DNA of 40,697 nucleotides. Origin: an uncultured bacterium. GTDB taxonomy: Bacteria; Myxococcota_A; UBA796. Shown here piece after piece: positions 1 through 40,697 of this stretch; the first letter of the stretch is position 1; every line of letters starts with the position of its first letter. The position numbers and the translations under genes are program-made. The stretch spans positions 1-40,697 of the forward strand of contig CAWVVG010000001.1 of assembly GCA_963932775.1 (NCBI GenBank), in the 5' to 3' direction. Below the pieces are notes generated by a model. It saw nothing but the letters and a program-made list of their open reading frames with translations, was not told the DNA's origin and did no database searches.

Positions 1-1392
1 GGCCAAGGCTGGGTCAGCCACAACCAACTCTGCGATATTGATCCCCCTCATGCCGTAGCTCTTGGACAATAGGTCGGCGGTACGCTTGGTCAGCAGGCCG
101 TCAGATGCAATCAGAATTCGTTCAGCTACCGCTTCACAATCACCGGACTCCGGCCACCCAACCGCTCCAGGCAGCGGGTTCAGATCGGTCTCAGGCATTT
201 GGAGTCCTGTCAGGCCTTCGCCGCGGTCGTCGAGGGTCTCCAGAACCAGGTTGATGAGTTCTGTACCCATTCGTCGGTAGGTGGTCAGTTTTCCGCCAGC
301 GATGGTGATGAGTCCATCGGGCTCGACGGTGATGATGTGCTCACGAGATACGCTCGACTCGGTCTCTGCCGCCTCCTGGCTTACGAGTGGTCGAACACCT
401 GCCCAGGTAGCGATCACGTCGTCGGGGCCGATGGACGCTTCTGGAAAGTAGTCATTGGTTGCTGCGATCAGGTAGGCCACATCCTCCCTGTTGGCTTTGA
501 CCGCCCCAGGATCACCTGCGAAGTCGGTGTCGGTGGTTCCGATGTAGGTTTCGTCACCCCATGGAATGGTAAAGAAGACCCGTCCATCCGTGGGGTGCAG
601 ACATACCACGGCATGGGTGATGGGCAGGCGCTTGGCGCTGACCACGATGTGAATGCCCTTGGTTGGCCGCATTCTGGGTGTCGGTACAGTACCATCGAGG
701 GCGCGGGTGTCATCGGACCAGGGACCCGTCGCATTCACGATGGCTTTCGCTGTGATCGTGGAGACTTCGCCCGTGAGCTGATCTCGCACCTCGGCTGCCA
801 CCACATTTCGGCCCTCGCGCAGCAGGCGAGTCACCCGGGTGTGGGTTCGAATCTCTGCGCCGTGGCGTTCGGCATCGAGCATGGTCTCCAGTGTCAATCG
901 GGCGTCATCGGTTGCGCAGTCGTAGTACACCGGCGCGCCTTTGAGTCCATCGGAGCGAAGCGCTGGCTCGGCCTTGAGCACCTTGGCTCGACTGAGGGTC
1001 TTGTGAACCTTTGGCGAGCGGAACAGGCTCAAGCCGTCGTACAGCCACATGCCTATATTGATGGTGAACATTCCCCTTCGAGAGTCCCCAAAAACGGGCA
1101 ACAGGAATGGCATCGGGCGGACCAGGTGAGGTGCGATCTCGAGGAGAATTCGCCGCTCAGCTACCGCTTCGAAGACCAAAGAGATTTCACCTTGTTCCAG
1201 GTATCGAAGACCACCGTGTACCAACTTGGAGGACCGTGAGCTGGTGCCGCTGGCGATGTCGCCTTGTTCTACAACGACGACTCGGACGCCCCTGCGTGCA
1301 GCATCTCGTGCGGCTCCAGCGCCTGTAATACCGCCGCCAATGATCAATACATCGGTCTCGGAACTGGATGGGTTGGTCTGGCGTTGCCCCAT
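1..1392 (-). CDS. glpD: FAD-dependent glycerol-3-phosphate dehydrogenase (N-terminal 464 codons; C-terminus runs off the window edge)
   Basis: Absent from the ORF track because it is open at position 1. Hand translation of the minus strand from ATG 1392-1390 gives MGQRQTNPSSSETDVLIIGGGITGAGAARDAARRGVRVVVVEQGDIASGTSSRSSKLVHGGLRYLEQGE...KGIHIVV...TIPWGDETYIGTTDTD...IAGGKLTTYRRM. These are the GlpD Rossmann fold and signature motifs. The frame stays open for all 464 codons. Confidence 0.85.
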   Translation of the reverse strand, partial: MGQRQTNPSSSETDVLIIGGGITGAGAARDAARRGVRVVVVEQGDIASGTSSRSSKLVHGGLRYLEQGEISLVFEAVAERRILLEIAPHLVRPMPFLLPVFGDSRRGMFTINIGMWLYDGLSLFRSPKVHKTLSRAKVLKAEPALRSDGLKGAPVYYDCATDDARLTLETMLDAERHGAEIRTHTRVTRLLREGRNVVAAEVRDQLTGEVSTITAKAIVNATGPWSDDTRALDGTVPTPRMRPTKGIHIVVSAKRLPITHAVVCLHPTDGRVFFTIPWGDETYIGTTDTDFAGDPGAVKANREDVAYLIAATNDYFPEASIGPDDVIATWAGVRPLVSQEAAETESSVSREHIITVEPDGLITIAGGKLTTYRRMGTELINLVLETLDDRGEGLTGLQMPETDLNPLPGAVGWPESGDCEAVAERILIASDGLLTKRTADLLSKSYGMRGINIAELVVADPALA

Positions 1393-1407
1393 GCTAGGCT
1401 CCTGAGT

Positions 1408-1845
1408 TTATTGTCGCTCCAACTCGATTCTGCACAAGACGTCGCCGCTGGTTTGGTGGTCGATTTTTAAAGAGCGGCCCTCCCATGTGGTCGTGGGGTC
1501 CTCGCAACCGAAGCCAATGGATCCCAACGGACCCCCATCTGCGGTGCAAGAGTCAACACGGAGTATGACACCCCCATCGATGTTGCGTTCGGCGGAGCCA
1601 ATCGTACCGACCATCACGAAGTCGCACTCGATGTCATCGGTCTCGTCGTCATTGTCTTGGCGACAGGTCAGCGCATTGCTCATCCGTCCCTCGAATTCAG
1701 TGTCACCGAACTCGTTCATTTCAATGGTGAAGTCAGCGGGCCCCTTGCGGCCATCTTCGCATTTCATCTTGCCGGACCACTCGCCCTCAATGCCAGAACA
1801 AGCAGTAGCGAGGGCCAAGGAAATCATCAGGATTGTGCTGCGCAT
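1408..1845 (-). CDS. hypothetical lipoprotein (acidic, Cys-rich)
   Basis: 145-aa ORF. Signal peptide MRSTILMISLALATAC carries a lipobox (L-A-T-A-C). The stop lies 15 nt upstream of the glpD start on the same strand. Confidence 0.65.
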   Translation of the reverse strand: MRSTILMISLALATACSGIEGEWSGKMKCEDGRKGPADFTIEMNEFGDTEFEGRMSNALTCRQDNDDETDDIECDFVMVGTIGSAERNIDGGVILRVDSCTADGGPLGSIGFGCEDPTTTWEGRSLKIDHQTSGDVLCRIELERQ

Positions 1846-1901
1846 CGGTTCCTCCGAAGTTTGACTGACACATAACCGGGCCCTCGGGTTAGAGCGCGGC
1901 C

Positions 1902-2735
1902 ATGCCTGTGATCAGTTTGACTTCTCTCCACCCGAGCCTGTCTGCAGATGGTTCGGTCCTTCGAATCAACATCAATCATGGTTCCGTCAATGAGATGGGC
2001 TCTGTGGAATTGAAGGACTGGTCCGCATTGACCGCGCACTTGGAGGTTGGAACTGTAGGTGCATTGATCACTACCAGCGACAAGGTGACCCGCAGCGGGA
2101 AGTCGATCTTTATCGCTGGTGCGAATGTGACGGAGCGGGTGGGCTGGTCAGACGATCAGATAAAGACCCATGTTCGGTGGCAGCGGACGACCCTTGCAGG
2201 GCTTCGCCGGGCACCGGTGTTTCACGTCACGGTGGTGGATGGTCTGGCACTGGGGTGGGGCACCGAGTTTCTGCTCACTGCCGACTACCGGATCGCGACC
2301 AAGTCAGCTCGGTTTTCCCTGCCGGAGACGGGCATTGGAATCTTGCCGGGAGCCGGAGGTACGGGCGAGCTCTCTCGCATCATTGGCCCCAATCAGGCGC
2401 TCCGTCTGGGGATGACCGGTGAGCGGATCACGGGGGAGGAAGCTTTGCGCATCGGTCTGGTCGACGAATTGTTCGATAACAGCGACGAGGCCACGGCCCG
2501 GGCGGAGGAGCTGGCGCTGCTCGCTGCTCGACGCTCACCCACAGCAGTGGCGGCCTTCAAAAAGGGTGTCCTGGCTTCTCTGTCCATGGGTGAAGACGAA
2601 CGAACCGAGATGGAGGCCAGGGCTTATGAGCACTGCGTCGACACCGGTCAAGCCGCCATTGGTCGGGCCAATTTCAAGGCCATTACCGGTGGAGAGCGGG
2701 TCGAGTGGGGTCCGAGGACCAAGCTCGAGAGTTGA
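1902..2735 (+). CDS. enoyl-CoA hydratase/isomerase (crotonase) family protein
   Basis: 277-aa ORF with a crotonase core: FIAGANV..., GLALGWGTEFLLTADYRIA, FSLPETGIGILPGAGGTGELSRIIG, MTGERITGEEALRIGLVDELF. Confidence 0.85.
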   Translation: MPVISLTSLHPSLSADGSVLRININHGSVNEMGSVELKDWSALTAHLEVGTVGALITTSDKVTRSGKSIFIAGANVTERVGWSDDQIKTHVRWQRTTLAGLRRAPVFHVTVVDGLALGWGTEFLLTADYRIATKSARFSLPETGIGILPGAGGTGELSRIIGPNQALRLGMTGERITGEEALRIGLVDELFDNSDEATARAEELALLAARRSPTAVAAFKKGVLASLSMGEDERTEMEARAYEHCVDTGQAAIGRANFKAITGGERVEWGPRTKLES

Positions 2736-2736
2736 G

Positions 2737-3297
2737 CTACTCGCTCTTGAGGTTCACATTGAATTCGACGGACATGTCCGGGTAGAGCGTCGAGATAAAG
2801 ATGCTCGGGTCCGGGACATTGAAGTCGGTCCACTTGAAGGCATGTTTGCCGCTCAGCGCGAGGCCGCTGTCCGTAAAGCTGTAGGTCGCCGGTATGCTCA
2901 CATTCTTGGAGGTGTCTCGGATCTTTAGGCTGCCCTTTAGAACGACACTTCCGGTACCAGCACCGGTCTTAAGCCCTTCCACGCCACCTTCGATGCTGTT
3001 TACAGAGAAGGTGATGGTCGAAAACTTGTCCGACTCGAGGCAGAACTCGTGCATTTTGGTGTCACGTGGCCCCAGTGCGGTGGTCATGGACTTGGTCTGC
3101 ACGACCAATGAGCCCTTGAGCGCATCGGTGTCGAGGGAAGTGGAGAATGACTTCGCTTTGCCTTCAATCCCATGAAGAGACGCCGTGTTGTGGAAGGTCA
3201 CGGTGCCGGCGCTGTTGCCCTTGTACGTGCCCGCTTGGGCAAGTGGACTGAAGGCCGCGGAAGCAAGCAAGGAGAGAAAGGAAAAGGTTTTAAACAT
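2737..3297 (-). CDS. YceI-like (polyisoprenoid/lipid-binding) secreted protein
   Basis: ORF 2737-3342 trimmed to the internal ATG at 3297, giving MFKTFSFLSLLASAAFSPLAQAG (signal peptide). The body, ...VTFHNTASLHGIEGKAKSF...GSLKIRDTSKNVSIPATYSF...FKWTDFNV, resembles the YceI beta-barrel family. Confidence 0.75.
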   Translation of the reverse strand: MFKTFSFLSLLASAAFSPLAQAGTYKGNSAGTVTFHNTASLHGIEGKAKSFSTSLDTDALKGSLVVQTKSMTTALGPRDTKMHEFCLESDKFSTITFSVNSIEGGVEGLKTGAGTGSVVLKGSLKIRDTSKNVSIPATYSFTDSGLALSGKHAFKWTDFNVPDPSIFISTLYPDMSVEFNVNLKSE

Positions 3298-3352
3298 TTG
3301 GGTCCTCTTGGGTTCGCATAGGGGGTCGGCAGAAGGTACCATATTCGCAATT

Positions 3353-4411
3353 ATGTTGATTGCATCCGTTTCAGGGGCGCTCCCCGACCACTACTACGAC
3401 CAAGACGCATTGATTGCGGGCTTTCTTCAGAGCTGGTCGGAGCATCACCACAACCCTGATCGCCTCGTCCGACTCCACCAAGCGGTGCAGGTGGGTGGGC
3501 GGCATCTCGCACTTCCGATGGAGCGGTACCGGTCCCTTAGTTTTGGGGAGGCCAATGATGCATTCATTGAGGTTGGGACGGTCATCGGAGCCCGGGCAGT
3601 CGAAGACGCATTGGCTGCTGTGGGGCTTACCCCGAAAGATGTCGACGTTATCTTTACGACCACCGTCACAGGAATTGCCACACCTTCACTGGATGCACGC
3701 CTGGTGAACCGGCTGGGGTTGCGCACCGACGTAAAGCGGGTGCCCATGTTTGGGCTTGGGTGTGTCGCGGGCGCTGCGGGCACCGCCAGGCTTCATGATT
3801 ACCTCGAGGGGCACCCGAATGAAGTGGGCGTATTGCTCAGTGTGGAGTTGTGTTCCCTCACGCTTCAGCGAGGGGACTTCTCCATTGCCAACCTCATTGC
3901 CAGTGGACTGTTTGGTGACGGGGCTGCCGCGTTGGTCGGTGTGGGCGAGGAGCGGGCAACAAAGCTGGGCCTGACAGGACCGAGAGTCCAGGCCACGATG
4001 AGCCGATTCTACCCAGACACAGAGCGGGTAATGGGTTGGGATGTGAGCGATACGGGCTTTCAGATTGTGCTGGATGCTTCTGTTCCCGATGTGGTTCGAA
4101 CCCACATTCGCGCGGACGTCGACGGCTTCCTGGGCTCGCTTGGTTTGGGGCTGCAGGATGTGGCGACTTGGGTAGCCCATCCGGGTGGACCCAAGGTATT
4201 GACCGCCTTTGAGGAATGCCTGGAGCTGCCGCCGGATGCCTTAAAACGCACTTGGGTTTCATTGAACGATGTAGGCAATCTTTCGAGCGCCAGCGTGCTG
4301 ATGGTCTTGCGAGACACCCTCGCGGAGGCCACCCCGCCAGCAGGCAGTCATGGCATGCTGATGGCGATGGGGCCGGGCTTTTGCTCTGAGTTGGTGCTCC
4401 TTCAATGGTGA
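3353..4411 (+). CDS. type III polyketide synthase (chalcone/stilbene synthase superfamily)
   Basis: ORF 3185-4411 trimmed to ATG 3353 (MLIASVSGALPDHYYDQDAL). Active-site contexts are present: Cys in MFGLGCVAGAAG, His in WVAHPGGPKVL, Asn in NDVGNLSSASVLMVL, plus the C-terminal MGPGF. Confidence 0.9.
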   Translation: MLIASVSGALPDHYYDQDALIAGFLQSWSEHHHNPDRLVRLHQAVQVGGRHLALPMERYRSLSFGEANDAFIEVGTVIGARAVEDALAAVGLTPKDVDVIFTTTVTGIATPSLDARLVNRLGLRTDVKRVPMFGLGCVAGAAGTARLHDYLEGHPNEVGVLLSVELCSLTLQRGDFSIANLIASGLFGDGAAALVGVGEERATKLGLTGPRVQATMSRFYPDTERVMGWDVSDTGFQIVLDASVPDVVRTHIRADVDGFLGSLGLGLQDVATWVAHPGGPKVLTAFEECLELPPDALKRTWVSLNDVGNLSSASVLMVLRDTLAEATPPAGSHGMLMAMGPGFCSELVLLQW

Positions 4412-4932
4412 GCACCGCGACGGCTTACTTCGTGTTCATGGGACTGACGGGCATCGAGCGGCTTGTGGAGCTTCGGGTGGGGCGCCGAAACTACCAGTGG
4501 AGCATGTCTCAGGGCGGTGTGGAGTATGGCCAGGGCCACTGGCCTTGGATGGTGTTGCTGCACACGGGCTTCTTGGTGGGCTGTGTCGCAGAAGCATGGC
4601 TCTTTTCGCCACCGTTTCATCCCATCGTTGGACCCGCCATGTTGGTGTTGGCCGTCCTCTGCCAGACGCTTCGTTGGTGGTGCATCCGTACACTGGGGCA
4701 CCGCTGGAATCCGAGGGTCGTTGTGATTCCCGACACCGAGCGGGCAACGGGTGGCCCCTACCGGTTCTTGTCGCACCCCAATTATGTTGCCGTGGCCCTC
4801 GAGGGGGTAGCCTTGCCCATGATTTTCGGTGGATGGAGAACGGCCATCGCCTTTACCGTCCTGAATGGGTGGCTGATGCTTGTGCGAATCCGTTGCGAGA
4901 ATCAAGCCACATCACAGCTGAGGGTTCCGTGA
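4405..4932 (+). CDS. isoprenylcysteine carboxyl methyltransferase (ICMT)-family membrane methyltransferase
   Basis: 175-aa multi-TM ORF with the ICMT-type C-terminal motif GPYRFLSHPNYVAVALEGVALPMIFG. Its ATG overlaps the PKS stop (ATGGTGA, 4405-4411). Confidence 0.8.
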   Translation: MVSTATAYFVFMGLTGIERLVELRVGRRNYQWSMSQGGVEYGQGHWPWMVLLHTGFLVGCVAEAWLFSPPFHPIVGPAMLVLAVLCQTLRWWCIRTLGHRWNPRVVVIPDTERATGGPYRFLSHPNYVAVALEGVALPMIFGGWRTAIAFTVLNGWLMLVRIRCENQATSQLRVP

Positions 4933-5165
4933 ACCGACAACAGATTCAAGAAGAACTCTCTACCGTGGCCATCCGAGAATTGAAGCTGGAGGGTGAGCTG
5001 TCATCGGGTGAGTTGGCGGACCAGCTCGACAGTATGCAGCGACTCACACTGGTGGTAGCAATCGAGGACCACTTCAAGATTTGTTTCGATCCGGATGACG
5101 AGGAGCAGATCCGCGATGTGAGCGATCTGGTGGGCCTGATTCACCGAAAGCTGGGCGAGCGTTGA
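4929..5165 (+). CDS. stand-alone acyl carrier protein
   Basis: A GTG start at 4929 overlaps the upstream TGA (GTGA). The 78-aa product VNRQQIQEEL...ELADQLDSMQRLTLVVAIEDHF...LVGLIHRKLGER has the ACP helix II DSM/L serine motif. It is embedded in the tail of the longer spurious ORF 4497-5165. Confidence 0.75.
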   Translation: MNRQQIQEELSTVAIRELKLEGELSSGELADQLDSMQRLTLVVAIEDHFKICFDPDDEEQIRDVSDLVGLIHRKLGER

Positions 5166-6889
5166 TGGAAAGCACGCTGTACAGAGTCCTCCAGAGGGCG
5201 GCCTCACTCAACCTGGAGGGTGCGGGCTTTCGGTATCTGGACCGGCGAGAGCAGGCGGTCTTTCGAAGCTTTCCCGACCTCGCCTGCCGCGCTGGCCGTC
5301 TCGCAGCGGGCTTGGTCAAACAGGGGGTGACATCGGGCGACACGGTGGCCATCGTGTTGCCGACCACGCCTGAGTTCACCGACATTTTCTTCGCGTGCTG
5401 CCACATTGGAGCCATTCCAGTGCCCCTGTATCCACCGGTGCGACTCGGTCGCCTGGATGAGTACTTCGAGCGTACCGCGACCATGCTGAGCCAGGTCGAG
5501 GCCAAAATCATGGTGACCGATGCACGGGTCGGCAAGCTGATGGGTTCGGTTGTCGCTCGCTATCGGCCGCCTGCCGGAATGCATCGGGTGGATTCACTGT
5601 TGGAAGATGTGGCGTGTACACCCCAGCCACCAAAACCCGATGATGTGGCCATGGTGCAGTTCTCGTCCGGTACGACGGGAGCCCCCAAGCCGGTTGTCTT
5701 GACCCATCGGCAGGTGCTCTCCAACGCCAATGCGATTTTAGACATTGAGCCCGATGACGACGACTTCAGCCCCAGTGCGGTCAGTTGGCTGCCGCTGTAC
5801 CACGACATGGGACTCATTGGATGTGTAATCCCTGCGCTTATGTATCCGGCGGAACTGACCTTGATTCCCCCAGAAGCATTTCTCGCCAAGCCAGCGCTGT
5901 GGCTGCGTGCCATCAGTCGGTATCGGGGGCTCATTTCTCCCGCGCCGAACTTCGCCTATGCGCTCGCTGTGGAGCGAATACAGGATGATCAACTGGAGGG
6001 TGTCGATCTGTCCTGCTGGCGGTTTGCACTCAATGGGGCTGAGCCGACCAGTGCCGACACCATGCGAGCCTTCATTGACCGCTTCGCTGCTTGGGGACTC
6101 CGGCCGGAAGCCCTCACGCCCGTCTATGGGCTGAGTGAGGCGGCACTGGCTGTTACCTTTGGCGAAGCGGACGCACCCTTTTTGTCGCGGCACTTTGATG
6201 CCCAAGAACTCAGCGGTGGGCGCGCAGTCATTGTGGAGTCCGGGGCTGAGATATCGAGCGTTGGGCGCCCCCTTCGTGGGTTCGAGATCCAGATTCGAGA
6301 CGGCAGTGGGAGTGTGCTCTCCGATGGGCATATTGGTCGGCTGTGGGCCAGTGGGCCTTCGGTGATGGACCGCTACCTGGACGGCAGCCCGCCACCGAGA
6401 GACGGTGACTGGCTGGATACCGGCGATCTGGGCTTTGTCCTGGAAGAAGAGCTGTACATCACGGGTCGAGCAAAGGACGTGATCATCATCCGTGGCCGCA
6501 ATCACAATCCGCACACCTTGGAAGTACCCCTCGATACCGTCGATGGGGTTCGTACCGGGTGCAGTGCAGTGGTGTCGGAAATTCAAGGGGGTGGAGAGCG
6601 CATCTTTGTGTTCGTAGAGACCCGTGGTGAGGTTGCGGACGACCTCGCTGAGCGGTGTCGAGTGGCGGTTCGTGCTGCCACCGGTGTGGACCCAGATGTG
6701 GTCATTCCTCTTGCTGCGGGAACCTTGCCTCGGACATCGAGTGGTAAGATTCGCCGTTGTGAGACCATGGCACGCTGGCAGGCCGGCACCCTGGTAGCCC
6801 CCAAGGCAGTCACACCACTTCGCATGGCGGGCGCCCTCGCGCGCAGCGCTTGGTCTGAGTGGAATGCTCGGCATAGTCCCAGTGATTGA
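5165..6889 (+). CDS. fatty acyl-AMP ligase (FAAL-type adenylating enzyme)
   Basis: ATG at 5165 overlaps the ACP stop (TGATG). Adenylation core motifs present: FSSGTTGAPKPVVLTH, WLPLYHDMGLIG, NGAEP, YGLSEA, WLDTGDLGF, GRAKDVIIIRGRNHNP, PRTSSGKIRR. The N-terminal layout is FadD32/FAAL-like. Confidence 0.85.
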   Translation: MESTLYRVLQRAASLNLEGAGFRYLDRREQAVFRSFPDLACRAGRLAAGLVKQGVTSGDTVAIVLPTTPEFTDIFFACCHIGAIPVPLYPPVRLGRLDEYFERTATMLSQVEAKIMVTDARVGKLMGSVVARYRPPAGMHRVDSLLEDVACTPQPPKPDDVAMVQFSSGTTGAPKPVVLTHRQVLSNANAILDIEPDDDDFSPSAVSWLPLYHDMGLIGCVIPALMYPAELTLIPPEAFLAKPALWLRAISRYRGLISPAPNFAYALAVERIQDDQLEGVDLSCWRFALNGAEPTSADTMRAFIDRFAAWGLRPEALTPVYGLSEAALAVTFGEADAPFLSRHFDAQELSGGRAVIVESGAEISSVGRPLRGFEIQIRDGSGSVLSDGHIGRLWASGPSVMDRYLDGSPPPRDGDWLDTGDLGFVLEEELYITGRAKDVIIIRGRNHNPHTLEVPLDTVDGVRTGCSAVVSEIQGGGERIFVFVETRGEVADDLAERCRVAVRAATGVDPDVVIPLAAGTLPRTSSGKIRRCETMARWQAGTLVAPKAVTPLRMAGALARSAWSEWNARHSPSD

Positions 6890-7922
6890 TGTCGTGGTCG
6901 TTGGGGGAGGTCCTGCCGGCCTCTCTGCTGCCATCATGGCCAAGCAAGCCGGCCTCGATGTGGTCGTCTTTGAGGCGAAGGCTGGCACCATAGATAAAGC
7001 CTGTGGAGAGGGGCTGATGCCCAAAGCTCTGTTGGCCTTGGACCGAATGGGCGTGGCCCGTCCAGCTGGGATGCCATTCAATGGCATTCGGTATGTGGAC
7101 GATTCAGGGATGGCTCAAGCAACATTCTCTATGGGGCCTGGACTGGGTGTTCGACGGACGGAGCTTTATAGAGTCCTTCGAAGTCGTGTGGATGAGTTGG
7201 GAATCTCCGTGAGGGTCCAGCGTGTCAAGGAGTGGAGTCAGGACGATGCTGGCGTCACGGTGGAGGGCTGCAGGGCCCGCTGGATGTTTGCGGCCGATGG
7301 TCTCCGTTCACCCATTCGGGCACAGCTGGGACTGGGGGCAGAGCCTCGATTTCCTCCCCGCCTGGGCATCCGGCGTCACTTTGCCGTCGCACCTTGGGCA
7401 GAGTTTGTGGAGATTCACTGGAGCCCATTGGCGGAAGCTTATGTGACACCGGTGGGCCCAAATGAGGTTGGCGTGGCCATCCTGTATTCCCCAGATGCGC
7501 AACCACCAGGGGCGGGCGATCCCTTCTCTCGGTGGATGAACGCTTTTCCGGCATTGTCAGCCCGACTCGGAGAGCCGGTATCTGAAGCCCGGGGGGCCGG
7601 GCCTTTCGAGCAGCGTGTGAAGACGCCGATGGAAGGCAGGATTCTGTTGATTGGAGATGCGGCAGGCTACCTCGATCCGATCACAGGCGAAGGAATTCGT
7701 TTGGGCTTGTATACAGCCAACGCCGCGGTTCAGGCCGTGGTTTCGAGTCGGATAGAGTCCTACCCAGCCATGTGCCGTCCGGGGCTTCGTCGCTACTGGA
7801 TTCTCACCTCAGGCCTTCTATTTATTCGGCGTCGAGACTGGCTCCGGCGTCGATTGGTTCCATTTCTGGCTCGGTTTCCACGCATCTTTCGGTTTGCATT
7901 GGATTCCCTCAACCACGCCTGA
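6864..7922 (+). CDS. FAD-dependent oxidoreductase (geranylgeranyl-reductase / aromatic-hydroxylase-like flavoprotein)
   Basis: Has DVVVVGGGPAGLSAAIMAKQAGLDVVVFE (GxGxxG plus acidic end), KACGEGL, and GDAAGYLDPITGEGI. The start is either ATG 6864 or GTG 6882; both overlap the ligase 3' end. Confidence 0.8.
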   Translation: MLGIVPVIDVVVVGGGPAGLSAAIMAKQAGLDVVVFEAKAGTIDKACGEGLMPKALLALDRMGVARPAGMPFNGIRYVDDSGMAQATFSMGPGLGVRRTELYRVLRSRVDELGISVRVQRVKEWSQDDAGVTVEGCRARWMFAADGLRSPIRAQLGLGAEPRFPPRLGIRRHFAVAPWAEFVEIHWSPLAEAYVTPVGPNEVGVAILYSPDAQPPGAGDPFSRWMNAFPALSARLGEPVSEARGAGPFEQRVKTPMEGRILLIGDAAGYLDPITGEGIRLGLYTANAAVQAVVSSRIESYPAMCRPGLRRYWILTSGLLFIRRRDWLRRRLVPFLARFPRIFRFALDSLNHA

Positions 7923-7939
7923 GTTCGGTACCATGGGGC

Positions 7940-8971
7940 ATGAAGCAACCGAGCTTATTGTGGAAGGCACTGATGTTGGCGGCACTCCCTGCGGCGGTAT
8001 TGTTTGCGACCGCGTGGATGGTAAGCAGACCCTACGGAGTCTGGTTGGCCCTGGCCGAACCCTTGGTCTTGGCGCTTGGCCTCTACGGTGTGGTCTGGGC
8101 GTTAATGGAGCGACGGATGTTGGCTTGTGGCGCCGTTGCCACATCGATGATCGCGGTCACAGTCGTTCTCCACGAGGGTCCCGCAACCGAGGTGGCATTG
8201 CAGGGCGGTTCGGAGGAAATCCGAGCGCTGCGGGGGTGCTCGGTGTTGGGCAAGCCCGCGGAGGGCCCAGTACGGCTCCTCACATGGACGGTGGACCACG
8301 GGCCCCACCTGATCGATGACATCAAACAGGTGATCGCTACCCATCCCGACATTGTGTTGCTTAACGGAACCGACAATCCAGACATCGGCGCCCAGCTCCA
8401 AGAGGCCATGGATGGGGAGGTGAAATTCTTCAAAGGAAGCATCTCAAGCGGGGGCTCGATGGTGGTGACCCGGGGAAGTTTTCAGTTTTGCGGTGGAGAA
8501 AAGGATGAATGGTTGGTGGACTTACCGTCCATGGAGCCCAATGGTGCGCAGGCAATGTTGGGGTTTCCGTATGTGCCGAACATCGGGGTTGTGCCGCTGG
8601 TCTTTACACACCTGGACTCACCCGCAGGAGTGCTGGACGCCTCAGCCTGGGCCGAGCGTGTAGTGAAAGGTGCGGAGACTGTTGCTGCAACGGTGAGGAC
8701 GGTTGGCGGTCGAGGTGTGGTGTTGGTCGGAGACATGCAGGCACCGTCCTCGGCTTCTGTGGCATCTCGGTTTTGGGTGGCTTCTGGGCTGACTCTAGCC
8801 GTCACGGGTCCGAACTGGCCCAATGACGTTGCAGGTATTCCTTTCTTGAGTCAGCACGCGCTGGACCAAGTTTGGGTGGGTTCGGGTTGGCGGGTACAGG
8901 CCACTCGAGTCTTGGAAATCGGAGATCAGCGCAGGTCGGCGGTGATGGTGGACTTGGTCGCTGCCCGGTGA
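7940..8971 (+). CDS. membrane protein with a degenerate endonuclease/exonuclease/phosphatase (EEP)-like domain
   Basis: ORF 7772-8971 trimmed to ATG 7940 (MKQPSLLWKALMLAALPAAVLF), followed by about 3 hydrophobic helices. The soluble part has EEP-like strands VRLLTWTV, HPDIVLLNGT, VVLVGDMQAP. The product assignment is tentative. Confidence 0.55.
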   Translation: MKQPSLLWKALMLAALPAAVLFATAWMVSRPYGVWLALAEPLVLALGLYGVVWALMERRMLACGAVATSMIAVTVVLHEGPATEVALQGGSEEIRALRGCSVLGKPAEGPVRLLTWTVDHGPHLIDDIKQVIATHPDIVLLNGTDNPDIGAQLQEAMDGEVKFFKGSISSGGSMVVTRGSFQFCGGEKDEWLVDLPSMEPNGAQAMLGFPYVPNIGVVPLVFTHLDSPAGVLDASAWAERVVKGAETVAATVRTVGGRGVVLVGDMQAPSSASVASRFWVASGLTLAVTGPNWPNDVAGIPFLSQHALDQVWVGSGWRVQATRVLEIGDQRRSAVMVDLVAAR

Positions 8972-9010
8972 AGCGGAGCAGTGAGGTGCACGAGTCGGTG
9001 CAGGATGACC

Positions 9011-9046
9011 AAAAAAAAGGCCGCCCGAAGGCGGCCTGATTTATTT
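9011..9046. terminator. bidirectional intrinsic terminator between convergent genes
   Basis: A8 tract (9011-9018), stem AGGCCGCC (9018-9025), loop CGAA, stem GGCGGCCT (9030-9037), then the T-rich TGATTTATTT. It sits between the 8971 stop (+) and the 9058 stop (-). Confidence 0.75.
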
Positions 9047-9057
9047 AGAGCCTCAGC

Positions 9058-9795
9058 TTAGAGCCAGCCATCGATCATGGCGTCGCTCAAGCGACCTGGA
9101 TGACCACGCCAGACGATCTTGCCGCCCTTGACTACCGCAGCAGCTGGGATGCCTGATACGTTGAAGTGCTTGGAGAGCTCTCCATCTTCCTTGGCGGTTG
9201 GGTAGCTCACCTTGTTTTCTTTAATGAACTCGACGACCTTCTCTTCGGTGGCAGAGCGGGTGATCTTGGTCAGACCAACCATCTGAATCTTGCCTGTGTA
9301 CTTGTCCCAAGTAGCCTGCATCTTCGGCACCTCGCGACGGCAGTGGGGGCACCAGATTTCCCAGAACACAAGGAGTGTGGGCTTCTCGGATGCGAAGTCG
9401 ATGGTGGTCTCACCGGTGTACCATTTCTCGACACTGAGGCTGGAGGGAGCGGCCTTGCCGATCACCTCGAGCTCACGCTCGATCTTGCGGGCACGGCGGT
9501 ATGCAGTGGTCGTGCCGTACTTGGCCTTGAGTTCACCAAGCTTGGCGCGTGCAACTTCGGTGTCACCATCGCGGACTGCCTTTCCAACTTCTTCGTACAG
9601 AGCGGCAGCAGCTTTCTCTGCCTTCTCATCTTTTGGAGCTGCGGTTTTGCCACCAGTCGCTGCGGCAGCCGCGCCGGCTTCCACCTTTTCTTCAAGTGAA
9701 GCCACCTTTTCTTCGAGGGCTTTCACTCGATCGGCCGTCGCGCAGCCAGCGATAAACGCGAAGGCGCTGAAAATAAGTACACGGTTGAGGGTCAT
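9058..9795 (-). CDS. TlpA/ResA-like thiol-disulfide oxidoreductase lipoprotein
   Basis: ORF trimmed to ATG 9795 (MTLNRVLIFSAFAFIAGC, lipobox), with an AAGGAGAG RBS just upstream. Contains a coiled-coil/Ala-rich linker and a thioredoxin fold with the WCPHC active site (LLVFWEIWCPHCRREVP). Confidence 0.8.
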   Translation of the reverse strand: MTLNRVLIFSAFAFIAGCATADRVKALEEKVASLEEKVEAGAAAAATGGKTAAPKDEKAEKAAAALYEEVGKAVRDGDTEVARAKLGELKAKYGTTTAYRRARKIERELEVIGKAAPSSLSVEKWYTGETTIDFASEKPTLLVFWEIWCPHCRREVPKMQATWDKYTGKIQMVGLTKITRSATEEKVVEFIKENKVSYPTAKEDGELSKHFNVSGIPAAAVVKGGKIVWRGHPGRLSDAMIDGWL

Positions 9796-9909
9796 AGTTG
9801 CTCTCCTTGAGAAGATGGGCGGATATTCCGCGTTGGATTGGCAGGCCACGTATCGATCAAGCCGCCAGCCGGCAACCTAGGGACCAACCTTTGTGGGTTT
9901 GGCCTTGGC

Positions 9910-10938
9910 TTATAGTTCTTTGGCGATGGCCCGAACCTGGAGGAGGTCGATGTTCGCTTCGACGAATCCTTCGGATGTCATCTGCAGCTCTACGCCGTCT
10001 GACCAACGAGACATCAAGCTCTCATCCTTTTCTGCGAGCCGCTCGAGCATGCTGGTCGTCATCATCCTGGGCTCGCCTTCAGGGTCGTCCTTGGCGGGCA
10101 TGAGAGTGCCGACCATGACGCCATCGTGGGCGGGTATCGGACCGCTGATCGCGATCTCTTGGGTCTCGATCACTTGGTCATTCTTGTCTTTGATGGTGGC
10201 CAGTAGCTTGATGTCGGTCATCGCGAACTTGCTCTTGTTCTGCAACAGGAACTGGAACATCGTGATGTTTTCTTCTCGCTGATCGGGCAACTGCATCCAG
10301 GAACTGTTCTTAACGAACACATAGCGATCTGGGTTGTAGACCGGGTCGTAGGATTGTCGCGTCTCTGAGTCAGCAAAATAATAGGCGGGTACCACCGTGT
10401 TGGCTTTCACGTAGCCTTGAGCTCCAGCGGAATTGCGGATTTCGTACCAACTGCCGCGCTTGCCCAGGAGCTGTACGGTGTCGTCTTTTGCGATGCTTCC
10501 GGTTGGGGTCCCACCTTCGGTGGGCTGTGCCTGAATGGAGGTGGCATTGGAGACGATCATCTCGGTCAGTTTCATTCCGGTGGTGCCACCGAGAATCTCA
10601 AGGTCTTCATGGCTGGGCATCTTCTGTCCGAAGTTCCACATTCCTACGATGCCGACGCCAACGATTGCCAGGAGAATCACAATAATGGGGGTCCGGGACC
10701 AGCTCTTGCTAGTGTTCCAGTCGTCGTCGATGTCCTCGACCTCGTTGTCCCCATCAAAATGCTCGGCCAACTCGGGCAGTTCACTGGCGTACAGCCAATC
10801 TGCCGTACCGGGTGGCTGGACCATATCGCCCGGCCCAACTTGACCCGATTGGGCGAGCGTTTTCAGCTCGCTCAAGTCGGCAGCCGAGAATTGGTGGTCT
10901 CCTCGTGTGACCAGCCAGCGCGCCATAAATCGCTCCAA
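9910..10938 (-). CDS. GYF_2-domain / TM / SH3b-domain protein
   Basis: The N-terminus WLVTRGDHQFSAADLSELKTLAQSGQVGPGDMVQPPGTADWLYASELPEL matches the GYF_2 (DUF4339-type) pattern. One TM helix (TPIIVILLAIVGVGIVGMW) follows. An SH3b-like stretch is present (DDTVQLLGKRGSWYEIRNSAGAQGYVKANTV). The start may instead be ATG 10926. Confidence 0.7.
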   Translation of the reverse strand: MERFMARWLVTRGDHQFSAADLSELKTLAQSGQVGPGDMVQPPGTADWLYASELPELAEHFDGDNEVEDIDDDWNTSKSWSRTPIIVILLAIVGVGIVGMWNFGQKMPSHEDLEILGGTTGMKLTEMIVSNATSIQAQPTEGGTPTGSIAKDDTVQLLGKRGSWYEIRNSAGAQGYVKANTVVPAYYFADSETRQSYDPVYNPDRYVFVKNSSWMQLPDQREENITMFQFLLQNKSKFAMTDIKLLATIKDKNDQVIETQEIAISGPIPAHDGVMVGTLMPAKDDPEGEPRMMTTSMLERLAEKDESLMSRWSDGVELQMTSEGFVEANIDLLQVRAIAKEL

Positions 10939-11125
10939 AAGCAGAAAGAATCAGGTGAATCGGACTCGTGTGTACCTCTCAGTCTGCTTGAGGGTCAAGG
11001 ATACAGGGGCCGGTTGGGGCAGGATTGACTGTCAACTGACAAGCTCAGTTGGGTGCGCACCGACCGGGCTTAGGTGGCTGGTTGGATCGGTGACGGATAT
11101 CGGGTGACCACCAATCGGGGATTTT

Positions 11126-11563
11126 GTGCCATTCGAACCCATACCACTGCTGATAGTGATCGATGACGAGCGAGGGTGGTGCATGGGTGTAGTGCCCCGC
11201 CTGACCGAGCTGCTGGAGAACCGTGGCTTCGTGGTGAGCCTGCATCGGTTTCAGGATGGGCCCGTCCGCTTGGATGGCCACCTCGCCGTGGTGGTGGGCG
11301 CTCCGACCTTTGGTCTTGGGTTGCGCAACCGGGCGCCGAGCGACGACTTTACGGCCTTCATTGAGGCCATTGATGGACTCGATGAGATCCAAATGGGTGT
11401 GTTTACCGTGTACCAAGCCTGGCCAGGAGATGCTCTGCAGCGCCTTAAAGGGCTCGCCCTGCGGGTTGGCTCTCGGTTTGTAGCAGCGCATGGGTACCCA
11501 CGATGGGACCTGACCAAAGGAGAACACATCCTGCCAGCCGAATGCATGGTGCGCGTGCGATGA
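11126..11563 (+). CDS. flavodoxin-fold protein (no obvious FMN phosphate loop)
   Basis: 145-aa ORF with a GTG start and GC3-rich codon use. An alternating beta/alpha pattern (LLIVIDD..., LENRGFVVSLH, HLAVVVGAPTFGLG, MGVFTVYQ) resembles Flavodoxin_5/HemG-like proteins. Its stop overlaps the downstream ATG (ATGA, 11560-11563). Confidence 0.5.
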   Translation: MPFEPIPLLIVIDDERGWCMGVVPRLTELLENRGFVVSLHRFQDGPVRLDGHLAVVVGAPTFGLGLRNRAPSDDFTAFIEAIDGLDEIQMGVFTVYQAWPGDALQRLKGLALRVGSRFVAAHGYPRWDLTKGEHILPAECMVRVR

Positions 11564-13227
11564 AAACCCCCAACAACTCCGAGGTTTTTGCGGCATCGCT
11601 GCATTCGGCTGAGAATCGACTTCGTGCGGTCGGGCTTTCGGGGCGGAATGCATACGCGGCCTTGTGTCGAAACCTGGCCAAGCGCTTGAACATACCTGCG
11701 CACTTGTGGATCGATGGCCCAGATGCACCGGCCGATGCCCGCTTAGATCGGATTCCGCTCACTTCGGAGTTGGACCTGTTTGGGCTGGCCTACGAACGGT
11801 TCTTTCCTGAGGTGTTTAAGGCAGAGCACGGGCAGTTCTTCACGCCTCGACCATTGGTGGAGCTGATGACGGATATGGCCGAAGTCCGGCCAGGAGACCG
11901 GGTTCTTGATCCGACCTGTGGCTCAGGCACCTTCCTTGTGGTGGCGCAAAATCGTGGTGCGGAGGTGGAAGGCATCGAAGTGGATCCGGAGCTTGTGGCC
12001 TTGTGCCGGCTGAATCTGGCGCTTCATGGTGCCGACCCTCGGTCGGTCAGACAGGCCGATTTGTTCCGTGATCGGCCCACTGAACAGTGGGATGTGATCC
12101 TCGCCAACCCGCCTTTCTCGGTCAAGATTACTGACCCCATGGCCTTGCAGCACTTCAGTCTGGCCCACGGTCGGGGCCGGGTGGCTTCCGACACCCTGTT
12201 TCTTCAGGCCGCAGCCGACCGGCTTCGGCCCGGAGGGAGGCTCGCCGTTGTGCTCCCGCGCTCGATTCTCTCCAATGACAGTTACGCCTGGTTGCGTTCG
12301 TGGCTCGCAGTTCGCTTCGTTCGAAGGGCCGTCATCTCTTTGCCGGAGGGTGTGTTTCGTCCCTTTGGTGGGACGACGGCTCGAGCGGCTGTGGTGGTTT
12401 TAGAGAAACACCCTGCACCCGCACGGCCTTTTGCCGTAGGAATCGTAGAACACCCTGGCTACGATCCGACTCGGAAGACCTTTCGGCGTACAGATGTCGA
12501 TGAATTGTCCGAGCTTAGAATCGCGTGGTCTCGCAAAGCCATGTTGACTGCTCCAGTGGATTCCCGGTCATGGGTGCCGGAAGAAATCCTTGAGACCTCA
12601 CCGATTCCTGAAGATGTACCGGTACTCACAATGGGGGAGGTCGCTCCGCTTGCCGCGGTTCAGTCCTTTCGCCCCTCCGACCGTGGCCCGGATAGCTTTA
12701 CCGAAATTGACCTCGCAGATGTGGACAAACAGACCGGCGAGGTGGCTGGAGCTAGAGTCCGCATCGGTGCCGAATTCAAGGGGAGTAAGACCCCCTTTGA
12801 TGAAGGTGATCTGTTGTTCGCACGGATTCGTCCCAGCCTGAACAATGTGGTGATCGCCCGCCGACCGCATCCCGACCTACCCGGTGACCTTGCGGGGAGC
12901 TCAGAGTGGATCCGTCTGCAGCCGGAACGGCAAGCCCACTTTGCGCTAGTGGCCGCCCGGTCGAGCTTTGTGAGGGATCAACTCAAGTCAACAGGGGGGC
13001 AGACTCGACCCCGGATCAAGGCGGATGATCTCCCCGGAATCCTTGTGCCGGACCCGGGTAGTGAAAACCGAAGCACCATCGACCGCATCGTGGAGCAGGC
13101 CATGACCGCTCGGCTGGTCGCCCGCCGCCAACTTCATCAAGTCGCGGCACTGTACGAGGCTTTTGGTCTCGGAGAGTTGGACGAGCGTTCCTTGGCCGTC
13201 GGACTCGCGGCCCTCGACGAGGGGTAG
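11560..13227 (+). CDS. gamma-class N6-adenine DNA methyltransferase fused to a single HsdS-type target recognition domain
   Basis: ORF 11503-13227 trimmed to ATG 11560. Has GQFFTPRPLVELM, motif I VLDPTCGSGTFLV, and motif IV VILANPPFS. The C-terminal half has HsdS-like signatures (EGDLLFARIRPSLNNV, GSSEWIRLQP, GGQTRPRIKADDLPGILVPDP) and ends in a coiled-coil tail. Confidence 0.85.
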   Translation: MKTPNNSEVFAASLHSAENRLRAVGLSGRNAYAALCRNLAKRLNIPAHLWIDGPDAPADARLDRIPLTSELDLFGLAYERFFPEVFKAEHGQFFTPRPLVELMTDMAEVRPGDRVLDPTCGSGTFLVVAQNRGAEVEGIEVDPELVALCRLNLALHGADPRSVRQADLFRDRPTEQWDVILANPPFSVKITDPMALQHFSLAHGRGRVASDTLFLQAAADRLRPGGRLAVVLPRSILSNDSYAWLRSWLAVRFVRRAVISLPEGVFRPFGGTTARAAVVVLEKHPAPARPFAVGIVEHPGYDPTRKTFRRTDVDELSELRIAWSRKAMLTAPVDSRSWVPEEILETSPIPEDVPVLTMGEVAPLAAVQSFRPSDRGPDSFTEIDLADVDKQTGEVAGARVRIGAEFKGSKTPFDEGDLLFARIRPSLNNVVIARRPHPDLPGDLAGSSEWIRLQPERQAHFALVAARSSFVRDQLKSTGGQTRPRIKADDLPGILVPDPGSENRSTIDRIVEQAMTARLVARRQLHQVAALYEAFGLGELDERSLAVGLAALDEG

Positions 13228-13249
13228 AGGTCGAACGGGGGTCTCAGCT

Positions 13250-14020
13250 CTACGATTGGTTCTGGCGAAGCCTCATTCGTCCCAGGGCCCTGCTGAGTAT
13301 CCTTCCCATTTTTCGTGCGTCGGCTGGGGTGCTGAGCAGCGCCTGATTCAACTCAAGCTCCAGGTGCGCTGCACCGTGCGATGAGCCGTGCAGGTGGGCC
13401 GCATACATCAACCCATTTCGGCCAGAATAGGGCTGATTGAGTTCCACCCGGAGCCCCTCCGCCGCAATCTCAACCTGAAGGCGCCGTGCAACCGGTTCGT
13501 GGTGGTCAAACAGTACGCCGACATCCATCGTTCGCTTCTCGCTACCCAGTTGAGGCGTGAAAGAATGCACCGACAGGAGCATCACCTCGCCAGGGTGCTT
13601 CTGACGATCCGCCATCGTTCGGTCCACAGCGGCGTGGTAAGGCACGTGGTACCGCTCAATGCGACGGTCGACTTCCTCGATGGTCAGGCGGCTGTTGAAG
13701 CTCAGGATGTGCCCTTCAACGGCACATCGCACCAAGGTCTCATGATTCGGGTCCCGGTTTGCATCTGCGAGCAGACGTGAGAATCGAGAGAAGACTCCGA
13801 TGCTGTGGGTCTGGCGGATGAGCTCGCGGCATACGGTCCTAGCGCCAATGTCCCAACCCCAGTGGGTCGCCAGCCATTCTCGGTCCATTTTTGACGTTCG
13901 CAGGGGTGCAGGGATGCGGTTTGAAGCGTGCTCACAGGTGACCAACAGCGGGCTCGGCCCTATGTAGCCATAGATTTCGTAGCTCTCGCAGGTTTGGTGG
14001 ACGATCGACATTGAGACCAT
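13250..14020 (-). CDS. N-formylglutamate amidohydrolase (FGase) family protein
   Basis: Has PLLVTCEHASNRIP, FSRLLADANRDPNH, YHVPYHAAV, LLSVHSFTP, NQPYSG. The start is ATG 14020 or 14011; the longest ORF reaches 14050. Confidence 0.8.
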   Translation of the reverse strand: MVSMSIVHQTCESYEIYGYIGPSPLLVTCEHASNRIPAPLRTSKMDREWLATHWGWDIGARTVCRELIRQTHSIGVFSRFSRLLADANRDPNHETLVRCAVEGHILSFNSRLTIEEVDRRIERYHVPYHAAVDRTMADRQKHPGEVMLLSVHSFTPQLGSEKRTMDVGVLFDHHEPVARRLQVEIAAEGLRVELNQPYSGRNGLMYAAHLHGSSHGAAHLELELNQALLSTPADARKMGRILSRALGRMRLRQNQS

Positions 14021-14127
14021 CCTACTTGTGTACGGAATTAAATGGATCAATTTGCTTGCTGGACGTGGGGGTAAGTCCGGGACACATTGGTGGTCGGTAA
14101 CAACCCAATTGAGAGGTTAGAAGGACA

Positions 14128-15015
14128 ATGTTGACTGTGCTATTGGCGATGGCTTGTGGAGTCTTTGAGGGTTCAGGCTTGCCTGATCATGCCGTAGCCG
14201 TCCGGGCGCAATTGGCCGAAGCGTTGGTAGAACGGGATCCTTCTGTGGTGGGTCCTCTCGCCGAGAAAGCCTCGGAATGGGAGGGGAAAGACGGAGATCT
14301 TGACCGGTTGTTGGGGGATGCTCTCGCCAATGTCTTGATGCACCCACAAGATGGGCTTCGCCTTCTTCGGTCTCGGCCAGATCCTGGGAATTCTTCCTGG
14401 GTGGAGGCGATCAAAGCGGCCAGTGTACGGATGGGCGATCCGGTTGTCATGAAAGCTACATGGGCTGAACTTGGGGAGCGAGTGCCCTCATTCGACAACC
14501 CCGTCGTTCCTCAGCTTGTACAGCAACTCCTCTCTGACCCAGCGCTGGCGAGCGATCGGGCTGTGGCGGGCATCGATGGATGTGCGCTTTTAGACCAACA
14601 GCCGTCAGTGGGTCGAAAGGAATTGGACCACCGGGCGGGTCCAGGTTTGCTGAAAGTGGGCGCGTTGATGGGAGCGGACCAAGTCGTTGTTGGGCGGCCG
14701 CTGTATCGTTCCGACCCAGGTCCCCAGACCGGTCGTGGCCCCCTTCAGTGCGTGCGGAAGGTTCTCTTGGAAGATGGCTGGCCCGAGCCGCTCTCTCGCA
14801 CCCTGACTGTGGGCCTGAGGCAAGGGCAGCGGAAAGTGTTCATTGATATCAAAGGCGATAATGGCGAAGCATGGGCGTACGCCGCCTCCGATCAAGTGGC
14901 TGGGGGACGCATGCTTCGTGCCCTGGACTTGCTGGGCAGCGAACAGGGCGAGGAACAACTCCGGGCGATGCTTGAGCGAGGTCTCTGGGCCGTAGATGCG
15001 GCTGGAGCACCATGA
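14128..15015 (+). CDS. hypothetical lipoprotein
   Basis: 295-aa ORF with a GAAGGA RBS. The N-terminus MLTVLLAMAC has a lipobox-like Cys. I recognise no family. Confidence 0.6.
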   Translation: MLTVLLAMACGVFEGSGLPDHAVAVRAQLAEALVERDPSVVGPLAEKASEWEGKDGDLDRLLGDALANVLMHPQDGLRLLRSRPDPGNSSWVEAIKAASVRMGDPVVMKATWAELGERVPSFDNPVVPQLVQQLLSDPALASDRAVAGIDGCALLDQQPSVGRKELDHRAGPGLLKVGALMGADQVVVGRPLYRSDPGPQTGRGPLQCVRKVLLEDGWPEPLSRTLTVGLRQGQRKVFIDIKGDNGEAWAYAASDQVAGGRMLRALDLLGSEQGEEQLRAMLERGLWAVDAAGAP

Positions 15016-16841
15016 TCGTTCTCGCTCTATTTCTTGCAGCCTGTGGTCCGGCTGACGAAGCCAAGCTGGAAGAAATTGGGGCCCGGAAACGCGCCCATTT
15101 CCCGTTTCCCAGCATGCACATCATGAAGGATGGGGTCGTAAATTTACCCAATGACCTGCCTTACTCGACGGACGGCACCCCGGTGGCCATCGAGAAGCTC
15201 CGGTGGCGCGAGGGGTTCTCGGTCGCCCAGAGTGCGGTGGTGGACCTGGACTTTGAAGTGGACCCTGCGAGTCTTCCAGGGCAGTCCTTGCCGATGACGG
15301 ATGGGGCGGTGCAGCTGTGGGACCTCACATCGAAAACACCGATCCTGTGTTTCGCGGAGTTGGATTCCGCTGAGCGAGTGGAAGGCGAGTTTCCGGTTTT
15401 GATCGTGCGACCTCAAGACGTGATGATTCCCGGACATCAGATCGCGGTGGTGCTCACCAATGGCGTAAAGCTTCCGGGAGGCGCTGAGATGCCGGTGGTG
15501 GACTGGTATGCAGACCTCCAGAGAGGTGTGCCGGGGCCCGACCTTGGAGAGTGGGTCGAACACTACCAATTCCTCGAAGAAGAACTGAAGGGATTGGGTG
15601 TAGAGGGCATCACGCTGGCCTTTGATTTCCCCATCTCGGACGGAGGTGCACCGGTTCGGCACTTGGCCACGGAGACGGGTGTACCCGGGGAATACAGCAT
15701 CAATGAGGTTCGCTCAACGGACGATGGTGTGCTGATGCCCGAGGGCGGTTGGCAGCAACTGTATGGCACCTACACCGTGGACAATTGGTTGGTGGACGAC
15801 CTGTATTTCGAGCTTGATGGGGATGGGTTGCCCATTCGTCAAGGAACCGTTGAGGCTGAGCTGAGTATCTACATTCCTGAAAGCGCCCGAGATGCAGAAC
15901 CCGGCACCGTTCCCGTGTGGCTCTTTGGGCACGGCTTGTTCGGTTCACCGGACGTGTACCTGCGGGATCGGGATGACCCAAGCCGAGTCGCAAAACTTGC
16001 AGATGAGGCCGGTGCCATTGTTTTTGCAACGGTCTGGCGTGGCTTTAAGAATTCGGACCGAATCCATGCGATTCAGATCTCGGAGGACTTCGGGCGAATT
16101 TACGAAATCGCTGAGCGATTGAGCCAGGGCGTGGCCAATGTGGTTGCTCTGTCTCGGCTGATTGTAGAGGGAAGTGTGCTGGATGATCCCGCTTTGCTCG
16201 GCTTAGCTGACAAGAGCGGAGAGCTTCGGTACTACGGGATCTCCCTGGGCGGTATTGCCGGAGCGGTGACCTTGGCCAACAATCCCCGCATCACACACGG
16301 TGTCTTCAATGTAGGTGGAGGCGCTTGGTCGACCATGCTGGAGCGGTCGAGCCAGTGGATACCCTTCGACTGGATCATGGTTGAGATGGTTCCTTCCAAT
16401 CGGGACCGCCAGCTGATGTACGCGCTCAGCCAGTTGTTCTGGGACCCCGTCGACCCCATGAACCATGTGGAAGGCCTCCGGGGACGCTCTGTGGTGTGGC
16501 AGGAGGCGATCGGCGATGAACAGGTGCCGAATATGACGACTCGCATGCTGGCCCGGGCGGTAGGAGCCACCCAGCTTCAGCCCATGGTGGAACCGGTGGT
16601 TGGTCTGGCGAGTGGAGCCGGACCCATCGAGTTGCCTGGGTATGTACAATTTGATCCTGAGCTCGAAATGCCCACGCAGGCAAACCAGCCGGGTGTGCCG
16701 AGTGGTGCCCATGGAGCGCCCAGGACTTGGCCGGGAACGCGGCAACAGATCGTGCGCTTCAATGACTGGGAGGACCCTGGCCTGTTGTTGCACTTCTGCG
16801 GTGACGCCCCTTGTTCTGAATCAAACCCCGGCGCAGAGTAG
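15012..16841 (+). CDS. putative alpha/beta-hydrolase lipoprotein
   Basis: 609-aa ORF whose ATG overlaps the upstream stop (ATGA). N-terminus MIVLALFLAAC (lipobox). Has a nucleophile elbow YYGISLGGIAG (GxSxG), with candidate Asp (IGDEQVPN) and His (SGAHGAP) downstream. Confidence 0.6.
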   Translation: MIVLALFLAACGPADEAKLEEIGARKRAHFPFPSMHIMKDGVVNLPNDLPYSTDGTPVAIEKLRWREGFSVAQSAVVDLDFEVDPASLPGQSLPMTDGAVQLWDLTSKTPILCFAELDSAERVEGEFPVLIVRPQDVMIPGHQIAVVLTNGVKLPGGAEMPVVDWYADLQRGVPGPDLGEWVEHYQFLEEELKGLGVEGITLAFDFPISDGGAPVRHLATETGVPGEYSINEVRSTDDGVLMPEGGWQQLYGTYTVDNWLVDDLYFELDGDGLPIRQGTVEAELSIYIPESARDAEPGTVPVWLFGHGLFGSPDVYLRDRDDPSRVAKLADEAGAIVFATVWRGFKNSDRIHAIQISEDFGRIYEIAERLSQGVANVVALSRLIVEGSVLDDPALLGLADKSGELRYYGISLGGIAGAVTLANNPRITHGVFNVGGGAWSTMLERSSQWIPFDWIMVEMVPSNRDRQLMYALSQLFWDPVDPMNHVEGLRGRSVVWQEAIGDEQVPNMTTRMLARAVGATQLQPMVEPVVGLASGAGPIELPGYVQFDPELEMPTQANQPGVPSGAHGAPRTWPGTRQQIVRFNDWEDPGLLLHFCGDAPCSESNPGAE

Positions 16842-16843
16842 GC

Positions 16844-18268
16844 TCAGGTCTCGTGCAGGACTTCGACGGTCATCAGGTTGGTCGCGCCCCGCATGGGTGT
16901 GTTTCCAGCGAGAATGACGACCTCGGAGCCCGCAGCCACTAAGCCCGAGCTGACCAGTGCTCGCTCGCCGGCCGCGATCATCTCGTCGGTGGTGTCGAAG
17001 ATGGGCATCGTCAGTGCTGTGACTCCCCAGACCAGTGACAACATATCGGCGACCCGGCTGTCTGGGGTCAGTGCGAATATTGGCGCACGCATCCGTCCTT
17101 TGCTGGCAAGAATTGCGGAACGGCCGGACCAGGTGAAGACAACGAGTGGACGGTCGCCTTCCTGAACGGCCTGGATCGCGCATCGGGCGACGGTATGGGC
17201 AGGCCCAGCCAGGGCATCGATCTTGGACACATCCCGTTGTTTTAGGAAGCGGCTCTGTTCTACGTCGCATGCAATGCGATCCATGACGCGGACAGACTCA
17301 AAGGGGTGGTCACCCACCGAGGTCTCACCGGACAACATGATGGCATCGGTTCCGTCCAGGATTGCATTGGCCACGTCTGTGGTCTCGGCCCGGGTTGGGC
17401 GGGGGTTTCTCTCCATGCTGTCGAGCATTTGTGTGGCGGTGATGACCGGCTTGCCAGCATGATTGGCCGCCTTGATGATCTCTTTTTGGATGATGGGTAC
17501 CTGCTCGAGGGGTACCTCTACGCCGAGGTCACCACGGGCCACCATGATGGCGTCGACCACACTGAGGATCTCCGCAATGTTTTCGACGGCCTGGGGCTTT
17601 TCAATTTTGGCGATAATCGGTGTGTGTTTTTGACCGAGGGCATCGAGGGCTTCACGGAGAACCTGTACATCCGCTTTGGAGCGCACAAAGGACAGGGCTA
17701 CCCAGTCCACGCCAGCGGCGATCCCCACCTTTAGGTCGGCACGATCCTTGTCGGTTAGCGCGGGGGCCTGGATGTTGCTCTGGGGCAGATTGATGCCTTT
17801 GTGTGCGCCGAGCAATCCACCATTGTGAATAAGAATGTCGACCTCTTTTGCGTCGGTTCGCACCTCTGCCACCTCGCCACTGAGGGCGCCGTCAGCAAAG
17901 AGCACCCGGTCTCCGGGTGTGACGTCGGAGACCATGCTGGGCCATGTGGTGCCGACCTTGGATCCTGTGGCCTGGAAGTTGGGGTCCATCACCACGGTGA
18001 GGGTGTCGTCGCGATTCAGCTGGATGGGTTCCCCCGGGCCAGTGCGAATCTTTGGCCCTTGCAGGTCCAGCAATATCGCCACACTGCGTTGAACCTTGAT
18101 AGCGCTCCGTCGGATGCGCGAGACGGACTGTAGAATTCCCTCCGCATTCGAGTGGGAACAGTTGACTCGGGCCACATCGACGCCTGCCAGGAGCAATGCC
18201 TCAAGCTGGTCGGTGTCGGCGGTTGCGGGTCCGATGGTGGCGACGATTTTTGTGCGGCGTTTGTGCAT
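16844..18268 (-). CDS. pyk: pyruvate kinase
   Basis: 474 aa: MHKRRTKIVATIGPA..., ARVNCSHS, LLDLQGPKIR, IIAKIEKPQAVENI, IMVARGDLGVE, VITATQMLDSM, PTRAE. Confidence 0.95.
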   Translation of the reverse strand: MHKRRTKIVATIGPATADTDQLEALLLAGVDVARVNCSHSNAEGILQSVSRIRRSAIKVQRSVAILLDLQGPKIRTGPGEPIQLNRDDTLTVVMDPNFQATGSKVGTTWPSMVSDVTPGDRVLFADGALSGEVAEVRTDAKEVDILIHNGGLLGAHKGINLPQSNIQAPALTDKDRADLKVGIAAGVDWVALSFVRSKADVQVLREALDALGQKHTPIIAKIEKPQAVENIAEILSVVDAIMVARGDLGVEVPLEQVPIIQKEIIKAANHAGKPVITATQMLDSMERNPRPTRAETTDVANAILDGTDAIMLSGETSVGDHPFESVRVMDRIACDVEQSRFLKQRDVSKIDALAGPAHTVARCAIQAVQEGDRPLVVFTWSGRSAILASKGRMRAPIFALTPDSRVADMLSLVWGVTALTMPIFDTTDEMIAAGERALVSSGLVAAGSEVVILAGNTPMRGATNLMTVEVLHET

Positions 18269-18499
18269 GGGCCAAATCTATCACCCGAGATGCCGTTGAT
18301 GCCATTGTCGCTCAAATGAGGCGCGAGGAAGTTCATTATATTCGGAGCCTGAAGCCATCCAGATCTGGCCCTGTCAAGTCCGACGCCAATGGTATCGTTT
18401 TCTTCCCCAACAGGGGATGTAGATCGCACGTTAGATCTGTCCTTCTTTTGAGGAAATGTGAGGATGGCCCTAAAGAAATATAAAACCTTGACCGATACA

Positions 18500-18528
18500 T
18501 TGACGTGTCAACGGATCTGTGGCATGAT
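18500..18528 (+). promoter_or_regulatory. candidate sigma70-type promoter for the HTH gene
   Basis: TTGACG (18500-18505), a 17-nt spacer, then CATGAT (18523-18528), about 87 nt upstream of ATG 18615. It lies in a lower-GC 346-bp divergent intergenic region. Motif match only. Confidence 0.3.
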
Positions 18529-18614
18529 GGGTTTGGGTTGACAGGCCCATTGAGGGAAAACGCCGGCGTTGTCGGTAATTTTGGGAACAGACATTCCTAG
18601 GGAAGGAAAAAACA

Positions 18615-18863
18615 ATGACAATCGGACTACCGAAGAGTCGTGAACGGGTTGCCCGTAATTTTATTAAATCCTACGGTCGGACTCGATTCCGTGAATTGTT
18701 GGCTGCCCTCGCCCGTGGCGAGAGTGGACAAGCAATTGCAGATGGATTTGGTGTGAGCCGCGAGCGCGTGCGCCAGTGGAAGAACACCTTTGGGGAAGTG
18801 ATCACTCACTACCGGGTTTATCCGGAAGTGGATCGCATCCTACACGAGCTTCAGGCGGGATAG
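18615..18863 (+). CDS. small stand-alone helix-turn-helix protein (sigma-70 region 4-like)
   Basis: 82-aa ORF preceded by GGGAAGGAAAAAACA (RBS-like). GESGQAIADGFGVSRERVRQWKNTF resembles a sigma region 4.2 / LuxR-type HTH. Confidence 0.55.
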   Translation: MTIGLPKSRERVARNFIKSYGRTRFRELLAALARGESGQAIADGFGVSRERVRQWKNTFGEVITHYRVYPEVDRILHELQAG

Positions 18864-18886
18864 CCGCCTAAGGCTTGAATGAGTTG

Positions 18887-18920
18887 GCCGACGCCTAGCT
18901 GCTGTGCAGTGGGCGTCGGC
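18887..18920 (+). terminator. GC-rich hairpin between the HTH gene and argG (possible terminator/attenuator)
   Basis: GCCGACGCC (18887-18895) pairs with GGCGTCGGC (18912-18920) across a 16-nt loop. No T-tract follows, so intrinsic terminator function is uncertain. Confidence 0.3.
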
Positions 18921-19005
18921 TGCGTCAATTCTGGGTGACAGCTGCGGTGCTGATGGGCCTCAGCCGGCCGTTTGGGATAGCATTCGGCATTCTGTAGGGG
19001 TGCCC

Positions 19006-20238
19006 ATGAACAAGAAGTTTAAGAAGATTGTTTGCGCATACAGTGGTGGACTCGACACCAGCGTGATGATTCCATGGCTCAAAGAAAACTATGGCTGTGA
19101 GATCATCGCCTACACCGGTGACTTGGGACAGGGCGAGGACCTTGAGGCGATCAAGAACAAGGCCTTGAGTACCGGGGCTCAGCACGCCGTTGTCGACGAT
19201 CTTACGGACCGGTTTGTTGAGGAGTTCATCTGGCCTGCCGTCCGCGCGAGTGCGCTGTATGAGGGCATGTACCCAATGCATACGGCACTCGGTCGCCCCT
19301 TGCTGTCCGCGCGCTTGGTTGAGGTTGCACTCGAGCACGGTGCCGATGCGATCGCCCATGGCTGTACAGGCAAGGGCAATGACCAGGTTCGATTCGAGCT
19401 TACCGCCAAGTCCCTGGCACCCCAGCTTGGGATCGTCGCACCCCTGCGGGAGTGGGAGCTCACCACCCGGGAGCTTGAGGTCGACTACGCAGTCGCGCGG
19501 AACATTCCGATTCCGGTCACCAAAGCCAAGCCATACTCCATCGATCAAAACCTCTGGGGCTGCGCCATCGAGTGCGGCGAGATGGAAGACCTCTGGGTAG
19601 AGCCTCCACCGGATGCATGGCTGATGACAAAGGACCCGAGCAACGCGCCCCGTGGGTCCTTCGAGATGATGATCAGCTTTGAGAATGGTGTACCTGTGGC
19701 GATCGATGGTCGTCCCATGGGAGGAGTGGAGTTGATTCGCCACCTGAACGAGGTGGCTGGCACCTACGGAGTCGGTCGGATCGACATGGTTGAGAACCGG
19801 GTTGTCGGTCTCAAGTCTCGCGAGGTCTATGAGGCTCCGGCTGCCACATTGATTCATATGGCGCACACCGAGCTGGAACGGATTTGTCTCGACCGCGAGA
19901 CCTTCAATTACAAGCGTAAATTGAGTCAGGATTACGAGAAGATCATCTACGATGGCACTTGGTTTGGGCCCCTTCGGGAGTGTCTGGAGAGCTTTCTTCT
20001 CAAGTCACAGGAGTCGGTATGTGGTGATGTGCGCCTCCGAATCAGCGCTGGGCTTGTTCGAATTATTGGGCGTCGATCGCCATTCTCGTTGTATGACGAG
20101 GGCCTCGCCACGTATTCGGAAGGCGACACCTTTGATCGCAACGCAGCCGAAGGCTTCCTGGAGTTGTTCGGTCTTAGCTATCGCACTGTGGCCCGCGTTC
20201 GCAGGCGTCAGGAAGAGCTCAAGAAGGAGATGGGCTGA
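19006..20238 (+). CDS. argG: argininosuccinate synthase
   Basis: ORF trimmed to ATG 19006: MNKKFKKIVCAYSGGLDTSV..., AHGCTGKGNDQVRFE, ENRVVGLKSREVYE. Confidence 0.95.
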   Translation: MNKKFKKIVCAYSGGLDTSVMIPWLKENYGCEIIAYTGDLGQGEDLEAIKNKALSTGAQHAVVDDLTDRFVEEFIWPAVRASALYEGMYPMHTALGRPLLSARLVEVALEHGADAIAHGCTGKGNDQVRFELTAKSLAPQLGIVAPLREWELTTRELEVDYAVARNIPIPVTKAKPYSIDQNLWGCAIECGEMEDLWVEPPPDAWLMTKDPSNAPRGSFEMMISFENGVPVAIDGRPMGGVELIRHLNEVAGTYGVGRIDMVENRVVGLKSREVYEAPAATLIHMAHTELERICLDRETFNYKRKLSQDYEKIIYDGTWFGPLRECLESFLLKSQESVCGDVRLRISAGLVRIIGRRSPFSLYDEGLATYSEGDTFDRNAAEGFLELFGLSYRTVARVRRRQEELKKEMG

Positions 20239-21590
20239 TGGCGTTGTGGGGCGGCCGATTCGAGGGTGGTCCCAGCACCGAGATGCAGGCCTTTTCGGAG
20301 AGCTTGGATACCGATCTGCTGATGTGGCGCGAAGACATCGTGGGCTCAATGGCCCATGTCACGATGCTCGGTGAGGTCGGACTGCTGACGGCAGACGAGG
20401 CCTCCACAATCAAGGCGGGCTTGGAGAAAGTCGAGGCAGATCTTGAAGGCGGGTGGGTTCCCGACGCATCCCTCGAAGACATTCACATGGCGGTCGAGAC
20501 CAGGCTGGGAGAGCACATCGGTGCGCTTGCAGGAAAGCTCCACACCGCCCGCTCCAGAAACGACCAAGTGGCCACAGACGTGCGCTTGTGGTTGCGGTCC
20601 AGGCTCGATGGCCTTGATGAGTCCCTTGAGCGACTGATTCATGCCATCTGCGATCGTGTGGAGGCGGACGGCCGCACTTTGGTGCCCGGCTTTACCCATC
20701 TTCAGCGAGGGCAGCCCATTTGGTTGGGACACCACTTGCTGGCCCATGCTTGGTCGCTGTCCAGAGACAGGGAACGAGTGGCAGATGTGCGCCGTCGGGT
20801 GGATAGAAGCCCGCTCGGTGCAGCGGCGATGGCCGGTACGCCGCATCCCATTGATCGGGAGCGGACTGCGGAGCTTATGGGTTTTGCGGGTGTCTGTGAG
20901 AACGCCATGGATGCAGTCGCTGCCAGAGACCACCTGATCGAAGCGGTGGGTGTCTGTACGATATCGATGGTGCACCTCTCTCGGATTGCAGAGGAGTTGG
21001 TGTTGTGGTCGAGCCGGGAGTTTGACTGGATTCGCCTCGGCGATGCTTGGAGTACTGGTTCCTCGATCATGCCCCAGAAGCGGAATCCGGATGCAGTCGA
21101 GTTGGTTCGTGGAAAATCTGGCAGGGTTGTGGGTGCGCTCAATGCCCTCATTGTCATGACCAAGGGCCTGCCGATGGCCTACAACCGCGACCTGCAAGAG
21201 GACCGCAACGCCCTGTTCGATGCGCTGCACACCACCATTGCGTGTGTGCGTGTGACCGCAGGCTGCTTTGAGTCTCTTGAGGTCAAGGGTGGACCGGACC
21301 TTACAGGTGACTTTTCGCTGACCACCGAGTTGGCCGATTTCTTGGCAAGCAAAGGGGTGCCGTTTCGAGAGGCCCACCATGTCGCAGGCCGCTTGGTCAA
21401 GACCTGCGAAGACAGGGGTTGTGACTTGTCTGGCTTGACCCTGAGTGATCTACAAGCGGAACACGAGGGCTTCACGGATGAGGCACTCAGCTGGCTTGAC
21501 CCAGAGGCTGCAGTCGAGCGAAGGCGGTCCCGGGGTGGAACCGCTTGGTCGGAGATCGAGCGTCAGTTGGGCTTGCTGCGAGCTCAGTAG
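20238..21590 (+). CDS. argH: argininosuccinate lyase
   Basis: MALWGGRFEGGP..., TARSRNDQVATD, GFTHLQRGQP, GSSIMPQKRNPD. The ATG overlaps the argG stop (TGATG). Confidence 0.95.
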   Translation: MALWGGRFEGGPSTEMQAFSESLDTDLLMWREDIVGSMAHVTMLGEVGLLTADEASTIKAGLEKVEADLEGGWVPDASLEDIHMAVETRLGEHIGALAGKLHTARSRNDQVATDVRLWLRSRLDGLDESLERLIHAICDRVEADGRTLVPGFTHLQRGQPIWLGHHLLAHAWSLSRDRERVADVRRRVDRSPLGAAAMAGTPHPIDRERTAELMGFAGVCENAMDAVAARDHLIEAVGVCTISMVHLSRIAEELVLWSSREFDWIRLGDAWSTGSSIMPQKRNPDAVELVRGKSGRVVGALNALIVMTKGLPMAYNRDLQEDRNALFDALHTTIACVRVTAGCFESLEVKGGPDLTGDFSLTTELADFLASKGVPFREAHHVAGRLVKTCEDRGCDLSGLTLSDLQAEHEGFTDEALSWLDPEAAVERRRSRGGTAWSEIERQLGLLRAQ

Positions 21591-22495
21591 GTGGTGATCA
21601 TCGGTTTCATCCAGTCGACCTTGCCGCGGACTCCATCCAGATAGGTGCGCTGCACCATCTTGGTGATGGGACCAGGAGGCCCGACGGGCCGACGGTCGAC
21701 CTCTCGTACTGGGGTGACTTCCGCCGCGGTGCCGGTCATGAAGATTTCATCCGCAACGTACAGTGCGTCGCGGCCGAAGGTGGTCTCTTGAACCTTGTGG
21801 CCTTCATGCTCGAGGATTTGAATCGAAGTCTTCCGGGTAATCCCGCCGAGGATATTCACAATGGGCGGGGTCTTGATCACGCCGTCGCGTGAGATGAACA
21901 GGTTTTCGCCGGTTCCTTCAGCCACGTAGCCGGAGTGGTCCAGCATGATTGCCTCGTCATAGCCGTTGTCGTTGGCCTCATAGCGGGCGAGGATCGAGTT
22001 CACATAGTGACCCGTGATCTTGGCGCGCTGAAGGTTGGCGTTGACGTGGTGGCGAGTGAATGAACTGGTGGCCACTCGGATGCCATTGTTGATTCCTTCG
22101 TCGCCCAAGTAGGCGCCCCACTTCCACACCATGATGCTTGTGTGGACCGGGTTGTTTCGAGCACCGAGGCCCATACCACCCATTCCAAGGTAGACAAGGG
22201 GGCGAATGTAGGCGCTGGAGAACTCGTTCTTCGCGAGGGTGTCCAAGCAGGCTTTGCGCAAATCGTCGATGGACAATGTCAGGTCCATCCGGCACATCTT
22301 GGCGGAGTCGATCAGGCGGCGCAGGTGTTCGTCGAGCTTGAATACACCGCCGCCACCGCCTTCTTGCTCGTAGGAACGAATTCCCTCGAACACGCCCAGG
22401 CCGTAATGGAGACTGTGGCTCAAGACGTGAACCTTTGCGTCAGCGAAGGGGACGAGCTCGCCGTCCATCCAGATGTATGCGCTTTCGATGCTCAT
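21584..22495 (-). CDS. ilvE: branched-chain amino acid aminotransferase
   Basis: 303 aa: IWMDGELVPFADAKVHVLSHSLHYGLGVFEGIRSY, YIRPLVYLG, EGTGENLF, GITR. The ATG overlaps the upstream M16 stop (ATGA, 22492-22495). Confidence 0.9.
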   Translation of the reverse strand: MSIESAYIWMDGELVPFADAKVHVLSHSLHYGLGVFEGIRSYEQEGGGGGVFKLDEHLRRLIDSAKMCRMDLTLSIDDLRKACLDTLAKNEFSSAYIRPLVYLGMGGMGLGARNNPVHTSIMVWKWGAYLGDEGINNGIRVATSSFTRHHVNANLQRAKITGHYVNSILARYEANDNGYDEAIMLDHSGYVAEGTGENLFISRDGVIKTPPIVNILGGITRKTSIQILEHEGHKVQETTFGRDALYVADEIFMTGTAAEVTPVREVDRRPVGPPGPITKMVQRTYLDGVRGKVDWMKPMITTY

Positions 22496-23934
22496 TTAGA
22501 TTCCAGGACGTTGCCGTCTGAGTCGAGGTTCACGATGGGCAACGATAGACCGTTCAATCCCTCAAGGATTGTGGCCTTATCGCCCACCACAAGGATGGAG
22601 AGCTCTTGAGAAAGGATGTGCTTGTTCCAGGCTGCTTGCGCGGCCTCGAGGGTCACAGCCCGGATGTTGTCGGCAAAGGCGACGGTCCAATCTTCAGGAA
22701 GCCCGTAGAGCCATCCCGACTGCATCTCTCCGAGGAGAGTTCCAGCATTCTCGTACCGAACGGGGCGAGAGCCGAGCAGGTAGCCCCGGGCGTTGTCGAG
22801 CTCATCGGCGGTGAAGTTGCGGCTTGTTGCCGCCTCATTCACTTCGCGAAGAATCTCAGAGATGCTGTCTGCGGTGGTATCGGTCTTTACGCTGGTACTG
22901 GCCTTCCAGACGGCATTGGTGTAGTCCGCTGAGATCCCCGAGCGTGCGCCGTATGTCCAACCCTTCTCCTCGCGGAGATTCAAGTTGAGACGAGCGGAGA
23001 ACATGCCGCCGTACATCATGTTGGCCATGTAGACCTCAAACCAGTCGTCTGCGCTCTGGTCGATGTCGAGGCGCCGAAAGACACTCAATACCGACTGAGG
23101 AGCGCCGGGCTTGTCTACCAAGAAGACGGTTGTGGTCTCCACGTTTGGCATGGCTTCGGTGGGCTTGGATTCGGCCGAGGCATCCCCGGTCCAGGAGCCA
23201 AATCGGGCCTCGAGCAGAGGCAAGATGGCTTGCAGTGTGGTGTCTCCACCCACGTAGATGCGGGCATTGCCAACCACCAGGTGGGTGGCTGCCCATGCCT
23301 TCATCTTGTCGGTGGTGAGGCTCTCGTATCCTGCTTCAGTGCGCTGCATGCCCTTGTAGTCTCCGCCATAGCGAAGACGGCTTGCGACTCGACCTGCGAT
23401 GGACTTGGGGTTCTTTCGTGCAGAAGCGAGTCCGGCGAACCGGTCCTTCAGCATGATGTCCCAGTCGTCTTGCTCGAAGTTGGGCTTGAGCAAGACCGTT
23501 GCCAGCAAGTCCAATCCAGGCTCGATGTTCTTGGCGAGTACATTGAGCGACACGTTGGCACTGTCAGCGCCAGCGGATGTGCCGATGCTTGCGGCGATGG
23601 CCTTGGCTGCCTTGGAGATCCCCGCAGCATCGAACTCGCCAGCGCCTTCATTGAGCATGTCCAGGGTCACGCTCGCCATTCCGATGTGGTCAGCAGTGTC
23701 GGTCCACCCTCCTTGGTCAAAGGAAATGCGGACGCTGAGCAGCGGCATCTCGTGGTTCTCGACTACGGCGACTTGAAGCCCGTTGCTGAGCTCCGCGGTC
23801 TGGGCTTGGGGCAACTGAAACTCTCGCGGAGCCAGTGGCTCCGGCGTTACCGAGCGCCAGCTCGTATCAACAGTGTTCTTGGGTACACAGGCGGTCGTCA
23901 AACCAGCCAAAATAAGGGTTGAGAGGTGCATCAC
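22492..23934 (-). CDS. M16-family peptidase-like lipoprotein (non-catalytic partner; no HxxEH)
   Basis: 480 aa with lipobox LAGLTTAC. Has an M16 C-terminal-type fold pattern (NGLQVAVVENHEMP..., TLDMLNEGAG) but no zinc-binding HxxEH. Confidence 0.8.
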   Translation of the reverse strand: MMHLSTLILAGLTTACVPKNTVDTSWRSVTPEPLAPREFQLPQAQTAELSNGLQVAVVENHEMPLLSVRISFDQGGWTDTADHIGMASVTLDMLNEGAGEFDAAGISKAAKAIAASIGTSAGADSANVSLNVLAKNIEPGLDLLATVLLKPNFEQDDWDIMLKDRFAGLASARKNPKSIAGRVASRLRYGGDYKGMQRTEAGYESLTTDKMKAWAATHLVVGNARIYVGGDTTLQAILPLLEARFGSWTGDASAESKPTEAMPNVETTTVFLVDKPGAPQSVLSVFRRLDIDQSADDWFEVYMANMMYGGMFSARLNLNLREEKGWTYGARSGISADYTNAVWKASTSVKTDTTADSISEILREVNEAATSRNFTADELDNARGYLLGSRPVRYENAGTLLGEMQSGWLYGLPEDWTVAFADNIRAVTLEAAQAAWNKHILSQELSILVVGDKATILEGLNGLSLPIVNLDSDGNVLESK

Positions 23935-25295
23935 TTGCCCTCCTTCTCGGTCGCTGGTTCTTCTGTGGATGTGTCTTCATCTGCGGGGCCGATGTGAAGG
24001 ACGACGCGTCCCTTTCCAAGTCCCTTCGCTGCATCAGTAATGCTCTGTGTTGTCACGCTCATGAAGCGATTCAGGTCTTTGGCGATGTAGTCGGTGTCCC
24101 CAGTTTGCACGTAGTACTGGTTCAGTTGGTTCGCCTTGGCGGAAATGGTGCGCATTCGGCGGAAGAAGCTGGCCTCCCAGTTTGTCTTGGCGAGCGTGAC
24201 CTCATCTTCGGTGACGCCATTCTCTTGCACATCTGCGAGGACTCCATCGATGGCCTTCACCACTTCATCTGGGTCGATTCCTTCAGCAGCGGTGGCCTCG
24301 ATGACGTAGAAGCTTCCGAGCAACATTGAGACTTGGTATGCCTCGACGTCCTGAGCCAGTTGGCCCTGCTCGACAAGCGCTTGGTACAAGCGACTGTCTT
24401 TTCCGACACTCAGGGCACTGGACAAGGTGTCGAGGTCGGCATCCCCGGCCTGGTAGACACCAGGGGAGTGCCAGGCCAACCACACCTTGTTGTGAGGCAC
24501 ATCGTCGGTCTTGCGAATCACCAACTCTTCGGTGAGCACGGTAGGCTCCATCTCGAGAATGGGACTGGGCTGGGGACCGGAAGGCAGGCTGCCGAAGTAT
24601 TTCTCGACCAACTCTTTGGCCTGGGCAGGGTCGAAATCACCCGCGATGGACAAGGAAGCATTGTTGGGCAGATACCACTGACGGAAGAAGGCCTTCACAT
24701 CCTCAAGGTTCGCCGCATCGATGTCCTCATGCTTTCCGATCGTAGGAATGTGGTACGGGTGGCCATCTGGGTAGAGGTTCTCAAAGAGCCACCACCAGGT
24801 CATGCCGTAGGGTCGGTTCTCATAGCTCTGCCGGCGCTCGTTTCGAACGACCAACTTCTGGTTGTCCAGCTTCTCTTGAGTGAGTGCAGGGAGCAGAAAG
24901 CCCATGCGGTCCGCTTCCAGCCACAACGCCAGCGGCAGTTGCTCGGAAGGAACTCCCTCGTAGTAGTTTGTGCGGTCCATATTGGTCGTGCCGTTGATCT
25001 GGGCACCGATGCGCTGCAGCGGAGCGAAATATTCGCCATCCATGTGCTCGGAGCCTTGGAACATCAAGTGTTCAAAGAGGTGGGCAAAGCCCGACCGTCC
25101 CTCTACCTCATCCTTTGCTCCCACTCGATACCAGATATTGGTCTGTACGAATGGAACCGAGTGGTCTTCACTCAGGATGACATGAAGTCCGTTCTCTAGA
25201 TCGTATTCCTCGAAGGGAATCGTGATGGTGTCGGTATCTTGGGCGGTCTCGGCATAGGCGCCGAGGACAAGGCCCAGCAAGGCTGTTGTAAGCAC
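23931..25295 (-). CDS. M16-family (pitrilysin/insulinase) zinc peptidase
   Basis: 454 aa with a signal peptide. Has GFAHLFEHLMFQGSEH (HxxEH) and NGTTNMDRTNYYE downstream. Its stop overlaps the partner ATG (ATGA). Confidence 0.9.
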   Translation of the reverse strand: MLTTALLGLVLGAYAETAQDTDTITIPFEEYDLENGLHVILSEDHSVPFVQTNIWYRVGAKDEVEGRSGFAHLFEHLMFQGSEHMDGEYFAPLQRIGAQINGTTNMDRTNYYEGVPSEQLPLALWLEADRMGFLLPALTQEKLDNQKLVVRNERRQSYENRPYGMTWWWLFENLYPDGHPYHIPTIGKHEDIDAANLEDVKAFFRQWYLPNNASLSIAGDFDPAQAKELVEKYFGSLPSGPQPSPILEMEPTVLTEELVIRKTDDVPHNKVWLAWHSPGVYQAGDADLDTLSSALSVGKDSRLYQALVEQGQLAQDVEAYQVSMLLGSFYVIEATAAEGIDPDEVVKAIDGVLADVQENGVTEDEVTLAKTNWEASFFRRMRTISAKANQLNQYYVQTGDTDYIAKDLNRFMSVTTQSITDAAKGLGKGRVVLHIGPADEDTSTEEPATEKEGK

Positions 25296-25368
25296 TGATC
25301 CTCCCGGTATGGTTGGGCAGTTCGTCTATCGGTTTTGCCCGAGGACAGCACCCGTGAAGACTGCTTTC

Positions 25369-26589
<1,221 letters not shown>

Positions 26590-26653
26590 TGTACAGGACG
26601 GAGCGAAAGAACCGAAGGGTTCGCCATTGTGTTCGAAACAGAGTGAACCCGGA

Positions 26654-27469
26654 TCAGCCTTGGTACCGAGGCCTATGGGCGTACACATTGGAGAGCTTGG
26701 TGTGGACCAAGGCCTCTTCCTTTTCAGTCACGATCTCGGTGAGTCCATGTTGGAGCAGCAACGCCTCAATACGGGCGAGACGTCCATCGATATCGTGGAC
26801 CTCAACCACCACCTGATCGACGGCTTTCCAGTGGTCCTCGGTCAGGCCCAAAAGGGCTTCTTCTTCAGCACCTTCACAGTCGATCTTGAGCAGATCGATT
26901 TGGTCGACCTTTAACTCTATGATCATCTCAGAGAGTGTTCGGAGCTCGCACTGAACCTCGATCGGGGCGTGGGTCAACCACCGGGCGATGGGACCGGCCA
27001 ATATGCGTGGTACGAACTTCGCGTACCACATGGGTGCGCTCTGGGCATTTCCAACCACAGCCTCCTCCAGCGCACCGGCCTGCCCATCCCAGTCCGTCAG
27101 GTGGGCAGTCGAGAGGGATGGAGCGTTCGGATAGAAGGTGAAGGTGGTCTCCCCACGTGCGCGCGCGATTCCATATGGGAGCACTTGAGCCCCCTCCCAG
27201 GGCTCAAGGTTGAGCTCGGTACAGGCCCGAATGGTAGGGATAGGCTCGAAAGCGATGATCCGTAAGTCTCCGTCACAACGCTGAGCCATACGAACCCCGA
27301 ACATGCCGATATTCGCGCCCACATCGAACACCGTATCACCAGGTTTGACCTGGATACCGTGTTTCATATAGCCCTCAATATGCGAATCCAGGACCTTGGC
27401 TTCGGCTACTTTCAGGCAGTACACCTGTGTGCCGTCTCCCAACGTTGCGATCGTCATGCTCATAGCCAA
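26654..27469 (-). CDS. FkbM-family SAM-dependent methyltransferase
   Basis: 271 aa: VFDVGANIGMFG, IIAFEPIP, TTFTFY, IDLLKIDCEGAEEEAL. Confidence 0.85.
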   Translation of the reverse strand: MAMSMTIATLGDGTQVYCLKVAEAKVLDSHIEGYMKHGIQVKPGDTVFDVGANIGMFGVRMAQRCDGDLRIIAFEPIPTIRACTELNLEPWEGAQVLPYGIARARGETTFTFYPNAPSLSTAHLTDWDGQAGALEEAVVGNAQSAPMWYAKFVPRILAGPIARWLTHAPIEVQCELRTLSEMIIELKVDQIDLLKIDCEGAEEEALLGLTEDHWKAVDQVVVEVHDIDGRLARIEALLLQHGLTEIVTEKEEALVHTKLSNVYAHRPRYQG

Positions 27470-27585
27470 AGTTCCCCCACGAGCCCCACCCTACATTGGC
27501 TCGAAGAGAAATAAAAATGAGGGGATGATCGAAATTTAGCTGAAGGTCGGTATTCGCCTGACCGACAGGGTGTTCGGAGGCATCC

Positions 27586-29973
27586 ATGAGCAGTATTTCT
27601 TTATGTGTAATAGCGCGGGACACCGCACCTTCTCTTCCTGACTGTATACGGTCCGCCGAGACATTGGTGAATGAGGTCATAGTCCTCGACTCGGGCCGCT
27701 TAAACGGCTCAGGCGATTGGGCTGTGAGCAATGGTGCCAAGATGATTCCGTATCAGTGGACCGGTAACGTCGCTGAAGCGAGAACCGCCGCGGTACGTCA
27801 TGCGACGGGTGATTGGGTCTTGGTGTTGGATGCAGACGAGGCACTCGCACCGGGGTCGGCTGAGGTCATTCGTGAAGCCTTGAACCGAGGTGGCATGGAC
27901 TGTGGGTTCTTGCCGCTGCTTCGGGACTGTGGCCTGGACCAGGCGATTGACAGTGCGCCGCGTCTGATGCGTCGAAGCATTGATCTTCACTGGGATGAAG
28001 ACGATGGAGAAAGTGTGAGCTCATGGATTGCCATGCGTGCTCGCCGGGTCCGTAGCATCGATGCCCCCATCGTTAAGGTGGCTGCAGTTGCTCCGGTGGC
28101 CTCGGTGCCCGCTGCACACAAGGACGAAACAATTTTTGAGGTTCCTACGGGCGAGTTGTTCTCGGCCCCAGGTGCGGTTCAGGTGAGTACACAGGCTGTG
28201 ATAGAGGCCGACACTCAGCCGTTCGATCCGGTCGCTGTACTCCTCGGAGACGCGTGGGAGCATTACCACGCGGACAACCTCGATGGTGCGTGGGCCGCAG
28301 TCGAAAATATTTGGGGCCAGATCGAGTCAGACCATCCGGACTTGGTCCAAGTGGCGACCCTTCGGGCTCACATCAAGATTCTCGGTGGGGAATACCGTGA
28401 GGCACTCGAGAGCATTGGTCGGGTATTGGAGTGGGGCATTCATCATCCAAATATGGACATGCTTCAAGGTGTAGTGGCAGAGAATACCGCCATGACATCC
28501 GTAAACTATGCCCATCATCATCAGTGCCTGGAGCGCGCCGAGGCTGCTTTTAGTGCATGCATTGGGTACTCATCCGAGATCAGCGCCCAAGACAGTCTTC
28601 CGGGCGTCACAACCTGGGGAGCGAACACCCGCTTGGGGACCGTTCGACTGGCCCGTGGGGATGTGGATGGAGCTCGGCTCGCATTCGAAGCGGCCCTTGA
28701 AGCAGACCCGGAGCATGCTGAAGCATCTCTTGGGTTGATGGAGTGCAAGCTGGAATCTGGCGACGCGGCTTCGATCATGGCCCCACTTGTGGAGTACATG
28801 GAAGCAAACTTGGCCGATGCGTGGATGTTGGCCGCCGCTGCTTGCGAGGAACTGGGCTCAGTTGAAGATGCCTTGTTGTTCACGAAACGGGCCAACGAGC
28901 TTCACGAGGGTGGACTTCAAGCCTCGGCACATCGGAACTTCCGTATGGCTGACTTGTTCGCCATGTCGGGCTTGTATGAGGGAAAGGCCATCGCAGGACC
29001 CGGGCCGTGGGGAGCGATCGGCGCCATCGTGTCACGCCAACCATTGCCGGCCCTTGCCTCGCCTCGCCCTGTCGATGGACCCAAGGTGGTTCGGTTTGTC
29101 ACTCATTGTGTGGCCGCCGGCTGGCCCGACATTATCGGCACCATGCTGGAACCCCGAGCCGACCAGGTGGCGCCCGGCATCAGCGAGTTGGTTCGCCGTA
29201 CGCTTCAAGCCCTTGGCGCTGAAGCTGAAGAGCAGACGTCACAGACTCCGGTGTTTCTTGGTGGAACCTGGGACTCAGGGAGTCGAACGCTCCAAGGCAT
29301 GCTGGACAGTCACAGTCGTCTCGAAGCCGGAGAAGAAACCAAGCTTATTCCCATCATGTGCTCACTGCGCAACGAATGGTGGAGTGGCATGGCCCTGGAC
29401 TTGGAGGCCGCAGGCATTGGAGAGAAGCAGCTCGATGGTGCGGTGAAAGCATTCATTGAGACCCTGATCTCCGGTGCGACCCCGAGTCCGGATCTTCGCT
29501 CTGTAGAGACCACACCCCACACGCTCCTTCATATGAGCACGATGGCATCGATCTTTCCGGCGGCTCGTTTTATTCACGTGGTCCGAGATGGACGCGACGT
29601 TGTGGCCAGCTTGCTTGAGCGCGACTGGATGGACCCGTCCACCGGAGAAAAGGTCTGGTGTTGTCAGACACCCAAGGCCGCTGCCGAGTACTGGGTTCAT
29701 GTGGTCGATGCGATTCGCGAACAAGGAGCCCGCATTCCCGGACGGTATCTCGAGGTGCAATATTCTGAGCTTATCGAACACCCAGAAGCGGTGATGCGGA
29801 TTGTGATGGCCTTCCTTGGCGAACGCTGGGAAGCGGCTGTGCTGGACAACATCGTCGAGCAGTCTGAGGCTGCGATGCAGAACGAAGAAATGATCGACCG
29901 GATCATCGACGACACGCCCCGATACATTCCGCCGGAGCCGGTGTTGGAGCCCGATCACATTTCGGCCAAATAG
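27586..29973 (+). CDS. multidomain protein: GT2-like glycosyltransferase N-domain, TPR region, C-terminal sulfotransferase domain
   Basis: 795 aa with a GGAGG RBS. N-terminus: ISLCVIARDTAPSLPDCIRSA...VIVLDSG...ARTAAVRHATGDWVLVLDADEAL (GT2 with a DxD-type DADE). The middle is TPR-like and helical. C-terminus: VFLGGTWDSGSRTL (5'-PSB-like), RFIHVVRDGRDVVAS (3'-PB-like), YLEVQYSELIEHPEAVMRIVMAFLG. Confidence 0.8.
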   Translation: MSSISLCVIARDTAPSLPDCIRSAETLVNEVIVLDSGRLNGSGDWAVSNGAKMIPYQWTGNVAEARTAAVRHATGDWVLVLDADEALAPGSAEVIREALNRGGMDCGFLPLLRDCGLDQAIDSAPRLMRRSIDLHWDEDDGESVSSWIAMRARRVRSIDAPIVKVAAVAPVASVPAAHKDETIFEVPTGELFSAPGAVQVSTQAVIEADTQPFDPVAVLLGDAWEHYHADNLDGAWAAVENIWGQIESDHPDLVQVATLRAHIKILGGEYREALESIGRVLEWGIHHPNMDMLQGVVAENTAMTSVNYAHHHQCLERAEAAFSACIGYSSEISAQDSLPGVTTWGANTRLGTVRLARGDVDGARLAFEAALEADPEHAEASLGLMECKLESGDAASIMAPLVEYMEANLADAWMLAAAACEELGSVEDALLFTKRANELHEGGLQASAHRNFRMADLFAMSGLYEGKAIAGPGPWGAIGAIVSRQPLPALASPRPVDGPKVVRFVTHCVAAGWPDIIGTMLEPRADQVAPGISELVRRTLQALGAEAEEQTSQTPVFLGGTWDSGSRTLQGMLDSHSRLEAGEETKLIPIMCSLRNEWWSGMALDLEAAGIGEKQLDGAVKAFIETLISGATPSPDLRSVETTPHTLLHMSTMASIFPAARFIHVVRDGRDVVASLLERDWMDPSTGEKVWCCQTPKAAAEYWVHVVDAIREQGARIPGRYLEVQYSELIEHPEAVMRIVMAFLGERWEAAVLDNIVEQSEAAMQNEEMIDRIIDDTPRYIPPEPVLEPDHISAK

Positions 29974-30002
29974 TCCCACCAAACCTTAAAGTAAAACAAA
30001 AA

Positions 30003-30030
30003 GTAAGCTCTTGCCTTGTCAAGAGCTTAC
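30003..30030. terminator. perfect 11-bp stem hairpin after the GT2-TPR-sulfotransferase gene
   Basis: GTAAGCTCTTG (30003-30013), loop CCTTGT, CAAGAGCTTAC (30020-30030). The A-rich tract lies upstream (29992-30002) and no T-tract lies downstream, so the geometry suits the minus strand better than the + strand. Confidence 0.45.
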
Positions 30031-30102
30031 TCACTTGGTAACGTCGAACTGACGAGGGCATGTTTCGAAGACTAGGCAGCCCGAAGATCAGGAGGCTGTA
30101 CC

Positions 30103-30567
30103 ATGCGAAGCATCAGAATAGGCGCTCTCTCTCTAGCGATGCTGGGTGCAGCCTGCGATCACAATCTGGATGAGATTGATGGCCATGTGCTTGGCAAGCC
30201 CGAGTCGGTGGTGTTTGCCCGGAATCAGAGCGGACACATCATGTTTGTGATGTCCGATCTCCCCAATCTATGCGAGGCCCTGGCTTCGGCTGATCCGCCC
30301 GCCATGGATGAGTACTGGGTCATGAGCAGCTGGACGAGGCTGGATGTGGATGCGCCGGGTGACTACGCGGCCGAGGCCTTTATCGCCGTGGCACAGAACC
30401 CAGCGACGGATGAGTACGAGACCGAATCCGGCTCCCTCAATGTCCAGCGCTTGGGTGTAGAGGTGATCAAGGGCAAGTTGGATCTCACCTTCCCCGGAAG
30501 TGAGCGGATCAAGGCCCATTTTACCGCTGAATTGTGTGATGAAGATCTCTTTGTTGGCATGTACTAA
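30103..30567 (+). CDS. hypothetical lipoprotein
   Basis: 154 aa with an AGGAGG RBS. MRSIRIGALSLAMLGAAC (lipobox). Confidence 0.65.
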   Translation: MRSIRIGALSLAMLGAACDHNLDEIDGHVLGKPESVVFARNQSGHIMFVMSDLPNLCEALASADPPAMDEYWVMSSWTRLDVDAPGDYAAEAFIAVAQNPATDEYETESGSLNVQRLGVEVIKGKLDLTFPGSERIKAHFTAELCDEDLFVGMY

Positions 30568-30578
30568 GGAGCTGCGCG

Positions 30579-31130
30579 ATGAAACATTTGTCATGGATTC
30601 CATTTCTGGCCGTGCTCTCTTGTGGCGCTGAGGACGGAGATCTCTCCAACTGTGCTCTTGAGGTGTCAGCCCCGGACCGAGTACCGACGGCCATTCTTCC
30701 GGACTGGGAGTCGGTCATCGTAATTGTCGATGCAAACACAGCGGGCAAGATAGGTGCGGAAGGCACCCCGGTTGAGGATGGAGGCTTTCGAGAACATATT
30801 CAGGCGTGGGACTGTCTTGACTTGAGTTGGTGGAGTCCCGCCGAGCCCAGAAAGGTGGTTCAGGTTTGGGGCGATGAAACCACCTGCACACTGTTTGAGC
30901 GGTCCATTGTGGAACTCTTTGATTGCGACTCTCACTCGGGTTCGGATGATGTGTACCGAGACCAAGATGCCGACGGATATTACACGACCGAAGGTGACTG
31001 CAATGACGTTGACGGGTTGATGTCGCCTGGTCTGTATGAAGTCTGTGACAACAAGGACAACAACTGTGATGGTCGCTCTGATGAGGATCTGGACTGTGAA
31101 GACATCGATGTCTTGGAAGGAAGTCTGTGA
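30579..31130 (+). CDS. lipoprotein with a MopE-type putative metal-binding Cys/Asp motif
   Basis: 183 aa with MKHLSWIPFLAVLSCG (lipobox). The C-terminus DQDADGYYTTEGDCNDVDGLMSPGLYEVCDNKDNNCDGRSDEDLDC matches the DxDxDG...DC(N/D)D...PG..E.CDg.DNdCDG..DE repeat common in myxobacterial secreted proteins. Confidence 0.7.
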   Translation: MKHLSWIPFLAVLSCGAEDGDLSNCALEVSAPDRVPTAILPDWESVIVIVDANTAGKIGAEGTPVEDGGFREHIQAWDCLDLSWWSPAEPRKVVQVWGDETTCTLFERSIVELFDCDSHSGSDDVYRDQDADGYYTTEGDCNDVDGLMSPGLYEVCDNKDNNCDGRSDEDLDCEDIDVLEGSL

Positions 31131-31142
31131 TAATGCTGAACC

Positions 31143-33350
31143 ATGCCAACACCGCCAGCTTCTCCGCAATTTGAACTGACTACGGACTCCCGTGGGGGCA
31201 TCTTGCCTTCGCCAGTGCTCCTGAAGCAGTTTTGTGTGCTGTTCATGGCGATGACCACCATCCCTTTCTTCGCGGGGTGGCTTCTCTCGCCGCCCGAAAT
31301 GTTGTTTTCGTCAGCCGTGTTTACGGCGGTGTATCTGGCCCTCTTTATATGGTCTTGGTACCTCGCAACACGCGGCCGGGTTCGCCTGGGGACGCACATT
31401 CTCGTGGTGGGAAACTATCTGGGAATGGTCTCCATGCTCATCGTATCGGAGCAATTTGTAATTCCCGCGGTATCGGCCACATTTGGCATCCTGTTGGTCT
31501 CAGGGTTTCTTCTTCGTCACAGGGACGCGGTGATCGCGAGCACTATCTCCGCTTCGACGATCTTGACATTTACGTGGGCCCGCGCCGAAGGCTGGTTGCC
31601 GCCGAGCCTCATGATCCTGCCAGTCACGACGACCATCATTACTTACTGTACGACCTTTGTTTCAACGTGTTCATTGGTCTACCTGGGACTCGAACACCTC
31701 AACAATGTGGTGTTGTTGGCATGGGAGAACAAGGTAAAGCTTCATGAGTCGATTGAGGCCCTGAAGGTTGCCCGAGGAACCGAGGAGCGCCGAGCTGGTC
31801 GTGCTGAGAGGCTCGGCGCCATGGCACGCAGTCTCGTAGAGTTGCGTGAGGTAGAGGGCATTGCCCAAGAGGTCACGATTAGCCTTCGTGAGGCACTGGA
31901 TGCATCCATAGTCGTGGCGCTTGGTCGAGGTGGCCGCATGCTCGCCTCTGCTGGGCTGGGAGCGAGCGAGCCGCCAGTTTCGATGTTGACTGAGCGCATC
32001 GACCGCCTGGTGGCCGACGAAAACTTTATCGTACTTGACTCCGCGATTTTGAAGCAATGTGCGGAAGATCTCTCATTGGACCACCTCGAGGTGGGTCTGG
32101 CGGCCCGTTGCTCTCACACAGCAGTCACCATTCTGGTTTTTGGGGCCGACAAAAGTGCCCTGGGTAGGGGTGAAGGCGGATGGTCTCTCCAGGCAGCAGT
32201 AAACATCATGGACGGTACGATCATCCGACATGAGTCGGAACGGCGGTTCGTTCAGTCTCAGCAAATGGATGCTGTCGGCCGCCTCTCCGCAGGGATTGCA
32301 CATGAGTTCAACAACTTGTTGACCACCATCATGGGCTGCATTGAATTGGTTGAGCACCAAGTGCAGGTCGACGATCCGGTGCGTGGGCACCTTCGGCGAA
32401 TCCAAGCTGCTGGCAAGCGGGCTGAATCGCTGACTTCACAGCTGATGTCTTTCACGCATGGAGAATCTCGCTCTCCGGAAACACTGGAGGTGGGTGGCTT
32501 CCTCGCCAGCCTGATTCCAATGTATCGGCGAACCATTGAGGAGAGCATTCAGGTTGAATTTCACGAGATGGAGGAAAAAGCTTGGGTCACCTTAGTTCCC
32601 AGCGAATTGGAGCGGATTCTGTTCAATCTGTTGGCCAATGCCCGGGATGCACTCGGTGATCACGGCCGCATTGATATTGGCGTCGAAGTACGCAACGATG
32701 GAGGCGAGGGCCTGAGTCGCCTTGGCGATGTGGTGATTTGGATTCAGGACAACGGCGATGCCATGGAGGCTGAGATCCTGTCTCGGGTGCTTGAGCCATT
32801 CTTCACCCTGCGAGAAGGGAAAGGGTCGGTTGGGCTCGGGCTTTCAATCGTTTCCAGTGCTGTTGAAGCGAGCGGTGGTGAGCTGTTTGTAGACAGTACA
32901 AAGGAGTCTGGCACCTGTTTCGAGATACACTTTCCAGTCAAAGCCGAGCCTGTATCGGCCCCTGTTTCGCCACGCAGCCCCGTTGCTGAGGGCCGCTTGG
33001 TGTTGGTGGTCGAGGATGATTCGGAAGTCAGGGAAACCCTGTGTGAGATGTTGACGCTCTTGGGGTATGGCGTTGTATCGGTCGGGACGGGCATACAGGC
33101 ATTGAAAGAATTGGCTTCTAGTCAACATTTTTCAATGGTCTTGTCCGACATTGTCATGCCAGAAATGGGCGGTTTTGAGTTGGTCGCCCAGATGGCTGCC
33201 GCCGGTATTTCTGTGCCCATTGTTCTGATCAGTGGGTACGCCCCTGGCGATGTTCTACCCGATGTGGATACCTCAGATATTCAGCGCCTGAGCAAGCCGT
33301 TCACACTCGGAGCGCTTCGGGCTGTGCTGGCCAGCAACATGACGGCCTAA
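31143..33350 (+). CDS. hybrid sensor histidine kinase / response regulator
   Basis: 735 aa. Has N-terminal multi-TM helices and a GAF-like middle. HisKA H-box GRLSAGIAHEFNNLLTTIMG. HATPase N/G boxes LLANARDAL, IQDNGDAM, GLGLSIV. C-terminal REC LVLVVEDDSEVRE...VLSDIVMPEMGG...KPF. An alternative start is ATG 31245. Confidence 0.9.
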   Translation: MPTPPASPQFELTTDSRGGILPSPVLLKQFCVLFMAMTTIPFFAGWLLSPPEMLFSSAVFTAVYLALFIWSWYLATRGRVRLGTHILVVGNYLGMVSMLIVSEQFVIPAVSATFGILLVSGFLLRHRDAVIASTISASTILTFTWARAEGWLPPSLMILPVTTTIITYCTTFVSTCSLVYLGLEHLNNVVLLAWENKVKLHESIEALKVARGTEERRAGRAERLGAMARSLVELREVEGIAQEVTISLREALDASIVVALGRGGRMLASAGLGASEPPVSMLTERIDRLVADENFIVLDSAILKQCAEDLSLDHLEVGLAARCSHTAVTILVFGADKSALGRGEGGWSLQAAVNIMDGTIIRHESERRFVQSQQMDAVGRLSAGIAHEFNNLLTTIMGCIELVEHQVQVDDPVRGHLRRIQAAGKRAESLTSQLMSFTHGESRSPETLEVGGFLASLIPMYRRTIEESIQVEFHEMEEKAWVTLVPSELERILFNLLANARDALGDHGRIDIGVEVRNDGGEGLSRLGDVVIWIQDNGDAMEAEILSRVLEPFFTLREGKGSVGLGLSIVSSAVEASGGELFVDSTKESGTCFEIHFPVKAEPVSAPVSPRSPVAEGRLVLVVEDDSEVRETLCEMLTLLGYGVVSVGTGIQALKELASSQHFSMVLSDIVMPEMGGFELVAQMAAAGISVPIVLISGYAPGDVLPDVDTSDIQRLSKPFTLGALRAVLASNMTA

Positions 33351-34912
33351 AGTGATCCGCCCAGTTCGAGAGAAACGCCGAGTGAGCCGGGGCTGAGTGG
33401 GCCGATAAGTGGGCTGCTGGCATCGCCCGCCTCCTTCGTCATTGCATTTCCATCCGCATCTGCACGGGCTTGTATCCAGACTTGAGCGGGCCAAGGGCCA
33501 CCCAACATGATGTCACCGTCTCCAACTGAGAACGGACCGGGAACAGCGCTTGGATTCAGGCGTACAGCGGCCACAGGTGGACCTTGGGGCGTCGGGCTGC
33601 GGCGGACAATCACAAAGACGGCCCCGGTCGTTGGCTGCACCTGGCCAGTAGCCAGTCGGATTTCCCCTTGAATCTGTGCCGCTGATGTCTGGGGGGTGGC
33701 CTCTACTGTGGTTTGGGGGTCACCTCCATCCAGCTCCAGGCTTACATCCTTTGTGCCCGCAGCAAAGGGCCCCAGCCGGGGTGCGACGAGGTCTGATGCT
33801 TCTTTTGTGGTGGGGTCTCCGTCCGCATCGAGGCGGGCTTCGACCCACACCTGATCTGGCCAAGCACCACCCATCATTAGGTCTCGGTCGGTGATGGTGA
33901 ACGTACCCGGAACGCCCCGGGGATCCAGGCGGACTGCCGCGACGGGTGGCCCCGCTCCTTCGGCACTGCGTCGGACCATAATAAAGAGAACACCACCGGT
34001 GGGTGCAACACTCCCTTCTGCCAAGGACATGCTGCCTGAGATCTTTGTGGTGGCTGGGGGCCGTCGAGCTTCAGCCAGCGCTCTTGAGGCCATGGATCGT
34101 TCTTCTCGACTGGAGGCGTTCTCGAGCGCCTTCTCCAGAGAGGATACTGCGCCCGATCGGTTGCCGGTTTGCAGGGCGATGAGTCCTCTCCACAGGTGGG
34201 CCTCGCTGAAGTTTGGGTCCGCAGCCAGGGCCACATCAAGCTCGGCGGTTGCCCGCTCGGCCATCCCCACGGAGGTCTGTAGGATGGCGAGGTGGGTGCG
34301 GACTTCGGGGTGGTCGGGTGCCAGGGCCCGAGCCTTGTCCATCCAGCTCATGGCCAGCCCGAGGTCACCCGCTTGGATGGCGAGGTGTGCCAGCTTATTG
34401 ATGGGGTCAATTAGGGTCGGATCGGCCTCGGATTCAGCCTTTAATGAGGCGATCATCGCGTCCATGGATGGGCTGTCCGACTGGATTCCACCAGTCATGA
34501 TCCCACCCTGTTTGCGGTCACTGGTCGAGGTCTGCAAGGCGGCGCCGAGGCCCACAAAAAACAGCATGGTGGCGCCAGCCCAGGCAGCGCGCCTGCCCCA
34601 AGAAACGGGTCGGTGCTCAGTCTTTTCTGCGACTAATACGGTGGGTGCTTGCTCCATTTCTTCAGCGGTCTTCAGCGCGGTTGCGGCCTCGTCGACCAAG
34701 CTGCCCCAGCGATATGCGTACTCTGCCGATTCAATCTTGGCCTGGTCTGCACGGAGCGAGCGAAGTTGGTCAATCAGGGAGTCTTTCAGCGCCCACGCCT
34801 CTGACGCAGGGTCGTGCCGGGAGCCACCCCTTGATTTTAGTGCCAAGAATATGCCCGCGACCATGCCAATGGTCATGACTGCAATGGGAGCTCCCCATAC
34901 ATTCCAGTCCAT
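33347..34912 (-). CDS. ccmI: cytochrome c-type biogenesis protein CcmI/CycH (2 TM + TPR + duplicated C-terminal domain)
   Basis: 521 aa and the last gene of the ccm operon. Two TM helices, TPR-like LAIQAGDLGLAMSWMDKARALAPDHPEV...AHLWRGLIALQTGN, then two copies of a ~105-aa domain. The ATG overlaps the ccmH stop. Confidence 0.75.
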   Translation of the reverse strand: MDWNVWGAPIAVMTIGMVAGIFLALKSRGGSRHDPASEAWALKDSLIDQLRSLRADQAKIESAEYAYRWGSLVDEAATALKTAEEMEQAPTVLVAEKTEHRPVSWGRRAAWAGATMLFFVGLGAALQTSTSDRKQGGIMTGGIQSDSPSMDAMIASLKAESEADPTLIDPINKLAHLAIQAGDLGLAMSWMDKARALAPDHPEVRTHLAILQTSVGMAERATAELDVALAADPNFSEAHLWRGLIALQTGNRSGAVSSLEKALENASSREERSMASRALAEARRPPATTKISGSMSLAEGSVAPTGGVLFIMVRRSAEGAGPPVAAVRLDPRGVPGTFTITDRDLMMGGAWPDQVWVEARLDADGDPTTKEASDLVAPRLGPFAAGTKDVSLELDGGDPQTTVEATPQTSAAQIQGEIRLATGQVQPTTGAVFVIVRRSPTPQGPPVAAVRLNPSAVPGPFSVGDGDIMLGGPWPAQVWIQARADADGNAMTKEAGDASSPLIGPLSPGSLGVSLELGGSL

Positions 34913-35448
34913 CAGTTCACCTCGCCGAGTTCTTCAAGGATCCGATTCCGCCAAGGTTCAATGGCGGGGTCAGGAGTGTGGACCTGAGACGGAGAGTCAT
35001 CGGTTTGTGTGCCCATCTTTCGTTCCCGGCGGCCCCAAATTAGGAGCAGAAAGCCGCCGACCAATACCACTGCAATCGGTGCAAGGAACAGGGCTTTGTG
35101 GTCCTCGTCGGGGGGCTCGAGTTCGACCCAGGCGCCGTAACGATCGACGAAATAATAGGTGATCTGGTCTTCAGTGTAGCCTTGGCTGACCAGCTCCTCA
35201 ATGCGTGTTCCCATCGCTCGCGCGGCATCGGATGGAGAGTCCGCAACACTGAGCCCTTGGCAGACCGGGCACCGCAGGTGGGTCTGAAGGCGATCGGTTC
35301 GGGCCGCGGCAGTAGCGGCATCGGGTGGGTCTTCGAGTGGGGGCTCTGGCAGCTCTACCGTTGCGAGCTCATTGACCACATCGGCCGGCGACTCGGGAAA
35401 GGCCGGTTGTGTGCCCAATAGGGCGGCCAATAAAATGAGGGTACCCAT
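34912..35448 (-). CDS. ccmH: cytochrome c-type biogenesis protein CcmH
   Basis: LRCPVCQGLSVADSPSDAARAM (CxxC motif) with a C-terminal TM. ATG 35448 overlaps the ccmG stop (TGATG). The ORF track starts one codon earlier, at TTG 35451. Confidence 0.85.
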   Translation of the reverse strand: MGTLILLAALLGTQPAFPESPADVVNELATVELPEPPLEDPPDAATAAARTDRLQTHLRCPVCQGLSVADSPSDAARAMGTRIEELVSQGYTEDQITYYFVDRYGAWVELEPPDEDHKALFLAPIAVVLVGGFLLLIWGRRERKMGTQTDDSPSQVHTPDPAIEPWRNRILEELGEVN

Positions 35449-35963
35449 CAAAGCATCTGCTCCAGCGTAGTGACCATAATTTCCTGGCTCACCGGGCCCG
35501 ATACCTTCCGAACGATCGTGCCCGAAGCATCGATAAAGAAGGTCTCTGGGACGCCGGCCACACCATAGGCGATGGCAGTACGGCCGCCCGGATCTTCGAG
35601 GGTGGGCCAGTGTGAGCCCGACCGGTTCAGGTATGCCCGGGCCTTGGATGCATCATCTTGGTAGAGCACGGCGACGAAGTGCACACCCATGGGGCCGTAG
35701 GTCTCGGCGGCACGAAGCAACACAGGATGTTCGATCTTGCAGGGCTGGCACCAAGTCGACCAGAAGTTGACCACCACTGGCTTGCCGTTGGCTTCGTCCA
35801 GGGAAAACGGGTCACCATCGAGGGTGGTCAACGAGAATATTGGCGCTTGGCGTCCCTCGAGAGCATTGGAGCGCAGCTTGGGGTCGCGATTAAAGCCCTC
35901 GGCCAACAGGGCCACAAGAGGAACGGTGATGACGGCACCGGCGGTCAGGACCTTCCAATTCAT
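35448..35963 (-). CDS. ccmG: thiol:disulfide interchange protein DsbE/CcmG
   Basis: ORF trimmed to ATG 35963 (MNWKVLTAGAVITVPLVALL), which overlaps the ccmF stop (ATGA). Has VVNFWSTWCQPCKIEHP and GVAGVPETFFID. Confidence 0.9.
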   Translation of the reverse strand: MNWKVLTAGAVITVPLVALLAEGFNRDPKLRSNALEGRQAPIFSLTTLDGDPFSLDEANGKPVVVNFWSTWCQPCKIEHPVLLRAAETYGPMGVHFVAVLYQDDASKARAYLNRSGSHWPTLEDPGGRTAIAYGVAGVPETFFIDASGTIVRKVSGPVSQEIMVTTLEQML

Positions 35964-37921
35964 GCGATCTCTCGGCGTCGCTGGCTGGGCCAACCCGCGA
36001 TGAGCGAGCCAAAAAGCATCACGCCGCCGCCAAACCACAGCCACCACACCAGGGGCTCGACAACCACACTGAGGCTCGCCATTTTCGCTTCCGGATCGAC
36101 CTGAACCAGACTCAAGTACAGGTCTTCGTCCCAGCCGGAGATGACCGTCGGTGTCCCGATCGCTTGGTTCATCTTCTTGTAGTGGTTCAAGCGGGGTGCG
36201 GCCTTTCCGAGATCTCGACCGTTCTTGGTGATCTCAAAGTTGGCCACACGAGACCAGCGATGGGGCTCATCTTGTCGTTCGGAGCCCGTGTAGGTGATGT
36301 CGTAGTCCATGAAGGACTTGGTACTGCCTTCCCGCAGTGTCATCTCGGTTTCAGAGCGGTACACACTCGACGCTGCGATCGCTACCGCGATGATGACCAC
36401 ACCAAAGTGAACGACGTAGCCGCCCGCTCGGCGGTGCCCGGTGCGCCAAGTGGTGAGCAAGGCTTTGGGCAGAGACTCTCCCAGTGTGGCAGCCCTGTGG
36501 CGGCCTGGCTCGGTCAACTCCCGAAGGGTGACAGCACCCGCGAATCCGGACAAAGCAAAGGTCATCAAGGCCATGGGTTCACGGAGCCCAGCAAGGAGGC
36601 AGCCGATAAGAATCACGACAGACAAGCCGGCGGGAACGGCCAGCCGAGAGGCCAATACACCGGGCTCGGAGTTTCCCCAAGGCAGCGCTGGGCCCACACC
36701 CATCAAGAACAATATGCCCATACAGATGGGCACGCTCATTCGATTGAAGTAGGGCGCGCCGACGGAGATCTGGACGTCGGTGAGCACCTCATTGAGCAGG
36801 GGGTATAGGGTGCCAAGCAAGACGGTGAAGGTGAACGCGGCGAACAACAGATTGTTGCCCAAGAAGGCAAACTCACGGGACCAAGGTCCGGCCAGCTTGG
36901 TGGTGGGCTGGGTCAGGAGATCTACCCGGGCCGCCAACAGAATGATGCACACCACCAAAGCAAAGCCGAGGAAGCCCAAAAAGACCGGTCCGATGGGCGA
37001 TTGAGTGAAGCTGTGCACGGAGTTGAACACGCCGGAGCGGGTCATAAAGGTGCCGAGCAGAGTCAGGAGAAAGGTGGCCATGACCAAGGCGAGCGTCCAG
37101 CCCTTGAGGTGCTCTCTGCGTTCCATTACCATCGATGAGTGGATGAAAGCGGTGGCCGTCAACCAGGGCAGAAAGCTTGCGTTCTCAACGGGGTCCCATG
37201 CCCAATAGCCGCCCCAACCGAGCACCTCGTAGCTCCACCAGCCTCCGAGAATGATGCCCACGGTCAGACAGGTCCAGGGCACCAGCATCCATCGTCGAAT
37301 GGAGCGAGACCAAGCAGTGGGCATTCGTCCACTGAGCAGCGCTGCGCATGCCATGCCAAAGGGCACCGACATGCCGACGTAGCCCAGGTACAGGGTCGGT
37401 GGATGGATGACCATCAGGATGTGGTTTTGCAGCAGTGGGTTGGGTCCGGGACCGTTGGTCAGTGGTTCAAGTACGCGCTCGAATGGGTTGGCGATGCCAC
37501 TGACCATGAACGTGAAGAAAATGCCGACTGCCAAGATGGAGCCCAGGGCCCACGGTGCGTGTTCCGGGTGTTGGTTCCGCATCTTGTAGGCAAATATTCC
37601 CGACCAGATGGAGAGGACAAAGGCCCACAGAAGTATGGATCCATCCAGGGACGACCAGAGGGACACGATGGTGAATGCCAGCGGGGTCTCGTTGCTGCCC
37701 ACTTCCGCCACATACTTCACGGAGTAGTCGTGAGTGATGAGGGCATACTCCATCAACAAGGTCGCAAAAGCGATGGCCCCAGTGAAGGTGTACGCGGCCC
37801 AGCGCGTCCAGCGCCAGACGTCTTCCCTGCCGGTCTTTCCAGCCCACATTCCTGTGACTGCACCGGTTGTGCATGCGACGAGACCAAGCAATACCGCTGC
37901 GCGGCCGAGTTCGGGTATCAA
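35960..37921 (-). CDS. ccmF: cytochrome c heme lyase subunit CcmF
   Basis: 653 aa, polytopic, with the WWSYEVLGWGGYWAWDPVENASFLPWL tryptophan-rich motif. The N-terminus MIPELGRAAVLLGL is CcmF-like. The start codon is TTG (37921-37919), overlapping the ccmE TGA. Confidence 0.93.
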   Translation of the reverse strand: MIPELGRAAVLLGLVACTTGAVTGMWAGKTGREDVWRWTRWAAYTFTGAIAFATLLMEYALITHDYSVKYVAEVGSNETPLAFTIVSLWSSLDGSILLWAFVLSIWSGIFAYKMRNQHPEHAPWALGSILAVGIFFTFMVSGIANPFERVLEPLTNGPGPNPLLQNHILMVIHPPTLYLGYVGMSVPFGMACAALLSGRMPTAWSRSIRRWMLVPWTCLTVGIILGGWWSYEVLGWGGYWAWDPVENASFLPWLTATAFIHSSMVMERREHLKGWTLALVMATFLLTLLGTFMTRSGVFNSVHSFTQSPIGPVFLGFLGFALVVCIILLAARVDLLTQPTTKLAGPWSREFAFLGNNLLFAAFTFTVLLGTLYPLLNEVLTDVQISVGAPYFNRMSVPICMGILFLMGVGPALPWGNSEPGVLASRLAVPAGLSVVILIGCLLAGLREPMALMTFALSGFAGAVTLRELTEPGRHRAATLGESLPKALLTTWRTGHRRAGGYVVHFGVVIIAVAIAASSVYRSETEMTLREGSTKSFMDYDITYTGSERQDEPHRWSRVANFEITKNGRDLGKAAPRLNHYKKMNQAIGTPTVISGWDEDLYLSLVQVDPEAKMASLSVVVEPLVWWLWFGGGVMLFGSLIAGWPSQRRREIA

Positions 37922-38382
37922 AGCGACTCCACGGTCTTGTAGAGTTCTTCTACGGTTTCACCCTCTTGGGGTGCTTTATATTCATTGGAATGCTTGACCA
38001 TGAGCCGACTGGATTCGAAGATTCCCGCATGGGTCATGGTGCCTTCGACCACCACACCGATGCCCTCTCGGAACATCTGAGGTGGAGCCCCGGAGCAATG
38101 GACCGGGACTTCTTCGATCCCATCGGACACTGTAAATTCGAGCTCAGAATCATCTGGGTTCCAATTCATGGTGCCGTCTTTGACCACACCGCCGAGGCGA
38201 ATGGTGGCACCGATGCTCTTGTCTCCAGCGGCGACCAGCTGTGTTGGGTCCCAGTAGTAGACGAGGTTCTCACCGATGTTGCCAAAGGCTACGAAAGCCA
38301 AGGCGGAACCCGCAACAAGGAGGGCACCTGCGAGGAACACTCGGCGGCTTCTTGCGACATCGCTCTTTGCTATATCGCTCAT
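37918..38382 (-). CDS. ccmE: cytochrome c maturation heme chaperone CcmE
   Basis: ORF trimmed to ATG 38382 (MSDIAKSDVARSRRVFLAGALLVAG). Has IRLGGVVKDG and the heme-binding VKHSNEYKAP (HxxxY). Confidence 0.9.
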   Translation of the reverse strand: MSDIAKSDVARSRRVFLAGALLVAGSALAFVAFGNIGENLVYYWDPTQLVAAGDKSIGATIRLGGVVKDGTMNWNPDDSELEFTVSDGIEEVPVHCSGAPPQMFREGIGVVVEGTMTHAGIFESSRLMVKHSNEYKAPQEGETVEELYKTVESL

Positions 38383-38492
38383 TGGGCACGCTCGCGTAAG
38401 TGGAGTGAGATTCCGTACAGGACCAGCCCCGCCCATGTGATGCCATACACTGCCCACACAAACTCCCAACCGCCTTGGATCATTCCAGTCAT
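38379..38492 (-). CDS. ccmD: heme exporter protein CcmD (37 aa)
   Basis: Below the ORF-track size cutoff and found by hand translation: MTGMIQGGWEFVWAVYGITWAGLVLYGISLHLRERAQ. It has a single TM and the CcmD-like GG..(F)VW.(A/S)Y pattern. It starts 1 nt after the ccmC stop, and its TGA overlaps the ccmE ATG (ATGA). Confidence 0.75.
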   Translation of the reverse strand: MTGMIQGGWEFVWAVYGITWAGLVLYGISLHLRERAQ

Positions 38493-38493
38493 T

Positions 38494-39189
38494 TCAGTCC
38501 TCCACGGCCAACGGAGCCGATGGAGCCGGAAGATCCGGGCCATCAAATTCCAGGGTCAATTGGGCCACAGCAAGTCGCCAGCGCCGCACCACAAAGGCGG
38601 TGCTTAAGAAGAGCATCGCGAATGCCGCAACCCGCAATGGGGTCACCATGGCGCTGTCCACGGTCTCTGGACTTGAGAAGTTCTGGTGCAGGGTACGCCA
38701 CCATTTGACGGACATGTACACGATGGGCACATTTACAAAGGCCACGATGGTGGCCACGGAGGAGATGGTGAGTCGCCGCGCAGGTTCATCGATCTGCTTG
38801 CGCAGCGCGAGCACAACACCGAAACCTACCACCATGATCGCGCAGGTGGTGAGGCGCGGATCCCATGTCCAGTACACGCCCCACGTGGGCTTGGCCCACA
38901 GGCTTCCTTGGATGAGTAGCAGTACGTTGAGCAGCAATCCGACTTCAACCGAGGCCTCGACCAGGGCATCCCACTTGGCTTTTCCGGTGAGCATGGCGCC
39001 GATGGCTGCGATGAAGGCCACCAGGTAGGTCAGCAGTCCAACCCAGGCGGTGGGTACATGGGCATATAGAATGCGACCGACATCGCCCATCATGGCTTCG
39101 GGTGGGGCGACAAACAGCCCTACATAGTGTGCTCCCAAGAGCATCAGGAACCCGACGGCACCGAGGTATGTTTCCCATCGAACGTTCAT
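38494..39189 (-). CDS. ccmC: heme exporter protein CcmC
   Basis: ORF trimmed to ATG 39189, which overlaps the ccmB stop (ATGA). Has YAHVPTAW and the WAKPTWGVYWTWDPRLT tryptophan-rich motif. Confidence 0.9.
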   Translation of the reverse strand: MNVRWETYLGAVGFLMLLGAHYVGLFVAPPEAMMGDVGRILYAHVPTAWVGLLTYLVAFIAAIGAMLTGKAKWDALVEASVEVGLLLNVLLLIQGSLWAKPTWGVYWTWDPRLTTCAIMVVGFGVVLALRKQIDEPARRLTISSVATIVAFVNVPIVYMSVKWWRTLHQNFSSPETVDSAMVTPLRVAAFAMLFLSTAFVVRRWRLAVAQLTLEFDGPDLPAPSAPLAVED

Positions 39190-39854
39190 GCTTCCACCAC
39201 CCTCCCAAAGAGGACCCCGCACAAGCTCCAATAGATGAGATTGAAGCAACCGAGCAGTACCAGCCATGAACCGGCTTGGTTCATGGGGTCGCCCAGCATC
39301 ACGAGGGATGTCGTTTTAACGGCTGCAACCACCACTGGCACGACCAATGGAAAAAGCATCAACGGAAGCAAGAGTTGGCGGCCACTTAAACGGGCGATCA
39401 TCGCCGAATATAGCGTGCCCGGTGCGGCGAGCCCGGCACCACCTAAGAAGATGGTCAGGACCAGCCAGGCCCAGTGTTCTGTGATGGTGGCATCGCAGAT
39501 TACGATCACCATGGGAATGCTGATCAGGCCGACTATCCACAACTGCACACTGTTTGCGATGGCCTTGCCATAGAACAATCCCGGCGCGCTGACTGGCACC
39601 AGCAGCAGCTTGGATACCGCATCCGCCTCGAATTCGATCCGCATGGAGCGGTCCAGCAGCAGGGTCGAGCACAACAGTAGGCCCAGCCAGAGATAGGCCC
39701 CGGCATGGTGTCGCAGGGCCGCTGCATCGGGGCCAATGGCGAAGGCAAAGAGTAAAAGGATGGTGTAGGCAAAGCTCAGCAGCGCCACGGTACGCGAACG
39801 GGCCCGCCACTCGATGAGCATGTCTTTGTACAGAATGTCCAAGGTGGTCTTCAT
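39186..39854 (-). CDS. ccmB: heme exporter permease CcmB
   Basis: 222 aa with 6 predicted TM helices. MKTTLDILYKDMLIEWRARS...LLLVP is CcmB-like. The ATG overlaps the ccmA stop (ATGA). Confidence 0.88.
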   Translation of the reverse strand: MKTTLDILYKDMLIEWRARSRTVALLSFAYTILLLFAFAIGPDAAALRHHAGAYLWLGLLLCSTLLLDRSMRIEFEADAVSKLLLVPVSAPGLFYGKAIANSVQLWIVGLISIPMVIVICDATITEHWAWLVLTIFLGGAGLAAPGTLYSAMIARLSGRQLLLPLMLFPLVVPVVVAAVKTTSLVMLGDPMNQAGSWLVLLGCFNLIYWSLCGVLFGRVVEA

Positions 39855-40522
39855 AGATCACCCCGCTCTCTGTGCAGGGCTCGCCATGCAGTCTCTGCCT
39901 TGTCTGCGGCACCGGACCACCGGATCTGTCCCTCGTCCATCAATACCGCTCGGGTGCACAAGGGTGCTGCATGGTGAACCTGGTGGCTTGCGATAATGAC
40001 CGCACCCGGCAGTTCACGAATGGCCTGTGAGACTTGTGCTATCCCGCCAGGGTCCATCTGAGCGAAGGGCTCGTCGAGCAGTGCGAGTCGTGGTTGGGCT
40101 TGAAGCAGCTGCGCGAGGGCCAAGCGACGACGCATTCCGGCCGAGTATCTCGCCACCGGGTCGGGTCTCAAGTCGAGTCCGACGGTGTCGAGCAGTGTCG
40201 GGATCTGGCTCGGGTCCCGTTGGCTCATCCGTGCGAACACCATGAGGTTGTCTGATGCCGATAGGTCCTCATACACACCTGCAGAGTGTCCCATCAGTCC
40301 GATGTCTGCTCGGGGGTTGCTCTTGCCACCCATAAGCTCCAGATACCCCTGGCTTGGGGGTGTCAGTGTGGAGAGTACGTTCAGCAGCGTGGTCTTCCCG
40401 CAGCCGTTTGGACCGATGACGAGCAGCCGCTCGTGGGCGCCCACCTCCAGGTCCAGTCGAGCAACAGCCCAACGCCGTCCGAAGCGTCGTCCCAGGCCTT
40501 TTGCTTTGACCACTGTGTCCAT
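39851..40522 (-). CDS. ccmA: heme ABC exporter ATP-binding protein CcmA
   Basis: Walker A GPNGCGKTTLL, signature-like YSAGMRRRLALAQLL, Walker B LALLDEPF. Confidence 0.9.
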   Translation of the reverse strand: MDTVVKAKGLGRRFGRRWAVARLDLEVGAHERLLVIGPNGCGKTTLLNVLSTLTPPSQGYLELMGGKSNPRADIGLMGHSAGVYEDLSASDNLMVFARMSQRDPSQIPTLLDTVGLDLRPDPVARYSAGMRRRLALAQLLQAQPRLALLDEPFAQMDPGGIAQVSQAIRELPGAVIIASHQVHHAAPLCTRAVLMDEGQIRWSGAADKAETAWRALHRERGDL

Positions 40523-40589
40523 CGGGCGCGTTTAACCCATCCGATGGGGTGACCGATGCAGAACGGTACCAGCACCGGTCAGATCAGAT

Positions 40590-40697
40590 TCATTCGCTGG
40601 TGATACCAGCCTTTCCAAGGGTACCCAGTTCATCGAATAAGTAGATGTTCGCTCGGATGGCTTTCTCGAAGATGCCAAGGTGCATGGACTCGTTGGG
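40590..40697 (-). CDS. C-terminal fragment of an unidentified protein (continues beyond the window)
   Basis: Hand translation of the minus strand from the window edge gives ...PNESMHLGIFEKAIRANIYLFDELGTLGKAGITSE, with a stop at 40592-40590. Only 35 codons are visible and I recognise no family. Confidence 0.35.
   Translation of the reverse strand, partial: PNESMHLGIFEKAIRANIYLFDELGTLGKAGITSE

Follow-up and report, generated by a model that had tools for sequence, protein, structure and literature searches.

A probable ftp-type phenolic-lipid operon and its neighbouring genes in an uncultured marine bacterium

Gene layout and limits of the operon

The window, that is the whole stretch of 40,697 nucleotides analysed here, belongs to a host from a marine lineage (59% G+C); among database entries, the host's closest relatives are MAGs with the label Deltaproteobacteria or Myxococcota. 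Five overlapping genes occupy positions 3353-7922 of its + strand. They encode, in this order, a type III polyketide synthase (PKS), a methyltransferase of the ICMT family, an acyl carrier protein (ACP), a fatty acyl-AMP ligase (FAAL) and an FAD protein. All five assignments had been made earlier from the letters alone, and domain, profile and residue tests bear them out.

We re-read the four stop/start junctions in the sequence and found each where the earlier note had placed it. ATGGTGA at 4405-4411 joins the methyltransferase start (ATG 4405) to the PKS stop (TGA 4409-4411), a 7-nt overlap; GTGA at 4929-4932 forms the methyltransferase/ACP junction and TGATG at 5163-5167 the ACP/ligase junction; finally, the ligase gene ends with a stop at 6887-6889, inside the flavoprotein reading frame. 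The list of open reading frames gives spans of 4405-4932, 5162-6889 and 6864-7922. At the last junction the overlap stands, as does GTG 6882, proposed before as an alternative start: an ATG or GTG is kept exactly there in three related loci (L081, L083 and L085), so the flavoprotein almost certainly begins at this codon, with an 8-nt overlap with the ligase gene. ATG 6864 is not kept in these loci and is an unlikely start, and the 26-nt overlap that it would create falls away.

The five coupled genes were thus described correctly, but not the end of the block at 7922: a sixth co-directional gene (7940-8971) begins after 17 nt. It had been overlooked, together with a terminator downstream and a divergent YceI-like gene upstream. 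The terminator (9018-9037) is intrinsic and bidirectional, with an 8-bp stem of which 7 pairs are G-C and a T-run on each strand; it closes both the + strand unit and a convergent thioredoxin-like gene, and is the only strong terminator-like site within 1800-9300.

On the other side, a divergent intergenic region of 55 nt (3298-3352) separates the YceI-like gene from the PKS gene. A TAnCAT hexamer lies 12 nt 5' of the PKS ATG and is kept in relatives, as seen by comparing the window with L081, L083 and L085; the same comparison revealed no Shine-Dalgarno sequence in 3298-3352. A scan for the sigma-70 consensus gave no promoter match, so a promoter in this region can only be presumed. From the coupling of the genes we infer that the five form one operon and are co-transcribed, as first suggested, and the wide conservation of gene order described below supports this reading. 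Because the order PKS-methyltransferase-ACP-FAAL-flavoprotein is kept across phyla, the arrangement is not a product of chance.

The polyketide synthase and the methyltransferase

Pfam, NCBIfam and PDB matches place the PKS (3353-4411, + strand, 352 aa) in the FtpA/SrsA/Pks11 clade, with Pfam domains Chal_sti_synt_C (2e-19) and FAE1_CUT1_RppA (2e-16) and more than 8000 homologues below 1e-40. With ATG 3353 as start, its N-terminus agrees with those of the homologues and of M. tuberculosis Pks11, which is the best PDB match over the full length (7e-110; crystal structures 4jao and 4jat). The Cys, His and Asn contexts picked out earlier prove to be the triad: C137, H276 and N309 align with C138, H277 and N310 of Pks11, and all three are invariant in the homologue alignment. 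C137 corresponds to the residue altered in the C138S entry 4jat.

Equally invariant is W229, aligned with W230 of Pks11. Trp at this position (W281 of ArsB, W230 of MMAR_2474) has been linked to aldol cyclisation, the route to resorcinols, and is conserved in the resorcinol-forming FtpA, SrsA, PKS10 and PKS11 (PMC5916927). In the present enzyme W229 is an indication, short of proof, of a resorcinol ring.

The same architecture could instead yield long-chain alkylpyrones as physiological products, through lactonisation, and the methyltransferase would then act as in B. subtilis BpsAB, by O-methylating the pyrone. The PDB entry for Pks11, which is Trp-bearing too and the nearest homologue with a solved structure, names it a PKS of alpha-pyrone synthesis. 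In addition, the type III PKS cluster conserved in myxobacteria has been assigned to the alkylpyrone cluster BGC0001831, and alkylpyrones have been isolated from M. xanthus according to the passage of the same paper that cites Hug 2019 (PMC12766979). W229 speaks for the other ring, and so does the retained and coupled gene for an SrsC-type hydroxylase, which suits a resorcinol-to-quinone step and a pyrone less; moreover, M. xanthus is reported to oxidise FtpA products to alkylquinones (PMC10896814). We consider pyrones unlikely as the main products, and favour the resorcinol type.

The methyltransferase (4405-4932, + strand, 175 aa; Pfam ICMT 1.9e-23) belongs to an integral-membrane family and resembles SrsB and FtpB. 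It is 42-59% identical to the product of the gene directly 3' of the PKS gene in five-gene and three-gene operons, with 56-59% for the Streptomyces loci compared.

The acyl carrier protein and the fatty acyl-AMP ligase

Family profile and synteny identify the next product (4929-5165, + strand, 78 aa) as a stand-alone, FtpC-like ACP. Its single sequence matches weakly (PP-binding 6e-4, below cut-off); a profile built from 14 syntenic homologues matches solved ACPs at 1.3e-14. The serine noticed in LDSMQRL is confirmed by this match and by the family alignment, where L33-D34-S35 is invariant; the phosphopantetheine Ser35 is encoded at 5031-5033. In every examined locus where the methyltransferase and ligase genes are near each other, they are separated by an ACP-sized reading frame containing an L-D-S motif.

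The ligase (5165-6889, + strand, 574 aa) is FtpD-like and contains an AMP-binding domain (1e-61). Its top NCBIfam model is the fatty acyl-AMP ligase PRK09192, the best FAAL models reach 400 bits, and the top ten consist mostly of FAAL models, plus two non-FAAL models. The 18 best PDB matches are all FAALs or loading domains of FAAL type; only after a gap does 4CL appear (1e-26).

Described hallmarks of FAALs are a CoA pocket blocked by bulky W/M/F residues, a specific helix, and Pro/Thr gate residues of an alternative pocket (PMC8460268). Residues T67, P91, W208, P210, M215 and F263 of the ligase correspond to T83, P107, W224, P226, M231 and F279 of the E. coli enzyme EcFAAL, and the segment of the FAAL-specific helix (234-243) aligns with EcFAAL without gaps. 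The FAAL-specific insertion maps approximately to 6161-6250, or about residues 333-362, and lies between motifs YGLSE and SVGRP: here the ligase and five ftp-type ligases have 16-24 extra residues compared with three CoA ligases, typed as such by NCBIfam, and the segment is also present in EcFAAL 3PBK. Judged by these residues, the canonical CoA pocket is predicted to be blocked, as expected of a FAAL. The FAAL layout had been proposed together with a test that could have overturned it, an alignment as a CoA ligase lacking the insertion; we ran it, and both the insertion and the CoA-rejecting residues are in place.

Pairs of a FAAL and a stand-alone ACP occur in many unrelated lipid pathways (PMC8460268), and this pair might serve one of them, its adjacency being due to chance or to shared regulation. 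We find this extremely improbable: both genes are set, with overlapping stops and starts, between those for the methyltransferase and the flavoprotein, 24 genomes from several phyla among the matches listed have them in exactly this place, and the feeding of FtpA by FtpD and FtpC is published (PMC5707447). The ligase residues and insertion, the ACP profile and, by analogy, the published FtpD/FtpA work all favour delivery of the starter to the type III PKS by this FAAL and ACP, as the earlier note had suggested.

The flavoprotein

Domain matches (FAD_binding_3 1.5e-18, GG-red-SF 9e-34), family alignment and start conservation define the last of the five products (6882-7922, + strand, 346 aa) as an FAD-dependent monooxygenase similar to SrsC and FtpE. 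It is 44-53% identical to the third gene product of Streptomyces PKS-methyltransferase-flavoprotein operons. The alignment reveals one flavoprotein family across five-gene and three-gene operons, with invariant GxGPxGL, DKACGEG, ADG and GDAAGY..TGEG. The protein had been called geranylgeranyl-reductase-like as though distinct from SrsC; the shared motifs and identities do away with this distinction, and membership in the family of the srsABC-type third gene makes it a putative SrsC-type hydroxylase.

Could it nevertheless be a reductase of geranylgeranyl type, saturating double bonds of an alkyl or prenyl side chain rather than hydroxylating the ring? The geranylgeranyl reductase model (GG-red-SF, TIGR02032) is its best NCBIfam model, with 117.4 bits, which does not reach the cut-off of 158.8. 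The invariant DKACGEG contains a Cys, which we take to recall geranylgeranyl reductases, and digeranylgeranylglycerophospholipid reductase (3oz2) is among the profile matches. Phenol and aromatic hydroxylases (pentachlorophenol monooxygenase, MHPCO and PnpA) score equally well or better, the published function of the family's srsABC-type members is hydroxylation, and no prenyltransferase gene was found in the locus. A reductase thus appears very unlikely, and we retain the ring hydroxylase. Given the score under the cut-off and nearest solved structures that are all distant (E about 1e-18 to 1e-20), it is solely the homology to SrsC that points to hydroxylase chemistry.

Neighbouring genes

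The sixth gene (7940-8971, + strand) encodes a protein of 343 aa with a match to Pfam Exo_endo_phos (1.3e-5). Four predicted N-terminal helices (residues 5-79), which we read as membrane-spanning, precede an endonuclease/exonuclease/phosphatase (EEP) domain. In the AlphaFold model (pLDDT 75.8, pTM 0.79) the protein is predicted to adopt the EEP alpha/beta sandwich fold; Foldseek against the PDB retrieves, at 4e-11 to 1e-8 and with probability 1.0, EEP proteins (4ruw), Tdp2, nocturnin and neutral sphingomyelinase. Canonical EEP enzymes have a metal-binding Glu after strand 2 and a C-terminal catalytic His. In the sequence alignment of the sixth protein, the strand-2 motif reads DIV(L/V)LNGTD, without Glu, and the last 30 residues hold no invariant His. 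The gene lies 3' of the flavoprotein gene in L081, L083, L085 and L087, overlapping it in L085, and is confined to the present marine lineage, with only 7 homologue clusters. In this lineage it probably belongs to the same transcription unit.

Divergent from the PKS gene, the YceI-like gene (2737-3297, - strand; Pfam YceI 7.8e-15) encodes a secreted lipid-binding protein; counted from ATG 3297 it has 186 aa, and its signal peptide ends in AQA. It is kept at the same position in L081-L087. Elsewhere, also in other phyla, YceI genes stand directly 3' of ftp-type or related operons in seven loci (L003, L010, L013, L014, L035, L076 and L079), and YceI is the sole recurrent family in our census of downstream genes. 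The YceI-like protein is therefore a candidate accessory part.

We may speculate that both proteins handle the lipid product. In a larger unit of this kind, proper to the marine lineage, the secreted YceI-like protein and the membrane EEP protein, apparently devoid of its catalytic His, would handle, modify or export the phenolic lipid or quinone, with YceI as a carrier found across phyla. In this extended form we hold the idea to be rather unlikely. Both neighbours are flagged here as possible handlers of polyketide quinones.

Conservation of gene order

Synteny was assessed in a sample of 80 loci among the matches listed, M. xanthus not being part of it; 63 were evaluable genome loci. The FAAL/ACP-primed order PKS-methyltransferase-(ACP)-FAAL-flavoprotein occurs in 24 of these 63, and the three-gene order PKS-methyltransferase-flavoprotein in 25. 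The former is present in Corallococcus, Pyxidicoccus, Archangium, Myxococcaceae MAGs, Acidobacteriota and Thermoanaerobaculia; the latter, with the exception of L020, L056 and L076, comes from Actinomycetota only.

Proposed pathway

Judged by the families of their products and the diagnostic residues in them, and by a coupled gene order that is widely conserved, the five genes probably constitute an ftp-type phenolic-lipid operon, orthologous in kind to M. xanthus ftpABCDE. From characterised homologues one can propose how the acyl group is transferred, which ring forms, where it is methylated, that it is hydroxylated and what product results. The FAAL would adenylate a long-chain fatty acid and, its canonical CoA pocket being blocked, load the acyl group onto the phosphopantetheine of the adjacent 78-aa ACP. 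The type III PKS would then be primed with acyl-ACP and add three malonyl units, one of them possibly methylmalonyl. With the Trp in place, aldol condensation would give an alkylresorcylic acid or alkylresorcinol, alkylpyrones being likely derailment products. The SrsB-like membrane methyltransferase would methylate the ring, and the SrsC-like monooxygenase would hydroxylate it, leading through a hydroquinone to an alkyl-methoxy-benzoquinone in the membrane. The methylated phenolic lipid predicted earlier is supported by these analogies.

Comparison with known systems

The gene set is already described, M. xanthus being where it was first studied: the locus is a well-preserved copy of a known operon type, ordinary apart from its sixth gene. 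This type of pathway has reportedly been characterised biochemically since 2011, the M. xanthus ftpABCDE operon being attributed to Hayashi et al. 2011, ChemBioChem 12:2166. As a discovery it carries little weight, since the pathway type is known, widely conserved in Myxococcota and found across several other phyla; what it adds is a view of how common the FAAL/ACP-primed version is beside the three-gene actinobacterial one (24 versus 25 of 63 evaluable genomes sampled), the finding that the "GGR-like" flavoprotein and SrsC form one family, and the two neighbours flagged above.

Likened through its sister genera and published descriptions, M. xanthus ftpABCDE has the same five families in the same order and orientation. 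Compared with the Myxococcaceae orthologues (Corallococcus, Pyxidicoccus, Archangium), the PKS reaches about 58-60% identity, the methyltransferase about 50%, the FAAL about 47-50% and the flavoprotein about 41-43%, a range similar to the 58/54/54/47% published for Mor1 versus M. xanthus (PMC5006271). The differences are the uncultured marine host, the sixth TM-EEP gene and the divergent YceI-like gene; neither gene turned up in the Myxococcaceae loci examined. In M. xanthus, FtpD makes an acyl-ACP that is accepted by FtpA (PMC5707447), and MxACP is loaded by MxFAAL in vitro (PMC8460268); a type III PKS cluster of the same kind is among the five most conserved Myxococcota gene clusters (PMC12766979). 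The earlier note saw a combination of ACP-tethered starter delivery with methylation and flavoprotein tailoring, and a possibly undescribed product. Novelty of either finds no support: the alkylresorcylic acid cluster of M. xanthus has the same organisation, with PKS, methyltransferase, AMP-dependent synthetase and monooxygenase (PMC5006271), Myxococcaceae share the five-gene order, and alkylquinones are reported from M. xanthus (PMC10896814).

Type III PKSs that take ACP-bound fatty acyl starters also occur in Azotobacter vinelandii arsABCD and Bacillus subtilis bpsAB, where BpsB is an ICMT-like methyltransferase. Their starter is supplied by a dedicated type I FAS (ars) or the housekeeping FAS (bps), in neither case from a FAAL with a stand-alone ACP, and both are without a flavoprotein. 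The mycobacterial Pks10/Pks11 system, reportedly a polyketide-quinone system (Anand 2015), is similar in the triad and Trp of Pks11 and in its long-chain alkyl phenolic or quinone products; it differs in gene context, and the in vitro products described for Pks11 are methyl-branched alkylpyrones.

Streptomyces griseus srsABC is said to have been worked out by Funabashi 2008 and Nakano 2012. It comprises a PKS, an ICMT methyltransferase and a monooxygenase, by which alkylresorcinols are methylated and hydroxylated (PMC6669644, PMC13608877). In Streptomyces and other actinobacterial operons of this type, the PKS is 58-61%, the methyltransferase 56-59% and the flavoprotein 46-53% identical to the present proteins (identities for the Streptomyces loci), and the three genes follow the same order; the chemistry expected here, with methylation and hydroxylation of an alkylresorcinol towards a quinone, is also the same. 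These operons lack ACP and FAAL and start from acyl-CoA, whereas here all three families are present but the unit is split by the ACP and FAAL genes, between methyltransferase and flavoprotein. The locus would function partly in the srs manner, yet falls outside the three-gene type. Finally, the cyanobacterial hidABC and the planctomycetal methyltransferase-oxidoreductase-PKS operons (PMC10896814) resemble our locus in pairing a type III alkylresorcinol synthase with a methyltransferase and an FAD oxidoreductase; their genes run in the reverse order, the PKS coming last, and include no FAAL or ACP. The 'S. ferox' operon contains a gene for a lipid/isoprenoid-binding protein (PMC10896814), which recalls the YceI neighbour found here.

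Gene layout and transcription signals

The type III polyketide synthase (PKS) gene (3353-4411, + strand), placed from the ORF list and a reading of its junction, opens a block of co-directional genes. The ICMT-family methyltransferase gene (4405-4932, +) shares ATGGTGA with it, the acyl carrier protein (ACP) gene (4929-5165, +) shares GTGA with the methyltransferase gene, and the ligase gene (5165-6889, +) shares TGATG with the ACP gene; the flavoprotein ORF (6882-7922, +) overlaps the ligase stop. The earlier note had described five + strand genes with overlapping ends, and its junctions are confirmed. For the flavoprotein we place the start at GTG 6882 (346 aa, 8-nt overlap with the ligase gene), since the close relatives L081, L083 and L085 keep ATG or GTG there while position 6864 varies. 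ATG 6864, which gives the longest ORF and a 26-nt overlap, was rejected, its position being unconserved in the relatives. The co-directional block runs past 7922 into a sixth gene (7940-8971, +), separated from the flavoprotein gene by a 17-nt spacer. A bidirectional terminator-like hairpin follows at 9018-9037 (both strands), the only strong one between 1800 and 9300.

The start codons of the PKS and of a divergent YceI-like gene lie 55 nt apart (intergenic region 3298-3352). In the window and in L081, L083 and L085, a TAnCAT hexamer precedes the PKS ATG by 12 nt, and a Shine-Dalgarno sequence is lacking. This arrangement suggests a near-leaderless PKS transcript. A scan for sigma-70 consensus promoters returned 0 matches, fewer than the shuffle mean, hence none in 3298-3352. 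No Rfam family was detected anywhere in the window, therefore no riboswitch or leader RNA, and no tRNA was found in it either.

Polyketide synthase and methyltransferase

By Pfam and NCBIfam, the PKS is a chalcone/stilbene-synthase-like type III enzyme; more than 8000 homologues fall below 1e-40, many of them labelled alkylresorcinol or alkylpyrone synthase. Its closest solved relative is Pks11 of M. tuberculosis (7e-110, end-to-end alignment). The catalytic triad is C137, H276 and N309, with C137 aligned to the cysteine mutated in the Pks11 C138S entry 4jat. W229 aligns with Pks11 W230; ArsB reportedly cannot form resorcinols without this tryptophan, which FtpA, SrsA, PKS10 and PKS11 also keep (PMC5916927). 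A DpgA-type function was considered and rejected, the DpgA model scoring 183 bits vs a cut-off of 425.

The methyltransferase belongs to the ICMT family (Pfam, 1.9e-23) and is 56-59% identical to the second genes of the Streptomyces loci compared. Its sequence is hydrophobic throughout, which makes it an integral membrane enzyme; no solved homologue is detectable by sequence.

ACP and ligase

Taken as a single sequence, the ACP is marginal (PP-binding in Pfam, 20.4 bits vs a cut-off of 20.8). Nevertheless, wherever the methyltransferase and ligase genes are close together in the ligase-bearing loci examined, Corallococcus, Pyxidicoccus and Archangium included, an ACP-sized ORF with L-D-S-[LMIV] separates them. 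A profile of 14 such ORFs matches solved ACPs (1.3e-14), and L33-D34-S35 is invariant. In two comparison loci, insertions into the operon leave the ligase following the methyltransferase at a distance of about 2.5-5 kb: in L007 the ACP accompanies the displaced ligase, while in L048 the ligase has moved alone and the ACP stays beside the methyltransferase.

The top NCBIfam model for the ligase is fatty acyl-AMP ligase (FAAL), and FAAL models dominate the top ten. All of its top 18 PDB matches belong to FAALs or FAAL-type loading domains; the match to 4-coumarate-CoA ligase that comes next is weaker by about 18 orders of magnitude. Using the CoA-rejection residues of FAALs as defined in PMC8460268, we find all of them conserved: W208, M215, F263, P210, P91 and T67 of the ligase correspond to W224, M231, F279, P226, P107 and T83 of EcFAAL (3PBK). 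The FAAL-specific helix segment also aligns to EcFAAL without gaps. Compared with three CoA ligases from other loci, typed as such by NCBIfam, the window ligase and five syntenic counterparts are longer by 16-24 residues between YGLSE and SVGRP; the position identifies this segment with the FAAL-specific insertion. The window itself contains no CoA ligase gene. The earlier note had named alignment as a CoA ligase lacking the insertion as the outcome that would speak against its FAAL reading; instead, the insertion is present and the CoA-rejection residues are kept. From the match to EcFAAL and the insertion relative to CoA ligases, the ligase is therefore, as judged by sequence, a FAAL.

Flavoprotein

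The flavoprotein matches FAD_binding_3, with the geranylgeranyl-reductase (GGR) superfamily model below cut-off (Pfam, NCBIfam). Among solved structures even the nearest matches are remote; most are class A aromatic hydroxylases and halogenases, and one is a GGR. A full-length alignment gives 44-53% identity to the third gene of actinobacterial PKS-methyltransferase-flavoprotein operons, with which the protein has in common the invariant motifs GxGPxGL, DKACGEG, ADG, EAYVTP and GDAAGY..TGEG. This likeness and these motifs place the protein that the earlier note had called GGR-like in the SrsC family itself, by sequence criteria.

Sixth gene and YceI-like neighbour

The sixth protein (343 aa) has four predicted N-terminal helices (residues 5-79), which we read as membrane-spanning, followed by an endonuclease/exonuclease/phosphatase (EEP) fold domain (Pfam, 1.3e-5). 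Its AlphaFold model (pLDDT 75.8, pTM 0.79) resembles, in a Foldseek search, EEP proteins, Tdp2, nocturnin and neutral sphingomyelinase. The EEP metal-binding Glu and C-terminal catalytic His are not evident in the alignment, and the protein apparently departs from the canonical EEP site at both. The gene is restricted to the window lineage: seven homologue clusters were found in 5.8 billion proteins, and those examined all occupy the same position. In L085 the gene overlaps that of the flavoprotein. Its product diverges more quickly than the PKS, with 40-50% identity where the PKS has 70-84%.

On the other side of the block, a secreted YceI-like lipid-binding protein (2737-3297, - strand) is encoded back-to-back with the PKS. 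YceI genes adjoin ftp-type operons (after the Myxococcus xanthus phenolic-lipid operon ftpABCDE) or PKS-flavoprotein operons in seven other loci (L003, L010, L013, L014, L035, L076 and L079), other phyla included. In several Acidobacteriota loci and in two Acidiferrales PKS-flavoprotein loci (L076, L079) they come straight after the flavoprotein gene and share its strand; in a Myxococcota MAG (L003) the YceI gene is downstream on the opposite strand. A census of downstream genes is noisy in high-GC genomes when it relies on ORFs, so candidates on both strands were scanned against Pfam; no family other than YceI recurred. A gene for a lipid/isoprenoid-binding protein is also mentioned for a planctomycete operon (PMC10896814). 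We regard the observations on the sixth gene and YceI as leads, not as findings.

Chromosomal setting

The locus is chromosomal, with no island: G+C is about 0.59 and uniform over the window, and the flanking genes are housekeeping ones (pyruvate kinase, argG, argH, cytochrome c maturation genes, M16 peptidases). A horizontal-island origin was rejected in view of the uniform G+C and skew.

The window lineage has an enoyl-CoA hydratase gene upstream (window 1902-2735, +); one 54% identical divergently adjoins the PKS in the distant MAG L026 (about 9078-9900, -), and a partial one occurs in L002 (about 2597). This may reflect a recurring association or mere chance. Further along the window, a 795-aa fusion of a family-2 glycosyltransferase, TPR repeats and a sulfotransferase domain (27586-29973, +) adjoins an FkbM-type methyltransferase gene (26654-27469, -). 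A 574-aa N6-adenine DNA methylase (11503-13227, +) keeps its relative position in L081 and L083; no restriction partner was identified among the ORFs scanned.

Distribution across genomes

With the PKS alignment as query, we scanned 185,579 species genomes, kept the best 80 loci of at least 600 stretches and searched them with all window proteins; 63 had enough downstream sequence. Neither M. xanthus nor any genome above 66% PKS identity is among the best 80 loci listed. Within this set, the order PKS-methyltransferase-(ACP)-FAAL-flavoprotein of the window recurs in 24 of the 63 evaluable loci; among the best loci listed, its hosts include Myxococcaceae, Archangiaceae, other Myxococcota, Acidobacteriota, Thermoanaerobaculia and MAGs labelled Proteobacteria. 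The shorter PKS-methyltransferase-flavoprotein order is seen in 25/63, mainly in Actinomycetota (Streptomyces, Planomonospora, Nocardioides, Mycolicibacterium and others among the best loci listed).

Closer relatives, with PKS 70-84% identical, were taken from contigs outside the best 80 scan loci; they come from marine metagenomes and the Tara Oceans MAG "Deltaproteobacteria bacterium" GCA_002707085.1. They keep the neighbourhood entire: the enoyl-CoA hydratase, a YceI gene on the other strand, and the five-gene set together with the sixth. In the close metagenomic relative L087, the PKS (4579-5472) and flavoprotein (8345-8983) are called short, at 297 and 212 aa, which may reflect frameshifts, assembly errors or operon decay in that population.

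Proposed pathway

We now propose a pathway that builds on the observed protein families, diagnostic residues, gene order, coupling and conservation; its enzymatic steps and product are modelled on characterised homologues. The FAAL would adenylate a long-chain fatty acid and transfer the acyl group to the ACP, after which the PKS would condense three extender units and cyclise the chain. W229 would favour a resorcylic acid or resorcinol, with pyrones as possible by-products or alternative products. The membrane methyltransferase would then methylate the ring; SrsB reportedly catalyses a decarboxylative O-methylation, going by the title of Nakano 2012. Finally, the flavoprotein may hydroxylate the ring, leading to a hydroquinone or quinone. 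The sequence does not reveal the chain length, whether methylmalonyl-CoA is used or in which state the ring ends up.

Comparison with known systems

In M. xanthus, FtpA accepts acyl-ACP made by the FAAL FtpD (PMC5707447), and MxFAAL (UniProt Q1CXX0) loads MxACP (Q1CXW9) in vitro (PMC8460268). The alkylresorcylic acid cluster of this species comprises a PKS, a methyltransferase, an AMP-dependent synthetase and a monooxygenase, and an acidobacterial cluster has the M. xanthus "open reading frame organization" at 58/54/54/47% identity (PMC5006271). Alkylresorcinols are oxidised to alkylquinones in both M. xanthus and S. griseus (PMC10896814); in the latter, srsABC encodes a PKS, an ICMT methyltransferase and a monooxygenase for methylation and hydroxylation (PMC6669644, PMC13608877). 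Five BGCs are conserved across Myxococcota, and this cluster is among them, catalogued there as an alkylpyrone BGC, BGC0001831 (PMC12766979).

The functional interpretation of the earlier note is thus largely supported, while the novelty it implied is not. Where it saw two logics combined, the locus simply has the ftp architecture already known from the published ftp cluster, and its gene order recurs in 24 of the 63 evaluable loci from the best 80. The small interest that remains lies in the YceI and EEP accessories. Altogether, the window locus has the architecture of ftp, whose M. xanthus side is known here from published descriptions, and its gene content is that of an srs-type trio into which genes for an ACP and a FAAL have been placed, after the second gene and before the third.
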